Positions 1 through 64,000 of a DNA stretch of 64,000 bases are shown piece after piece. The notes below the pieces were generated by a model. The model ran no database searches. It was given only the letters and a program-made list of their open reading frames with translations, and was not told the DNA's origin. The first letter of the stretch is position 1, and every line of letters starts with the position of its first letter. The stretch spans positions 744,001 through 808,000 of the forward strand of contig VJWM01000103.1 of assembly GCA_010909165.1 (NCBI GenBank). The letters are read 5' to 3'. This stretch comes from Anthoceros angustus (lineage: Eukaryota; Plantae; Anthocerotophyta). Both the position numbers and the translations under genes were made by a program.

Positions 1-856
1 TATCCTCATACCTCCAAAAAGTCATGTTTCCCCATTAGAGGATCATTTTTCGCATTCTTTTTGCACAGTGCGTGCACAAGTATGCGCATAGCATTGTTTA
101 GGCGCACTTATGCGTGCCTAGGCCTCCCTGGTATACAAAAACATACAAAACCACACAAAATGCAGAAACTATGGGCATGACAAAATTATGGAACAATGAG
201 GTCACTGGCCCTTCATCACATGGACTAAATCGCCATGAACCTGAGTACAAGGCGCCAGCGCGGTGTAAATGATTCGACAGGAAGTGGTGCCGGAGCCGAG
301 AATGCCCGAAATCGATAGATGAACACCTACAAAAACCTACAAAAACTAAACCAACTTCAGTTTCCGGCGAAATAGGGTTGGGATTTTTTCCAAAACCCCT
401 TTAGACAGGAGAAACCCCTTTCTACATAGTCGATGTTATATATTTGACTAATGCTATACACTAGAGCCCTCCGCAAACATTTTTCAACCTTATTTCACCA
501 ATCACGTCCTTGGCCATAGCTCTTTCACGACCACCCGGAGAATGTGGGAGTGTATCTGAGATAGGCGTTAAGAGTGGTCAATCTCACGAGGGAGGACCAA
601 CAAATAGCCATGCCCATCGAATTCTACCACTATTGAAGTAGTGTCTGGAGCAGCTACTTTCATAGCATGCTCTCATCATGCACTATTGCACACAGGATAC
701 AAAAGAATCTGTCGGTGAGCCAATCTCAGTATCAAGCAAGGATTTTCCTCACTGTGCTTCTTAGATTTGGTCTTGTCCAGCTTTGAGAAAGTCTGTGGCA
801 ACAGGTTCGATTAATCCTCGTCCCAAACAATCCCCATACTTTTTCCGACTAGTCCC

Positions 857-945
857 CCGGTTTGATCCATCCTCGTCCAAGTTGCTTCCCGGCTTCGATC
901 CATCTTTATCCCAATAGCTACCCGGGTTTGATCCATTCAAGTTTG
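857..945. repeat. Degenerate ~33-bp tandem repeat (~2.7 copies)
   Basis: Core GGTTTGATCCAT / GGCTTCGATCCAT / GGTTTGATCCAT recurs at 33-nt spacing. It gives the DGSKPGS/DGSNRG repeats in ORF 761..1027(-). Confidence 0.6.
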
Positions 946-1829
946 AGTCAATTTGTCGCTGACGAGATGCATCTGCCACGAATGCTCTTAAAGTTAACGT
1001 AGTAGCTGGTATGGCTTCACCATTCATAGGGCATGTCTAGGTAGAACATTCCCCCTTGCCTATAGCAGGTTGTGAAACGGGTCAGGAAATGCTACGACTC
1101 TAGGCGATACCACACCTCACCTAGCCTGGGGCAGGACAACGGAAATTCAATGGTGAGCCAATCTACAGGAGCTCTACGGTCTATTTTTCGACAGCGTCAT
1201 GCCAACTACACCTCTCCGACCTTGAAAAAAGGTTCGCCGCCAGGCCGAATGACAAGTTCTATCCTGATCCCACGTCAGTCTCATCCCGCTTTCTTTCCTC
1301 AATTTCATTTTTTCGAGTTCACTCTTTCAGTTATGTTCTACCTTTTTAGAAATAATAATCTGAAGGAGATGATTTGGTTCAATATTTCCCTACTAACGTG
1401 GATATAGACCTCATCCTTCCTCCCTTCAAAAACTTAATGTACTAATAGTGCTAGAGTAACTTAGTACTACTAGAGGCGTCTCCCTACGATGCATAGGGCA
1501 AATTGGTTTCCCACATGCGAGACTGGCAGCGTGTAACAAATCTTATTATCTAGCTATCTATCTACTAATTAACTTTAACCTTTTTATCTTTCTATTTTAT
1601 TTCACCAGTGCTGTTACTAGAACGATAATGATCGCGAAACCTGGATTCCTTGGGATTAGAGAGAGCCTGTGGTCTTACTACATGAGAACGGCAAAAGAGA
1701 GGAAGATAAGGGAGGTGCAGCGGCCGCAGCATGCCGCCTTCGTTATTATTAGGTAGGTAGTGAAAAAGAGTCTCGTCTACTCAAACCGACCAAACCGTCA
1801 AGCTGTGTGACATATTCGATGGGTTCTCA

Positions 1830-2669
1830 TCACAAGCGGGCGTACCAAAGTTGGCTGCCTTCCCGTAGCCCACACGGAAATGAGGAGGGGTGAGGAGGAG
1901 TGTCACACTGTGAAGGTGAAGGACACACAAGTCTTATGATCTGGACAAATTGCAACCAGAGATCTGGTGTTCGCTTCCACACACCGGTCGGATGAGACAA
2001 ATGCGAGGTGCCAACTCCAAAATTGGCAATGACCCAGGTCGGCAGATACCCGGAGAACGAGTTCCACATCTAGCATAAACCCGTGCCCAGGAAAGACCTA
2101 GATGCACACTTGACATACATAATAATATCTCATACATACTTGAATATCGTGGGCAGGTCTTTTTTGTACTGAGAACGCAACTCCCCAGGCAGATGCCCTG
2201 TCTCGGCCAAGTTCGAAATTCGCTGCCACTGTCGACATCCGCCGTGGTACGGAGCATCAGACAGAGCCTCTTTCTACCTCATTCGTCCATGAGCGAGCAC
2301 CACAAGACCTGCGATCCCCCGTTGGTTGCCACTCGATGGAGCTGTAGATGTGATGTAGATACTAGAAAGCCCTGTTATAAATGCCCTCGAGATGCCCTGA
2401 CTGCCGATGCCGACAACTGTAGGGCTCCCAAGACCTAGCGGCAATGACACCGAGAAAACACGAGCAATCACGCGTTCCCCCAAATCAAGGCACTTCGTAC
2501 CCCTCGTGTTCCGGGGGGCTACAGGCACTACCTTGACAGGCTAGATCGGACAGCAACCATCCGCGCACCACAAAAACAGCACCTGATTGTGATGAGGCCT
2601 ACACCTCATCAGACGGCCAGCTCCTTCACCTGATCTACGGGACTTGGCCTTCCTTGACCCTACCAGCAT
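1830..2669 (-). CDS. Unidentified multi-exon gene (tentative)
   Basis: Minus-strand GT/AG sites give a phase-consistent chain ...SIEWQPTGDRRSCGARSWTNE|WQRISNLAETGHLPGELRSQYKKDLPTIFKY|VFPGHGFMLDVELVLR|... The start (ATG 2669) and last exon are uncertain; no family recognised. Confidence 0.35.
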
Positions 2670-2900
2670 GTCCAGCCAACCAGCACGTCCAGTCTGCAGC
2701 CTGAGACCGCTACAGCTCCACACGCACAGCAGATTAGGCTAACTGTACACTGTCCACAAAAGACCAAAGCCGTTGCTCTCCAGGTCTTTTGTTCGATATC
2801 GTAATCGATGCGCCTTTCCCGGCTGTATCATGTCCTGATCGTAGCTCCATCCCACGGTAGAGACGAGTCACCTCACACGTCGGACTCGCCCCTCCAAGGC

Positions 2901-3701
2901 TCAGCATCCTTCAGAAGCCCTTCTCCTCTCGTTATCACAGATTCCAGATTCCCAATCCAGCAAATACTGTTTGGCGTGCAGGCCAAAGCCATAGCCTCCA
3001 AGGTTTCCAGCTTCCTTTCTTACAACACGGTGGCAAGGGACGATGAGACAGATAGGGTTTTTCCCATTCGCTCCTCCGACGGCCCTGCTTTTGCTTGGTT
3101 CTCCCATCATCTTTGCCTGGTCCTGGTACGAGATTCGTTGGCCAAACTCTATCTGCTGTAGCACAGCCCAGACCTTCTTCTGGAAGGTGGTGCCTTCTAG
3201 GCACAGCGGTATGTCAAACTCCTTCCGCTGCCCGGTAAAGTACTCCTGAACCTGCTGCTTGGCCTGTCTCAAAACAACAGACATCAAATCAATGCAAGCT
3301 CGCTACTTCCCTCCTGCCCTAATCTTAATGGAGACCTCTACGCTACAAGTAAGTGACAGCTTAGCTGCACCAGCTACAGAATGTGCCAAAGGTGACAGCC
3401 ACCATGATCCCTCTCTTTCAACTCCCGTGTCAAATCAACCGGCCACAGCTTACGTGCAACCGCAGACATGCTCTCACAGAGACGATTAAAACGTGAAGAA
3501 AGCTCCCACCCCAGCAACAACATCACACACAGCCTGCCTGACACCTACCAAAGCAAGCACCGGATGGCCATCTGTGGATGAGGTCAGACCACCAGCCGGC
3601 AGCGTGCCGAATGAGGCAGAGTGCAGGGCTGTGGCGGATGCCCCTAAGATCAGTGGCCCCAAAGGCGTGGTCACACTATCGTATTCCAGCAAGCGCTCCA
3701 T
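2901..3701 (-). CDS. MGMT: Methylated-DNA-protein-cysteine S-methyltransferase (O6-alkylguanine-DNA alkyltransferase, Ogt/MGMT family), ~171 aa, 2 exons
   Basis: Exon 1 3701-3549 (MERLLEYDSVTTPLGPLILGAS...HPVLAL), GT-AG intron 3548-3264, exon 2 3263-2901 (AKQQVQEYFTGQRKEFDIPL...ISYQDQA...SRAVGGANGKNPICLIVPCHRVV...GGYGFG). The ISY tyrosine, RAVG arginine finger and PCHR catalytic motif are all present. Confidence 0.95.
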
Positions 3702-3942
3702 GGCGGCCGATGTTCCAACACCGCACCTCCAGCTTCAAATCCACCATCTGGACAAACCCTAACGACTACTGGCAACCCGAGCGATATTTCCGAGAATATT
3801 CTGCCACCTCGAAGCTAGGAACGAACTTGCCGTGCAACAAAGGGATTTTCTTTGGAATTGAATATCACGAATGTGGAAGGCCAAGAATGAATGAAAAGAA
3901 TCCGGGTTGGACAGTAGGAGAGGAATCCAAGGATCCCAGTGT

Positions 3943-5419
3943 TCATGTCCAAGGCCAACCTCCAGCCTCTCTCCATCTGAACAGACGGGCTGTCGGTTCC
4001 TGGCTTTGACTGGAACGCAGTTCGGCATCTCTTGCTCGAGCCCGGTCGCGGTAAGCTGAACCATCGACGTCCTTGGGATGTGGCTGCACCTTCACCCCTT
4101 TCCACAGCAGCATGATTGCCTGCCAGCCAAAACAGCCGCAGTTAATGGCAACGAGCAAGACCACAGGACTGTCATGAGGTGAGACAGGCCAGTGTGTAGA
4201 ATGTACGCACCTGCCAGTAGATCCACAGGGCAACCTTGTGAGGCATGAGCCACAGAAAGGCCTCGGGACTGCCGACGCTCTTGTCATCCACTCTCTTCAT
4301 TCGCAGGTTAGCGACAAAGTAGTCTCCCAGCTGGGGATGCTGCACCTGGATGGTGAGCTGTAGGCTCTCCCCAGGGGCAGAAGCCAGCATCCGCCATGAC
4401 CCTAGCATGTCCTGTAAACAACACCAGCTTGCTTGGTTGGATGTCTGTAAACAGACAACTCTGCAGCAATGTAGGATATAATCGAGGATGTCAGGGCAAT
4501 GAGGAATACCATGAATGGACTGACGTGGAGAGGTTTGGCCACTGTGTCAACCCTGGGCTCGAAGATAAAGGTGACCCTCTCGCCCCATGGCGTATTAGTC
4601 ACCTGAAGGAAGCAGAATGAGCTGCAAGACAAACATGCCATGCGGAGCCATCCAAGGACTAAGCCGCTGCAACAATCTTTTTTCAACTGCAAACTTACAT
4701 ACCTCTGCTATGCATTTCATAAGGTCTCCAGCATCTGCTCCATAACAGTAATAGACACTGAGGGGATTCTGCTCGTAGCCCACACTTCTGAGCATGGTAA
4801 GCAGGTATCTGTGGCAACACCAACAACAGATTCAGCACTGGGAACCCACCTGCTGCCAACCCGGTCCAAGTACATGGTCGAGCAGCTCACGCATTCAGCT
4901 CCTACAAAGAAGGAACCACGATGCCTACACTGTTCCCGACGTCCCTGATATGGTGCGAGCCTGCTCAGCACTCAAATGCTCTTTGGCAGCAGATGACAGA
5001 TACCACGAGGGAGGACTGTCCAAATTCACAAATGCGTATCGAACGCGGTAGTCGAACTTGTGCACCACCGGATGCCGCCTCTCGTGCCACACTCTGCCTT
5101 CATAGATCAGACTGCCGCTGACCTTCTGCGTCTCCGCCACAAGCCCGTCCCTTTCCCCCTCCGTCTGGGTCTGTGATCTGCAGCTCTCATTTGCCTCGTG
5201 TTGAACCTCATTCTGCCTTCTTCCTTGTCGGTCGTTGAAGACCGACTTGAGCAAAAGCACAACGCTGCGTGCGCCAAGGTGAAGCGATTGCCCGCACGAG
5301 AGGCAGAACGTGAGAAGAATGCTGAAGAGAAGAGAACATATTTGCGCTAGCGTGCACACTGTGTCGGCAAAAGAGGACGAAGACCGTCGTGTAGAGGCAA
5401 TCACAGGGCACACCGCCAT
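3943..5419 (-). CDS. DUF1365 family protein, ~5 exons
   Basis: Motifs IYEGRVWHERRHPVVHKFDYRVRYAFVNLD, SVGYEQNPLSVYYCY, VTNTPWGERVTF, VAKPLHVSPFM, LMPHKVALWIYWQ|AIMLLWKGV and C-terminal FRWREAGGWPWT*. The N-terminus is hydrophobic; ATG 5419 is the last in-frame Met before the domain. Confidence 0.9.
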
Positions 5420-5501
5420 CTTCCAGAATAAAACGGAAGGAGTTTTTGGACTGCCTGTACAGTGATTAGTCCGATATATGTGCAGGATTTGGGCATGGAG
5501 G

Positions 5502-8397
5502 TCACAGCTTCCAGTACCATCCCCTCCAATGCAAGAATGCGGAGACCACACACCAGAAAAGGATCTCTCCGAAAAGCACATACAGCAGCATTCCAACCCT
5601 TGTTGACCCCACCAGTTTGATAAAGATATGCCTTTGGATCCACCACACCTGCATCGAGGATAGTATCAGCTCATCGGGTCTCCCTACAATGCCTGGCAGC
5701 AAAGGCGACAACTGCATCGTCAATGAGACCTCACCAAATCATTGCCCGGTGAATGAAAGTAGAAGCCCTTGACAAAACCCGAGAGGATGCCTTGAGCTCC
5801 CAAAACAAAGACCAGCATGGCATTCATGCCCACCCATTCCAACCATATCGTTGGCTTTCTGATGCTATAAAAATCAATCTGCCGGACAGGTTCAGGGGCA
5901 AGGGCCGAATGTCAACAAAAGATGATCACGCTTCTCACGTGAAGCTGAAAAACATTAGTGTATAGAATGTAGTGAGCTACCAGAATATAGAGGGCTGAGA
6001 ACAGCAATCCAGCAGCTCCTCCAGTGAAAGCAACGTAGCTTACGCTGTACAGCTGCTTGTTGATGGGTATTGCTGCGAGGCATAGTGTTTAGGTTATCCA
6101 CTCCAGAACCACAGACAGTGGCGAAAGCAAGCATCACTTACCATGGGAGAAGTGAAGAACAGTGCCCAGCAGTATAAGGGCTACTCCAGGTGCAACCCAG
6201 TGTATCAGTCTCTTTACATGGCCCTGCCAAACCCATGCAGCGACCAGGTGGCAAGCTTGTTAACTTCTGGAGACTCCTGGTGGTGGGAACAAAATCAATT
6301 GGATGGATGATTGCAGGAGAGGTTGTATTACCTTGTGATGGATAAGGACATGACCATAATGGATTCCCAGCAGGCAGCTCAGGATAGCTGATACCGAGCT
6401 GGAAGCCACACATGAGCATGTCAAGTATGAGCTAGGTCTGAATACCTCTGCAAGACTGATAAAGTCACGAACATGACGTTTCCTAACCTAAGAATGCCTT
6501 CTGGCTCAAAGGGACCTTGACACCAGGTTGGAGCATTGGGAGGAGGGTCACCGTCTGCTGGTGAGCTTAGACTACAAGCCTGCACCATAGCTTCTAAATT
6601 GTCAGCGTACTTGGGCACGATGGTTCGCCATGGGAAACCTGCATATGCTCATTGTTATAATCCAAACCAGCTTGAGCTCGAACCTGGGTTCGAGTAAATT
6701 CAGGATATATGTAAAGATGATTAACTCCTTGAATAGCACGGTCTACGTATCCCGCAGCATTACAGGCAGGTCCAACATGTCCCCTTACCCCACACTCCAC
6801 CTGTGATTCACAGACATGAGTTCAATTTCTCACATGAGCCTCATGTTTCGAGTCAAGAATGATCAATGGCTCAGGTCAAAAGCAGGTTTACATGGAGTCT
6901 TGGACCGGGTACATCATCCTGGGTGCCCTGAGCATCAAAATGCCAATCGGGCACATAAAGTCCATACTCTATGCTAAGATAGACCACAAGTATAACTGCT
7001 GCCGCATACCTGTGATGGCCATGTCAAATAGAGAACATGTTAGAATCATATGTGCAAGCCTTGAAGAGCACATGGAAAGAGGTTTCTCAAAGACTTCACC
7101 TCACCAGTGATATCTATAGAGCTTGAATATTGCCAAAGGTCCTTTCTTTAGCTCGAAGTTTCGACTCCTAGTTGTTGCGATTTCGATCATGGCAACCACG
7201 AAATATGAAATGGCAATTCTCTGGTTGGAAGGACAACACACCATACTGCCTAGAGTCAGCACCTTAGGGAACTAAAAGGCTCAGTCGATATGTGGCGGAG
7301 GGAATTCATCTTTCAGATATACCTGCAGGATGCCCATCCAACGAATGCGTTTCATGTCCACTCCGTAGCCAAGATCGTCCGGTGCATGAGAGTAGCCCCC
7401 TGTTTGATATCATCGCATAAATTTGTGAAGTTTCGACAGATGCCTCTGAAAGAAAGATCAGTACCTCTGTCTACTTCAAATTGCAGAGGACTGTGCCCAG
7501 AGTATCAACCTTGTAGCAGGAGCCCCCAGATAAAAAGCTTGATGGTGCGCAGGATTACCTTGTTTGAGGCTCTTGCTTTGTCTGGAATTCTCTTCATCAA
7601 CACCCACCGACGTGTCAATTGACCTCATCAACAGACCTGAAACGGAATATTGCTGTCTGGTTGACATTGTGAACAGTCTTGCAAAAAACTCTTGCAGTAC
7701 CTTGAGAGCAAGAGCGATGGCGATGCCCACAATAAATAGGAAGAAGGGCATGACAATGTCGGCGAGAGTAACTCCATTCCAAGGAGAATGATTTATTTGT
7801 GGCCAATAGCCCCCAGCATCATCCACCAGTATCATGATCTGGTAAACCACCAGAGTCTCAAGTAAGTGTTCACATTTCAGAAGCACGTATACTAGTAACT
7901 GCAATTCGCGAACTCTGGAGACGGTGCCAAAGCTGACACTGGGACAATTTGAAACACTAGACAGATTCACTTGTCAAAGTAGCAATGCTTGGAAGGCAAA
8001 TTTGGCTGGTGGGAACCCAGTTACAAGGACGGTGAGGCCTCGAAATGCGTCCAGGGAGGCCACTCGCTTTGCTTTCTGAGCCTCAACACCAACAGAAGCC
8101 GACTCTTTGACGATGTCGTCATTTGTGCTATCGTTGTACACCGCAGGCAAGGTCAGGGTTTGGTGCTCTGGCTGCTCTGGCAGAATGCTTACAGGGGCCG
8201 TCCACTGGCCATGGTTGGATTCTGAAGATTGGACGTCCACATGACTGTGGATTGGAGAGGTCGTCATTGCCATACTCCAGTGTCCGCCAGAAACAATTGT
8301 GATCAAGGCTGAGTCCCCATTCCAATATTTGCATGAGCCAGCTCATATTCGACTGTTTCCTCGTCGCTGCATCTCGCTGCCGTCCTACCGTTGCCAT
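5502..8397 (-). CDS. Heparan-alpha-glucosaminide N-acetyltransferase-like membrane protein (HGSNAT-like), paralogue 1, multi-exon
   Basis: Motifs RVASLDAFRGLTV, MILVDDAGGYWPQINHSPWNGVTLADIVMPFFLFIVG, CGVRGHVGPACNAAGYVDR, WCQGPFEPEGIL and C-terminal LLYVLFGEILFWCVVSAFLHWRGWYWKL* (stop 5502). The first ATG after the TATA box (8397) is one base out of frame with the domain, probably a sequence indel; alternative start 8273. Confidence 0.9.
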
Positions 8398-8444
8398 CTA
8401 ATTTGTCCGTAGCTACTTCAATTCTCTGATCTGTCCGTTGCAGC

Positions 8445-8452
8445 TATTTATA
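8445..8452 (-). promoter_or_regulatory. TATA box of HGSNAT-like paralogue 1
   Basis: TATAAATA on the minus strand, ~48 nt upstream of ATG 8397. Confidence 0.5.
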
Positions 8453-8825
8453 GCCGTTCCATGGGAATGCAACTGACAGGATTGTATGTTCCAATGAACT
8501 CCTTCTTCGGCCCGTAGATCCTGGCAATCGTATGCAATATAGAAGTAATGCATCGTGTGCTTCATATCCTTCGTCTTACAGGTAAAACCCGCATCACATG
8601 ACAGTAAACCATGTGACCATATACTTATCGATCAGAAGCTCTTACAATCCGGTCTTTCAAAGACTTCCTGATGATGGTCGGGAGCATTCTATTCAGGTGG
8701 TTTTCTTTAGTCCATACTAGCTCATTTCATTCACGACAAAGATTTTCCAGGAGCTTGATCAAGATGTGAAAAGCAGAAGGCCCGCAGCCGGGACTTTACG
8801 AGTCTAAGCAAGTTGCAATGTTAAG

Positions 8826-9980
8826 CTACTGTCTGAAAAACTCCAACTTGAAGCTGTTCGCACGATTGAATGCGATGGAACATACATACACGACCTGCAG
8901 ATGAAACCCGTGCCAAGACTTGAAACCTGTCAGCTAGTCATGGTTGGGTTTCCTGCAGGCCCCAGTGCAGCTTCCAGTCATCAGCGATTGCGTCTAGATT
9001 GCAGGTGGTAAGAGCAGGATATATGTATACATAAGCACAGGTCCATGACAAGGTAACGATGAGCCCGGCGGTGACCAGGGTGTAAGACGCATCCGATTCC
9101 TACAACACGGGCTTCATGAACTACATATGACATGTTCTTGTACATCTGTATGGTCTTGTACATCTGTATGTTCTTGTACATCTGTATGTTCAACAGAGCT
9201 TTGTCAGAGATAGGAATCCATACGTTCGCGAACAAGGAAGCACGGACGTCGTTTATGATGTAATACCATGTAAAGTGAGCGGTGCATCCGCCCCCCAATA
9301 GGAGGAGCCGAGTTGCTAAACATTTTGCCATTCCTGGATAAGGGACAAGGACAAGCGGTAGCACCCAGGAGCTTTGCCTTTATACTGGCACATGTGCAGG
9401 GGCTCAAAGGGAGATATTTTAGTGTAAAACAATTTTAAATAGAATAAAACAAGACAAAAACCAAGAGCGAAAGAGCTAGAGGTACAAAAAAGCGAAGGCC
9501 GTCACCGACGAACCTCACGTACATCCACTTCGCTTGGGTGTCACCAGCCCATCCCTGTCGAGATCGTCGCTTAGGGCAAAAGGCGTTTTGCCGGATGACT
9601 ATGTAGGGCGTGGCACGTGTAGATAACGAACACCATTGAGCGAAGATGCTGACATTTGAGAAGGCCAGCCAGCCGCTGTCAGGCGTCAGGTATGTACAGT
9701 TTACAGCCTGTACGTGCCACAGAATGGTAGGGTAGCCCGGAAGTACATACATGCGTACCGGGGGTCGTGCCAGCAGCTGTCACCTAGCTTCTACATATCT
9801 GGGGCTCAAAGATGGTTGCGACTGGAGAAAGGAGAAAAAGCTAAGCATCTACTCTGTATGCTTATGACACCAGGATAGCTGAGGGAAGATGAACCAGGGT
9901 AGGCTTACCTCGGTTGCTCAAGGAGATGGAAGTAGTAGAACCACATGTACATTGCCTGGCTGTACTCTGAAATGTCCATG
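8826..9980 (-). CDS. Unidentified multi-exon gene or pseudogene, possibly a membrane protein
   Basis: Strong minus-strand splice signals: polypyrimidine acceptors at ~9822 and ~9333; donors AG|GTAAGC ~9908, CG|GTACGC ~9757, AC|GTGAGG ~9517, AC|GTATGG ~9222. One phase-consistent chain ends ...GMAKCLATRLLLLGGGCTAHFTWYYIINDVRASLFAN|ESDASYTLVTAGLIVTLSWTCAY|VVYVCSIAFNRANSFKLEFFRQ*. One 63-nt exon has a stop in all frames. Confidence 0.4.
9132..9191. repeat. 18-bp tandem repeat (ATGTTCTTGTACATCTGT x3.3), intronic
   Basis: Directly visible, with one substitution in copy 2. Confidence 0.9.
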
Positions 9981-10746
9981 ATCAGAAGTCACATATTCCT
10001 GGAGGTAGATGACAGCCGACATGGGCAAACAATCACAAATGCCCCATTCTTGCAGGTTCTCATCCTCCTTGATTATTTTCCTCTCCAGACAGCCAGACAC
10101 TACTGATACTGAAGCCAGACTTGGATAAACTTGGGACGTACAGGGCAGCGTGCACTAAGGTCAATCAGCCCCTGCTTAGAAACTTCCTCCCTTCACGAAC
10201 ATACTCCAAACGCAGTGACAGCGAGAGCAACAATTCAATATCGATGCAGCCTGTTGTGCAAACTCGTGTCCCTCTGTTCGCTGGATTTAAGATGCTTGAA
10301 TTGTACTCGTCAATGATCCGGGGTGAGCATGACGGCTTTCCGGTGTGCCGCAAAGCTCCTTCTCAGCTCTGTGCTCTGCTGCCTCAGGTCTGCCCACACT
10401 TATACTGTGCGGGCGGATCCTGATGCTGCAATAGACGGTCATCGCTTCCGAGCTCCGCTTGACATTCTATCTTACAAGGCACCTTCCCGCATTCAAGATT
10501 TGAGTTCAAAGGTTAGGCCATTCAAGCTTCAAATTGATTTGATTGCGGGGCTACCATTTGATTCACATGTACGCAAATTGTGGAAGCCTGAAATATGCTC
10601 AGTCATGTTTGACAGACCGGATAGAAAACTTGTCATGACGGAACCATTCTTTTAGCAGGATATTTGCAGCAGAAATCCTCTGTGTACAATGGCACCGCTG
10701 CAGCTACGATTATGACATTCTTGTGCATTTGAAGGAATGGTACTCC

Positions 10747-10916
10747 AAATGGTTAGGCCAAAGGGTCACATATTTATAAGAACGTCGTTATTAAGCATCA
10801 TGCGCTTAGATCGGTACTTAGATGGGGTGCTTAAAGGGACTCGATGCCCTTGGTGGAAGTAGCTTGGGCACACACTGGTACAAGTTGTTAAGTACCAAGT
10901 CCCATGACAAGGAAAA
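10747..10916 (+). repeat. Left part of a ~200-bp dispersed repeat, split by the Copia insertion (continues at 19985-20029)
   Basis: Matches the reverse complement of 34095-34286 at roughly 80-85% by eye. Also duplicated at ~15331-15500. Confidence 0.8.
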
Positions 10917-11108
10917 TGTTAGAAAAGCTTATTCCTGAGTTGATTACATTAGAAATGGTGTGCTATGCATACATATATAGCCTTTGGCCTTGTCATACTC
11001 GATAGTATGAAACCCTATCTCGCTCTGGGATAATCCTATATACTTCTAGGACTTATACTCATAACTCTAATATGTGATGTGTTGCACCAATCCTATAGAT
11101 TTCTAACA
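10917..11108 (-). repeat. 3' LTR
   Basis: TGTTAGAAA...TTTCTAACA, followed by the PPT (GAGTGGGAG on minus, 11109-11117). Confidence 0.95.
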
Positions 11109-11119
11109 CTCCCACTCAA

Positions 11120-14100
11120 CACATCGCTACTCTTTTAAGCCTAACATCTTGCTAAACTTAACGTGCTTCTCTAAAGTCAACCCTTTGGTCAAAACATCTG
11201 CAGCATGTCCAGGGACAATACGCTAGCTCTATCTCCTTGGATTGAACTTTCTCCGATGAAGTGATGCTTTACTTCAATGTGTTTCGTCCTCGCGTGAAAA
11301 GTAGCATTCTTTGCTAAGTAAATGCAACCTTGATTGTCGTTGAAGATGGTTGTTGCACCTTCCGCTTAAATCCCATTTCTTGAGCAATCGTCGTAGCCAT
11401 ATTGCTTCCATTGTTGCGCAGATATTGCCATGTACTCCGCTCAGAGGACAAAGCCACAGGGTCGACGCCTACTACTCCATGAAATGGCTCCCCAAATAGC
11501 ATAAATACATATCCTGTGGTAGACTTGCGGCCATCGACATCTCCATTAATCAATCACAAAATCCAACCACAGGCGTCTTCATGTCGATCCTTTTGGTATT
11601 TCAACTTCCAATGTTTTGTGCCGCAAGTATCCGAATATCCTCTTGATTGCTTGATAATCTTTGTTGTCGAGGTTGGCCAAGAATCGACTCACAACTCCCA
11701 CTGCCTCTGCAATGTCGGGCCTTGTCCCTGTTGCCAAATATGTAAGACAGCCAACGGCACGTTGATAGAGAGTCTTATCTATCTTCTCTTTCTCCTTTTC
11801 AGTTGTAGGGCTCATCTCCTGCGATAGCTTCTCATTGAAGATCATTGGCGTCTTCATGGGTTTGCAATCTTGCATGCCGAAACGCTCCAATATGGTCTCC
11901 ACATATGTTTGTTGGCTCAAAGAGATCTGTTTGTTAGCCCTATTCCTTTCCACCTTTATTCCTAGGGAATAGTGGAGCTCACCCAAATCTCTCATGTCAA
12001 AGCTTGCATTAAGGCTTTGCTTTTATCGAGTCTAAGAGTTCCATGTCATTGCTAGCAATAATCAAATCGTCCACATAGACAGCAATGATAATTATGGATT
12101 CTCCCACTCTCTTCACATAGATATTCCAATCGGCATTGGTTTTCTTGAAACCTCTAGACGGAAAAACACATCAACCTTACGATACCAAGCAAGGCATTGC
12201 TTAAGACCATACTGAGCCTTTAGCAGCCTACATACCTCTCCCTCGCGTCACGGTATTTCGTATCCCTCGGCTGGTCCATGTAGATCTCTTCATCCGGATC
12301 TCCATTCAGAACGCTCGAACATCCATATGATGTATCTCCATGTCGGCGCGATAGCTAGGAGAGCTCGGATAGATGCTATCTTAGCGATGGGGAGAAGGTA
12401 TCGATAATCCACACCGGGACTTGTGTATATCCTTTCCCCACCGCCTTGCCTTGTAGCGCTCTATGCTTCCATCACCTTGCGCTTAATCTTGAATGTCCAC
12501 TTTGATCCTATGCTCTTCCTTCCGTGAGGTAGAGGAGTGATTGCCCAAGTTTTGTTCTTGAGAAGAGAGTTATACTCACTCACCAGCTTCTTTCCACTCC
12601 TTTGCCTTTGGTCCTTCCAATGCTTCCTTAGGCTTTGTGGTTCACGGCATCCGCCAACCATGCCTCCTCATACACACATGCATTCATGGATTCCAAGATC
12701 TTCTGAAGGTTTCCATTGTCTCGTTGATCTTCTCAAGATTGGTTGTCTCTCTCGAATACTTGAGCTTCCTCTTCTTCGACAATGCTTTGATCTTCGCTTC
12801 TCCAATCGCGACATCGGAATTTCCCTTTCTCCCCTCTATGTCGCATTGTTGAGAAGGTTCGTTGGGCTCGAGCGGGTTGCTCAAGAGTGTCATCATAGTC
12901 GAATCCTCATCGTGGTCGCCAACATACGCCCGGATCCTTCATGATAACCGGGGTTGGAGCTCCCACTCCTTTGATGGGTTCCACAACCTCATTAAATACA
13001 ACGTCCTCGCTAAAATGATCTTCTTCCTTGAAAGATCATACAACCCAGCCCTTAATCTCGAGAGTATCCAAGCATAAGGCACTTCACGCCTTTTGGATCC
13101 CATTTTGTTCGGGTTTGCTTGAACGTGAGCATAAACCATCGAACCAAAGATCCTCAAATGGCTTATGTCGGGCTTGACGCTGACCACGCTTCCTCCGGTC
13201 ATTCCAACAATAGCTTTGGTTGGAACTCGATTCAAAACATAGGTTCAGAATGCCCCTCACCCCAAAACGTACTTCCAAGCCACTATGATGTAACATGCAT
13301 TTAGCTGCCTCCACGGACTCTAAGTTTGCGCTCCGCCACTCCATTTTGCTCCGGTGTGAGGGATGGTTAGTTGCCTTCCAATTCCATGCTCCTTGCAAAA
13401 GCGTTGGAAGTTAGTGGAGATGTATTCACCTCCGTTGTCACTACGCAAAGTCTTGACGTTGTCCACTTGTTCTCCACCATGGCTTTCCATTCCTTGAAGA
13501 GTGTAAATACCGGGATTTCTCCTTCATAAGATATGTCCAGTCTTCCTAGTGAAATCATCCACAAACACCGAATGTAGCGGGCTCCGCCATGAGTGGATTT
13601 TCATTGGACCACACACATCCGTGTGTACCAACTCTAGCGCCATCTTTGCTCGTGCAATCCTTGGGAACTTAGTTCGGTGTAGCTTTCCCATTATGCACCC
13701 TTGGCATAATTGCTCACCCACTTCTTTCAAATCCAAGCTCAGAACCATATGTTGGTTCTTCATCAACTGATATTGTCCACACCAATGTGCCCTAGACGTT
13801 GATGCCATAAATCAATAGATCCAATGCTATTTTGCGAATCGTCCATAAAGGTGCAAGCTTGCCTTCCACGAAGCACACAACTTGTACAAATTTCCTATTC
13901 GGACGCCTAGCAATCACTTTAGCATTCGATAACTCAGCTCGATTGGATCCAAATCCTTTGGAATTGAACACAACCTCATGACTGATCGGCAATTTTGCGT
14001 AAAGAAGATTCCTCGCAAGATGAGGCACATGATGCACGCCTTAATACACTGTGAGTCCTCCGGAAGATGGACTCGTAACACTCCTTTTCCCTTGATGTCA

Positions 14101-15047
14101 TGTGACCTATTGTCACCAAGCGCCACTGTATGCCCCTCTGGCAATACCTCGTAGCTTGGGAACCAAGGAAGGTTGTAATTGAAATGTTGGGATGCACCAG
14201 AGTCAAGGTACAAACTCTCATCCTTCTTTGATGAAGTCGCTTGATCTCTTTCGGTGAAGCACGCGAAGATGTGTTCTTGGTCCTTCTCGCCGACTTGATT
14301 AGCTTGGGATGATTTCCCCTTCTTCAAGTCTGCCAATCTTATTTTACAGTCCTTTGCGTGGTGATTGGGCTTCCTGCAGTAATAACAAAAGCCTTTCACC
14401 TTTCTCTTTGCATCGTATCCTTTGTCCCTTCTAGAGACTTGGCTTGCGTCTTCCACCGTGATGTGCCCTTCTTGGAAGAGTGCCAAGCCTTCGTTGCCTT
14501 GTGTCCGGAAAGAACCATCAAGCTCCTCTTGTAGGAGTAATCTAACCACCTCATCAAAGGTTGGTTGATTGTCACTTGACGCATCGCTACGGATGCCCTA
14601 TAAGACAATAAAATTGCCTACATGATGGTGGCAAACTACTCGAGACGTGATCACCTTACCCTCAAGGTTTGATCTCGCCTCCCTCATTTGATCAACCAAG
14701 CTTTTCAACTTGTTGACATGTTGTTGACTGTCGCCTCAACCATCTTGAAGTTGGAGAATTGACTTTCCAGACATTTCGCTCACAATGCTCTTCTTCTCGT
14801 TGTGCAAAGAATTTTCCATGCATCCTGCGAAGAGACACACTCGCTCAATTGTGAGAGAATGTCATCGACACATTCAGATAATATTAGCCAAGGCTTTCGC
14901 ATCCTTGTCTATATCCTTTTCGAGCGCCATCCGGAAGTCCATTTTCCACAAACTTCCACAATCCTCAATGAGAAGAGATTTTAGCTTCAACTTCCATAAT
15001 GTGAAGTTCACGCCATCAAACTTCTCCACTTGACGCGTAGTCTCCAT
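11120..15047 (-). pseudogene. Copia gag-pol polyprotein, copy 1 (frameshifted)
   Basis: ATG 15047 (METTRQVEKFDG...). ORF-track fragments 13914..14549, 13524..13808 and 11579..11995 carry gag/PR/INT/RT motifs. Confidence 0.9.
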
Positions 15048-15500
15048 ATGCACACCTCAAAGCTATGCAAAGACAAGACAAAAGTTCCTCGCACCAAAAC
15101 TACTACCAAGCTTCAAATTGATTTGATTGCGGGGCTACCATTTGATTCACATGTACGCAAATTGTGGAAGCCTGAAATATGCTCAGTCATGTTTGACAGA
15201 CCGGATAGAAAACTTGTCATGACGGAACCATTCTTTTAGCAGGATATTTGCAGCAGAAATCCTCTGTGTACAATGGCACCGCTGCAGCTACGATTATGAC
15301 ATTCTTGTGCATTTGAAGGAATGGTACTCCAAATGGTTAGGCCAAAGGGTCACATATTTATAAGAACGTCGTTATTAAGCATCATGCGCTTAGATCGGTA
15401 CTTAGATGGGGTGCTTAAAGGGACTCGATGCCCTTGGTGGAAGTAGCTTGGGCACACACTGGTACAAGTTGTTAAGTACCAAGTCCCATGACAAGGAAAA

Positions 15501-15694
15501 TGTTAGAAAACAGTTATTCCCAGGTTCAGTACATTAGAAATGGTGTGCTATGCATACATATATAGCCTTTGGCCTTGTCATACTCTCGATAGTATGAAAC
15601 CCTATCTCGCCCCGGATAATCCTATATACTTCTAGGACTTATACTCATAACTCTAATATGTGATGTGTTGCACCAATCCTATAGATTTCTAACA
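15501..15694 (-). repeat. Middle (duplicated) 3' LTR
   Basis: Same sequence as the 10917 LTR, preceded by the same host flank ending GGAAAA and followed by the PPT. Confidence 0.95.
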
Positions 15695-15709
15695 CTCCCA
15701 CTCAACACA

Positions 15710-18700
15710 TCTGCTACTCTTTTAAGCCTAACATCTTGCTAAACTTAACGTGCTTCTCTAAAGTCAACCCTTTGGTCAAAACATCTGCAGCATGTCCAGT
15801 GGGACAATACGCTAGCTCTATCTCCTTGGATTGAACTTTCTCTCGATGAAGTGATGCTTTACTTCAATGTGTTTCGTCCTCGTGAAAAGTAGCATTCTTT
15901 GCTAAGTAAATGCAACCTTGATTGTCGTTGAAGATGGTTGTTGCACCCTTTCGCTTAAATCCCATTTCTTGAGCAATCGTCGTAGCCATATTGCTTCCAT
16001 TGTTGCGAGATATTGCCATGTACTCCGCTCAGAGAGGACAGACAAGAGGGTCGACGCCTACTACTCCATGAAATGGCTCCCCAAATAGCATAAATACATA
16101 TCCTGGTAGACTTGCGCCATCGACATCTCCATTAATCAATCACAAAATCCAACCACAGGCGTCTTCATGTCGATCCTTTTGGTATTCAACTTCCAATGTT
16201 TTGTGCCGCAAGTATCCGAATATCCTCTTGATCGCTTGATAATGTTGTCGGTTGGCCAAGAATCGACTCACAACTCCCACGCCTCTGCAATGTCGGGCCT
16301 TGTCCTGTTGCCAAATATGTAAGACAGCCAACGCACGTTGATAGAGAGTCTTATCTATCTTCTCTTTCTCCTTTTCGGTTGTAGGGCTCATCTCCTGCGA
16401 TAGCTTCTCATTGAAGATCATTGGCGTCTTCATGGGTTTGCAATCTTGCATCGAAACGCTCCAATATGGTCTCCACATATGTTTGTTGGCTCAAAGAGAT
16501 GCTTTGTTAGCCCTATTCCTTTTCCACCTTTATTCCTAGGGAATAGTGGAGCTCACCCAAATCTCTCATGTCAAGCTTGCATTAAGGCTTTGCTTTCGAG
16601 TCTAAGAGTTCCATGTCATTGCTAGCAATAATCAAATCGTCCACATAGACAGCAATGATAATTATGGATTCTCCCACTCTCTTCACATAGATATTCCAAT
16701 CGATTGGTTTTTCTTGAAACCTCTAGACGGAAAAACACATCAACCTTACGATACCAAGCAAGGCATTGCTTAAGACCATACTGAGCCTTTAGCAGCCTAC
16801 ATACCTCTCCCTCGCCTGGTATTTCGTATCCTCTGGTCCATGTAGATCTCTTCATCCGGATCTCCATTCAGAACGCAGTCGAACATCCATATGATGTATC
16901 TCCATGTCGGCGGCTGCGATAGCTAGGAGAGCTCGGATAGATGCTATCTTAGCGGGGAGAAGGTATCGATAATCCACACACAGGACTTGTGTATATCCTT
17001 TCCCACCAGCCTTGCCTTGTAGCTCTATGCTTCCATCGCCCTTGCTTAATCTTGAATGTCCACTTTGATCCTATGCTCTTCCTTCCGTGAGGTAGAGGAG
17101 TGATTGCCCAAGTTTTGTTCTTGAGAAGAGTTATACTCACCGCCCACGGCTTCTTTCCACCTTTTTGCCTTTGGTCCTTCCAATGCTTCCCTTAGGCTTT
17201 GTGGTTCGGCATCGCCAACCATGCCTCCTCATACACACATGCATTCATGGATTCCAAGATCTTGAAGGTTTCCATTGTCTCGTTGATCTTCTCAAGATTG
17301 GTTGTCTCTCTCGAATACTTGAGCTTCCTCTTCTTCGACAATGCTTTGATCTTCATCTACTTCTCCAATCGCGACATCGGGAATTTCCCTTTCTCCCCTC
17401 TATGTCGCATTGTTGAGAAGGTTCGTTGGGCTCGAGCGGGTTGCTCAAGAGTGTCATCATAGTCGAATCCTCATCGGGGTCAACATACGCCGTCGGATCC
17501 TTCATGATAACACGGGTTGGAGCTCCCACTCCTTTGATGGGTTCCACAACCTCATTAAATACAACGTCCCTGCTAAAAATGATCTTCTTCCTTGAAAGAT
17601 CATACAACCGGTAGCCCTTAATCTCAGGAGAGTATCCAAGCATAAGGCACTTCACGCCTTTTGGATCCCATTTTGTTCGGGTTTGCTTCGGAACGTGAGC
17701 ATAAACCACTGAACCAAAGATCCTCAAATGGCTTATGTCGGGCTTGACGCCTGACCACGCTTCCTCGGGTCATTCCAACAATAGCTTTGGTTGGAACTCG
17801 ATTCAAAACATAGGTTCTTTGTAATGCCCCTCACCCCAAAACGTACTTCCAAGCCACTATGATGTAACATGCATTTAGCTGCCTCCACGGACTCCTAAGT
17901 TTGCGCTCCGCCACTCCATTTTGCTCCGGTGTGTGAGGGATGGTTAGTTGCCTTCCAATTCCATGCTCCTTGCAAAAGCGTTAGTGGAGATGTATTCACC
18001 TCCGTTGTCACCACGCAAAGTCTTGACGTTGTCCACTTGCGTTCCACCATGGCTTTCCATTCCTTGAAGAGTGTAAATACCGGGATTTCTCCTTCATAAG
18101 ATATGTCCAGTCTTCCTAGTGAAATCATCCACAAACACCGAATGTAGCGGGCTCCGCCATGAGTGGGATTTTCATTGGACCACACATCCGTGTGTACCAA
18201 CTCTAGCGCCATCTTTGCTCGTGTGCAATCTTTGGGAACTTAGTTCGTAGCTTTCCCATTATGCACCCTTGGCATAATTGCTCACCCACTTCTTTCAAAT
18301 CCAAGCTCAGAACCATATGTTGGTTCTTCATCAACTGATATTGTCCACACCAATGTGCCCTAGACGTTGATGCCATAAATCAATAGATCCAATGCTATTT
18401 TGCGAATCGTCCATAAAGGTGCAAGCTTGCCTTCCACGAAGCACACAACTTGTACAAATTTCCTACTGACTAGCAATCACTTTAGCATTCGATAACTCAG
18501 CTCGATTGGATCCGAAATCCTTTGGAATTGAACACAACCTCATGACTGTGATCGGCAATTTTGCGAAAGAAGATTCCTCGCAAGATGAGGCACATGATGC
18601 ACGCCTTAATACAGATGTCCTCCGGAAGATGGACTCGTAACACTCCTCTTCCTTGATGTCATGTGACCTATTGTCACCAAGCGCCACCGTATGCCCCTCC

Positions 18701-19597
18701 GCAATACCTCGTAGCTTGAGAACCAAGGAAGGTTATAAAGTCTTTGGGATGCACCGAGTCAAGGTACAAACTCTCATCCTTCTTTGATGAAGTCGCTTGA
18801 TCTCTTTCGGTGAAGCACGCCAAGATGTGTTCTTGGTCCTTCTCGACTTGATTAGCTTGGGATGATTTCCCTTCTTCAAGTCTCGCCAATCTTATTTCCC
18901 TTTGCGTGGTGATTGGGCTTCGCAATAATAACAAAAGCCTTTCACCTTTCTCTTTGCATCTGTATCCTTTGTCCCTTCTAGAGACTTGGCTTGCGAGGTC
19001 TTCCACCGTGATGTGCCCTTCTTGGAGAAGAGTGCCAAGCCTTCGCCTTGTGTCCGGAAAGAACCATCAAGCTCCTCTTGTAGGAGTAATCTAACCACCT
19101 CATCAAAGGTTGGTTGATTGTCACTTGACGCCGCTACGGATGCCCTATAAGACAATAAAAATTGCCTACATGATGGTGGCAAACTACTCGACTGATCACC
19201 TTACCCTCGAAGGTTTGATCTCGCCTCCCTCATTTGATCAACCAAGCTTTTCAACTTGTTGACATGTTGTTGAACTGTCGCCTCAACCATCTTGAAGTTG
19301 GAGAATTGACTTTCCAAGCATTTCGCTCACAATGCTCTTCTTCTACGCCAGTTGTAAAGAATTTTCCATGCATCCTGAAGAGACACACTCGCTCAATTGT
19401 GAGAGAATGTCATCGACACATTCAGATAATATTAGCCAAGGCTTTCGCATCCTTGTCTATATCCTTTTGAGCGCCATCCGGAAGTCCATTTTCCACAAAC
19501 TTCCACAATCCTCATCAATGAGAAGAGATTTTAGCTTCAACTTCCATAATGTGAAGTTCACGCCATCAAACTTCTCCACTTGACGCGTAGTCTCCAT
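15710..19597 (-). pseudogene. Copia gag-pol polyprotein, copy 2 (frameshifted)
   Basis: ATG 19597; same domains as copy 1, with frameshifts at largely different positions. Confidence 0.9.
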
Positions 19598-19777
19598 ATG
19601 CACACCTCGAAAGCTATGCAAAGACAAGACAAAAGTTCCTCGCACCAAAACTACTACCAAGCTTCACAAAATTGCAAGCGAGCTTTTCACGGACACTTAG
19701 TGCATAACTACAAACAATGCAATAGAAGACAAGTGGCAAGAGTCCCACAGGTGGTGTAGTACTGATCTCCGAACCAT

Positions 19778-19788
19778 GCTCGATACCA
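19778..19788 (-). promoter_or_regulatory. Primer-binding site (tRNA-iMet type)
   Basis: TGGTATCGAGC immediately inside the 5' LTR, close to the canonical TGGTATCAGAGC. Confidence 0.85.
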
Positions 19789-19984
19789 TGTTAGAAAGCA
19801 GTAATTCCTGTGTTCAAGACATTAGAAATGGTGTGCTATGCATACATATATAGCCTTTGGCCTTGTCATACTCTCGATAGTATGAAACCCTATCTCGCTC
19901 CTGGGATAATCCTATATACTTCTAGGACTTATACTCATAACTCTAATATGTGATGTGTTGCACCAATCCTATAGATTTCTAACA
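19789..19984 (-). repeat. 5' LTR
   Basis: TGTTAGAAA...TTTCTAACA followed by TSD GAAAA. Its last ~155 nt differ from the 10917 LTR only by two small indels. Confidence 0.95.
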
Positions 19985-21505
19985 GAAAATTCCGTCCAAG
20001 TGGACTATAATATATTCTTCTTCTTCTTCTACTCTCTTTCTTAAGATTCTTAAGAGGAAACAAGGGACCAGCAGGCACTGAGGAGATCGCCACGGCATGC
20101 CGACAAGCGTCGACGACAGGAAGAATGAGTCGTAACATGGAACTCTAAGAATGGTCTGTTTCCCACCATCCTAGGCGGTTCAGGGTTGATCATATAGGCA
20201 GGAGACGGTACGATTATTTGGTGACACCATGAACTTTGTAATACATGTTTGGTCGATTGCAGACCGCCAGTGGCGCATTGTCGCCTGACTGCTGTCAATC
20301 ACTGCCATCTCGAGTGTGATCAGTGTGATCTTCATTCTTGAGGGAATCCAAATGAGGACATCGAACAAATTCTATGTCAAGCTTCGAGACACAAGACAAA
20401 CCTAACTCAGCAAGTGTGAGGAACAACAGTCCTCCCTAAGCAAAGGAAGGGCCCCCCGAATGAACACATGACAACATTCCTTAAGGAATGTCCGAGGAGT
20501 GTTCCTTGAGGAATCTTGCTCTCTCCTCCCATACCCAACATCTATCTTCCATGTTGGGAGCCGTTAAGTTTGCTTAGGTGACATGGGACTGGAGTGGTGT
20601 TGCGGTTAGAAGATCTTAAGGCAAAACAGCAATGGTAGTGCCCACCTGAAGAGGCAAGGTTTGGCACGTGCGACAGGACAAGGTTTTTTTCTTGCGACAA
20701 ACAGGATAAGGTTTATATTAAGCAGTCTACTTGAGAAGTCTGGATGCAATAAATATTACTCCCGTCCACAGGATGTCCCTACAGGAAATTTAACTGGTGT
20801 GTCTGCAACATTCTGACATTGCAGGTGTGGGTTCCCGCACAATGAGATGTACTCGCTAGTGCTAGAAGCACAGCGCTCATGTTCAACAACCAGATGGGAA
20901 AGATATATCTAAAATGGCCTATTTCTCAAGGCAATGCAAGGCAAGGCAGCGCTCCTGTTAGTAGCAGGAGCTCTTGGGATGAGTCCTTTTCCTATTTGCA
21001 GCCTTGGACGTAGTCTACCCGACATGTAGACACACAAGAGAAGTCATGTCATGCTTGCTTGCACGAACCGAGACAAAACACGGCTGAGCCGTGGAGGCCA
21101 AGGACCCAAAAACTCCGAAGCCTTCATGCTGCATTCATTATCCGTCAGTCCCTGTGGCATCTCTTGAAGAACCCAAGGTTCCCTTGGAAGTTCATTTGCA
21201 GGCTGTGAATGCCATTGTAAATTCCCCCGCTGTAACGCCTGGGGGCTCGTGGAGAGAGAGCCCAGCCTGCAAGGAAAGCCAATCCACCAATTTGTACAGG
21301 CCTAGGAAAAGCTTGAGCACTCGGATATCTCTCTCCGTGGCTGAACGGAATCGGGCAGGGCAAGGGCAAGCCACGTCCCGTTACCGTATCAAGATCTTGT
21401 CAGATTCCTCAGCGACTGCATTATTGCGGCATGCTCTTAAAAGGCCCCCAGCGGAGCGGAGGATTCAGCAGTTGGCAGTTTGGCATTCCAGCTTTGCAAG
21501 CAGCC

Positions 21506-22165
21506 ATGGCGAGGAGGCTGGCATTGGTGGCCCTGGCGCTGGCGGCAGCGGTGGCGATGGCTCCGGCTTGGGCCGCGGACGAGGACCCACTTCAGGATTT
21601 CTGCGTCGCCTCCAATCCTCTGGCCGGGAGCAACCTGAACGGCTTCTCGTGCAAGCCGGTGGCGGACGTGAAATCGTCCGACTTCAAGTACTCGGCGTTC
21701 GTGAACGGGCTGGACCCGACCAACGCGCCCTTCGGGGTGGCGGTGATGCCGGGCTCGGTGCAGTTCTGGCCCGGGATCAACACGCTGGGCGTGGCCGCCG
21801 CGCGGGTGGACATCGCCGTGGGCGGCTTCAACCCGCCGCACATCCACCCCCGGGCCACCGAGGTGTTCTACGTGGTGGACGGCAGCATCGAGGTGGCCTT
21901 CGTCGCCAACGGCTACACCCTGTACAAGGAGGTGCTGAACAAAGGCGAGGTTTTCGTGTTCCCCAGAGGCCTGGTGCACTACCAGCGCAACGCGGGCGCC
22001 ATCAAGGCCACCGCCATCGCCGTCATGAACAGCCAGAACTCCGGCGTCTTCAACCTCCCCACGGTCCTCGCCGCGCTCCCGGCCGACCTCGTGGCCGCCG
22101 CCTTCGGCAACATCCTCCCCCACGCCAACACCAGCCCCCGCTTCGGGCTCGGCGAGATGGCCTAG
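21506..22165 (+). CDS. Germin-like protein (cupin), secreted, intronless, 219 aa
   Basis: Signal peptide MARRLALVALALAAAVAMAPAWA, box A DEDPLQDFCVA, box B GGFNPPHIHPRATE, box C FPRGLVHYQRN. Confidence 0.97.
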   Translation: MARRLALVALALAAAVAMAPAWAADEDPLQDFCVASNPLAGSNLNGFSCKPVADVKSSDFKYSAFVNGLDPTNAPFGVAVMPGSVQFWPGINTLGVAAARVDIAVGGFNPPHIHPRATEVFYVVDGSIEVAFVANGYTLYKEVLNKGEVFVFPRGLVHYQRNAGAIKATAIAVMNSQNSGVFNLPTVLAALPADLVAAAFGNILPHANTSPRFGLGEMA

Positions 22166-23568
22166 CTGCGCGAACCTTCATCCTTGTAGTTCAGATAAAT
22201 CCCTTTCCGACACAATGTGGAAGCCCCATATTATCCGCTTGGCCTGTCGCTCCTTTTGAGTAGAGACGCTGCAACTTGTTATCACCCGCGTGTCGCTTGT
22301 CGGGAACAAGCTCGTCTTTGCAATCGTGACGCTAGCATGCGGAGCGTTCGTATCAAAACATTTGTCGTTCCTTCTTTGTTTACAAACACACCACCGCATC
22401 TTTGTCTATCCTATCCGCTATCCAGAACTTGTAGCCCCAGCTGCACGCAATCACGACCCGAGTAGGTAGTCGATGGATATGATTCTCAAGCAAATCTCGA
22501 AGCTTCTTGCGAAATGTAGCATCGCGTCATGTGATGAAGTGATTGTTCCGAGACCCAACGTAGCATTTACCTCTGCTACGGGTTTTGGTCTAAAGGGCTT
22601 CAGCTCTAGAGCCTTCGGACATTGGACTCGGCTGGATTTGGGACCATAGTTGCCACTCGTGGTTCCAGGGTCGGACAAGGCATGGTCCATCGGACTCCAT
22701 CCCCATGGCCACGCAACGCGGGTACCACAGTTGGCCGTACGGAATGCGCACCACTGTCGACACATAGTCGGTGGCTACCGCACCATCAGGCGTCCAGTGT
22801 CAGATTAGGAGTCGGACCCACCCGGTCGTCATCGTGTCATCTGTGCAACAAGGCGGCACTGCGGGAATAAACTACAGTATATGTGGATAACTGCGTTGCT
22901 GCTTTTTGGGAGAGGCTCTCACCTTCACACGCCTCTTGGCACGCCAGTCTGAGCAGGTACATGCGTCATCGGTTACTCATGTCATTCATAAAAAATGCTG
23001 CTGCAGCGAATTGCAATCTTGTGTACTAGCACAGAGATGGAGGAGACGCAAGTAGACTATTTTATGACGGATTCGCAGCTGCTTCGGGGCTAGGGAGGTG
23101 CTTCTGTTGACGAATCAAGATGCTGCTGGCAGGAAAATATACCAAGTCATTTGCCCTGCAATTTGCAACAACGTCAATCAATGTGGAGCTGCATTGCGTG
23201 TTAGACGCACATTGGCACAGGAACGAGTTCCTGTTGGCGAGCTGGGGAAGGGACCAAGGATCGTCTTCGGGAGGTGCATATTGGTCTAGAACGTACGACG
23301 CGAGTCAGCATCCGGGCGAGCAGCCCGCCCATGAGACTCAAGGTGCATTATGAAGAGAGAACCGTGGTAGAACGAGGAGAAAGATACGCAGATCGGCGGG
23401 GGCGTGAACCGGGAAGGGTAATCCTGAGCCTCGTTGAATTATTGAGAAGACTATATATCAGAAGAGCTTCAATCCACACTCCAGAGTGCTCCAGCGTGGT
23501 GGGTGAGGATTTGGAACCGCCTCTCTACCGCCCAGTCTCATCAGCTGCCAAGGTTGCACATCTCCGCA

Positions 23569-24188
23569 ATGGCTGCCCTCTTCACCTTCAAGGCGTTCGC
23601 TCACCTGCGAGTCGGGCCGGCCGACGGGACCGAGGTTGTGGTGGGCGGCATCAACGGCGACTGCAGCAAATACGGGTACGGCTCGGTGCTGGTGTTCGAC
23701 GACCCGCTCACCGCCTCCGAGGACAGCAGCTCGGAGCTGGTGGGAAGGGCCAAGGGCTTCGGAGCCTCAACCGATCACGCCACCGGCTACAACAACACCT
23801 CGCTCTACGTCACCTTCTGCTTCAGCGTCGGGGGCGTCTGCAAGGGCAACCTCGTGGTGGTTGGCACCACCGACAAGGCGGACGCGGAGAGGTGCGATGC
23901 TTCTTCTTCCACTTTGCCTGCATTACCAAATTCGATTCCACCCTTGTCATCAACCATGCATATGGCTTGTGACGCTTGTGCAGGGAGCTTGCGATTGTGG
24001 GCGGCACCGGAGCCTTCAGGTTCGCCAGGGGAGTGGCGACGCAGCGCACCATCCGCTCCTCCGTTGATAGCACCGGCGCCACCGTGAGCACCAACGTCTG
24101 GACCTTCACGCTGTTTACCGACACGGTTGCCCCGTCCAACGACGACCTCAGCTCCAAGCTCTCTTCACTAGCTGCTTCCAGCGCATGA
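23569..24188 (+). CDS. Dirigent-like protein, 2 exons, no signal peptide
   Basis: Exon 1 23569-23891, GT-AG intron 23892-23983, exon 2 23984-24188. Motifs YGSVLVFDDPLT, SELVGRAKG, RELAIVGGTGAFRFARG. TATATA at ~23452. Confidence 0.92.
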
Positions 24189-24757
24189 AGAACGAATTAC
24201 GTACTGTCTGAATTGTGAAGTGTTTCCAGATTGTGTACAAGTCCCCCGAGCGCTGATCACAGCGTTCCATCAATGCCATCGGTCTGGCTTGCTCGGCCTG
24301 ATGGCGATCTGTACTGGTTACTCTGGACCTCGGTCACGAATGGAATGTAGAATGCTGGGCAAGTTGCCCACGATTTCCTGGCCGCCACTTTGCCGTCTAA
24401 AGCAGTCGCCTCGGGCGGGAAAGCCGCCTTCATTTCGCTCCCCCTTTTAAGAGCGGGCTGTAGTAATTTAACCGCTGTGCGTAGGCTTCTGGATTCCCGG
24501 CCCTGGATTCGCGGTTTTTCTCCTTATGCGCAAACACGCCAGTCCACCCTACATGTGCAAACTCCCATATCCAATTTTTACGTATCCAACTTACGTATAT
24601 TGTTGGAAAATTGTAGATTTTTTGTGGTGGTTCACTTAGCTGTATAAATCTGCCTCTTCATCTTCCTGAAAAGAATGTATATACCAGCTACCTTTAATGC
24701 CCAATAAAAATGATTATTTAATTTTTATAAAAATTAAATTGATAATTTTAATTATAC

Positions 24758-24760
<3 letters not shown>

Positions 24761-24792
<32 letters not shown>
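24761..24792. repeat. (TAA)n microsatellite within an AT-rich island (~24690-25110)
   Basis: About 11 TAA units visible; the flanks are far more AT-rich than the neighbouring genes. Confidence 0.9.
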
Positions 24793-25611
24793 GATAAGTA
24801 TTTTACTAAAAGTTATTACATATTGTTGATGTTGGTAGGTTACTCATGTACCCTATGGGAGATAAAGGAGTCTCGTGTGTTTGCATAATCGTAGTGAAGG
24901 TGACACGAAGTTATGCGTTTGCCTAGCCATATATTTTATCTTAGCATAACATTAGTGCAGTTGTGCTAAGAGTTGGAATGTTATCTCCAGCATTCTTTTT
25001 GATTAACCATGCAATGAAGGAATGTATATTATATAAAATATCTAGATTTAAATTATAATTTTTATAGATTAAATATATTTTATTATTTATTAATATTGAT
25101 AAATTTATGAAAACTGTTCTTATGCATATGTGGGGATAAGGGGCATTTCTTTAACTACATGCAACCGTAGAGAACTTCTGGCTGGCTAACTTTGGAAGGT
25201 CATGCGCGGGTTGGCACGCTTACTTGGTCTCCCCACATGCGCTTTGGATCAGGCAAGTGGAATGCTTCATGTCGAGAAATGCCCCTAGAAGGATAGAATT
25301 GGTTCTCCCCACACCAAAGCAAGCTTATCCCAATATATCTCTATGAATCTGCTTGCACAGTTGCATCTCTTTCCTCTGGCACATAGTGAAAGAGAATACC
25401 ACTTGGGACTGAGACTAAGAGAACCCTGACTTGAAATGGAGCGGGCCGAAGAGCACGATATTGCATATCCAGGATTCCCGCAGCTAGTTGCCGCAAGAAG
25501 AGTTATGACAGAAGTGGATAGGGACGATCGCAAAGGACGTATCACAATTTGCACTATACTGCCGTACAGGCCCTCTCTGGGTTGGTCGGATGGAAAGGGG
25601 TAGGGGTGCGG

Positions 25612-26268
25612 CTAGGCCATTTCCTCCTCGAGGTGCCGGCTATGCTTGTCGTGGGGCAGAACGTTGCCGAACGCGGCGGTGAGGAGGTCGGGCGGGAGCG
25701 CACTGAGCACGGTGGGGAGGTTGAACACGCCCGAGTTCTGGCTGTTGAGGGTGGCGATGGCGGTGGCCCTGGTGCTGCCGACATTGCGCTGGTAGTGCAC
25801 CAGGCCTCTGGGGAACACGAACACCTCTCCCTTGTTCACAACCTCCTTGTACAGGGTGTAGCCGTTTGCGACGAAGGCCACCTCGATGCTGCCGTCAACC
25901 ACGTAGAAAATCTCCGTGGCGCGAGGGTGGATGTGCGGCGGATTGAATCCGCCCACTCTGAAGTCCACCCGCGCGGCCGCCACTCCCAGCGTGTTCACCC
26001 CGGGGAAGAACTGCGCCGAGCCCGGCATCACCGCCACCCCGGTGGTCGTGTTGGTCGGATCCAGCCCGTTCACGAACGCTGAGTACTTGAAGTCGGACGC
26101 CTTCACCTCCGCCACCGGCTTGCACGGGAAGCCGTTCACCGTGCTCCCCGCAAACGGATTGGACGCCACGCAGAAATCCTGCAGCGGGTCCTCGTCCGCG
26201 GCTCGGGCCGGAGCCGCCATCGCCGCGGCCACCAGCAGCAGCGTCAGCAGTGTCATCGCCCTCGCCAT
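25612..26268 (-). CDS. Germin-like protein (cupin), secreted, intronless, 218 aa; close paralogue of 21506-22165
   Basis: MARAMTLLTLLLVAAAMAAPARA-ADEDPLQDFCVA...GGFNPPHIHPRATE...FPRGLVHYQRN...EEEMA*. Confidence 0.97.
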   Translation of the reverse strand: MARAMTLLTLLLVAAAMAAPARAADEDPLQDFCVASNPFAGSTVNGFPCKPVAEVKASDFKYSAFVNGLDPTNTTTGVAVMPGSAQFFPGVNTLGVAAARVDFRVGGFNPPHIHPRATEIFYVVDGSIEVAFVANGYTLYKEVVNKGEVFVFPRGLVHYQRNVGSTRATAIATLNSQNSGVFNLPTVLSALPPDLLTAAFGNVLPHDKHSRHLEEEMA

Positions 26269-26357
26269 GGTCACGCGCAGCGGTGGAAGCGGGATGGTGG
26301 AATGTGGATGTTGGATGTGCGAATGTCCTAATGTTCCCCGTTTTAATACTGGCCTGT

Positions 26358-26495
26358 AATAACGGAGCCATAGCCCCACAAATAACGGAGCCATAGCCCC
26401 ACAAATAATGGAGCCATAGCCCCACAAATAATGGAGCCATAGCCCCGCAAATAATGGAGCCATAGCCCCGCAAATAATGGAGCCATAGCCCCACA
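26358..26495. repeat. 23-bp minisatellite x6 (AATAAYGGAGCCATAGCCCCRCA) in the germin-2 promoter
   Basis: Six contiguous units with no spacers, directly upstream of a TATA-like TATTAAAA (minus strand, 26341-26348). Confidence 0.95.
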
Positions 26496-26962
26496 AACTG
26501 CCGTAAGCTATAAAAATAGGCTGCTCCTTCTGCGTCCTTTCTCCTTACCCAAAGGGCGATTCGCATGGCGATCGGTTTGGCCAGTAATGACCGACACATA
26601 GGCAGTTTTGCGCTTAGTTATGACCTCCGGTGGGCAGTGAATTCGACCATACTTGGGGGAAGGGCACGATACACGGAGTTTAGGGGGGCTTCCCGCATGG
26701 GGACGTGGCACCGGTCACCCGATAACCGAGTTAGTGGGTTGTTTGACGACCCACGCAGGTTTTGGCCGGTCAGGCAAATAGATGGGCAAGTCGCATGCTC
26801 AGGAGACCGGGAACCTGACTTAACTCTAGTGCAGCCTACATGTGCGAGGCAACCAAGTCAAAAGATTCTTCAAGGGTTCGGTCCTGGGCCCACCCGTGCT
26901 TGTCCTCGGGTGACGTGGGCATCTTTGGCCATCTATGCAAGTAGCCTGGTTCGGTCAGAAGT

Positions 26963-29937
26963 CTACAGCTTCCATAGGATGTCATTGGCGCGGAGGGCGC
27001 CGGCCACCACACCCCAACAAACGATTTCGAACAACACGTAGGCCAACTTGGCGGATCTTGGAGACGGGAACGTGTTCTGGAAAAAGTCTCGCTCCACGAG
27101 ACTGACCTGTGGCCACATGACAACGCTCCGGTTCAGAACCAGTCTGGCGACCGTGTTTCAGAACGGCTAAGGTTTCGCATGCCATGGCCCATGCTCCTGT
27201 ATGTAAGTCACCTGTAGAGAAGGAACACACGGTAGTTCTGTCTAAGAATCGAACAGGCCAGACTTCTCGTCCCTCCCTATGGAACGAGAGCGGTGGGTTG
27301 GAAGGTTGGACGCACCAGGTTGTTTTCAGGTGATGCCCAGAAGAAGCCTTGCAGGAAGGCAACGATGACGCCGCAGGCCGCCAGCACGTATATCACTAAC
27401 GAGTTCATTCCCATCCACTCGAGCAACAGGGTTGGCTTTCTCCACCGGTAGACATCAACCTGCCCAGCAGCGGTGCCAGTTAGGGGTTGTGTCTGATCGG
27501 TTTGCCGACGGAGTTTGGAAATCTCGCAGGTAAGAGATACTACCAGGACGTAAAGTGAGGAGAACACCAGGCCGGCAGCACCAGCTGTGAGGAGGACGTA
27601 GCTGAAACTGTACAGAGGCTTGTTTAGGGGCATTCCTGTCGAAAAGTGGTTGTAGTGAGCTGGAGGTCACTTCGGTTGGGAGTGCGCGAACTTCTGAAGG
27701 TATTGGATGTTACCTAGGAAATGTAGAATTGCTCCGACAGCAACAAGACCGAGCGCTGGTGCCGTCCACTGCCAGATCCTTGCTTTGTGACCCTAAAATC
27801 ATCACAAACGTGACATTTCATAAGGCATCAAGACCTTGCTTCATGTATATCATGCACGTCCTGGAACTGTAGTACGGGTTGACAGCATTTCCCACCCTGA
27901 AATGGACCAGAACGTGCCCATAATGTAGACCGATGAAGCAGCTCCCTATCGCAGAGATGGAACTACAAACACATGCGTAACAACCACATAAGTAAGACCG
28001 AAGCACCAGACTGCCCAAGCAAGAAGTGAGTCGTGACTACGTCGAACGAAATGGTCAAAACACACAACCCACCTGAGGAGACCCTCTGGGTCAAAAGGAG
28101 CTTGACACCAAGCTGGTGCATCAGGGGGTGGTGGACCATAGTCTGGGGAGTTTATGCTACAAGCCTGCACAGTCAGCCGGCCATTTCGCACTCAGTAGTG
28201 TAACATGGGGAGAAGAAAATGAGAGTAAGTGCTTCACCTGTACCTTAGTTCTTTTGTACACAGGATTGTGATAAAGATGATTGGAGCCAAGAACAAGACG
28301 GTCGATATACCCAACTGCATTACAAGCTGGTCCAACATCACCTCGAACACCACACCTCACCTACAAGCCACACAGTCCATTTTGAGTGAACAGAGCAGTA
28401 ATTCCCATACTCCCTTCCGAAGCATCTTCATGCTTGATGGAATCAATGACAGGATGAAAACTTGTACCGTAAGCAACTGACTAGCCACTAGATCTGTCGT
28501 CTGGAACGTCCAATCAGGCACATACAATCCATACATCAGAGCAAGATAGATTATTATCACTGCCAGATATACAACCCTGTATGAAATATGAAAAAAATGA
28601 GCGTCAATGGCAAAACCCAGACCATCGCCAACTTTGTACCCTGCGCTCAGAACAAAAGGATTGTATTTATCGTGTTATAATGCAGTGGCAGACCGTGTGA
28701 TCATGAAATGTGAAACCAACCAGTGGCAAGAGTAGCTGTCGAAAACGTCTAGAAAATTACGAGGCGCAACAGGTTTTCTGACCAACCAAATCTCACAGAG
28801 TGCCACCACCATATAGGCTAATGCTATTCTCTGCAAAAGGTGGACTGCTTGAAGTCAGCCAATTTCCAGTCAGCCGAGCTAACGACACTGGGGAAATGCA
28901 AAGGGATGACTAATAGACATTATTATCAGATGAAGAAAGACCTGCAGAATGCCACACCATCGCAAGGAGAGTATGTCAACGCCATAAGTGAGGTCGTTAA
29001 TCCCATGGTAGTATCCACCTGACATCAGACATTTTATGAAGAAAGCATCAGCCCTGACGGGACTGACAACACACTTTTCTCAAGTACACATACGAGAGCA
29101 GACACTTTGGAGGCATCCACAGGTCTAACAAGACCTACGCCTACCTTGTAAGAGGACTCCTAGGGCCAAAAGTTTCAGAGATCGTAGTAAGGCCTTTCTG
29201 GTGGCCGCCTCCTTGTCCTGGACCCTCTGCTCGTGATCAAAAGCAGTGATACCACGTACACAAGCTGTGAACCATGGGAATCAAGGTTCGAAGCAAAACG
29301 CAGGGCATTCTTGATCTTACGAGGTATACCTTGTAAGTCAGAGCCATGGCAACTCCAACTATGAAAAGAAAGAATGGCATCACAAAATCTGCCAGTGTTA
29401 GGTTGTCCCAAGGAGAATGGTTGATAGCAGGCCATAGTCCTCCAGCATCATCCACCAAAATCATAACCTGGACGAGCACAATGCAAGCCACCCAGTTAGT
29501 TAAGGCTTCCAGCTCTGTCACCTGCACCTGCGCTGCATATCAAAAAATTGGCACCTTGTCGGAAAGAAATGCACCTGACTGCTACATGTGGGTTATTGCA
29601 AATTCATCCTCAAAGCAATCAAAGCATTTCGTAAGTCAAGAACCCCAGCCCCTCGTTTGCCTCTATTTTCGAGAGGAAATGCTCCTGGTCTAGTGGCATA
29701 ATTGGTTGAATTCGTTCACCATACCGCAATGGTGAGACCTCGGAAAACATCCAACGACGCCAGCCGCTCCCTGCTCCCTGCGTCCACACCCCCTTGTAGC
29801 AAAGGCTGTTGCAAGATAACGTTCTCGTCACAGGTAACTGCGCTAGGCTCCACGCTTTCAATGTCGTTCCCGATATCCGAAGGCTCAGGCAGCTGCGCCT
29901 TTTCCGCGCCATCTCGGAAGCCATGCTCTCGCCCCAT
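26963..29937 (-). CDS. HGSNAT-like membrane acetyltransferase, paralogue 2, multi-exon
   Basis: MGREHGF...RERLASLDVFRGLTIA, MILVDDAGGLWPAINHSPWDNLTLADFVMPFFLFIVG, CGVRGDVGPACNAVGYIDR, WCQAPFDPEGLL, PLNKPLYSFSY, WMGMNSL; last exon ...AYVLFEIVCWGVVAGALRANDILWKL* (stop 26963). Confidence 0.93.
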
Positions 29938-30015
29938 GGCCTGCAGAGGAATGCTTCCAAAATCCGGCGTCCACGAAAAAGAACCAAACGTCCAATTACT
30001 CTTTTCCTTGAGGAG

Positions 30016-30267
30016 CTTGGAAATATGCCCATCTTCGCTGAACTTACATCTTGTCATTGCCCATCAGCTAGAAGAGCCATCCACCGGCAGGCATCCCCTT
30101 TGCTACATTTGGGGAAGGGCGCAGGAAGGAGTACAGCTCCAAGAAACCGTGATAACAGCACCTCCCACGGGAACGAAACACCTGGAACACAAGAAGTCCT
30201 ATGGAGGGGAACTCCAGGTGCCTCGTTTAAAGCCAGCTGAAGGACAAGAGTACCGTGCCCCATGGCA
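30016..30267 (+). repeat. Diverged copy of the cyclophilin/SOUL intergenic segment 32183-32432
   Basis: Colinear alignment of ~250 nt (e.g. CAGCTCCAAGAAACCGTGATAACAGC is identical), ending at the SOUL start context CCATGGCA. Confidence 0.9.
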
Positions 30268-30268
30268 G

Positions 30269-30373
30269 GCAGACTCATGAATTCAAGATCCCTAGCAGCT
30301 ACAGGTTCTTTGACGACCTGCGTTTCAAGAACCAATACATGCACACATGCCTTCGACGCTTCTGGAGCAAACT
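30269..30373 (-). pseudogene. 105-bp captured fragment of a DExH helicase exon (source 41762-41866)
   Basis: Gap-free alignment with 16 mismatches in 105 nt (85%). FAPEASKACVHVLVLETQVVKEPVAARDLEFMSL vs [34 protein letters not shown]. Confidence 0.9.
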
Positions 30374-30529
30374 CGAGTCTGGAACAAATGCCCACTTCAG
30401 TGAACGGCACCAGGTATTGACCAGTACGTCTTGCTGAAGTTCTCGAGAAGGCAGAGCAACCGTATGCTGCTAGAGAATTTTGATTAATCATGAAGATGCT
30501 ACTTACACAAAGCGTGTAGAATAACTGCC

Positions 30530-31932
30530 CTACATCTCCCCACATTCAGCTATAGTACAGGCAAGCTTTGGCCGATTGTTCGGTCCTGTTTGCACATTCT
30601 CTATCTTTCTGACCACTAGAAGACCTTCTCCCAAAACCCTCTGCACAGTACACAACACACTAATTGTCAAGAACTGTCCCAAAAGCTGAAGGGGGAACAG
30701 AATCCTTGCTGTGAACCATGACCAGTTTCGTGCCTAGACTCACCCCAAAAACAACATGTTTGTTGTCCAACCATTCACACTTTGAGCAGGTTATGAAAAA
30801 CTGTAGAAGATCAATTAAGTCAGAAGAGCAGGGAAGCATTGAGTATTGAAAAATATAGCGGTCAGTTGAAATTCATCGTCAGTCAAATTGAAGACTGCAA
30901 CTAGTGACCGGAGCAAAACACTAACCTGACAGCCATTAGTTGAAGGCCCACTGTTTGCCTGAGGACAAGGTGCGATCTACTTAACCCCAGACCATGGCAG
31001 AAGTGCAGCCGAGACATGAAAACTCCTCAGGAACTATGAAAACCAAATAGAACCCATACCATAGAGAGCAGACCCGGGCCAGTATGTTTTGCGATGAAGT
31101 TTTCATCCTCAAACTTGCTACCATATATGCTCACACATCCACTGCCGTCTCCCTGCAAGCAACCCCACAGAGAGCTCGTAATGCCAACTCCCTCCGCCCT
31201 TGTAAGGCCAGCCGTGCTTTATGACATTTTCAAGCTTCAAAAATGACAGTACAGAAAAGGGTAGATCAAGACCTTGATAAAGTCGCCACCTTGTACCATG
31301 AAGTCTTTGATTATTCGGTGGAAAAGACAGCCCTTGTATCCAATGGGAATACCAGCCTTCCTGCATACAGATCCAAATGCCTTCACTGTAAAGGATGCCT
31401 CAAGCTGGCAAAAGAAACTCCTGAACAACTCTTCATTCAAGATATGGAGTTGGTTACAAAAACGTACAGGCACTGGATGATGTGTACCTGTATTCACCCG
31501 TGCAGAACCGCCTACATACCAGCAGGAAGAAGACATCAGCTAGCTGCCACTGGCAAGCGCAAGCTCATTACCAGCGACCTGTAGCAGCAAATAAAGGAAG
31601 TGCTCAACACGTCTGCACCATTCCCTTCGACTGGGAAAATCCATGCAGGAGCATCTCAACCTAGACCTAATCTCCCCCAACCCCTGCCGACCCCAGATAC
31701 GCAACAACTCACAACAAGGAAGCAAGAACATGCAGCGCTGAAGCTCGAAAGTGTCCAAAAAATGATTAACAAACCTAAAATTTTCGGCAGTGCGAGGCAC
31801 GATGTCGGCAAAGAGCTCTATTTTGATGCGGCCGGCGGGAAGGCTACCAATGGTAACATCGAAGAAGACCACGGGATTCTTGGGGTTAGGCGTGCGAAGA
31901 TGCCATTCCGGCACTGCTGGAGCCGTTGCCAT
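30530..31932 (-). CDS. PPIH: Cyclophilin-type peptidyl-prolyl cis-trans isomerase (PPIH / CYP22 type), ~7 exons
   Basis: [53 protein letters not shown]|...[15 protein letters not shown]...[18 protein letters not shown]|[11 protein letters not shown]|[19 protein letters not shown]|RVLGEGLL...AECGEM*. Confidence 0.93.
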
Positions 31933-32426
31933 TGCCTGCAAACCAAGGCTGGCGTGCAACAACGTCTTCCAGCTCAAACCTTGCGGTCAGCTGAAGGCCA
32001 CAATCCTCAATGACCAAGCTCGAGACGGCCGTATCAAATTGGCTTCGCGAGCCTGTTGGCAAAATTTAACCAAAACTTTAAATAAGGGCAAAGGCAACCA
32101 GTGTGCATAGTAAACGTTGTCCTTTCCGCTTTCAAATCAGCCATGCCTTCAGCTGCTGGGAGCTGGTCCCATGGCGACGGACCTTGGAAGTACGCCCACC
32201 AATGCCCCCTGAACTCACATCTGGTCATTGCCCATCAGCACGAAGAGCCATACACCGCAGACAGGCATTCACTTCGCTACATTTGGAAAAGGGCGCAGGA
32301 AAGAACCCAGCTCCAAGAAACCGTGATAACAGCCCCTCCAACGGGAACGAGACACCTGGTTCACAAGAATTCTATCGGGCGCCTCTTTTTGAGGCCAGCT
32401 GACGGACGGGAGTACCAACCGTGCCC

Positions 32427-34073
32427 ATGGCATCTTCCTTAGGCAGCGGCTTCGCTCCCTCTACAACCTCCACAGCCTCTGCTGCCTGCTCTCAGTTTTG
32501 GGGTGGGCAAGTGCGTCTCCCAGACTTTCCGAGGTGCTTGCCAGCGGGCAGGAGTAAGATAGTGCGAGCAGCTTCCTTGTCGGAGGATGCCCGCATTTCG
32601 CTCTTACAGGCGCTCTCCACGCAGATTGCAAGCCGCACTCAACAAGGTAGCAGAACTGACGCGTTGGGCACAAGCAATCTGACCTCCCAGTTCTTCAATT
32701 TGGATTCGGTGGAGAACTGGCAATTCTTGCATATTACTTGAGATGCTCTGCAAGTCAATTCAAGAGCAGGCTATGGGCGGTTGCTCTCTGGCATGGAGCT
32801 ATACTAAGACTGTGAACTGCACGGATGCTTTAGTTGTGGAGCAACTCGCCAAGGAGGCTGTGAAATATGTGAATCCTAGAAGCGGTGATGCGAGAAGTTT
32901 GGAGGAGGCACTGATGACTGGTACCCACTCTTGCCCCACCTTCAAATGCAAACATGGTAGGCACGGATTGTGCTTTTATTCTACTCTGGTCGGAGCTGAA
33001 CGGTGGCTTTCTTGGATCCTGTTTGCCCAGTTCCCGACCTCGAGACCATTCCCTATCGAGTGCTTCGGAGGGAGAGAGAGTATGAGATCCGAGAAGTGGA
33101 GGTATCACTGACCTGACACTGCGTCTGGCTGCAGTTTCGCAAGTGTGTGAGCGCTCTCAACATTTTCCACCACAATGGTTTCAATGGCTCCTGCAGTCTT
33201 ACGTCTTGGCAGAGACATCTATGCCAGGAACGCGAGGATTTGATTTTTTTGGATCGTCACAGGGGTTTAACACTCTGGCTGACTATCTTTTCGGCAAGGT
33301 ATGCTATGCTGCCCATGTGACTGACCAAGCAGAACATCCCCTTGCTTATGTGCATTACTCCTCATCTCCCCCGACGAGCATCGTTGTATCGCAGAACAAA
33401 CGTCGAGAGAAGATGGAGATGACGACACCAGTAATTGTGAGAGGATCCGGTCGAGGTGAGCGAATGGAAATGACGACGCCAGTGATTTCTCGTCAGGTTA
33501 AACATCTTTAAACCCTGAAAATCTCTTTCATGGCAAGTCACAGTTTAGGCCGCTCTGCTCAGCGGAATGGAACGCTGATGCAGGCAGGCGACAGGAGTCG
33601 ATGGAAGATGTCGTTTGTGATACCTTCCAAATACAATGAGAGCAATCTGCCCGTTCCAGAGGACTCTCGAGTAGAAACACGCAGGGTGCCTGCTAGGATC
33701 GTCGCTGCGGTAGCTTTCTCAGGTTGGCTAGTTTCAGTTGTACTTGGGTATTGTCACCATCAAGATATGTCTGCTTGCTTAGATCTGCGGTGTGCAGGTT
33801 TTGTAACTGATGACGAAGTCTTGCGAAGAGAGCGCGCACTGAGGAAAGCTCTTCAGAGTGACAATGGAGTGCGTGTCACAAACTTCGCAGTTCCTGAGGT
33901 CGCTCAGGTAAGTACCCCTTAAGATCTACCTACTTACTTTCCAGGTGTTTCGTTGCAGCTGTCCTAGGAAACTTAGGATGTACATGCCATCGGTTTTGCA
34001 GTACAATGATCCTTTCACACCCCCATTTCTTCGCCGGAATGAGATATATCTGGAAGTGGAGCTCAAGGATTGA
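32427..34073 (+). CDS. SOUL family haem-binding protein, probably plastid-targeted, multi-exon
   Basis: Ser/Ala-rich transit-like N-terminus; VPDLETIPYRVL, GFNTLADYLFGK, duplicated KMEMTTPV/RMEMTTPV, WKMSFVIP, VAAVAFSG, VAQ|YNDPFTPPFLRRNEI...KD*. Confidence 0.95.
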
Positions 34074-34094
34074 GCTTAACAAGCAGCCTTGTAT

Positions 34095-34286
34095 GAAGAA
34101 GAAGAACATATCATGGTCCACTTGGACGAATTTTCCGTGTCATGGACTTGGTACTTAACAACTTATGCCATGGTGTGCCCAAGCTACTTCACCAAGGGCA
34201 TCTACTCCCTTTAGGCACCCCATCTAAGTACCGGATGCTTAATAATTACGTTCTTATAAATGTGTGTCCATTTGGTTAAGCCATTT
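34095..34286 (-). repeat. Intact copy of the ~200-bp dispersed repeat with a (TTC)n tail
   Basis: Its reverse complement equals 10747-10916 joined to 19985-20029 with a single GAAAA, i.e. the empty-site version. Confidence 0.8.
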
Positions 34287-35154
34287 AGACACACATGACA
34301 GAACGTCGAAATCTCGGGTGTCCTCTAGCGACTCTCTTAGAAAGGACCTGGAATTTCTATGTGTGATAGATCTGACGGTGTGATAGATCTCGTCAGCGAA
34401 AGTCCTACAAACATACATACTATCACGCGCAGTGTTTACAAATTGGTTGTCTACCTATTAGGTCGTCTATCTATTACGTCTCTCCACGGTTTTCAAAAGA
34501 GTCCAAAGAAGTTTTGGTCAAAATATTTTCAACTTTTCATCATAGGTTAATAGGAGATACGAGGTTAAGTTTTCACTAATCTTGCAAGCGGGCAATGTGC
34601 CATTCTCCATTCTCGGGCATGTATTGGACTTCCCTCAAGCATATTCTCCATTCTCGAGCATGTATTGGACTTCTCTCAAACATTGTGCACATCGTAGCAT
34701 CCTTTTCCCTTGCCTTAGATACCAACTACTATTGACAAGCCGCCATCGCTACGATATTTTGTACTTGGCATAATCCTTTTAACACATCCTGCCAATCGCC
34801 ACATATTTATTATCAAAACCATCTGCCGATGACTACCCTCATGCAAATATTATTCCTCCTTCACTAGTAGAAAAGGACAATTTATATTATATTCGATGTT
34901 GTAATGTTGGACCTTTTTTGGGGTCTTTATGTTACAAATTTGGGTTTTTGTTGCACGTTCTAGAATGAGAGAAATAAAGCCCACCTTTCCTCATTTTGTA
35001 CTTTCTTTAGTTGGTTTTGCATTCATGTTATATTTCTCTTTCCAAAATTGCAACATTAGTGTAAACACTGTAGTACAATGTTTCACTTGCTGTAATTTGG
35101 CCCTGGACCAAGCCTCCAAGCCTTGTTATTAGTAGATATTGTTTATGGCTTCTA

Positions 35155-36924
35155 ATCATGAGATGTCTACGTGTTCCTAAGTTTAATGGGAGTAATTTTG
35201 CGATATGGAAGTTTTGTGTCAAAGTTGCTCTCCAAAGGGAGTGGCCTGAAATACAACTTATCCAGCAAATGGTGCTCCTGCTAAGCGAGCTGACCGGGAG
35301 ATACTTCATTCCTTCTTTTGTTGAAGATAGGTGTATTGGTCAGATGCTTAAAATCTTATGTAAAGGAAAAAGCCATGCTTAGCAGTTTTCATGAGGCTAG
35401 TAAGTCTACCGTTGTCTTAAGACTTATTGATTGAGAAACAGTTTACACAAAGGAATTACGCGTAAATCCTGCACAAACTCTTGGAATTTTGTTAAAGGAA
35501 GAACTTTGGTGAAACCATTCGCCTTCATAGAAATTGGAAATGTAGATAGAAAATCTATTACGTCTTCTTCTACCTTCTCACGAATAAAATGCTTCATACG
35601 TTGATGGAACTCAGGATTATGCCAACCTTGAGACTACTCCGACAATTCGTATACATAAGTGTACATTGTGTTTGAGAATAACCACATTCCTTTAGAAGAA
35701 GTCACAACCAAATTGCCTCCTTAGGAGCATGTATTGCTGCCATACACTCTGCTTCCATAGAAGTAAAAAATACAAAATCTTTTGAATCTTTTTTTTTTTT
35801 TTTCCCATCGTGCTTCCTCAGCAGGAGAGCCATTTGTCAGATAAGCCTTAGTCCCATCAACAATAAGCCACTCCCTTTTGAGAGCACCTTTGACACGAAA
35901 CTTCTATATTGCAAAATTACTCCCATTAAACTTAGGAATAAGTATGCACATCTCATGATCAGATTAGCCATAGAAAATATATCCACTAACACCCAAAAAA
36001 TCACAAATAAAAATACAAGAAATAACCTCCCAAAAAAGGAGCTAGAAACTAAACAACCAAAAAACCCTCACAAAAATCCGAAAAGAGACTAAACCTTCAA
36101 CAAAAATCCATGGTTCCTTCAGCCAAAAAACCTTCACAAAAAACTAAAAAGAGACTAGAACCTTCAGCTAAAACCCTAGGATTGGTACCTTCCGCCAAAA
36201 ACCCGCACAAAAAACTTTTGGTGTTCAACAAACACCTCACACACAAAAACATCTCCCCAAAGAAACCTACACATAAAACTTTCGTTACACATATATTCTC
36301 TTCTAAAAACCTTCAACCTAAAATATGTGATTTAGGCGTATATGAGAAACCTTGTTATGATACCAGTAGGCCACGGTTCATTAGAAACTATATTACTTTG
36401 TGGCAAAATAGAAATGAGAAAGCTGACAAAATCGAGCAATATGTCCAGATTGATGACAATTAAAAAAAATAAGAGGAGAATGAGACACTTCACTCAAAGT
36501 CCAAATCCCAATAAAAACCGGAGATGATAGTGAAGAAAAACAAGGTGGATATGAGAAATTCTCATTTCTTGGCGAGGTACACCAATTACCTTTTCGAGCA
36601 AGCATTGACGTTTGTTTTGATAACCTATTAAAGCATCATCAATGCCATCAGTAGCCCTCACTCTTTGCTGCCTTAACTCCTCAATATGCAACTTTTCTTG
36701 CAATGCCTCAATTGTCAAAGGAAGATTTCCATGATCAAACGACAATTTAAAAGCATCATACAATGGTGGCAATGCTTGAAAGAGATATTGTTGTGGCTAT
36801 TAAGATATATTTGCATCTTAATAGCCACAACTGGACCAATAGTTTGAATATCAATAAAAATACAATAAAACTCATGAATAAAGTCTTCTACTGTTTGTGA
36901 AGGATTCATTCTAAAATTATCCAA
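35155..36924. mobile_element. Degenerate Copia relics: two inverted gag N-terminal fragments, an RNaseH C-terminal piece and a gag UBN2-like piece
   Basis: PKFNGSNFAIWKF on + (35155-35245) and on - (35867-35959); HFIREKVEED...ANGFTKVL on - (~35480-35590); PPLYDAF...LTIEALQEKLHIEELR on - (36494-36772). Many stops. Confidence 0.75.
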
Positions 36925-37639
36925 CCGAGCGAATTGAGTTTAACGATGTTCCAAACCCTATTGCTCATAAATTGATTGCAAAACTTGCCAAATGACTCAT
37001 CTCCATAAACCTACATGCTTTAATAACTCTAGCTAGTTCCATCAGCCCGAATACGATATACGGACAGCATACAATAATTTATTTACAATATATATTATTT
37101 TACTCAAAATCATTCAAAACAAGAAAAAAACATCCAATTGTTTGAAACTGACAATTTCTTGCAAAATTCCTATAGAAACTTGGTTCTTTAATCTCTCCTA
37201 AGGGGAGATTTGTATGCATAACGTTCTCTCCATTACCTCCCAAAATACAAGCTTCCGCATAAGGTATCCGACCACTGGATAGCTCGTCCAAAAATGGCAT
37301 TAGAAATCTTGAACTTGATGATCTGGTGATCATCCTCAGTTGCGATAATGAGTATGAGTTTCGTGCATACATGTAACATGATCTCCTTTCAGAAGGAGGA
37401 TGCGAGTCGTTCTGTCTGCCCTCAAGAACACTGAGCGGCTGAAGTAAACTTTGCTCCACCTGACCCTGAATTCATGAAGACTGCTTAGGCTTGTCTCAAC
37501 GTCATGAGCTGCTTAGCTTCTTCGATTCAAGAAGCAGCGAAGGTCCAATAGGTATTCAAAATCGAAACAATGTTGTCACAGGCTCAAGTAATCGATGTCT
37601 CCGTCTTGGGCTGGTAAATCACGAAAACAAGTCAAGAGA

Positions 37640-40600
37640 TCAAAAACCATCCGTTGTCAATAGCCGAATAATGGCTGTCACCACAGGGCTAGTCCCTACT
37701 TCTAGGCTGGGGATCTGTATTTTCTGCAAAAGCAGAGAATCCACCTTCGAGCGGAGCTCCTTAATAAGAACAGCAATACGCGCGGGCGCCTCAAATTGTA
37801 GCCAGTCATCGACTGCAAGCGTCTGTTTCTCATGTTGAACACGGATCTCACCTCCAAACAAAAGGAATCCATAAGCGGAGACCATGGAACATTCCCTCAC
37901 AAACACCTTGGATGTCTTCACCTTTTCTGAAAAGACAAGCCACGGGCTCTCAAAGTAGCCAACTGGAAACAGGACACTTGAAGGATGAAGGAAAATACGG
38001 CCATCTAATTTAGTGTAGAAACGCAGCTCTTGTGCCGCAGCAATCTTCAAAACAGCTCCTCCTTCAGTCTGGACATATGTCTTCTCAGGGTGATGCACAC
38101 GGACGACATGGGGGTAGAATCCAGCACAGATACAAGCTTTCACAACACGCACATGCTTGGAATTGGCATGAACATTGTTTGGGGCACTCTCGCTTTCAGC
38201 CTCCAGAGGGTACCTGCTTTTGTTGCTTGATATAAATCCCAGATCCACCAAAATTCTCTCATAGTCCATTCGACTTGCCTCGATAGAAATCAAAGATTCT
38301 CTAGACACATAGTTTGAGCTGCAGAAATCCATCTCAGCAGCCCACCCTTCCTGTTTCGCAGTGACCCAACCATTGTATGCAGCCACCACAGCCATGTGAT
38401 CACTCTTGCTGTTGTCGGCCAGTTTTCTGCGGGCCATGCTGGCTTCATCCCGTTTATCCATTGGAGAAAGGAATGGGGACCGACCACTTAAAGAGGCAGC
38501 AATTGTCAGGACAGGATCCAAGCATCTTAAGATGCAACCAAAAAGAAGCATTTTGGCTACACGTGCATCAACAGGCATTCTTGCCAGGTGCTGACCAAGA
38601 GGTGTGAGGGTCTCTGCGCTATCCAACGCACTCAACTCTTGTAAGCTCTTCAAAGCTGTAGAGATTGCTTCTGAATGAGGAGGACTTATCATCTTATTGA
38701 CTCTTTCTTCTATCTTGCCAGAAAGCAATGATTTCACCTGCCAGAATCACACGATATATACTGCATGTTACATTCCATTGGTCTCACAAATCTTTAACCA
38801 CAACTAAAGCAAACGGCAACAACTGACTGCCTATATTCTTCTCCACGTCTGTATCAGAACCAAGGTCTACTGCAATTATCTGCTGACTACTGCCAGTTGC
38901 GCAATCTCAGCATCCCATTTCTGTCTTTCGCTGGTGTATGAGGGTCTATACTCAGCATATTTCCTTTCAGCGTAGGATTGCTAGAATGAAAAAATCAAGC
39001 AAAATAACCAGGAAAAGACGTTGACCACCAAGAAGTTCACGGTGTTACCTTCAAACAAAGGCCCTCAAGCGAGATACGATGCACTTCAGGCAACTGATGC
39101 TCATCAAATTGTTGAAACTGCTGCCTGCTGAAGAGACGGATGCAGCACCCAGGTTGGACACGGCCAGCTCGACCGCGCCGTTGCTTAGCATTTGCTTTGG
39201 AGATCCAAGTATCCTCTAGGCATGAAAGGCCCCTGCTGTAGTCGTATCTCATCTCCTTATGATGACCAGTGTCAACAACATACCTGTCAGAGTGGATGCA
39301 ATACTGTCAGGGTTTCTAACCAGACAGGACAGCAATTATCTGCAGGGAAAAGCTGAGAAAACATACACCACATCGTCAATGGTTATACTAGTCTCGGCGA
39401 TGTTGGTAGCTAGCACAACTTTTCGTACATTGGCAGGAGGTCTTAAAAACACCCGCCGTTGTTCAGCCCCAGAGAGAGAACCATGAAGGGCCAGAATCCA
39501 TAGCTCGTAACCGCAATTTGCTAGTTGGCTGGAACGCTGCAGTTGACTTTGGAGTCTCTTGATTTCATACATACCAGGTAGGAAGACAAGCACAGCACCT
39601 GCTTGCCCATGTCCAACAATGGGTGCCCCATCTGCACCATCATCTTTCACTGCTGTCAAAGATCCAAATGTTTCCAGCTTTTGATCTTGCTGAAATATGG
39701 CAACAATGAGTGCCTCAATAAGCTCAAGGTTGATAATGTTCTCATCCACAAGGCTCAGAGACTGCCTTGTGCCCTCACTATAATGATCCAGATTATGATC
39801 CAGATGTGCAGGAGCTTCTGCTTCATGGTCATCGAACCTTGATTCCCAGCTCTCCATATCCTCACTAGTCGGCTGGGGTAGGTCAGCTGAACTAGCTGGG
39901 GTCTGGTCCTTTTTCTTCTTCAAAGCATATCGAGAGTTGCGTCCTACTTTGTAACCAGTGAGCTCAAACGCATCTTCGAGATACAGCTCTCGCACTGGAA
40001 ACGTAAAGCCAGGTATCCGCACTATTTTGGGGGAATAACCCACTGCAGCAGCAAAATAGTCAGAGTACAAGGAGGCTTCTACTGTTGCCGACATCAGAAT
40101 AACACGAAGGCTGCTATTATCTCTGCACAACAAGAACGCAGCCCAAATCATGACAGGGAAGGTTAATAACTCCAACAGAGGTTTCACAAGCTTGCCAGGG
40201 GTGTGCCCTACCTTCCTATTAACTCTCGTAGCAAGAGCAGAAGCAAATCACTTTCCAGTGTCCGTTCATGAACTTCATCCACAATGACATGTGTAACACC
40301 ATCCAATCCAGGATCAGACAGCAGACGTCGAAGAAGTATACCAGTTGTGCAAAATAAGAGCCTTGTTCGCTCAGAACGACAGTTTTCAAGGCGGACAGAA
40401 TAACCGACCTGCAACGCAGAGATATACAGAGAGCGCACCATTCAGTCCCTCCACACAAGATGGCTGAAGGTTTTGGTTTTAGCAAGAACAACAATCGTAC
40501 CGTGTCACCAGTGGCTTCACGTCTCTCCTCTGCAACACGATCTGCTAGACCAATAGCAGACAGTCTCCTAGGCTGAGTGCATATGATGTTGCATATTCCT

Positions 40601-43579
40601 CCTTCACCTTTCTCGATGTGTTCCTCTAGAATGTACTGGGGGACCTGCAAACAGAGCATCAATCTGATGAAGAGAGCCACGGGTTCACTGACCTGAGCGT
40701 GCAGGCCCAACAGCACATAACTAGACGACAAGCAACATCTGACCAAAAGTGGAGACTGACCTGAGTACTTTTCCCACAGCCTGTCTCACCGCAGATGATA
40801 GTAACTCTAGAGCTGTCAATTGTGGACAAAAGACTGGATCGCTTTGTAAAAGCTGGCAGCTTTGACCGGGTCCCTTGCATTCGAGCATGTTTTGACGATC
40901 CCTGTAGGTTCTCCCACTGTCTCTTCAGCCTTTGAGATTCCAGACTTGAGAGGAGCTCCTGCTGACGTTTTAAACGAGGGCTCCTTGTCTGAGCACCACT
41001 TGCTTTTGCCAAGGAAGTATCACGATGGGCAGTCATAGGATTTTCATGTAGTGGAAGCTTTTCAAGGTTGAGGTCAATCGAAGGAGACTTTTTCCCCTCA
41101 AAAGGCTGATGATTATCTAGAGATCCCTCCACACTTTTACGTGAGAGGTCAGAAATGGACATCTTCATAGCATCCTGATCTCCAAGAGGTCGTGCTTCCG
41201 AGGCTGGTAAAGATACGTCTGTGACTTCTTGGGCGTAGATAACCAAGTCATAGATCATAGGGGATCCAACAAATTGCTGAGCATGATTTGCTACCTTTCT
41301 GGTGATGTCTAATAAATAATCTGATGACAAGCTGAGGTTACGGAAACCAACAACTGGGATTTCATGAGGATACACACATCCAGGAGGGAACCTGACCTGC
41401 AAAAGCGCTGAAAATTGAAAACTTTAACTGGTGCCTGCTTACATGCATAACATAAGGATGGGAATCGTGCAAACCGGAAGGAGAAACCTGCGTACCTCCA
41501 TTTCAACACTTGCGAGCTGAAAAGTCAGACAGGATTCTGAGATCTCGACTACATCATCTCCAAATATGGAAAGAAGTGCTAACTTTTCCTCAGCTGCGGC
41601 TGCTGCAAGTTCTGCACATGCGGCAGCAAAAGAACCTCTGTTTGCTTGTGGGCACTCATCAGCTGTAAGTGATCGAAATAGATGGTCCAGAGCCACATCC
41701 TTGTCTCCACTTGCAAGTATAAGTGCTGCCTGACACCTATCTTCAGGATAACCAAAAAGTTGCAGACTCATGACTGCAAGACTGCTAGCATCTAGGGGTT
41801 CTTTGACGAACTGCGATTCACGAACCAATACCTGCACAGATGCCTTTGAGGATTCTGGAGCAAACTTTGCAGGCAGTTTATGCTCCGGCACATTCAGAAC
41901 AAGCCAATCAAGAGCCTGGGGAACATTATCTGTCCTGTCCACTGCTAGCTTTACATAGTCATCACTAAATCCCATCTTCTCCAGCTGCAATTGGAGTGAA
42001 CTAAGAGATACATCAAGCTGACGCATACCAGCTACTCCTCTCTCACACTGCAGTCCACTCACTGAATTACCCTGCCCGCTTGCCCAATCGCTCTCTCTCA
42101 AAGAGGTTCTTCTGCAGTTTGACCGAACCACCGTGTTTCACGATCAGTAACCTGCATTGTGGTCACATTGTTGTCTGTAGCACTAGAGCGTAAATCACCA
42201 GGGTTGACTGATATCTCCATATTCTTCTTCACATGATCACTGTTGGTGTCAACATTTCTGAGCAGATCCTCCACAATGCGTCTGTTGCCTTCACTCATAA
42301 ACACAGACTGAAGCTCCTTAGGAGAAGGTTTTCGATTTTGCTTCGGCTTCGGAGGATTTGCCTTGAGAAAAGCTTTCTGTGCTCAGCAGCAGCATCTAGG
42401 TTATGCCACTGTTGCCTGTACTGCTCAGGAGGATGCGGTCCAGTCTGCAGGATCACGTTGCTTCCTCAGGAAATTGGGCTAGGATTGAGACCACCATTCA
42501 TCATTCAAACAACGCAATCAAGAAACAAACTGGTATACCACAGACAAACGAATAAAACTAAACAACAATGTAACCAGAATCCAATGATGTTGGTTTTACC
42601 ATGTAACACAGTCCATTTCCGCTGGCCACCTGCCCCAACCAGAGAGAGATGGAAGCAACCAATGGTGCAGTCACACATAACAGCATATAAAAGCCGGTTG
42701 AAAGAAGATCACTCCCCACAAGCCCAACCCGCAAACTCCGACGAGATGCAAACCAAAGTACGTGACTCTAACGCCCTACTCTGCGATAATTGGATTGCTC
42801 ATTTAGTTTCCAGTTCACCGACGTCCCCACGATAAAGTCCACCACCTAAGAGCTGAGAAATTACCTACGGTCACCCATGACGTGGTGCAGGGCAACAACA
42901 GCTGCGCGATGCTGTGCTTCCAGTGACGCGGGCGCAGGGGCCTCCTTGTACCACACAATGACATCATCTTCGCTTTTCTTCCCATCCGGCAGAATGACTC
43001 TACAGTGGAAGCCTCCGTCCACCTCAATCTGGACACCACAAATCTCCTCACTTCCCTTGCTCCCATGTTAACGCACAAACAGAAGAGGGGGAGGAGGACT
43101 AACATGCTTGTACTTGGGCGTGAGTTTCTTGTTCTTCTGACACCACTCGTGCAGCTGCGTCTTGGGCGTCTTGACCGAATACGACGGGGTCTGATTTCCC
43201 GCACTCCCACTCCCACTCCCACTCCCAGACGCCCCCGCACTCCCAACCAGCTGCTCAGCTACAGCTTGCTCCACACTGGCCCCTTCATGCTGATTCTTCA
43301 AATGCTCCTTCAACCGCCCATCTTGCTTGAAAATCCTGTCGCAAAACGGGCACGGCAGGGGCTGCCCAATTCCACACAAAACGCATCAACCCACACTTCC
43401 CAGCAGACACCAAATTCAGCTGCCCAAAAATGCACACACCTGCCCCAGAATTCTTGGCAGAGGTAGGCCCTGCCTTCCCTCCACACCCGCAGCCCCAGTT
43501 TTGAACACGTGACGAGGGCCCGCCGACTTGGGCCGGCCAGGGCCAACCCCGAGCCGCCGCTCCCCGATTCCCCGCTCAT
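37640..43579 (-). CDS. DExH-box ATP-dependent RNA helicase, DHX57/Ucp12(YLR419W)-like: C2H2 - dsRBD-like - UBA - RWD - helicase core - HA2 - OB
   Basis: Motifs [82 protein letters not shown]...[11 protein letters not shown]; [15 protein letters not shown]; CPFC-x12-H-x4-H near the N-terminus. Start [11 protein letters not shown] at 43579; exon 1 frame is disturbed by homopolymer indels. Confidence 0.92.
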
Positions 43580-44187
43580 GTCACCACCTCCACCATCTCC
43601 ACACCGGACGGACTGAAGCTCCGTCTGTTTTGTGCACCGCGAGTTTGACGCCGTCTATTCTTGCCTCCTGCCCGATGTACGGTACTCGTATACCGCTTTA
43701 GGTCGTAACGGCCATCGGTTTAGTAGAAAATCGGAAACCGGATCCTGTGTCAATGGAAGTGTGAAAGGCCCGCCACGTGGTGGCAGAGGCGAGAGGCATG
43801 TTATGGCTGCTCCGCCGGGCGTGAAGTTCCGTTCCCGACGGGTAAATGGTGGGCACTGGGCAGGTAGGTCGGACGGTGGGTGGAGAAGCAGGTCGCAGAA
43901 GTCGGGTCGCTGGATGGTATCCGCCATGAGCGGCCCGCCCGATTGATGCGCCGGTACGCTCCATTCCATCTGCGCCAGAGTCGGAGCTGCCCATTTCATT
44001 TTGCCGGCGTCCCAGTTTTCTTCCCCTGTCGCCTCCCGCGCAGCAGGTACTGCACTGCACTGCATTCTGCCAGCGGCCCGAGCCGAATTTGAACAGCAAC
44101 AGGCCTGGGAGCGCGACGCGCATGTCGCTGCTGCTGGTGCGCCTGCTCGCCGGCTGGAATTCTGAGCGGGAGGTTGTGGCCTGAGAC

Positions 44188-44235
44188 GAGGAGGAGGAGG
44201 AGGAGGAGGAGGAGGAGGAGGAGGAGGAGGAGGAG
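44188..44235. repeat. (GAG)16 microsatellite in the GPDH 5' leader (second copy (GAG)15 at 49070-49114)
   Basis: Directly visible. Confidence 0.9.
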
Positions 44236-44257
44236 GCGTTGTGAGAAGGCTGGGGTC

Positions 44258-46048
44258 ATGGTGAGCGGGTCGCCAATTGGGAATGGCGTCGCTGCTGCCA
44301 CAGCTGAGGCCGCAGTCGGACGGCGGAGGACCGGCTGGCGGAGCTGAGGCAGGCGCTGGGCAAGGCGGACGGGGACCCGGTGCGGATCACGGGAGTGGGG
44401 GCGGGCGCGTGGGGAGCGTCTTCCTGGCTATGCTGCAGGATGCGTTCGGGCACATGCGGGAGCAGAAGAACCTCTGTTTGCTTGTGGGCACTCATCAGCT
44501 GTAAGTGATCGAAATAGATGGTCCAGAGCCACATCCTTGTCTCCACTTGCAAGTATAAGTGCTGCCTGACACCTATCTTCAGGATAACCAAAAGTTGCAG
44601 ACTCATGACTGCAAGACTGCTAGCATCTAGGGGTTCTTTGACGAACTGCGATTCACGAACCAATACCTGCACAGATGCCTTTGAGGATTCTGGAGCAAAC
44701 TTTGCAGGCAGTTTATGCTCCGGCACATTCAGAACAAGCCAATCAAGAGCCTGGGGAACATTATCTGTCCTGTCCACTGCTAGCTTTACATAGTCATCAC
44801 TAAATCCCATCTTCTCCAGCTGCAATTGGAGTGAACTAAGAGATACATCAAGCTGACGCATACCAGCTACTCCTCTCTCACACTGCAGTCCACTCACTGA
44901 ATTACCCTGCCCGCTTGCCCAATCGCTCTCTCTCAAAGAGGGTTCTGCAGTTTGACCGAACCACCGTGTTTCACGATCAGTAACCTGCATTGTGGTCACA
45001 TTGTTGTCTGTAGCACTAGAGCGTAAATCACCAGGGTTGACTGATATCTCCATATTCTTCTTCACATGATCACTGTTGGTGTCAACATTTCTGAGCAGAT
45101 CCAGATTCGCATCTGGCGGAGGCCGGACAAGAGGCTGGAGCGGGCGTCGGCTGTGAAGCTGTTTGAGGTTATTAATGCACGGGAGGACGTGCTGCGACGC
45201 CTGCTCGCAAAATGCGCCTACCTGAAGTATGTGGAAGGGAGGCTGGGAGACCGCGTGCTGTATGCCGACGAGATTTTGCGGGATGGATTTTGCATAAACA
45301 TGCTGGATACGCCCCTGTGTCCGCTCAGAGTTGTGACCGATTTTGCAGGGCGCGGTTTGGGACGCGGATATCGTCGTCAATGGCCTCCGTCCACGGAAAC
45401 CCGTGCCGTGTTTGAAAAGATCGGCAAGTACTGGCGTGAGAGGAGGACTAAACCTATCGTCATTTCCTTGGCTAAGGGTGTTGAGGCGGCCTTTGATCCG
45501 GATCCTCATATTGTGACTCCCCACTCAGATGATTCAAGCTGCCAGTGAGTGTTGAATTGTGAAGAGAGTCGTAACGTTTGTCCCGGTTTGTTGGCAGAGG
45601 CACGTTTGAGTTGCTCCAACCATTTTAGCTGGGACTGACGCGTGGTTTCGGATGCTTTGGTGGCAGCCGGTCTTTCGGACGAGAACATTTTGTACCTAGG
45701 TGGCCCTAATATTGCTGCGGAAGTGTACAACAAGGAATATGCAAATGCCAGAATATGTGGTGCTGAGAAATGGAGAAAAGCCCCTGGCCAGGTTTCTTCG
45801 GCAGCCTCACTTTATTGTCTGGGACAATAGTGACCTCGTCACTCACGAGGTGATGGGAGGACTGAAAATGTGTATGCCATCGGTGCAGGTAAATAGCAAC
45901 GGGCTAACTCTGCTGGCCATGCCTACTTGTTGCAATGGCAAGGCAACTGCTGACAGGTAGATTTCGGTGCGCAGGAATGGTTGCAGCTCTCACAAACGAG
46001 AGTGCCACCAGTAAGTCCGTGTACTTCGCACACTGCACATCAGAAATG
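44258..46048 (+). pseudogene. Truncated duplicate of cytosolic GPDH, interrupted by a helicase-derived insert
   Basis: Same sequence as 49137-50293, but 44466-45102 is a copy of helicase 41630-42269. It stops at ...FAHCTSEM. Confidence 0.9.
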
Positions 46049-48462
46049 GACATCTTCATAGCATCCTGATCTCCAAGAGGTCGTGCTTCCGAGGCTGGTA
46101 AAGATACGTCTGTGACTTCTTGGGCGTAGATAACCAAGTCATAGATCATAGGATCCAACAAATTGCTGAGCATGATTTGCTACCTTTCTGGTGATGTCTA
46201 ATAAATAATCTGATGACAAGCTGAGGTTACGAACCAACAACTGGGATTTCATGAGGATACACACATCCAGGAGGGAACCTGACCTGCAAAAGCGCTGAAA
46301 ATTGAAAACTTTAACTGGTGCCTGCTTACATGCATAACATAAGGATGGGAATCGTGCAAACCGGAAGGAGAAACCTGCGTACCTCCATTTCAACACTTGC
46401 GAGCTGAAAAGTCAGACAGGATTCTGAGATCTCGACTACATCATCTCCAAATATGGAAAGAAGTGCTAACTTTTCCTCAGCTGCGGCTGCTGCAAGTTCT
46501 GCACATGCGGCAGCAAAAGAACCTCTGTTTGCTTGTGGGCACTCATCAGCTGTAAGTGATCGAAATAGATGGTCCAGAGCCACATCCTTGTCTCCACTTG
46601 CAAGTATAAGTGCTGCCTGACACCTATCTTCAGGATAACCAAAAAGTTGCAGACTCATGACTGCAAGACTGCTAGCATCTAGGGGTTCTTTGACGAACTG
46701 CGATTCACGAACCAATACCTGCACAGATGCCTTTGAGGATTCTGGAGCAAACTTTGCAGGCAGTTTATGCTCCGGCACATTCAGAACAAGCCAATCAAGA
46801 GCCTGGGGAACATTATCTGTCCTGTCCACTGCTAGCTTTACATAGTCATCACTAAATCCCATCTTCTCCAGCTGCAATTGGAGTGAACTAAGAGATACAT
46901 CAAGCTGACGCATACCAGCTACTCCTCTCTCACACTGCAGTCCACTCACTGAATTACCCTGCCCGCTTGCCCAATCGCTCTCTCTCAAAGAGGGTTCTGC
47001 AGTTTGACCGAACCACCGTGTTTCACGATCAGTAACCTGCATTGTGGTCACATTGTTGTCTGTAGCACTAGAGCGTAAATCACCAGGGTTGACTGATATC
47101 TCCATATTCTTCTTCACATGATCACTGTTGGTGTCAACATTTCTGAGCAGATCCTCCACAATGCGTCTGTTGCCTTCACTCATAAACACAGACTGAAGCT
47201 CCTTAGGAGAAGGTTTTCGATTTTGCTTCGGCTTCGGAGGATTTGCCTTGAGAAAAGCTTTTCTGTGCTCAGCAGCAGCATCTAGGTTATGCCACTGTTG
47301 CCTGTACTGCTCAGGGAGGATGCGGTCCAGTCTGCAGGATCACGTTGCTTCCTCAGGAAATTGGGCTAGGATTGAGACCACCATTCATCATTCAAACAAC
47401 GCAATCAAGAAACAAACTGGTATACCACAGACAAACGAATAAAACTAAACAACAATGTAACCAGAATCCAATGATGTTGGTTTTACCATGTAACACAGTC
47501 CATTTCCGCTGGCCACCTGCCCCAACCAGAGAGAGATGGAAGCAACCAATGGTGCAGTCACACATAACAGCATATAAAAGCCGGTTGAAAGAAGATCACT
47601 CCCCACAAGCCCAACCCGCAAACTCCGACGAGATGCAAACCAAAGTACGTGACTCTAACGCCCTACTCTGCGATAATTGGATTGCTCATTTAGTTTCCAG
47701 TTCACCGACGTCCCACGATAAAGTCCACCACCTAAGAGCTGAGAAATTACCTACGGTCACCCATGACGTGGTGCAGGGCAACAACAGCTGCGCGATGCTG
47801 TGCTTCCAGTGACGCGGGCGCAGGGGCCTCCTTGTACCACACAATGACATCATCTTCGCTTTTCTTCCCATCCGGCAGAATGACTCTACAGTGGAAGCCT
47901 CCGTCCACCTCAATCTGGACACCACAAATCTCCTCACTTCCCTTGCTCCCATGTTAACGCACAAACAGAAGAGGGGGAGGAGGACTAACATGCTTGTACT
48001 TGGGCGTGAGTTTCTTGTTCTTCTGACACCACTCGTGCAGCTGCGTCTTGGGCGTCTTGACCGAATACGACGGGGTCTGATTTCCACTCCCACTCCCACT
48101 CCCACTCCCAGACGCCCCCACTCCCAACCAGCTGCTCAGCTACAGCTTGCTCCACACTGGCCCCTTCATGCTGATTCTTCAAATGCTCCTTCAACCGCCC
48201 ATCTTGCTTGAAAATCCTGTCGCAAAACGGGCACGGCAGGGGCTGCCCAATTCCACACAAAACGCATCAACCCACACTTCCCAGCAGACACCAAATTCAG
48301 CTGCCCAAAAAATGCACACACCTGCCCCGAATTCTTGGCAGAGGTAGGCCCTGCCTTCCCTCCACACCCCGCAGCCCCAGTTTTGAACACGTGACGAGGG
48401 CCCGCCGACTTGGGCCGGCCGGGGCCAACCCCCGAGCCGCCGCTCCCCGATTCCCCGCTCAT
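46040..48462 (-). pseudogene. Duplicate 5' portion of the DExH helicase (no helicase core)
   Basis: Near-identical to 41149-43579; start [23 protein letters not shown] at 48462. Confidence 0.9.
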
Positions 48463-49136
48463 GTCACCACCTCCACCATCTCCACACCGGACGGACTGAA
48501 GCTCCGTCTGTTTTGTGCACCGCGAGTTTGACGCCGTCTATTCTTGCCTCCTGCCCGATGTACGGTACTCGTATACCGCTTTAGGTCGTAACGGCCATCG
48601 GTTTAGTAGAAAATCGGAAACCGGATCCTGTGTCAATGGAAGTGTGAAAGGCCCGCCACGTGGTGGCAGAGGCGAGAGGCATGTTATGGCTGCTCCGCCG
48701 GGCGTGAAGTTCCGTTCCCGACGGGTAAATGGTGGGCACTGGGCAGGTAGGTCGGACGGTGGGTGGAGAAGCAGGTCGCAGAAGTCGGGTCGCTGGATGG
48801 TATCCGCCATGAGCGGCCCGCCGATTGATGCGCCGGTACGCTCCATTCCATCTGCGCCAGAGTCGGAGCTGCCCATTTCATTTTGCCGGCGTCCCAGTTT
48901 TCTTCCCTGTCGCCTCCCGCGCAGCAGGTACTGCACTGCACTGCATTCTGCCAGCGGCCCGAGCCGAATTTGAACAGCAACAGGCCTGGGAGCGCGACGC
49001 GCATGTCGCTGCTGCTGGTGCGCCTGCTCGCCGGCTGGAATTCTGAGCGGGGAGGTTGTGGCCTGAGACGAGGAGGAGGAGGAGGAGGAGGAGGAGGAGG
49101 AGGAGGAGGAGGAGGCGTTGTGAGAAGGCTGGGGTC

Positions 49137-51112
49137 ATGGTGAGCGGGTCGCCAATTGGGAATGGCGTCGCTGCTGCCACAGCTGAGGCCGCAGTCGGAC
49201 GGCGGAGGACCGGCTGGCGGAGCTGAGGCAGGCGCTGGGCAAGGCGGACGGGGACCCGGTGCGGATCACGGGAGTGGGGGCGGGCGCGTGGGGAGCGTCT
49301 TCCTGGCTATGCTGCAGGATGCGTTCGGGCACATGCGGGAGCAGATCCAGATTCGCATCTGGCGGAGGCCGGACAAGAGGCTGGAGCGGGCGTCGGCTGT
49401 GAAGCTGTTTGAGGTTATTAATGCACGGGAGGACGTGCTGCGACGCCTGCTCGCAAAATGCGCCTACCTGAAGTATGTGGAAGGGAGGCTGGGAGACCGC
49501 GTGCTGTATGCCGACGAGATTTTGCGGGATGGATTTTGCATAAACATGCTGGATACGCCCCTGTGTCCGCTCAGAGTTGTGACCGATTTGCAGGGCGCGG
49601 TTTGGGACGCGGATATCGTCGTCAATGGCCTCCCGTCCACGGAAACCCGTGCCGTGTTTGAAAAGATCGGCAAGTACTGGCGTGAGAGGAGGACTAAACC
49701 TATCGTCATTTCCTTGGCTAAGGGTGTTGAGGCGGCCTTTGATCCGGATCCTCATATTGTGACTCCCACTCAGATGATTCAAGCTGCCAGTGAGTGTTGA
49801 ATTGTGAAGAGAGTCGTAACGTTTGTCCCGGTTTGTTGGCAGAGGCACGTTTGAGTTGCTCCAACCATTTTAGCTGGGACTGACGCGTGGTTTCGGATGC
49901 TTTGGTGGCAGCCGGTCTTTCGGACGAGAACATTTTGTACCTAGGTGGCCCTAATATTGCTGCGGAAGTGTACAACAAGGAATATGCAAATGCCAGAATA
50001 TGTGGTGCTGAGAAATGGAGAAAGCCCCTGGCCAGGTTTCTTCGGCAGCCTCACTTTATTGTCTGGGACAATAGTGACCTCGTCACTCACGAGGTGATGG
50101 GAGGACTGAAAAATGTGTATGCCATCGGTGCAGGTAAATAGCAACGGGCTAACTCTGCTGGCCATGCCTACTTGTTGCAATGGCAAGGCAACTGCTGACA
50201 GGTAGATTTCGGTGCGCAGGAATGGTTGCAGCTCTCACAAACGAGAGTGCCACCAGTAAGTCCGTGTACTTCGCACACTGCACATCAGAAATGATCTACA
50301 TAACTCACTTGCTCTCAGAAGATCCAGAAAAACTCGCAGGCCCGTTGCTGGCTGATACTTATGTTACCCTTCTGAAAGGACGTAATGCCTGGTATGGGCA
50401 ACAGGTGGCCAAGGGTGAGATCTCCCCCCAGATGGGAGACAGCATCAGTGGCAAAGGAATGATACAGGTCTGTCCTGAACGTCTTGCGACGTTCCTCTCC
50501 CTGGTCTCTAATCCTAAGCCCTTTCACCTTTTAAACAAATCTGAACCAGCTTTCGGTTTCCCTCGGATGACTTTGTTTGCGTGTTTTGTTAAACCTTGTT
50601 GCTGCAAACACCTAGAATTGTTGCACACTTCAAAAATGTGTCTGATTCAGAGTTCTTGCCACCTAATCCGCCTGTTCTGTCCTTCACACCAGGGTATTTC
50701 AGCAGTTACAGCGTTTTATGAGCTGCTGAAACAACCTAGCTTGAGCGTAATCCACCCTGAAGAGAACAAGGAAGTAGCTCCCGTAGAGCTTTGCCCAATA
50801 CTACAAACGCTGTACAAGATCCTTATCCTGCGGTGAGACCTCATGCTGCTCCTCCTGAGTTATTTGAGCGCACATGGCGTCGAAACTCGTGTCTGCGGGT
50901 GGACATCCTTGATGAATGTAGGAGTTTATGATTGATACTGATGGGTCTCTTTTGATTCTTTCAGAGAGGCATCCTGCGAAGCTATACTGCAAGCCTTGAG
51001 AGATGAGAACATGTATGACCCCAGGCGTAGAATCGACAGAGCGCGCTTCTTCCCCCAGCTACTTCTCGGTCCTCAGCCCAAGAAACGACACTCGAAGGAA
51101 CCTGAGTCCTAG
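49137..51112 (+). CDS. GPDHc1: Cytosolic NAD-dependent glycerol-3-phosphate dehydrogenase (GPDHc1 type), ~5 exons
   Basis: [79 protein letters not shown]|[30 protein letters not shown]|GISAV; stop 51110-51112. One apparent 1-nt frameshift at ~49200. Confidence 0.96.
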
Positions 51113-51587
51113 CCCTCCATCTGTTGCATGGGCCACCCATGTCCCAAAGAGTCATCCAAAATACTTCCCGCCGATCGACTCCGACACTTCTCCCTCACAG
51201 GAGCGGGCCATCCCAACTCATTGCATCATATGCAGGTGCGAATCTGCGCGTCCAGCACGATTTCTGGGAACAGGCAGCAGTACTAGTCTAGATCCATGGA
51301 TAGCACTACCGTATGGAATACTGACCACTGTAATTCTTTTTGTAACACTTATTATACACTGAAATAGGTTTGTAGCTTCTACTTTGCTGTTCCTCGTGGA
51401 CTAAACTAGAATTCTCGTCGCCTTCTTGTCGACACGTCCGTCGGCACAAATTTCTTTGTCGTCGTGTTTGTTTGAACCCACTCGCTATTGGACTTCATCG
51501 AGTTCACGACCCGGAATTCAGTGTGGGGATCAGCGGCATGGTATGCCGATCAACGTCGGTGGTGTGAGCCCAGCGGCGTAGGTAGCT

Positions 51588-54500
51588 ATGTCGAGCTCAC
51601 GCGCGGTCACCACTGACGAAGTGGATTACGTGGTGTCCTTCCTGTACTCTGACAGGGCCAAATCTCGGGAGGTGAACATGCACGCTGAGGGGTTTCGCTT
51701 CCCTCCCCTTCTCTCGTTAGCTTGCCAAGAGCTGAGCCCGCCCTTTTCTGCTGTCTAAGCATGCTCCGGTATAGCATTGCAGGATGGAGTGAAGATGTTG
51801 ACCAGCATCCTGGACTCTGCGCCTGGCTTGAAACTTCTGGACCAGCAAACTGCAATTTTGGAGAGCAAAATCACCGGTCCTTACCTGCATAGCCCTTCAT
51901 AAAGCACATGCCAGCTGGTGACATTGTTGAAATTCTGGAGAACATGAATTCTTCCTTTGAGCGTGCTCCACTCTCAGCAGATTGTTCGTTGTAGTTCAAC
52001 CAGAGCCAGCACAGCCCAATGCGGCTTCGACCCACCCTACGAATGTTTACGATACTTTGGGTCAGAAATTCTTCTCACTCAGCTCTTTGTCTGGCAGCAT
52101 GGTCGTGGCCTGGTATACTGGACGCACTGTGCCAGTGTATTGATACCGAGATTGGAACGAGCAAGAAAAGAGGACCAAAGCCAGCATTGGCTAAAGCCTT
52201 GAGAAGCTTGGTGCAGAAAGCTGAGGATCCTAGCCGGCCAGGTATGTTTGGTTCTTGGGCGCAAGTTCTCCATTTTATCTTTGCCGAACTCCAAGAAATT
52301 TATCTGGTGGGAACTCTGTCAGGCAAATCACTGGTCCTGCTTCGGAAGGTGAATAGACTCGTTAAGCACGTTCTCTTTGTACTTCAAGAGGTGCCCATTT
52401 TTGTCTCCGACTACAGTCACATCCTGCGTCAGGTGCTTCTCACCGTAGACTACAGAGTACGTTTCGGGAAGAAGATATATGCTGGTGAGTTATCAGCTCC
52501 CTGGGTACAGAACTTTTTTTCGGGTCAGACCCCCTGTTTTGCACTGTTCTGGTGTATTAGAGTACTCTCCTTGTGAAACCGCCTTTGCGGGTTTACTGTG
52601 TTTTTGCAGCACTTGTTGAATTATTTCTCCACAAAGTTAAGACCATCACTTCAGGGGAGGTGGTTGAATCGAAGGAAGATGCATTCCAGAGCACGGTTAC
52701 TCTTCATATTCTGTTACAAAACTCCCCTGGAGATCTGTCAGATTCACTCAAGCGTAATGTTGTCGATAGTTTCAGAGACATATTTCGCCATCTCAGGTCA
52801 GTCTGCAAGCGAGAACGATACCATGTTAGAAGTTTCATTCAAGTGAGATTGGTCGGTCATTCTGCTAGTGCCTCTAGCGGATGTTTCGGAGCCGTTTTTG
52901 AATTCATACTTATGAGATTGACAATATGGTACGCAATTCTGCAGGGATGAAGGAAGGGTAGCGAAGAAGCTTGTTGCAGCCTTAAATTCCTTCCTTCTAA
53001 GTAATGGTCTCAACTTGGGGAATGTCCTGGCTGAACTACACCTGAGTGTAAGGCAGTTCATGTTCCGGTCATGGCTAACTACACGTGACCGGGAGCTCAA
53101 GGTACACAACAACATTGTCTGTTGTCCAGCTTGTGTTTCCACTTCAGCTTCTTACATGTTGTCACGGTTCCAGGATGGGTTGGTGTTATATGCTAGGGCA
53201 CAACTAAAGCTCAGGCACATTCTTGATTTGGAGAATCCTGAAGTTCTTGAAGAGTTGAGTGAGCTAGTGGAAAAGGAACTCGATCAGACTGGGATTGCTC
53301 TTGTGGGAATGTTCCGGTAAGTATGAGGATCATGTGACTGTCCTGGTGATGCTCGTCGGATGCCACATTTCATGGCATCCGACGAGCACACCTGGACAGT
53401 CACATGATTTTGGCTGGCTTGTGGCCCTGGTGGATTTATGTTAACCACTGCAATCTGATACGCATACGGATGTTGTGGCCTTTGAAGAGAGGAGAGATTA
53501 GGTCTGATAACAAGGAGCATGAGGTGCTTTTTGGAGCTTGCAGCCATGGTGCTGTTTGAGGTATGACTCTGAGTATGGTGGATGCCGTATGAGAGTTGTT
53601 GAGTACCCCTGCTAAAAGGCTCAATCTCTGTTCATCATGAATTGCCTCTTGAGTGCACGTCGCATTTGTGTGCCAGATGCTCACAAGGAAGCCTTCTAAA
53701 GTCCTGGATGGAGCAAAACGACGGCGAAAGGAGAGTAGTCATGTTACAGTCCTGGAGAGGCTGACCAGTGGGAAGTACCTCTGGTGAGATAACAATGGTT
53801 CTGGTTTACCTGCATTTTCGCAGAACTTTATTAGATCTTCTGTGCATTCGAAGAAACCCCATCAGGACTGATTTTGATTTTCATTTGCGTCCATCTGGTC
53901 TTGCATCAGGTTTGCATCTGATATTGGGGGTTTGCAATTGTACAGGATTGGAGCCATTTGCATGCTTGTGCATCGATATGGTTGTAAACTTCCCCTCTCA
54001 TTACTCTTAGATTGGCACAAAGGTCTAGCTTCAGGATTTGACAGGCAAGTTTTAGGAGGAGACAGTACTTTTGTTTTTCCCTCCTACTCAGAACTCCAAG
54101 TCTTTCCTATCTGAAGCTAGTCCGGTCTGCAGGATGTTGGCAGATGGAAGCAGCTCTCGCTCTGCTGAAATCTTACTGTGGACTGTGAGGTATGATGACA
54201 AACCTGGACAGGAAGCCAATTTAATCAATGTCCTCCATTAACTCCTTTAGCCTTATGGCTGCAGATGTCTTCAAGAATCTGCTAAACTATGGCCAGTGAT
54301 AGTCACTGGTGAACATGGACATTTTACCGAGGTTTCTGCCTTAAACTAAACGCTAACTCTTTCTAAATGAGGCTGTTTTAATACATGAAGTCGTATGTGT
54401 CTCAAAGGTGAGTTCGCTTGAATTTTGCAGGCAGGGGGAGTGTGGCAGCCCATTTGGAAACTTTTATTGCACTGGGTGCCCTTACTGGGTAGTGCCCCCG

Positions 54501-57500
54501 TAGTGGTGAGCCAAGTGTAAACTGAGAACCTATCAGTGCTAAGCTTGCTGTTACTGTAGATTGAAGTCCATCCTCCTTTCTCATGTATAATGTGAAGTGT
54601 TTTTGTTCGCTCAGAGCGACAGTTTTCAAGGCGGACAGAATAACCGACCTGCAACGCAGAGATATACAGAGAGCGCACCATTCAGTCCCTCCACACAAGA
54701 TGGCTGAAGGTTTTGGTTTTAGCAAGAACAACAATCGTACCGTGTCACCAGTGGCTTCACGTCTCTCCTCTGCAACACGATCTGCTAGACCAATAGCAGA
54801 CAGTCTCCTAGGCTGAGTGCATATGATGTTGCATATTCCTCCTTCACCTTTCTCGATGTGTTCCTCTAGAATGTACTGGGGGACCTGCAAACAGAGCATC
54901 AATCTGATGAAGAGAGCCACGGGTTCACTGACCTGAGCGTGCAGGCCCAACAGCACATAACTAGACGACAAGCAACATCTGACCAAAAGTGGAGACTGAC
55001 CTGAGTACTTTTCCCACAGCCTGTCTCACCGCAGATGATAGTAACTCTAGAGCTGTCAATTGTGGACAAAAGACTGGATCGCTTTGTAAAAGCTGGCAGC
55101 TTTGACCGGGTCCCTTGCATTCGAGCATGTTTTGACGATCCCTGTAGGTTCTCCCACTGTCTCTTCAGCCTTTGAGATTCCAGACTTGAGAGGAGCTCCT
55201 GCTGACGTTTTAAACGAGGGCTCCTTGTCTGAGCACCACTTGCTTTTGCCAAGGAAGTATCACGATGGGCAGTCATAGGATTTTCATGTAGTGGAAGCTT
55301 TTCAAGGTTGAGGAAGCATGCAGCCTGCTTGGCACCATAGTGGCCCAGGTACTTCGAAGATCCTTGACTGATTTGGCCTTGATTTGGCACAGTTGCTCAA
55401 TGATTGTAACAATTTTGAGGAATATGGTTCCGGTGTAATTCTTTGCTGCAGAATCTTGTACCTGTCTGCGCTGTGCCACATGAGTTTTGGAGGTCACATC
55501 CTTTTGTAGATTTGCCAGTGGGGTGAGTATGTATCATTGTCTGGTACCAAATAAAAACTTTCTGTTTGTTTGAGTTTGTCTGGTTTGATCTTTAATAACA
55601 GCCGTGTGTAAGCAGAGGGGTCCTCTATTTCACTGCAGTCATTTTCTCAGATCCTGCTTGTCAGGTGACCTGCAGCTACCTCTTTTGCATTGTTTGTTGA
55701 TCGCACATGTTTTCGAGAATCAACCTGAAGGTACAGATAGTCATGTACTCATTCATCTCTTTCCAGTCCTGTACAAGAAAGGATGTGAAGCTTCGAAGTA
55801 AACTCATTCAATGGTCCTTGACTGCGCTTGATGCTCAGGTCAGCATCGTAATTTGCACCATGGGTGCTTGATGTGAACAGAGTTAAACACATGTGCCGAG
55901 CTTGTAACTGCTAGTCTTGGTGATGACAGGAGGCACCACGCCCAAAGGGTTCTGGGGAGGATATGGTATCACCGAGGTTGCTCAGTGCAACCATTCTGGC
56001 TCTCAGCACTGGCAGTCTTCCCCAATCACTCTGTGGTTGTTACAGCTCGGATTCCAAATCGCTGTGTTTGTTAGACGAGTTGGGTTGCTGCCTGGAGGTC
56101 AGTATTTTCGAAGGGGTTGTAACTTGCATTCTATGTGATCTGGGGTTTCTGAGTCTCCAACTAATGGATGGCTTTGTTTTGGACAGCCGGAAGTCCAAGA
56201 CAAAGAAGATGAAGCTGAGCTGACTGCACTTGACCGCTCTCCTGATGTTCTAGCTGCATGTGGAGACCCTCCTGTTCACAAGGTGTACCAAAATATTCGA
56301 CTGGGGTTCAGGTGTTATTGAAAGTTCCATATTTGAGTAGCTTGCTGATCAACTTTTCTGCTCAATGTAGCTATCTCTTTCACCAAGGTCTGCGAGCAGC
56401 CCTCTGCCGAGGTCAAACTGCGATTTCTTTTTGCAGCAAGCAGCAGATAGTTTGGTTGAGAAAATGGAAGCAGCTTGTCAAATCAGCCAGGCTGTATTGA
56501 CCCAGATGTTTCATCTGAGCGCCACAGTGTCAAGTTGTGTCTATGGTGTAGAGCAAATTCTGCAGAAAAGGTTTGTTATGATGACCTGAGGTTCCAGTAA
56601 CCTGCTGATTGTGTTCCATCAGGTGGACGAGCTTAAGGGCCCATTCTGACAGCTTTTGATGGACTGTGTTGTAGAGGGCAGGTGTTAAGAGATTGGAGTT
56701 CAGGTGGTCGACTGTTGAAATCTTTAGCTGTGGTGCTGGAGGTTTGTGTGCAGTCCATTGGTAACTCTGGGACGAGCTTGTATGTGCAGCAGCAATCCAG
56801 TAGTGTTGGCTCTAATGCGTCCAGCGTCACTACAGCTGGCTGTCTTCATGTCCAGCCTCTGCAATCAATTTTGATGGCTTTACAGCAGTTTGTTTCTTCA
56901 GGAGGTCGTGCACCCCTTGTACAGGCTAATGGTCGATTTGAGAGAGTCGAAGAATATACAACCTCTGAGCCTCTGTTGGGACTGTTACTCCAGAGGTTGA
57001 CTGAGACTTTTCTGGCTGCGTCAGAGGTTGTTGGACAACCTGACCTAGGGACATGTCTTCTATATCCTGATCGTAATGGTGGAACCACAATATTAGATGC
57101 TGATTTGGATGTCAACACAGAAATTTTTCAATCATCGATGGATAGATTAGATCATCCTTCAGGCAGTGTCAAAGGGTTCTCTGGCCAGATACTAGGAGAG
57201 AAGGGAAACTTGGTGCAGGCACCTTGGCGGCTTACTGTGGTGAAGATGATTGCAGCAGTGGGTCAAATCTTACCAGATGCTGCTTTGCATGACCTTGAAA
57301 ACTTGTTGGCAAAGGAGCAGGATCCTAAGGTGAGTGGAGCAGGCTGTTGTGAGTCTTGCTCGCTAAATTGTTCTCTTATTGATCATGTTTTCTCTTCCTT
57401 GAAACATTGAGGTGAATCTGGGTCGTGTACAGATGCGCTGGGAGATGATCCGACACGTTTTTCACCTACTGACGGAGTCCACGTTGCCTTGCCTACTAAC

Positions 57501-60500
57501 TACGGTAGCTACTACACCTCTGCACATGAGAATGCAAATTGCATTCCCTTCATCACACTTTTAATCCTTGGATCTTCTTTGATGGTGGCCTTGTTTTTCT
57601 GCTTACCCTGGATGGATATCTCAGCTTCGGATTGTACAAGATTCTCTGGACGACTGCCGAGAGAAGGAAACAAGCCGCTATGAACTCCTGGATGCCATTG
57701 ATGTGCTTTTCTTCAACTTGTCAAGGCCAGTAAGAAATACATGTCAAAGCAACATGAGCAAAGAGAGCAACTTTCGACTGTCGGAAGAGGTGTGTTGTTT
57801 GGAGTTCTCGTTTCATTGAAGCTATCAATGTTTGCAGGAGTTGTATCATGCTGGTGTTGGGTTCCCCTTTGGAACTGCATGAGGTTTCCATGTGAAGTAA
57901 GATTCCTGTTCCAACAGCTTGTATGCTTCTAGTATTAACAGCAGTAGGTGCGAACGCAGGTTTCGTCTCGAATAAGGAATTTCATTGCTCAGGTAGCTGA
58001 CACGGGTGTCGTTCTCTGGCAAACACGCTCAAAACTGGCTAAAGTACTGGTTACTTTCATTCTACTCGATGCTCCTACGGCACAGGTCTAGCTTGCTCGT
58101 GCAACTTAGATTTCTGCCTTACAAGATGGAGTTTGAAATGGCAGGCTAGATTGGGAACGAACGGTTATGTAGTCCATTATATCTCCAGCTCTGTCTGGAG
58201 CATTAACCTGTGTGCAACTTCCCTGTTGAGAGACTTTTTTGTGAAATGCAGAGTCTTATGGAGACGCTTCTTTCTCTTCTCAGCGATCCAGAGTACCGAG
58301 TTAGAATGGTACTTTCAAAGATTTTGGTCGTTCTCTTTGAAATCTGGGAAGGACATGAAGGGCTCCTTCAAGATATCAGGTCCTCCCTGGCACTTGTAAA
58401 AGCTTTGGGTTGTTGTGCTTATTAGATGTCAAGATTTAGTTTCAAGATCATCATAACACTTATCGGAGTTCCTGTTTTGCAGTTTTTGCTGTTCTGATGT
58501 ATGGTAACCATTTATTCACGTTGTGCAGTGCAAATCTGGGTCTAGAAGTTCCTTGGGGACAATCAGTAGATATTTCTAAACCAGATCAAAGTATGGTCTG
58601 TAAAGCTGAAACTGCTATTGTTACACTTGGAGAACTCGCTGCAGAAAGCTGTCAAGTGGAGAACGAGGTACCCTCTTACAGTTTCGTTGAAGATTTATGA
58701 CATGTCAGGTTCTTGAACAGATCATGTAGCTGAAGGTGCTGTGGATTGTGACAGGTGGTTTTCAGGATTTGTGCCCATGCTGCTTCCTTTGCATATCACA
58801 GGTCTGTCTGCAAGCTGATTATTAGATAGTGTGACCCTCAAGCCTAAGTTGTCCCCAGCTTAAGTGGATTTTGGAAATGCAGACCTCTTGTCTCTGCTGT
58901 GCTCGACAGAGTGGCAAAGAAGTTACAATATCCAAGTCGTGGAAAGGTACTTTTTGCTTTTAACACAACCACAATACATTCTGTCATGCAAGCAGGACCA
59001 TAACCATAGCTGTTTCTAGATCAGGACTTGCCATGTTCTACCTGCAGTCTAAAACGAATTTCAAATGGGAACATGTTGTGTAAACCTTTTGTTTGTAAAT
59101 GCACATGGACAGTATATTGGCCAGCTGATGGGAGGAATACTGCATCGGTGGGTGGTGGCTGGAATGTCACTTGTATCTCTGGTGGAGGTACTATTTTTCT
59201 TTGGAATTCGACCACTCAGTGCTGATGGACCACCAGAAGATGATTAGCCAGTTTGCCTCTGTTGCAGATACGGGGAATTCTTGTTGAAGATATTGGAGCC
59301 CAAGCGTTCATTGAGCTGTGCTGCCCTTGGCTTTTACCGTCTCTGTTGTTCATGGGATGTGATGATGGAATAGCATGGTTATCAAATGTGACGTATTCAA
59401 ACATTGGAACCCGGTTTTTTTCCTTTTCTGTGACGAGTATTCGCGCCATGACAGTACATGCTGCACAATGTGTAGGTTGCCTCAGAGACACCTGCCACTC
59501 TTTTGAAGCGACACTTTCCTGCCATTTTTTCTGCTTTACTGCTGTTACATTCGAGTGGGGTTGAATCGGATCAAGAAACAGCAACAGCTATTCTTCAGGG
59601 TTCCATGCTTACAACTATGGAAGTTTCTGAAGATGAAAGGGACAAACTCATCAAACAGAAAATGGTAAAAAGTTGCCCCTTAGTTCATTCAAGTTGGTCA
59701 GAGATGCCTTTTAGCATGCCTAGTTTGATAGATGTGCTTGCCACAAGTGAACTGAATGGCTGCGAGTCCAAATTTGTGCCAACTCATTGAAGGGTGTCCT
59801 CTCTGTGGTAAGTGCAGGTTTCCATCGTGAGTTTTATGTTTCTGTTATGCAGTGGAGATGACGATCAGCCTCAGAGACCTTTCTTCTCCAAGGATTCTGT
59901 AGCTTCAAGTGTGCGAACAGTTGTAGATGGCTTTTTAGAGCAGTAAGAGCACGTTTCGGCACTTGTCAGTCCACTTTTAGTTTCATCAGTGTACTCAGAA
60001 AGCGTGCATGGGACTTTGCAGGGCTCAATTTCCTCAAGATGGCAGAATTGTGGATAAGATGCAAGTTTTTCGGCCTAGCCGTGTTTTTCAGGTGCGCTCA
60101 CGTGGCATGAGGTGCTCATTTGAAGGTGCACTCAATTAGTTTGTTTGATATCCCAAGTGTGGGTGGTGTTGTACAGCTGCTTTTGCAACTGCATCACCGA
60201 ATTCAGAGCGCTTGCCACCCATGGCACTGGCGCGGTCCATTGGCTAGTGTAGCAGCCCTTATACATGTTATTGATATTCGTTCTGTCATACCAAGCACAT
60301 TCAGGTCAAGTTGAGGTCCCTGCCCTTATGGATGCTTGTCTGTCTATATTACAATGGAGTCTCGTGCTATCTGTCTATAAGAACTGGAATGCTTGTGTCA
60401 GGATGTGCTCGTGCTTGTGCTTGTGCTCGTGCTTGTGTCAGGATTGTCATTTTGCTTTTCCTCTTGTTGAAGCTGCTTTTATCTGGTGACCAAACTCTTG

Positions 60501-63500
60501 AACATCTTGTCCTCTATGTCCTGTCAGTTGACAGGAGGATTGCTTGGAACCTGTAGGTATCTTGTGCACATCATTTTGCAGTTGATTGGCCGACCTGAAT
60601 TGCAGGAGCAATGCTGTCTTCTTTTGAAGATGTTACTCGACAAGGTAGATGTTTGTCCGGCTGAACAATCTACATGGGTGTTGGGAGATCAGCTACAGGT
60701 TCTCACTTGCCTGCTTTTCCTTTTTCTGCGGTTTCTTTGGCAATTGTTTGATCTGTTAGGAACCTGATCATTGCCCTTTGACGGCAGTTGATTGTGTCAA
60801 AGCTTGTCTCCTGCTGTTCCAATGGTGGTTCTAGGGGTGCTGGGCATTCTATCCACAGTAGAGTAGAGTCAAATGGTGGAGTGAAGGGTGATCACAAATT
60901 CATAGTCTCTTTACTGCATCGTGTCACTACTGATGCGCATGAATCCATGCACTGCCACATCAAGGTAATGCAATTCTTACTGTCATGCCACTTGGGTTTA
61001 ACTTGCCTGGTATGGATCTAACTGTCTATTCCATTACAGGCACTGGATTGCTTACCTAATTTACCTTGTTTTGAGCGTATCAACATTCTTCTGAGGCAGT
61101 TACATACGGAAAGAAGTCTTGCTACTGAGTTGGTGGAAGTATGGATCCCTTTAAAGTTCTTTCTTCCTGTTTCTGCAGAAAGCAGGACAATGTCTAACCT
61201 TGCTTTGATTCCTTGTTCAGCTCGTGAAGAGAGCACCAAATCTGAGTCCTCAGCTTAGACTGAGCAGGTGAGTACGTCTGGACCACGTGCAAATCCAGGA
61301 TGCACGTTTCACCGTGTGGCCTGGATACATCCATACAGCCTACCCCCCTTTGTTGGAGCACAAACCTCTGATGCTTATTTGCACTTTTCTCTGCAGCTTG
61401 TTAAGCCTTTATCAACAACTGCCCATGAGAAAAGAAGAGCTGTATGAAAGGCAACCGGGAGGTCTAGAGCAGGCAGAGCAATGGAGATGCAGGCCAGATG
61501 TCATTGCTGCTGTGTGGGACCTTTTGCTGCTTTGTGACGACCACGACGATACTGAGATGCGGGCATTAGCTGCAGAGTTTCTGGCAGCGGTAAAGATCTG
61601 TAGCTCCTGTGTGGGAACTTGTGAATCGATTGATTGAATGGTTGTTGATTGAATTACTTGCTTTATTTCGTGCTTACAAGACGAGGTGATTAATTTCCTG
61701 GTTTGCAGACTGGAATAGCTAGCACACGAACTGCTGTTTCCCAGTCAACTGTGCGTCTTGAACGTACCAGAGACGTCAGCATCGACCCAGACTTGGGGGT
61801 CCACGAAGATGTTGTCAGAAGAGTTCTGCTTCAGCTTCATGGTTGCATGACTGACAGTGATGTGAGCATCATCGAGCTTGCTTCCACAACGTTGACGGTA
61901 TGTTTGAGTTCCTTGTCATGTCCAGATTTTGAAGGGGAGGACTTCTTGCAGATTCTCTAAGCAGATATGTTAATACTGATGAGAGTTTGGTAACAGGGGT
62001 TACTGTCTACAGAGAAAGGTCATCGAGTTTTGCAGGCACTGGATCCTCATGACAAGTCCTACTTGCAGGTTCTAACTACCTCTTCACAACTTCGTTTAAC
62101 AAGTATTTTTTGTCTTGCTGGCAATGAATATTCTAGTATCTTCTCAGGTGTGGTCCAAAGGAGTTAATTCGGCAGTCGTTGAAAACATTCTTGACCAGGC
62201 AGGATTGAATCCAGCAAGTGAGTGTGCTGTTACTATGCTTATTGTATTTTGACCTGGTATTGTCACATCCATGACTGTGTGCCTGGGACACTGGGATTGA
62301 CAGTGGATTTGGAAGACTCTAACTTTTGGGACACAACTGGGAGGCCATACGGAAGTTGGGTCTGCATGCTGGTACACGGTCTTATTAACCATACGGACGA
62401 AACTATAGTAAGGTACTTCAACGGCTGCATACCGTAGATTCCCAGGCGTTCTCAGGGCTCACTTTATTTGGGGAGTAGGGTCATGTTGGGTAATCAATCA
62501 TGGACAAGTTGGTAACCATCCAATATCTGGAAACCCGTCGAAAAACAAATAAGCACATCTTGCTATGTGTTCAGGTTATGTCAATCGATGGTACTTCGGA
62601 AAACAGCTCTTGCAGAGCTCTTGTTCCCTCATGTTCTGGGCCTGTTGGCTGGGAAACTTGACTCGGAGCTCAAACTGTGCAACTTAATATCTGCACAGGT
62701 GAACGCGAGATGCCCTTGTTTTTGCTTACCTTGCAAACATTTCCAAGTTGCCTGAGACTCACTCCGACATGTTCTAGGTGGTTAAACATGTCTTCTGTGA
62801 TACCAACAACAGTACGAGGTCAATACAACTTTTCCTCGAAGGAATGAATTCCCTTCGAGTCACCTATGTTTCTATCAGGATGAAACATACTCCAATTGCT
62901 TCAAAGAAAGGTGAAGCTTCGAAGGTATTCTCGGCAGGACTTTCTCTTTCTTCTTTTCAAGGAGACGAGCCAGAGAAATTATTAATCGAGTTTTTATGCT
63001 GAAGGTGGGAGACAGAGTTGCCTCAAGCGCAGGAAAATCATCTGCGTCTAAAAGAGGTGCCAGTTTTGGAAGTAGCACAACCGATTTCTCGAATGTGGAC
63101 TTCCAATCAGTCTGGACTTGGCCAAAGGTTTCTTCTCTGCCTAAATTGGTGAAAGGTCCAAAGGTCATTTGTTACACGGATCACACTTAACATGAGTCTC
63201 AGCCAGCACAGAGATTTGTGTGAATGACTTGTGGAATGTCCTATTGTGTTGTCTTTTCAGGTCTATTGGTTGCAAATTGACTACTTGAAAACAGCAAAAG
63301 CTGCACAGGTAAGTCCACAAAAGCATCGACTTGCCCCATCTTGCACCACAAACTGCCTCAATCGCTTTTCTTATGCCGTCTGCTTGCATCAAATTCTGAG
63401 GCAAGTTAAAATACGTAGCTGATCCTTCTGCCTGAGGTCAGAAATGTGCTGCATTTTCCACATCGGCCTTATATGTTGAGCACTGGTGTGAGGAGACGTT

Positions 63501-64000
63501 TGGAAGGCTCACATTAGGAGAGCCAGACTTCTCAAGTGATGAAAGTGTACGATTTCTTGTCTCTGATGCTGTGGGGAATGATGCCTTGTGTTGCTGATGA
63601 TCTGAATGGCCCCTGTAATTTAACAATGGACTTCACACTTAGTAGACCTTGGCGTTTTTCTGCAGCTGCCACTTCACGTGGAGCTTCTGTTGACTGTCTG
63701 CACTAAGACAAGTGAACCAGACAGCATGTATGGTGTTGTGCGCTCACATAAGGTAGAATTTGGAGAATCTCTGAAGTCAAGATGTTTAGCATAGTTAGCT
63801 GGATATTGAACTGGAAACTGGATTCCTTCGTATTTGATTTAACTGTAGTTCTATGTTGACCCTTATTTGGCTGTTGTTGACTTCCAGCTGTTATCCCAGC
63901 TCTTAATGTACGAGAATGAAGGTGACTGGAGTAAAGCTTTGGAAGGTTATGATCTGTTGCTCCGGAGCAGCAGAGCTGTCTCTGTAACCACATATTGCTC
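51588..64000 (+). CDS. ATM: Serine/threonine kinase ATM (PIKK), 5' portion; runs off the window at the start of the FAT domain
   Basis: TAN-domain start [28 protein letters not shown]|DGVKML; [15 protein letters not shown]; LLQNSPGD; DEGRVAKKL...GLNLG; [11 protein letters not shown]; [10 protein letters not shown]; [16 protein letters not shown]|[18 protein letters not shown]; [13 protein letters not shown]. No kinase domain inside the window. Confidence 0.93.
54603..55313 (-). repeat. 711-bp near-perfect copy of helicase segment 40363-41073 inserted in ATM
   Basis: Same orientation as the source. Junctions at TTGTTCGCTCAGA (left) and around CAAGGTTGAGG (right); I saw only one substitution (54616). 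Confidence 0.95.
60397..60440. repeat. Short (GTGCTY)n repeat flanked by GTGTCAGGAT duplicates, in an ATM intron
   Basis: GTGTCAGGATGTGCTCGTGCTTGTGCTTGTGCTCGTGCTTGTGTCAGGAT. Confidence 0.7.

Follow-up and report, generated by a model that had tools for sequence, protein, structure and literature searches.

A spliced, bacterial-type Ogt gene in a probable hornwort genome, with moss and liverwort relatives and a predicted role in O6-alkylguanine repair

A published bryophyte family and the hornwort locus

Plants are described in the repair literature as having no homologue of MGMT and as handling O6-alkylguanine by other routes (review, PMC8258418). The closest described plant genes come from the Anthoceros angustus genome paper (Zhang et al. 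2020, Nat Plants; PMC7027989), whose Fig. 4d includes a horizontally transferred family with the PF02870 and PF01035 domains under the name 'DNA methyltransferase'. The relevant passages of that paper restrict the family to the three bryophyte groups, trace it to bacteria, with Actinobacteria as the donor, and call it 'related to DNA repair'; the corresponding passages of the supplement report two bacterial HGT families common to the three bryophytes and place an intron-bearing gene, AANG008038, among plant neighbours. PF02870 and PF01035 are the domains of MGMT. Hence, according to these passages, the presence of the gene and its origin by horizontal transfer are already published. The name given there and the accompanying reference 54, a review of cytosine methyltransferases, do not fit these two domains, which are those of the suicide repair proteins MGMT and Ogt. 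The misleading name may explain why reviews of repair still deny plants an MGMT. The family is not listed for Physcomitrella by Yue et al. 2012, and full-text literature searches linking methylguanine, MGMT or O6-methylguanine repair to bryophytes returned nothing beyond PMC7027989.

We analysed a 64,000-nucleotide stretch of DNA (the window) that carries a two-exon gene of this kind. Judged by its domains and phylogeny, the gene is an orthologue or close relative of the published family, and AANG008038, as the supplement passages describe it, is most probably its published locus. It combines PF02870 with PF01035, is a nuclear, intron-bearing hornwort gene, has moss and liverwort orthologues, and falls with them into one clade (99/97) beside bacteria. 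The two Pfam domains, the nuclear hornwort setting with introns and the plant neighbours agree with the account of Zhang et al. in the passages cited; the donor differs, being Actinobacteria there and not securely supported here. A term search of the main text and of the supplement passages of PMC7027989 found no mention of the shared intron described below. A sequence-only reading of the window had implied that such a gene in a land plant was new, a claim that gives way to the 2020 description of the family as a bryophyte-specific bacterial HGT (PMC7027989, Fig. 4d). The presence of the gene and its HGT family are known. As a member of an established enzyme family the gene is ordinary; its host group is what is unusual. 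What we add is the correct functional name, backed at the level of residues and fold, direct RNA evidence that the intron is spliced out in three species, an intron common to all three bryophyte groups, additional lineages, estimates of selection, a donor that is not securely actinobacterial, and RNA contigs that chain the alkyltransferase to its upstream neighbours.

Our preferred reading, with a probability of about 0.85, is that of a nuclear plant gene for a bacterial Ogt-type alkyltransferase that was acquired once from a bacterium, gained a phase-0 intron and was inherited vertically under purifying selection. An intact, expressed and apparently selected Ogt-type gene in bryophytes corrects the statements of plant DNA-repair reviews. 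Moreover, transformable bryophytes could reveal what direct O6-alkylguanine reversal contributes, and what vascular plants do without it.

Gene structure, transcription and neighbouring genes

Table 1. Features of the alkyltransferase locus in positions of the window
Feature	Position	Strand	Description
Coding exon 1	3701-3549	minus	51 codons; N-terminal domain, EYDSVTTPLGPL...HPVLAL
Spliceosomal intron	3548-3264	minus	285 nt, GT..AG, phase 0; RNA joint 3262>3548; precedes AKQQVQEYF codons
Coding exon 2	3263-2901	minus	120 codons + stop; end of N-terminal domain and whole DNA-binding/active-site domain
Transcribed 3' region	1801-2900	minus	same contig as exon 2 in the source species (1801-3264); extends beyond 1801
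Spacer, DUF1365-like stop to alkyltransferase ATG	3702-3942	minus	241 nt, transcribed
DUF1365-like upstream neighbour	3943-5417	minus	5 exons; separate from the alkyltransferase ORF

The coordinates and arithmetic of the two-exon model (Table 1) are exact, and the match to the family is far beyond chance. The spliced product has 171 aa and carries the motifs EYDSVTTPLGPL, ISY (Y97), SRAVG (R111), KNP (N120) and PCHR (C128); exon 2 supplies Y97, R111, N120, P127-C128-H129-R130, Y142 and E156. The ATG at 3701 lies in the context GCCGCCATGG, with an in-frame stop 12 codons upstream at 3737. A fusion with the DUF1365-like gene was rejected: the frames differ, the DUF1365 ORF stops at 3943, and in-frame stops stand at 3737 and further up.

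One sequencing run contained 99% of the sampled words of the stretch, and 18 further runs of two other organisms contained about 5-9%. We placed RNA contigs of four runs (three organisms) on positions 1801-6800 of the window (5,000 letters). One run organism is identical to the window, and the other two have about 92% DNA identity with it. Contigs of all four runs, covering the three organisms, skip exactly 3264-3548, and in both relatives more than 255 nt of contig sequence stands on each side of the joint. The same contigs also lack ten more GT..AG introns, which belong to the upstream genes. Since introns are spliced out, the runs are RNA, and at least three related species transcribe the alkyltransferase and splice it. 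The source species also has a minor contig that retains the alkyltransferase intron. The sequence-only reading had proposed a two-exon gene for an Ogt-type protein of about 171 aa with an intron at 3548-3264; coordinates, motifs, family scores and spliced RNA agree with it, and the transcript exists.

The region downstream of exon 2 (1801-2900) is most likely a long 3' UTR. A coding gene is ruled out here and the region is non-coding, because the relatives carry frame-breaking 1- and 4-nt indels together with a replaced 90-nt segment. In the transcripts of one relative a 90-nt stretch within 2431-2522 is replaced by 18 other letters, with 1-4-nt indels nearby, a UTR-like pattern.

Upstream of the alkyltransferase, and in the same direction, the window also holds a DUF5009/HGSNAT-like gene. 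It further contains a copia-type element, a germin-like cupin and a large DExH helicase. The best database matches of the alkyltransferase are bacterial or metagenomic, as they would be if the locus were bacterial contamination or an artefact of assembly. However, its GT..AG intron is removed in RNA, intron-bearing plant neighbours lie on both sides, the copia element stands in the same window, and in four liverwort assemblies the orthologues lie on scaffolds of chromosome scale, in conserved synteny with a GDSL lipase. The chance of contamination is negligible. The window is eukaryotic nuclear DNA, and its source genome is probably that of a hornwort, with which the gene tree agrees. Upstream of the DExH helicase exons (37.6-40.2 kb), two long minus-strand ORFs at 44259-47189 each carry a DHX29-type UBA domain; these are two separate genes or else parts of a single large helicase gene in which the UBA module is duplicated.

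The immediate upstream neighbour matches Pfam DUF1365 at 1.4e-06, and its four GT..AG introns are removed in the RNA contigs. In each of the four runs, contigs cover 3548-4118 without a break, and a single contig of the source species connects alkyltransferase exon 1 with the final DUF1365 exon. In the two relatives, single spliced contigs of 2,890 and 3,352 nt run from the DUF1365 exons through the spacer and both alkyltransferase exons and about 1.1 kb beyond, one of them starting within HGSNAT-like exons. On the minus strand of 1816-6072 the relatives' contigs chain the HGSNAT-like, DUF1365-like and alkyltransferase genes, whether by read-through or overlapping UTRs or as a polycistron. These contigs, and a spacer with a single, out-of-frame uATG (at 3747), are what one would expect if the hornwort alkyltransferase had no promoter of its own and were the last cistron of a polycistronic HGSNAT-like, DUF1365 and MGMT transcript. 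On the other hand, short-read contigs merge overlapping or read-through transcripts and cannot prove a single molecule; depth in the source species climbs stepwise toward the alkyltransferase (7.8, 24, 40, then 108-140), which fits an added promoter or 3' bias; and the alkyltransferase ATG stands in a textbook Kozak context for cap-dependent scanning. Nor is the tandem arrangement conserved. In a second hornwort-like lineage (contig L008) a homologue of the DUF1365 N-terminal exon (127-336, minus; 34% identity over 70 aa, E = 3e-5) faces the alkyltransferase (441-1442, plus) in a head-to-head arrangement and is separated from the alkyltransferase ATG by about 140 nt. Both hornwort-like lineages thus have the pair side by side, in opposite relative orientation. 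We therefore regard a promoterless last cistron as unlikely, and it is equally doubtful that in the hornwort and its close relatives the alkyltransferase is translated distally on a polycistronic mRNA with the DUF1365-like and perhaps the HGSNAT-like gene. If true, a repair gene obtained by horizontal transfer would owe its expression to the transcription unit of a neighbour.

Family membership, fold and predicted chemistry

The roles of the Arg finger, the pocket Tyr, the Asn hinge and the Glu of the His-water-Glu network are known from human AGT. Atl proteins have their acceptor Cys replaced (by Trp or Ala) and have no N-terminal domain. We found that exon 2 scores far above the cut-offs for Pfam PF01035 DNA_binding_1 (99.2 bits, cut-off 27, 1.2e-28) and TIGR00589 ogt (103.2 bits, cut-off 46.4, 5.5e-30). 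A profile of 188 full-length bacterial or metagenomic Ogt homologues aligns to residues 6-159 (195.6 bits) and passes through the splice junction without a gap. Hence, exon 1 encodes the N-terminal domain, and splicing restores a normal Ogt. The N-terminal ribonuclease-like domain (PF02870) is recognized through this continuous alignment; exon 2 alone, which catches just the last helix of the domain, scores 19.1 bits against a cut-off of 21, and the orthologues carry precomputed PF02870 matches.

PCHR is invariant in 10 bryophyte and 41 mixed sequences, and all residues known to be needed for transfer, PCHR included, are kept across about 13 bryophyte sequences. R111, Y97, N120, Y142 and E156 align to conserved columns of Mycobacterium tuberculosis OGT, of the bacterial profile and of human MGMT. 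An AlphaFold2 model of the exon-2 part (pLDDT 87.6) superposes in Foldseek on the M. tuberculosis structures 4BHB/4WX9 (TM 0.84, rmsd 1.3-1.4 A), and the top 42 matches are all AGT/Atl structures; a protein atlas search returned generic bacterial clusters only. Taken together, profiles, residues and modelled fold identify the window gene as a complete member of the AGT/MGMT/Ogt superfamily, for which alkyl transfer is predicted. Just before the active site, in NP(I/V)C, the alignments have Cys in most bryophyte proteins, Ile, Ala or Pro in bacteria, and Ser in the second hornwort-like sequence.

Among named alkyltransferases, the closest in layout are M. tuberculosis OGT (4BHB, 4WX9) and E. 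coli Ogt and the Ada C-terminal domain (1SFE), which share the compact two-domain form of about 165-171 aa with PCHR. The hornwort protein has the Arg finger of bacterial Ogt as well as its pocket residues Tyr and Asn, and identity to M. tuberculosis OGT is 47-50% (E = 8e-27, TM 0.84). Unlike bacterial Ogt, the hornwort gene is eukaryotic, nuclear and split by a spliceosomal intron, and its product ends in a C-terminal tail of 12 residues and has a single residue inserted after the active site (RKEAG). The protein falls below the equivalog cut-offs of E. coli Ogt (84.6 versus 192) and Ada (88 versus 345), so it is a member of the superfamily and no equivalog. As an Ada it was rejected: NF011964 matches over profile positions 248-349 of 354 only (88 bits, cut-off 345), and with 171 aa and an in-frame stop 12 codons upstream of the ATG the protein has neither the Ada-type N-terminal Zn methylphosphotriester domain nor the AraC HTH.

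Human and yeast MGMT share the C-terminal domain, and the functional residues map one-to-one: Y97/R111/N120/C128/H129/Y142/E156 of the hornwort protein correspond to Y114/R128/N137/C145/H146/Y158/E172 of the human one. However, human MGMT is more distant (E 7e-17, TM 0.62), and the hornwort N-terminal domain has no Cys at all, so that a human-type Zn site is impossible in it. The hornwort protein and human or yeast MGMT probably have no recent eukaryotic ancestor in common. Schizosaccharomyces pombe Atl1 (3GVA) resembles it in the fold of the DNA-binding domain (TM 0.56), but the hornwort protein has the acceptor Cys and the N-terminal domain, which excludes an Atl. The argument of the sequence-only reading that the retained catalytic Cys sets the protein apart from Atl-type homologues is upheld by C128 within PCHR and is strengthened by the N-terminal domain.

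An expressed gene could still have lost repair by alkyl transfer and persist as a relic, as an Atl-like damage sensor or in another DNA-binding role, and the insertion RKEAG and the C-terminal tail unique to the hornwort protein would be in keeping with such a change. We consider this very unlikely in view of the transfer residues kept in the bryophyte sequences, the dN/dS values of 0.12-0.26 given below, the Cys that Atl-type proteins do not have, and the close superposition of the modelled fold on active Ogt. We thus favour an Ogt-type alkyltransferase, for which the established chemistry of the family suggests the following steps. The helix-turn-helix domain would bind the minor groove of DNA, and Arg111 would flip the alkylated guanine out of the duplex and into a pocket whose lining includes Tyr97 and Asn120. 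In turn, Cys128, activated through the His129-water-Glu156 network, would take up the alkyl group irreversibly. Due to this irreversible uptake, one protein molecule would be spent per lesion repaired.

Distribution, shared intron and origin

With exon 2 as the query, the best named match is a protein of Riccia sorocarpa (62% identity), and the others are bacterial or metagenomic. The Riccia protein in turn finds R. fluitans, Marchantia paleacea, Calypogeia fissa, a Jungermanniopsida-like sequence and a tight moss group. No named Physcomitrium patens or Marchantia polymorpha protein is among the Riccia-query matches; Zhang et al. defined the family from those proteomes. The tight moss group is Bryopsida: its convergent At5g02240-like neighbour gene shares 84% identity with Ceratodon and 80% with Physcomitrium, and for this reason a Sphagnum label for these sequences (P0125-P0127, L002-L004) was rejected. 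An exhaustive profile search of 1.84 billion representatives placed liverwort and moss clusters at the top (321, 308 and 279 bits), followed by two exon-2-only ORFs and, below them, a continuum of bacterial-looking proteins. One of these ORFs (P0357, L007) belongs to a 27-member cluster from JGI/ENA metagenomes, and its contig carries chalcone synthase and LEA genes. The contig is therefore plant; its position sister to Bryopsida and the peat-type metagenome sources suggest that the cluster is Sphagnum-like. The other ORF represents the second hornwort-like lineage and is 64-70% identical to the window protein. Two proteins with N-terminal extensions, P0371 and P0134, were rejected as algal or other eukaryotic relatives, as both lie on compact bacterial-type contigs.

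Neither the named match lists nor the exhaustive profile search, in a database that holds many vascular-plant proteomes, yielded a vascular-plant member, and the profile search and trees contain no algal member of the clade. The absence from angiosperms assumed by the sequence-only reading therefore agrees both with the reviewed statement that plants are without MGMT homologues (PMC8258418) and with our searches. Its attribution of the repair route to one lineage was too narrow, as hornworts, mosses and liverworts all carry the gene, and it stands with respect to vascular plants (angiosperms), in which these searches found none.

A phase-0 intron occurs at the same codon, before AK(Q/E/L/V)Q..(E/Q)YF, in Riccia, M. 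paleacea, the Sphagnum-like contig and the second hornwort-like contig, the last two also having exon 1 homologues that end in HPVL(A/T)L. In a Bryopsida moss (L002:1185-1205) the intron is one codon off: the acceptor is a CAGCAG tandem of which the first AG is used, adding one Gln codon that is absent in hornworts, liverworts and the Sphagnum-like contig. The shared intron indicates that acquisition and intron gain both preceded the split of hornworts, mosses and liverworts. The Calypogeia fissa orthologue is intronless (L006:10001-10624). An exon-2-only ORF from a related Jungermanniopsida-like source (P0128) implies that the intron is present there, and the pair points to intron loss or a retro-copy in Calypogeia.

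In trees of 96 and 68 rows (IQ-TREE, LG+C20+F+G4) all plant rows form one clade (100/97 and 99/97, respectively). Inside it, liverworts (100/99) split into Jungermanniopsida and Marchantiopsida, the hornwort pair is recovered at 97/87, and mosses (100/98) have the Sphagnum-like sequence as sister to Bryopsida. The topology within the groups matches the species tree, which indicates vertical descent; the grouping of hornworts with mosses (93/69) is weakly supported and conflicts with the accepted species tree. For a pair of mosses the dN/dS ratio is 0.26, and for Riccia compared with Marchantia it is 0.12, values that point to purifying selection on the alkyltransferase in mosses and liverworts.

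The nearest non-plant relatives are bacterial, with weak support for the bacterial sister (25/85 in the 96-row tree, 77/79 in the 68-row tree). When only named bacteria are included, one Actinomycetota MAG on a long branch is a weak sister. A constraint that unites both sampled actinobacteria with the plants lowers the likelihood by 15.8 lnL units (AU p = 0.083, no rejection), and a plants plus Actinobacteria grouping is not recovered as a whole. The trees thus do not securely make the donor actinobacterial.

The weak sister support also leaves some room for vertical inheritance from an algal or older eukaryotic ancestor, with a bacterial look that reflects slow evolution and losses elsewhere in plants; green algae do have MGMT-family genes: algal sequences appear in Fig. 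4d of PMC7027989, and PMC7539508 came up in the literature search. However, the exhaustive profile search and the trees place no algal or other eukaryotic sequence in or beside the clade, and identity to bacterial proteins is 55-65%, compared with matches at E = 8e-27 to M. tuberculosis Ogt and at E = 7e-17 to human MGMT. The N-terminal part is cysteine-free and lacks the human-type zinc site, and the published analysis, in the passages cited, likewise concluded HGT (PMC7027989). Vertical descent from algae is thus a rather improbable origin. Between the two origins offered by the sequence-only reading, a bacterial gene later given an intron is favoured by the bacterial nearest relatives, and algal retention loses ground since the clade has no algal member among the sequences found.

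Overall, we suggest a bacterial acquisition, of which the simplest reading is a single transfer from some bacterium that predates the divergence of the bryophyte lineages. The data fit equally well with an older transfer and a subsequent loss from vascular plants, and a transfer into a pre-land-plant ancestor with loss in algae and vascular plants is conceivable. The gene would then have been acquired once, either by the ancestor of bryophytes or by a common ancestor of land plants whose vascular descendants lost it; the phase-0 intron would have been gained before hornworts, mosses and liverworts separated, and vertical inheritance under purifying selection would have followed.

The bryophyte proteins differ at their N-termini. 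Liverwort orthologues have a basic N-terminal extension of about 45 aa and an additional upstream intron, whereas the hornwort protein has no such extension. Because of this difference, the localisation of the hornwort and liverwort forms may differ. In Marchantiopsida (L001:10001-10099, L005:10001-10129) the extension is encoded by an extra 5' exon and ends beside the conserved LKKRGL; absent in hornwort and moss proteins, it may be a nuclear or organellar targeting signal.
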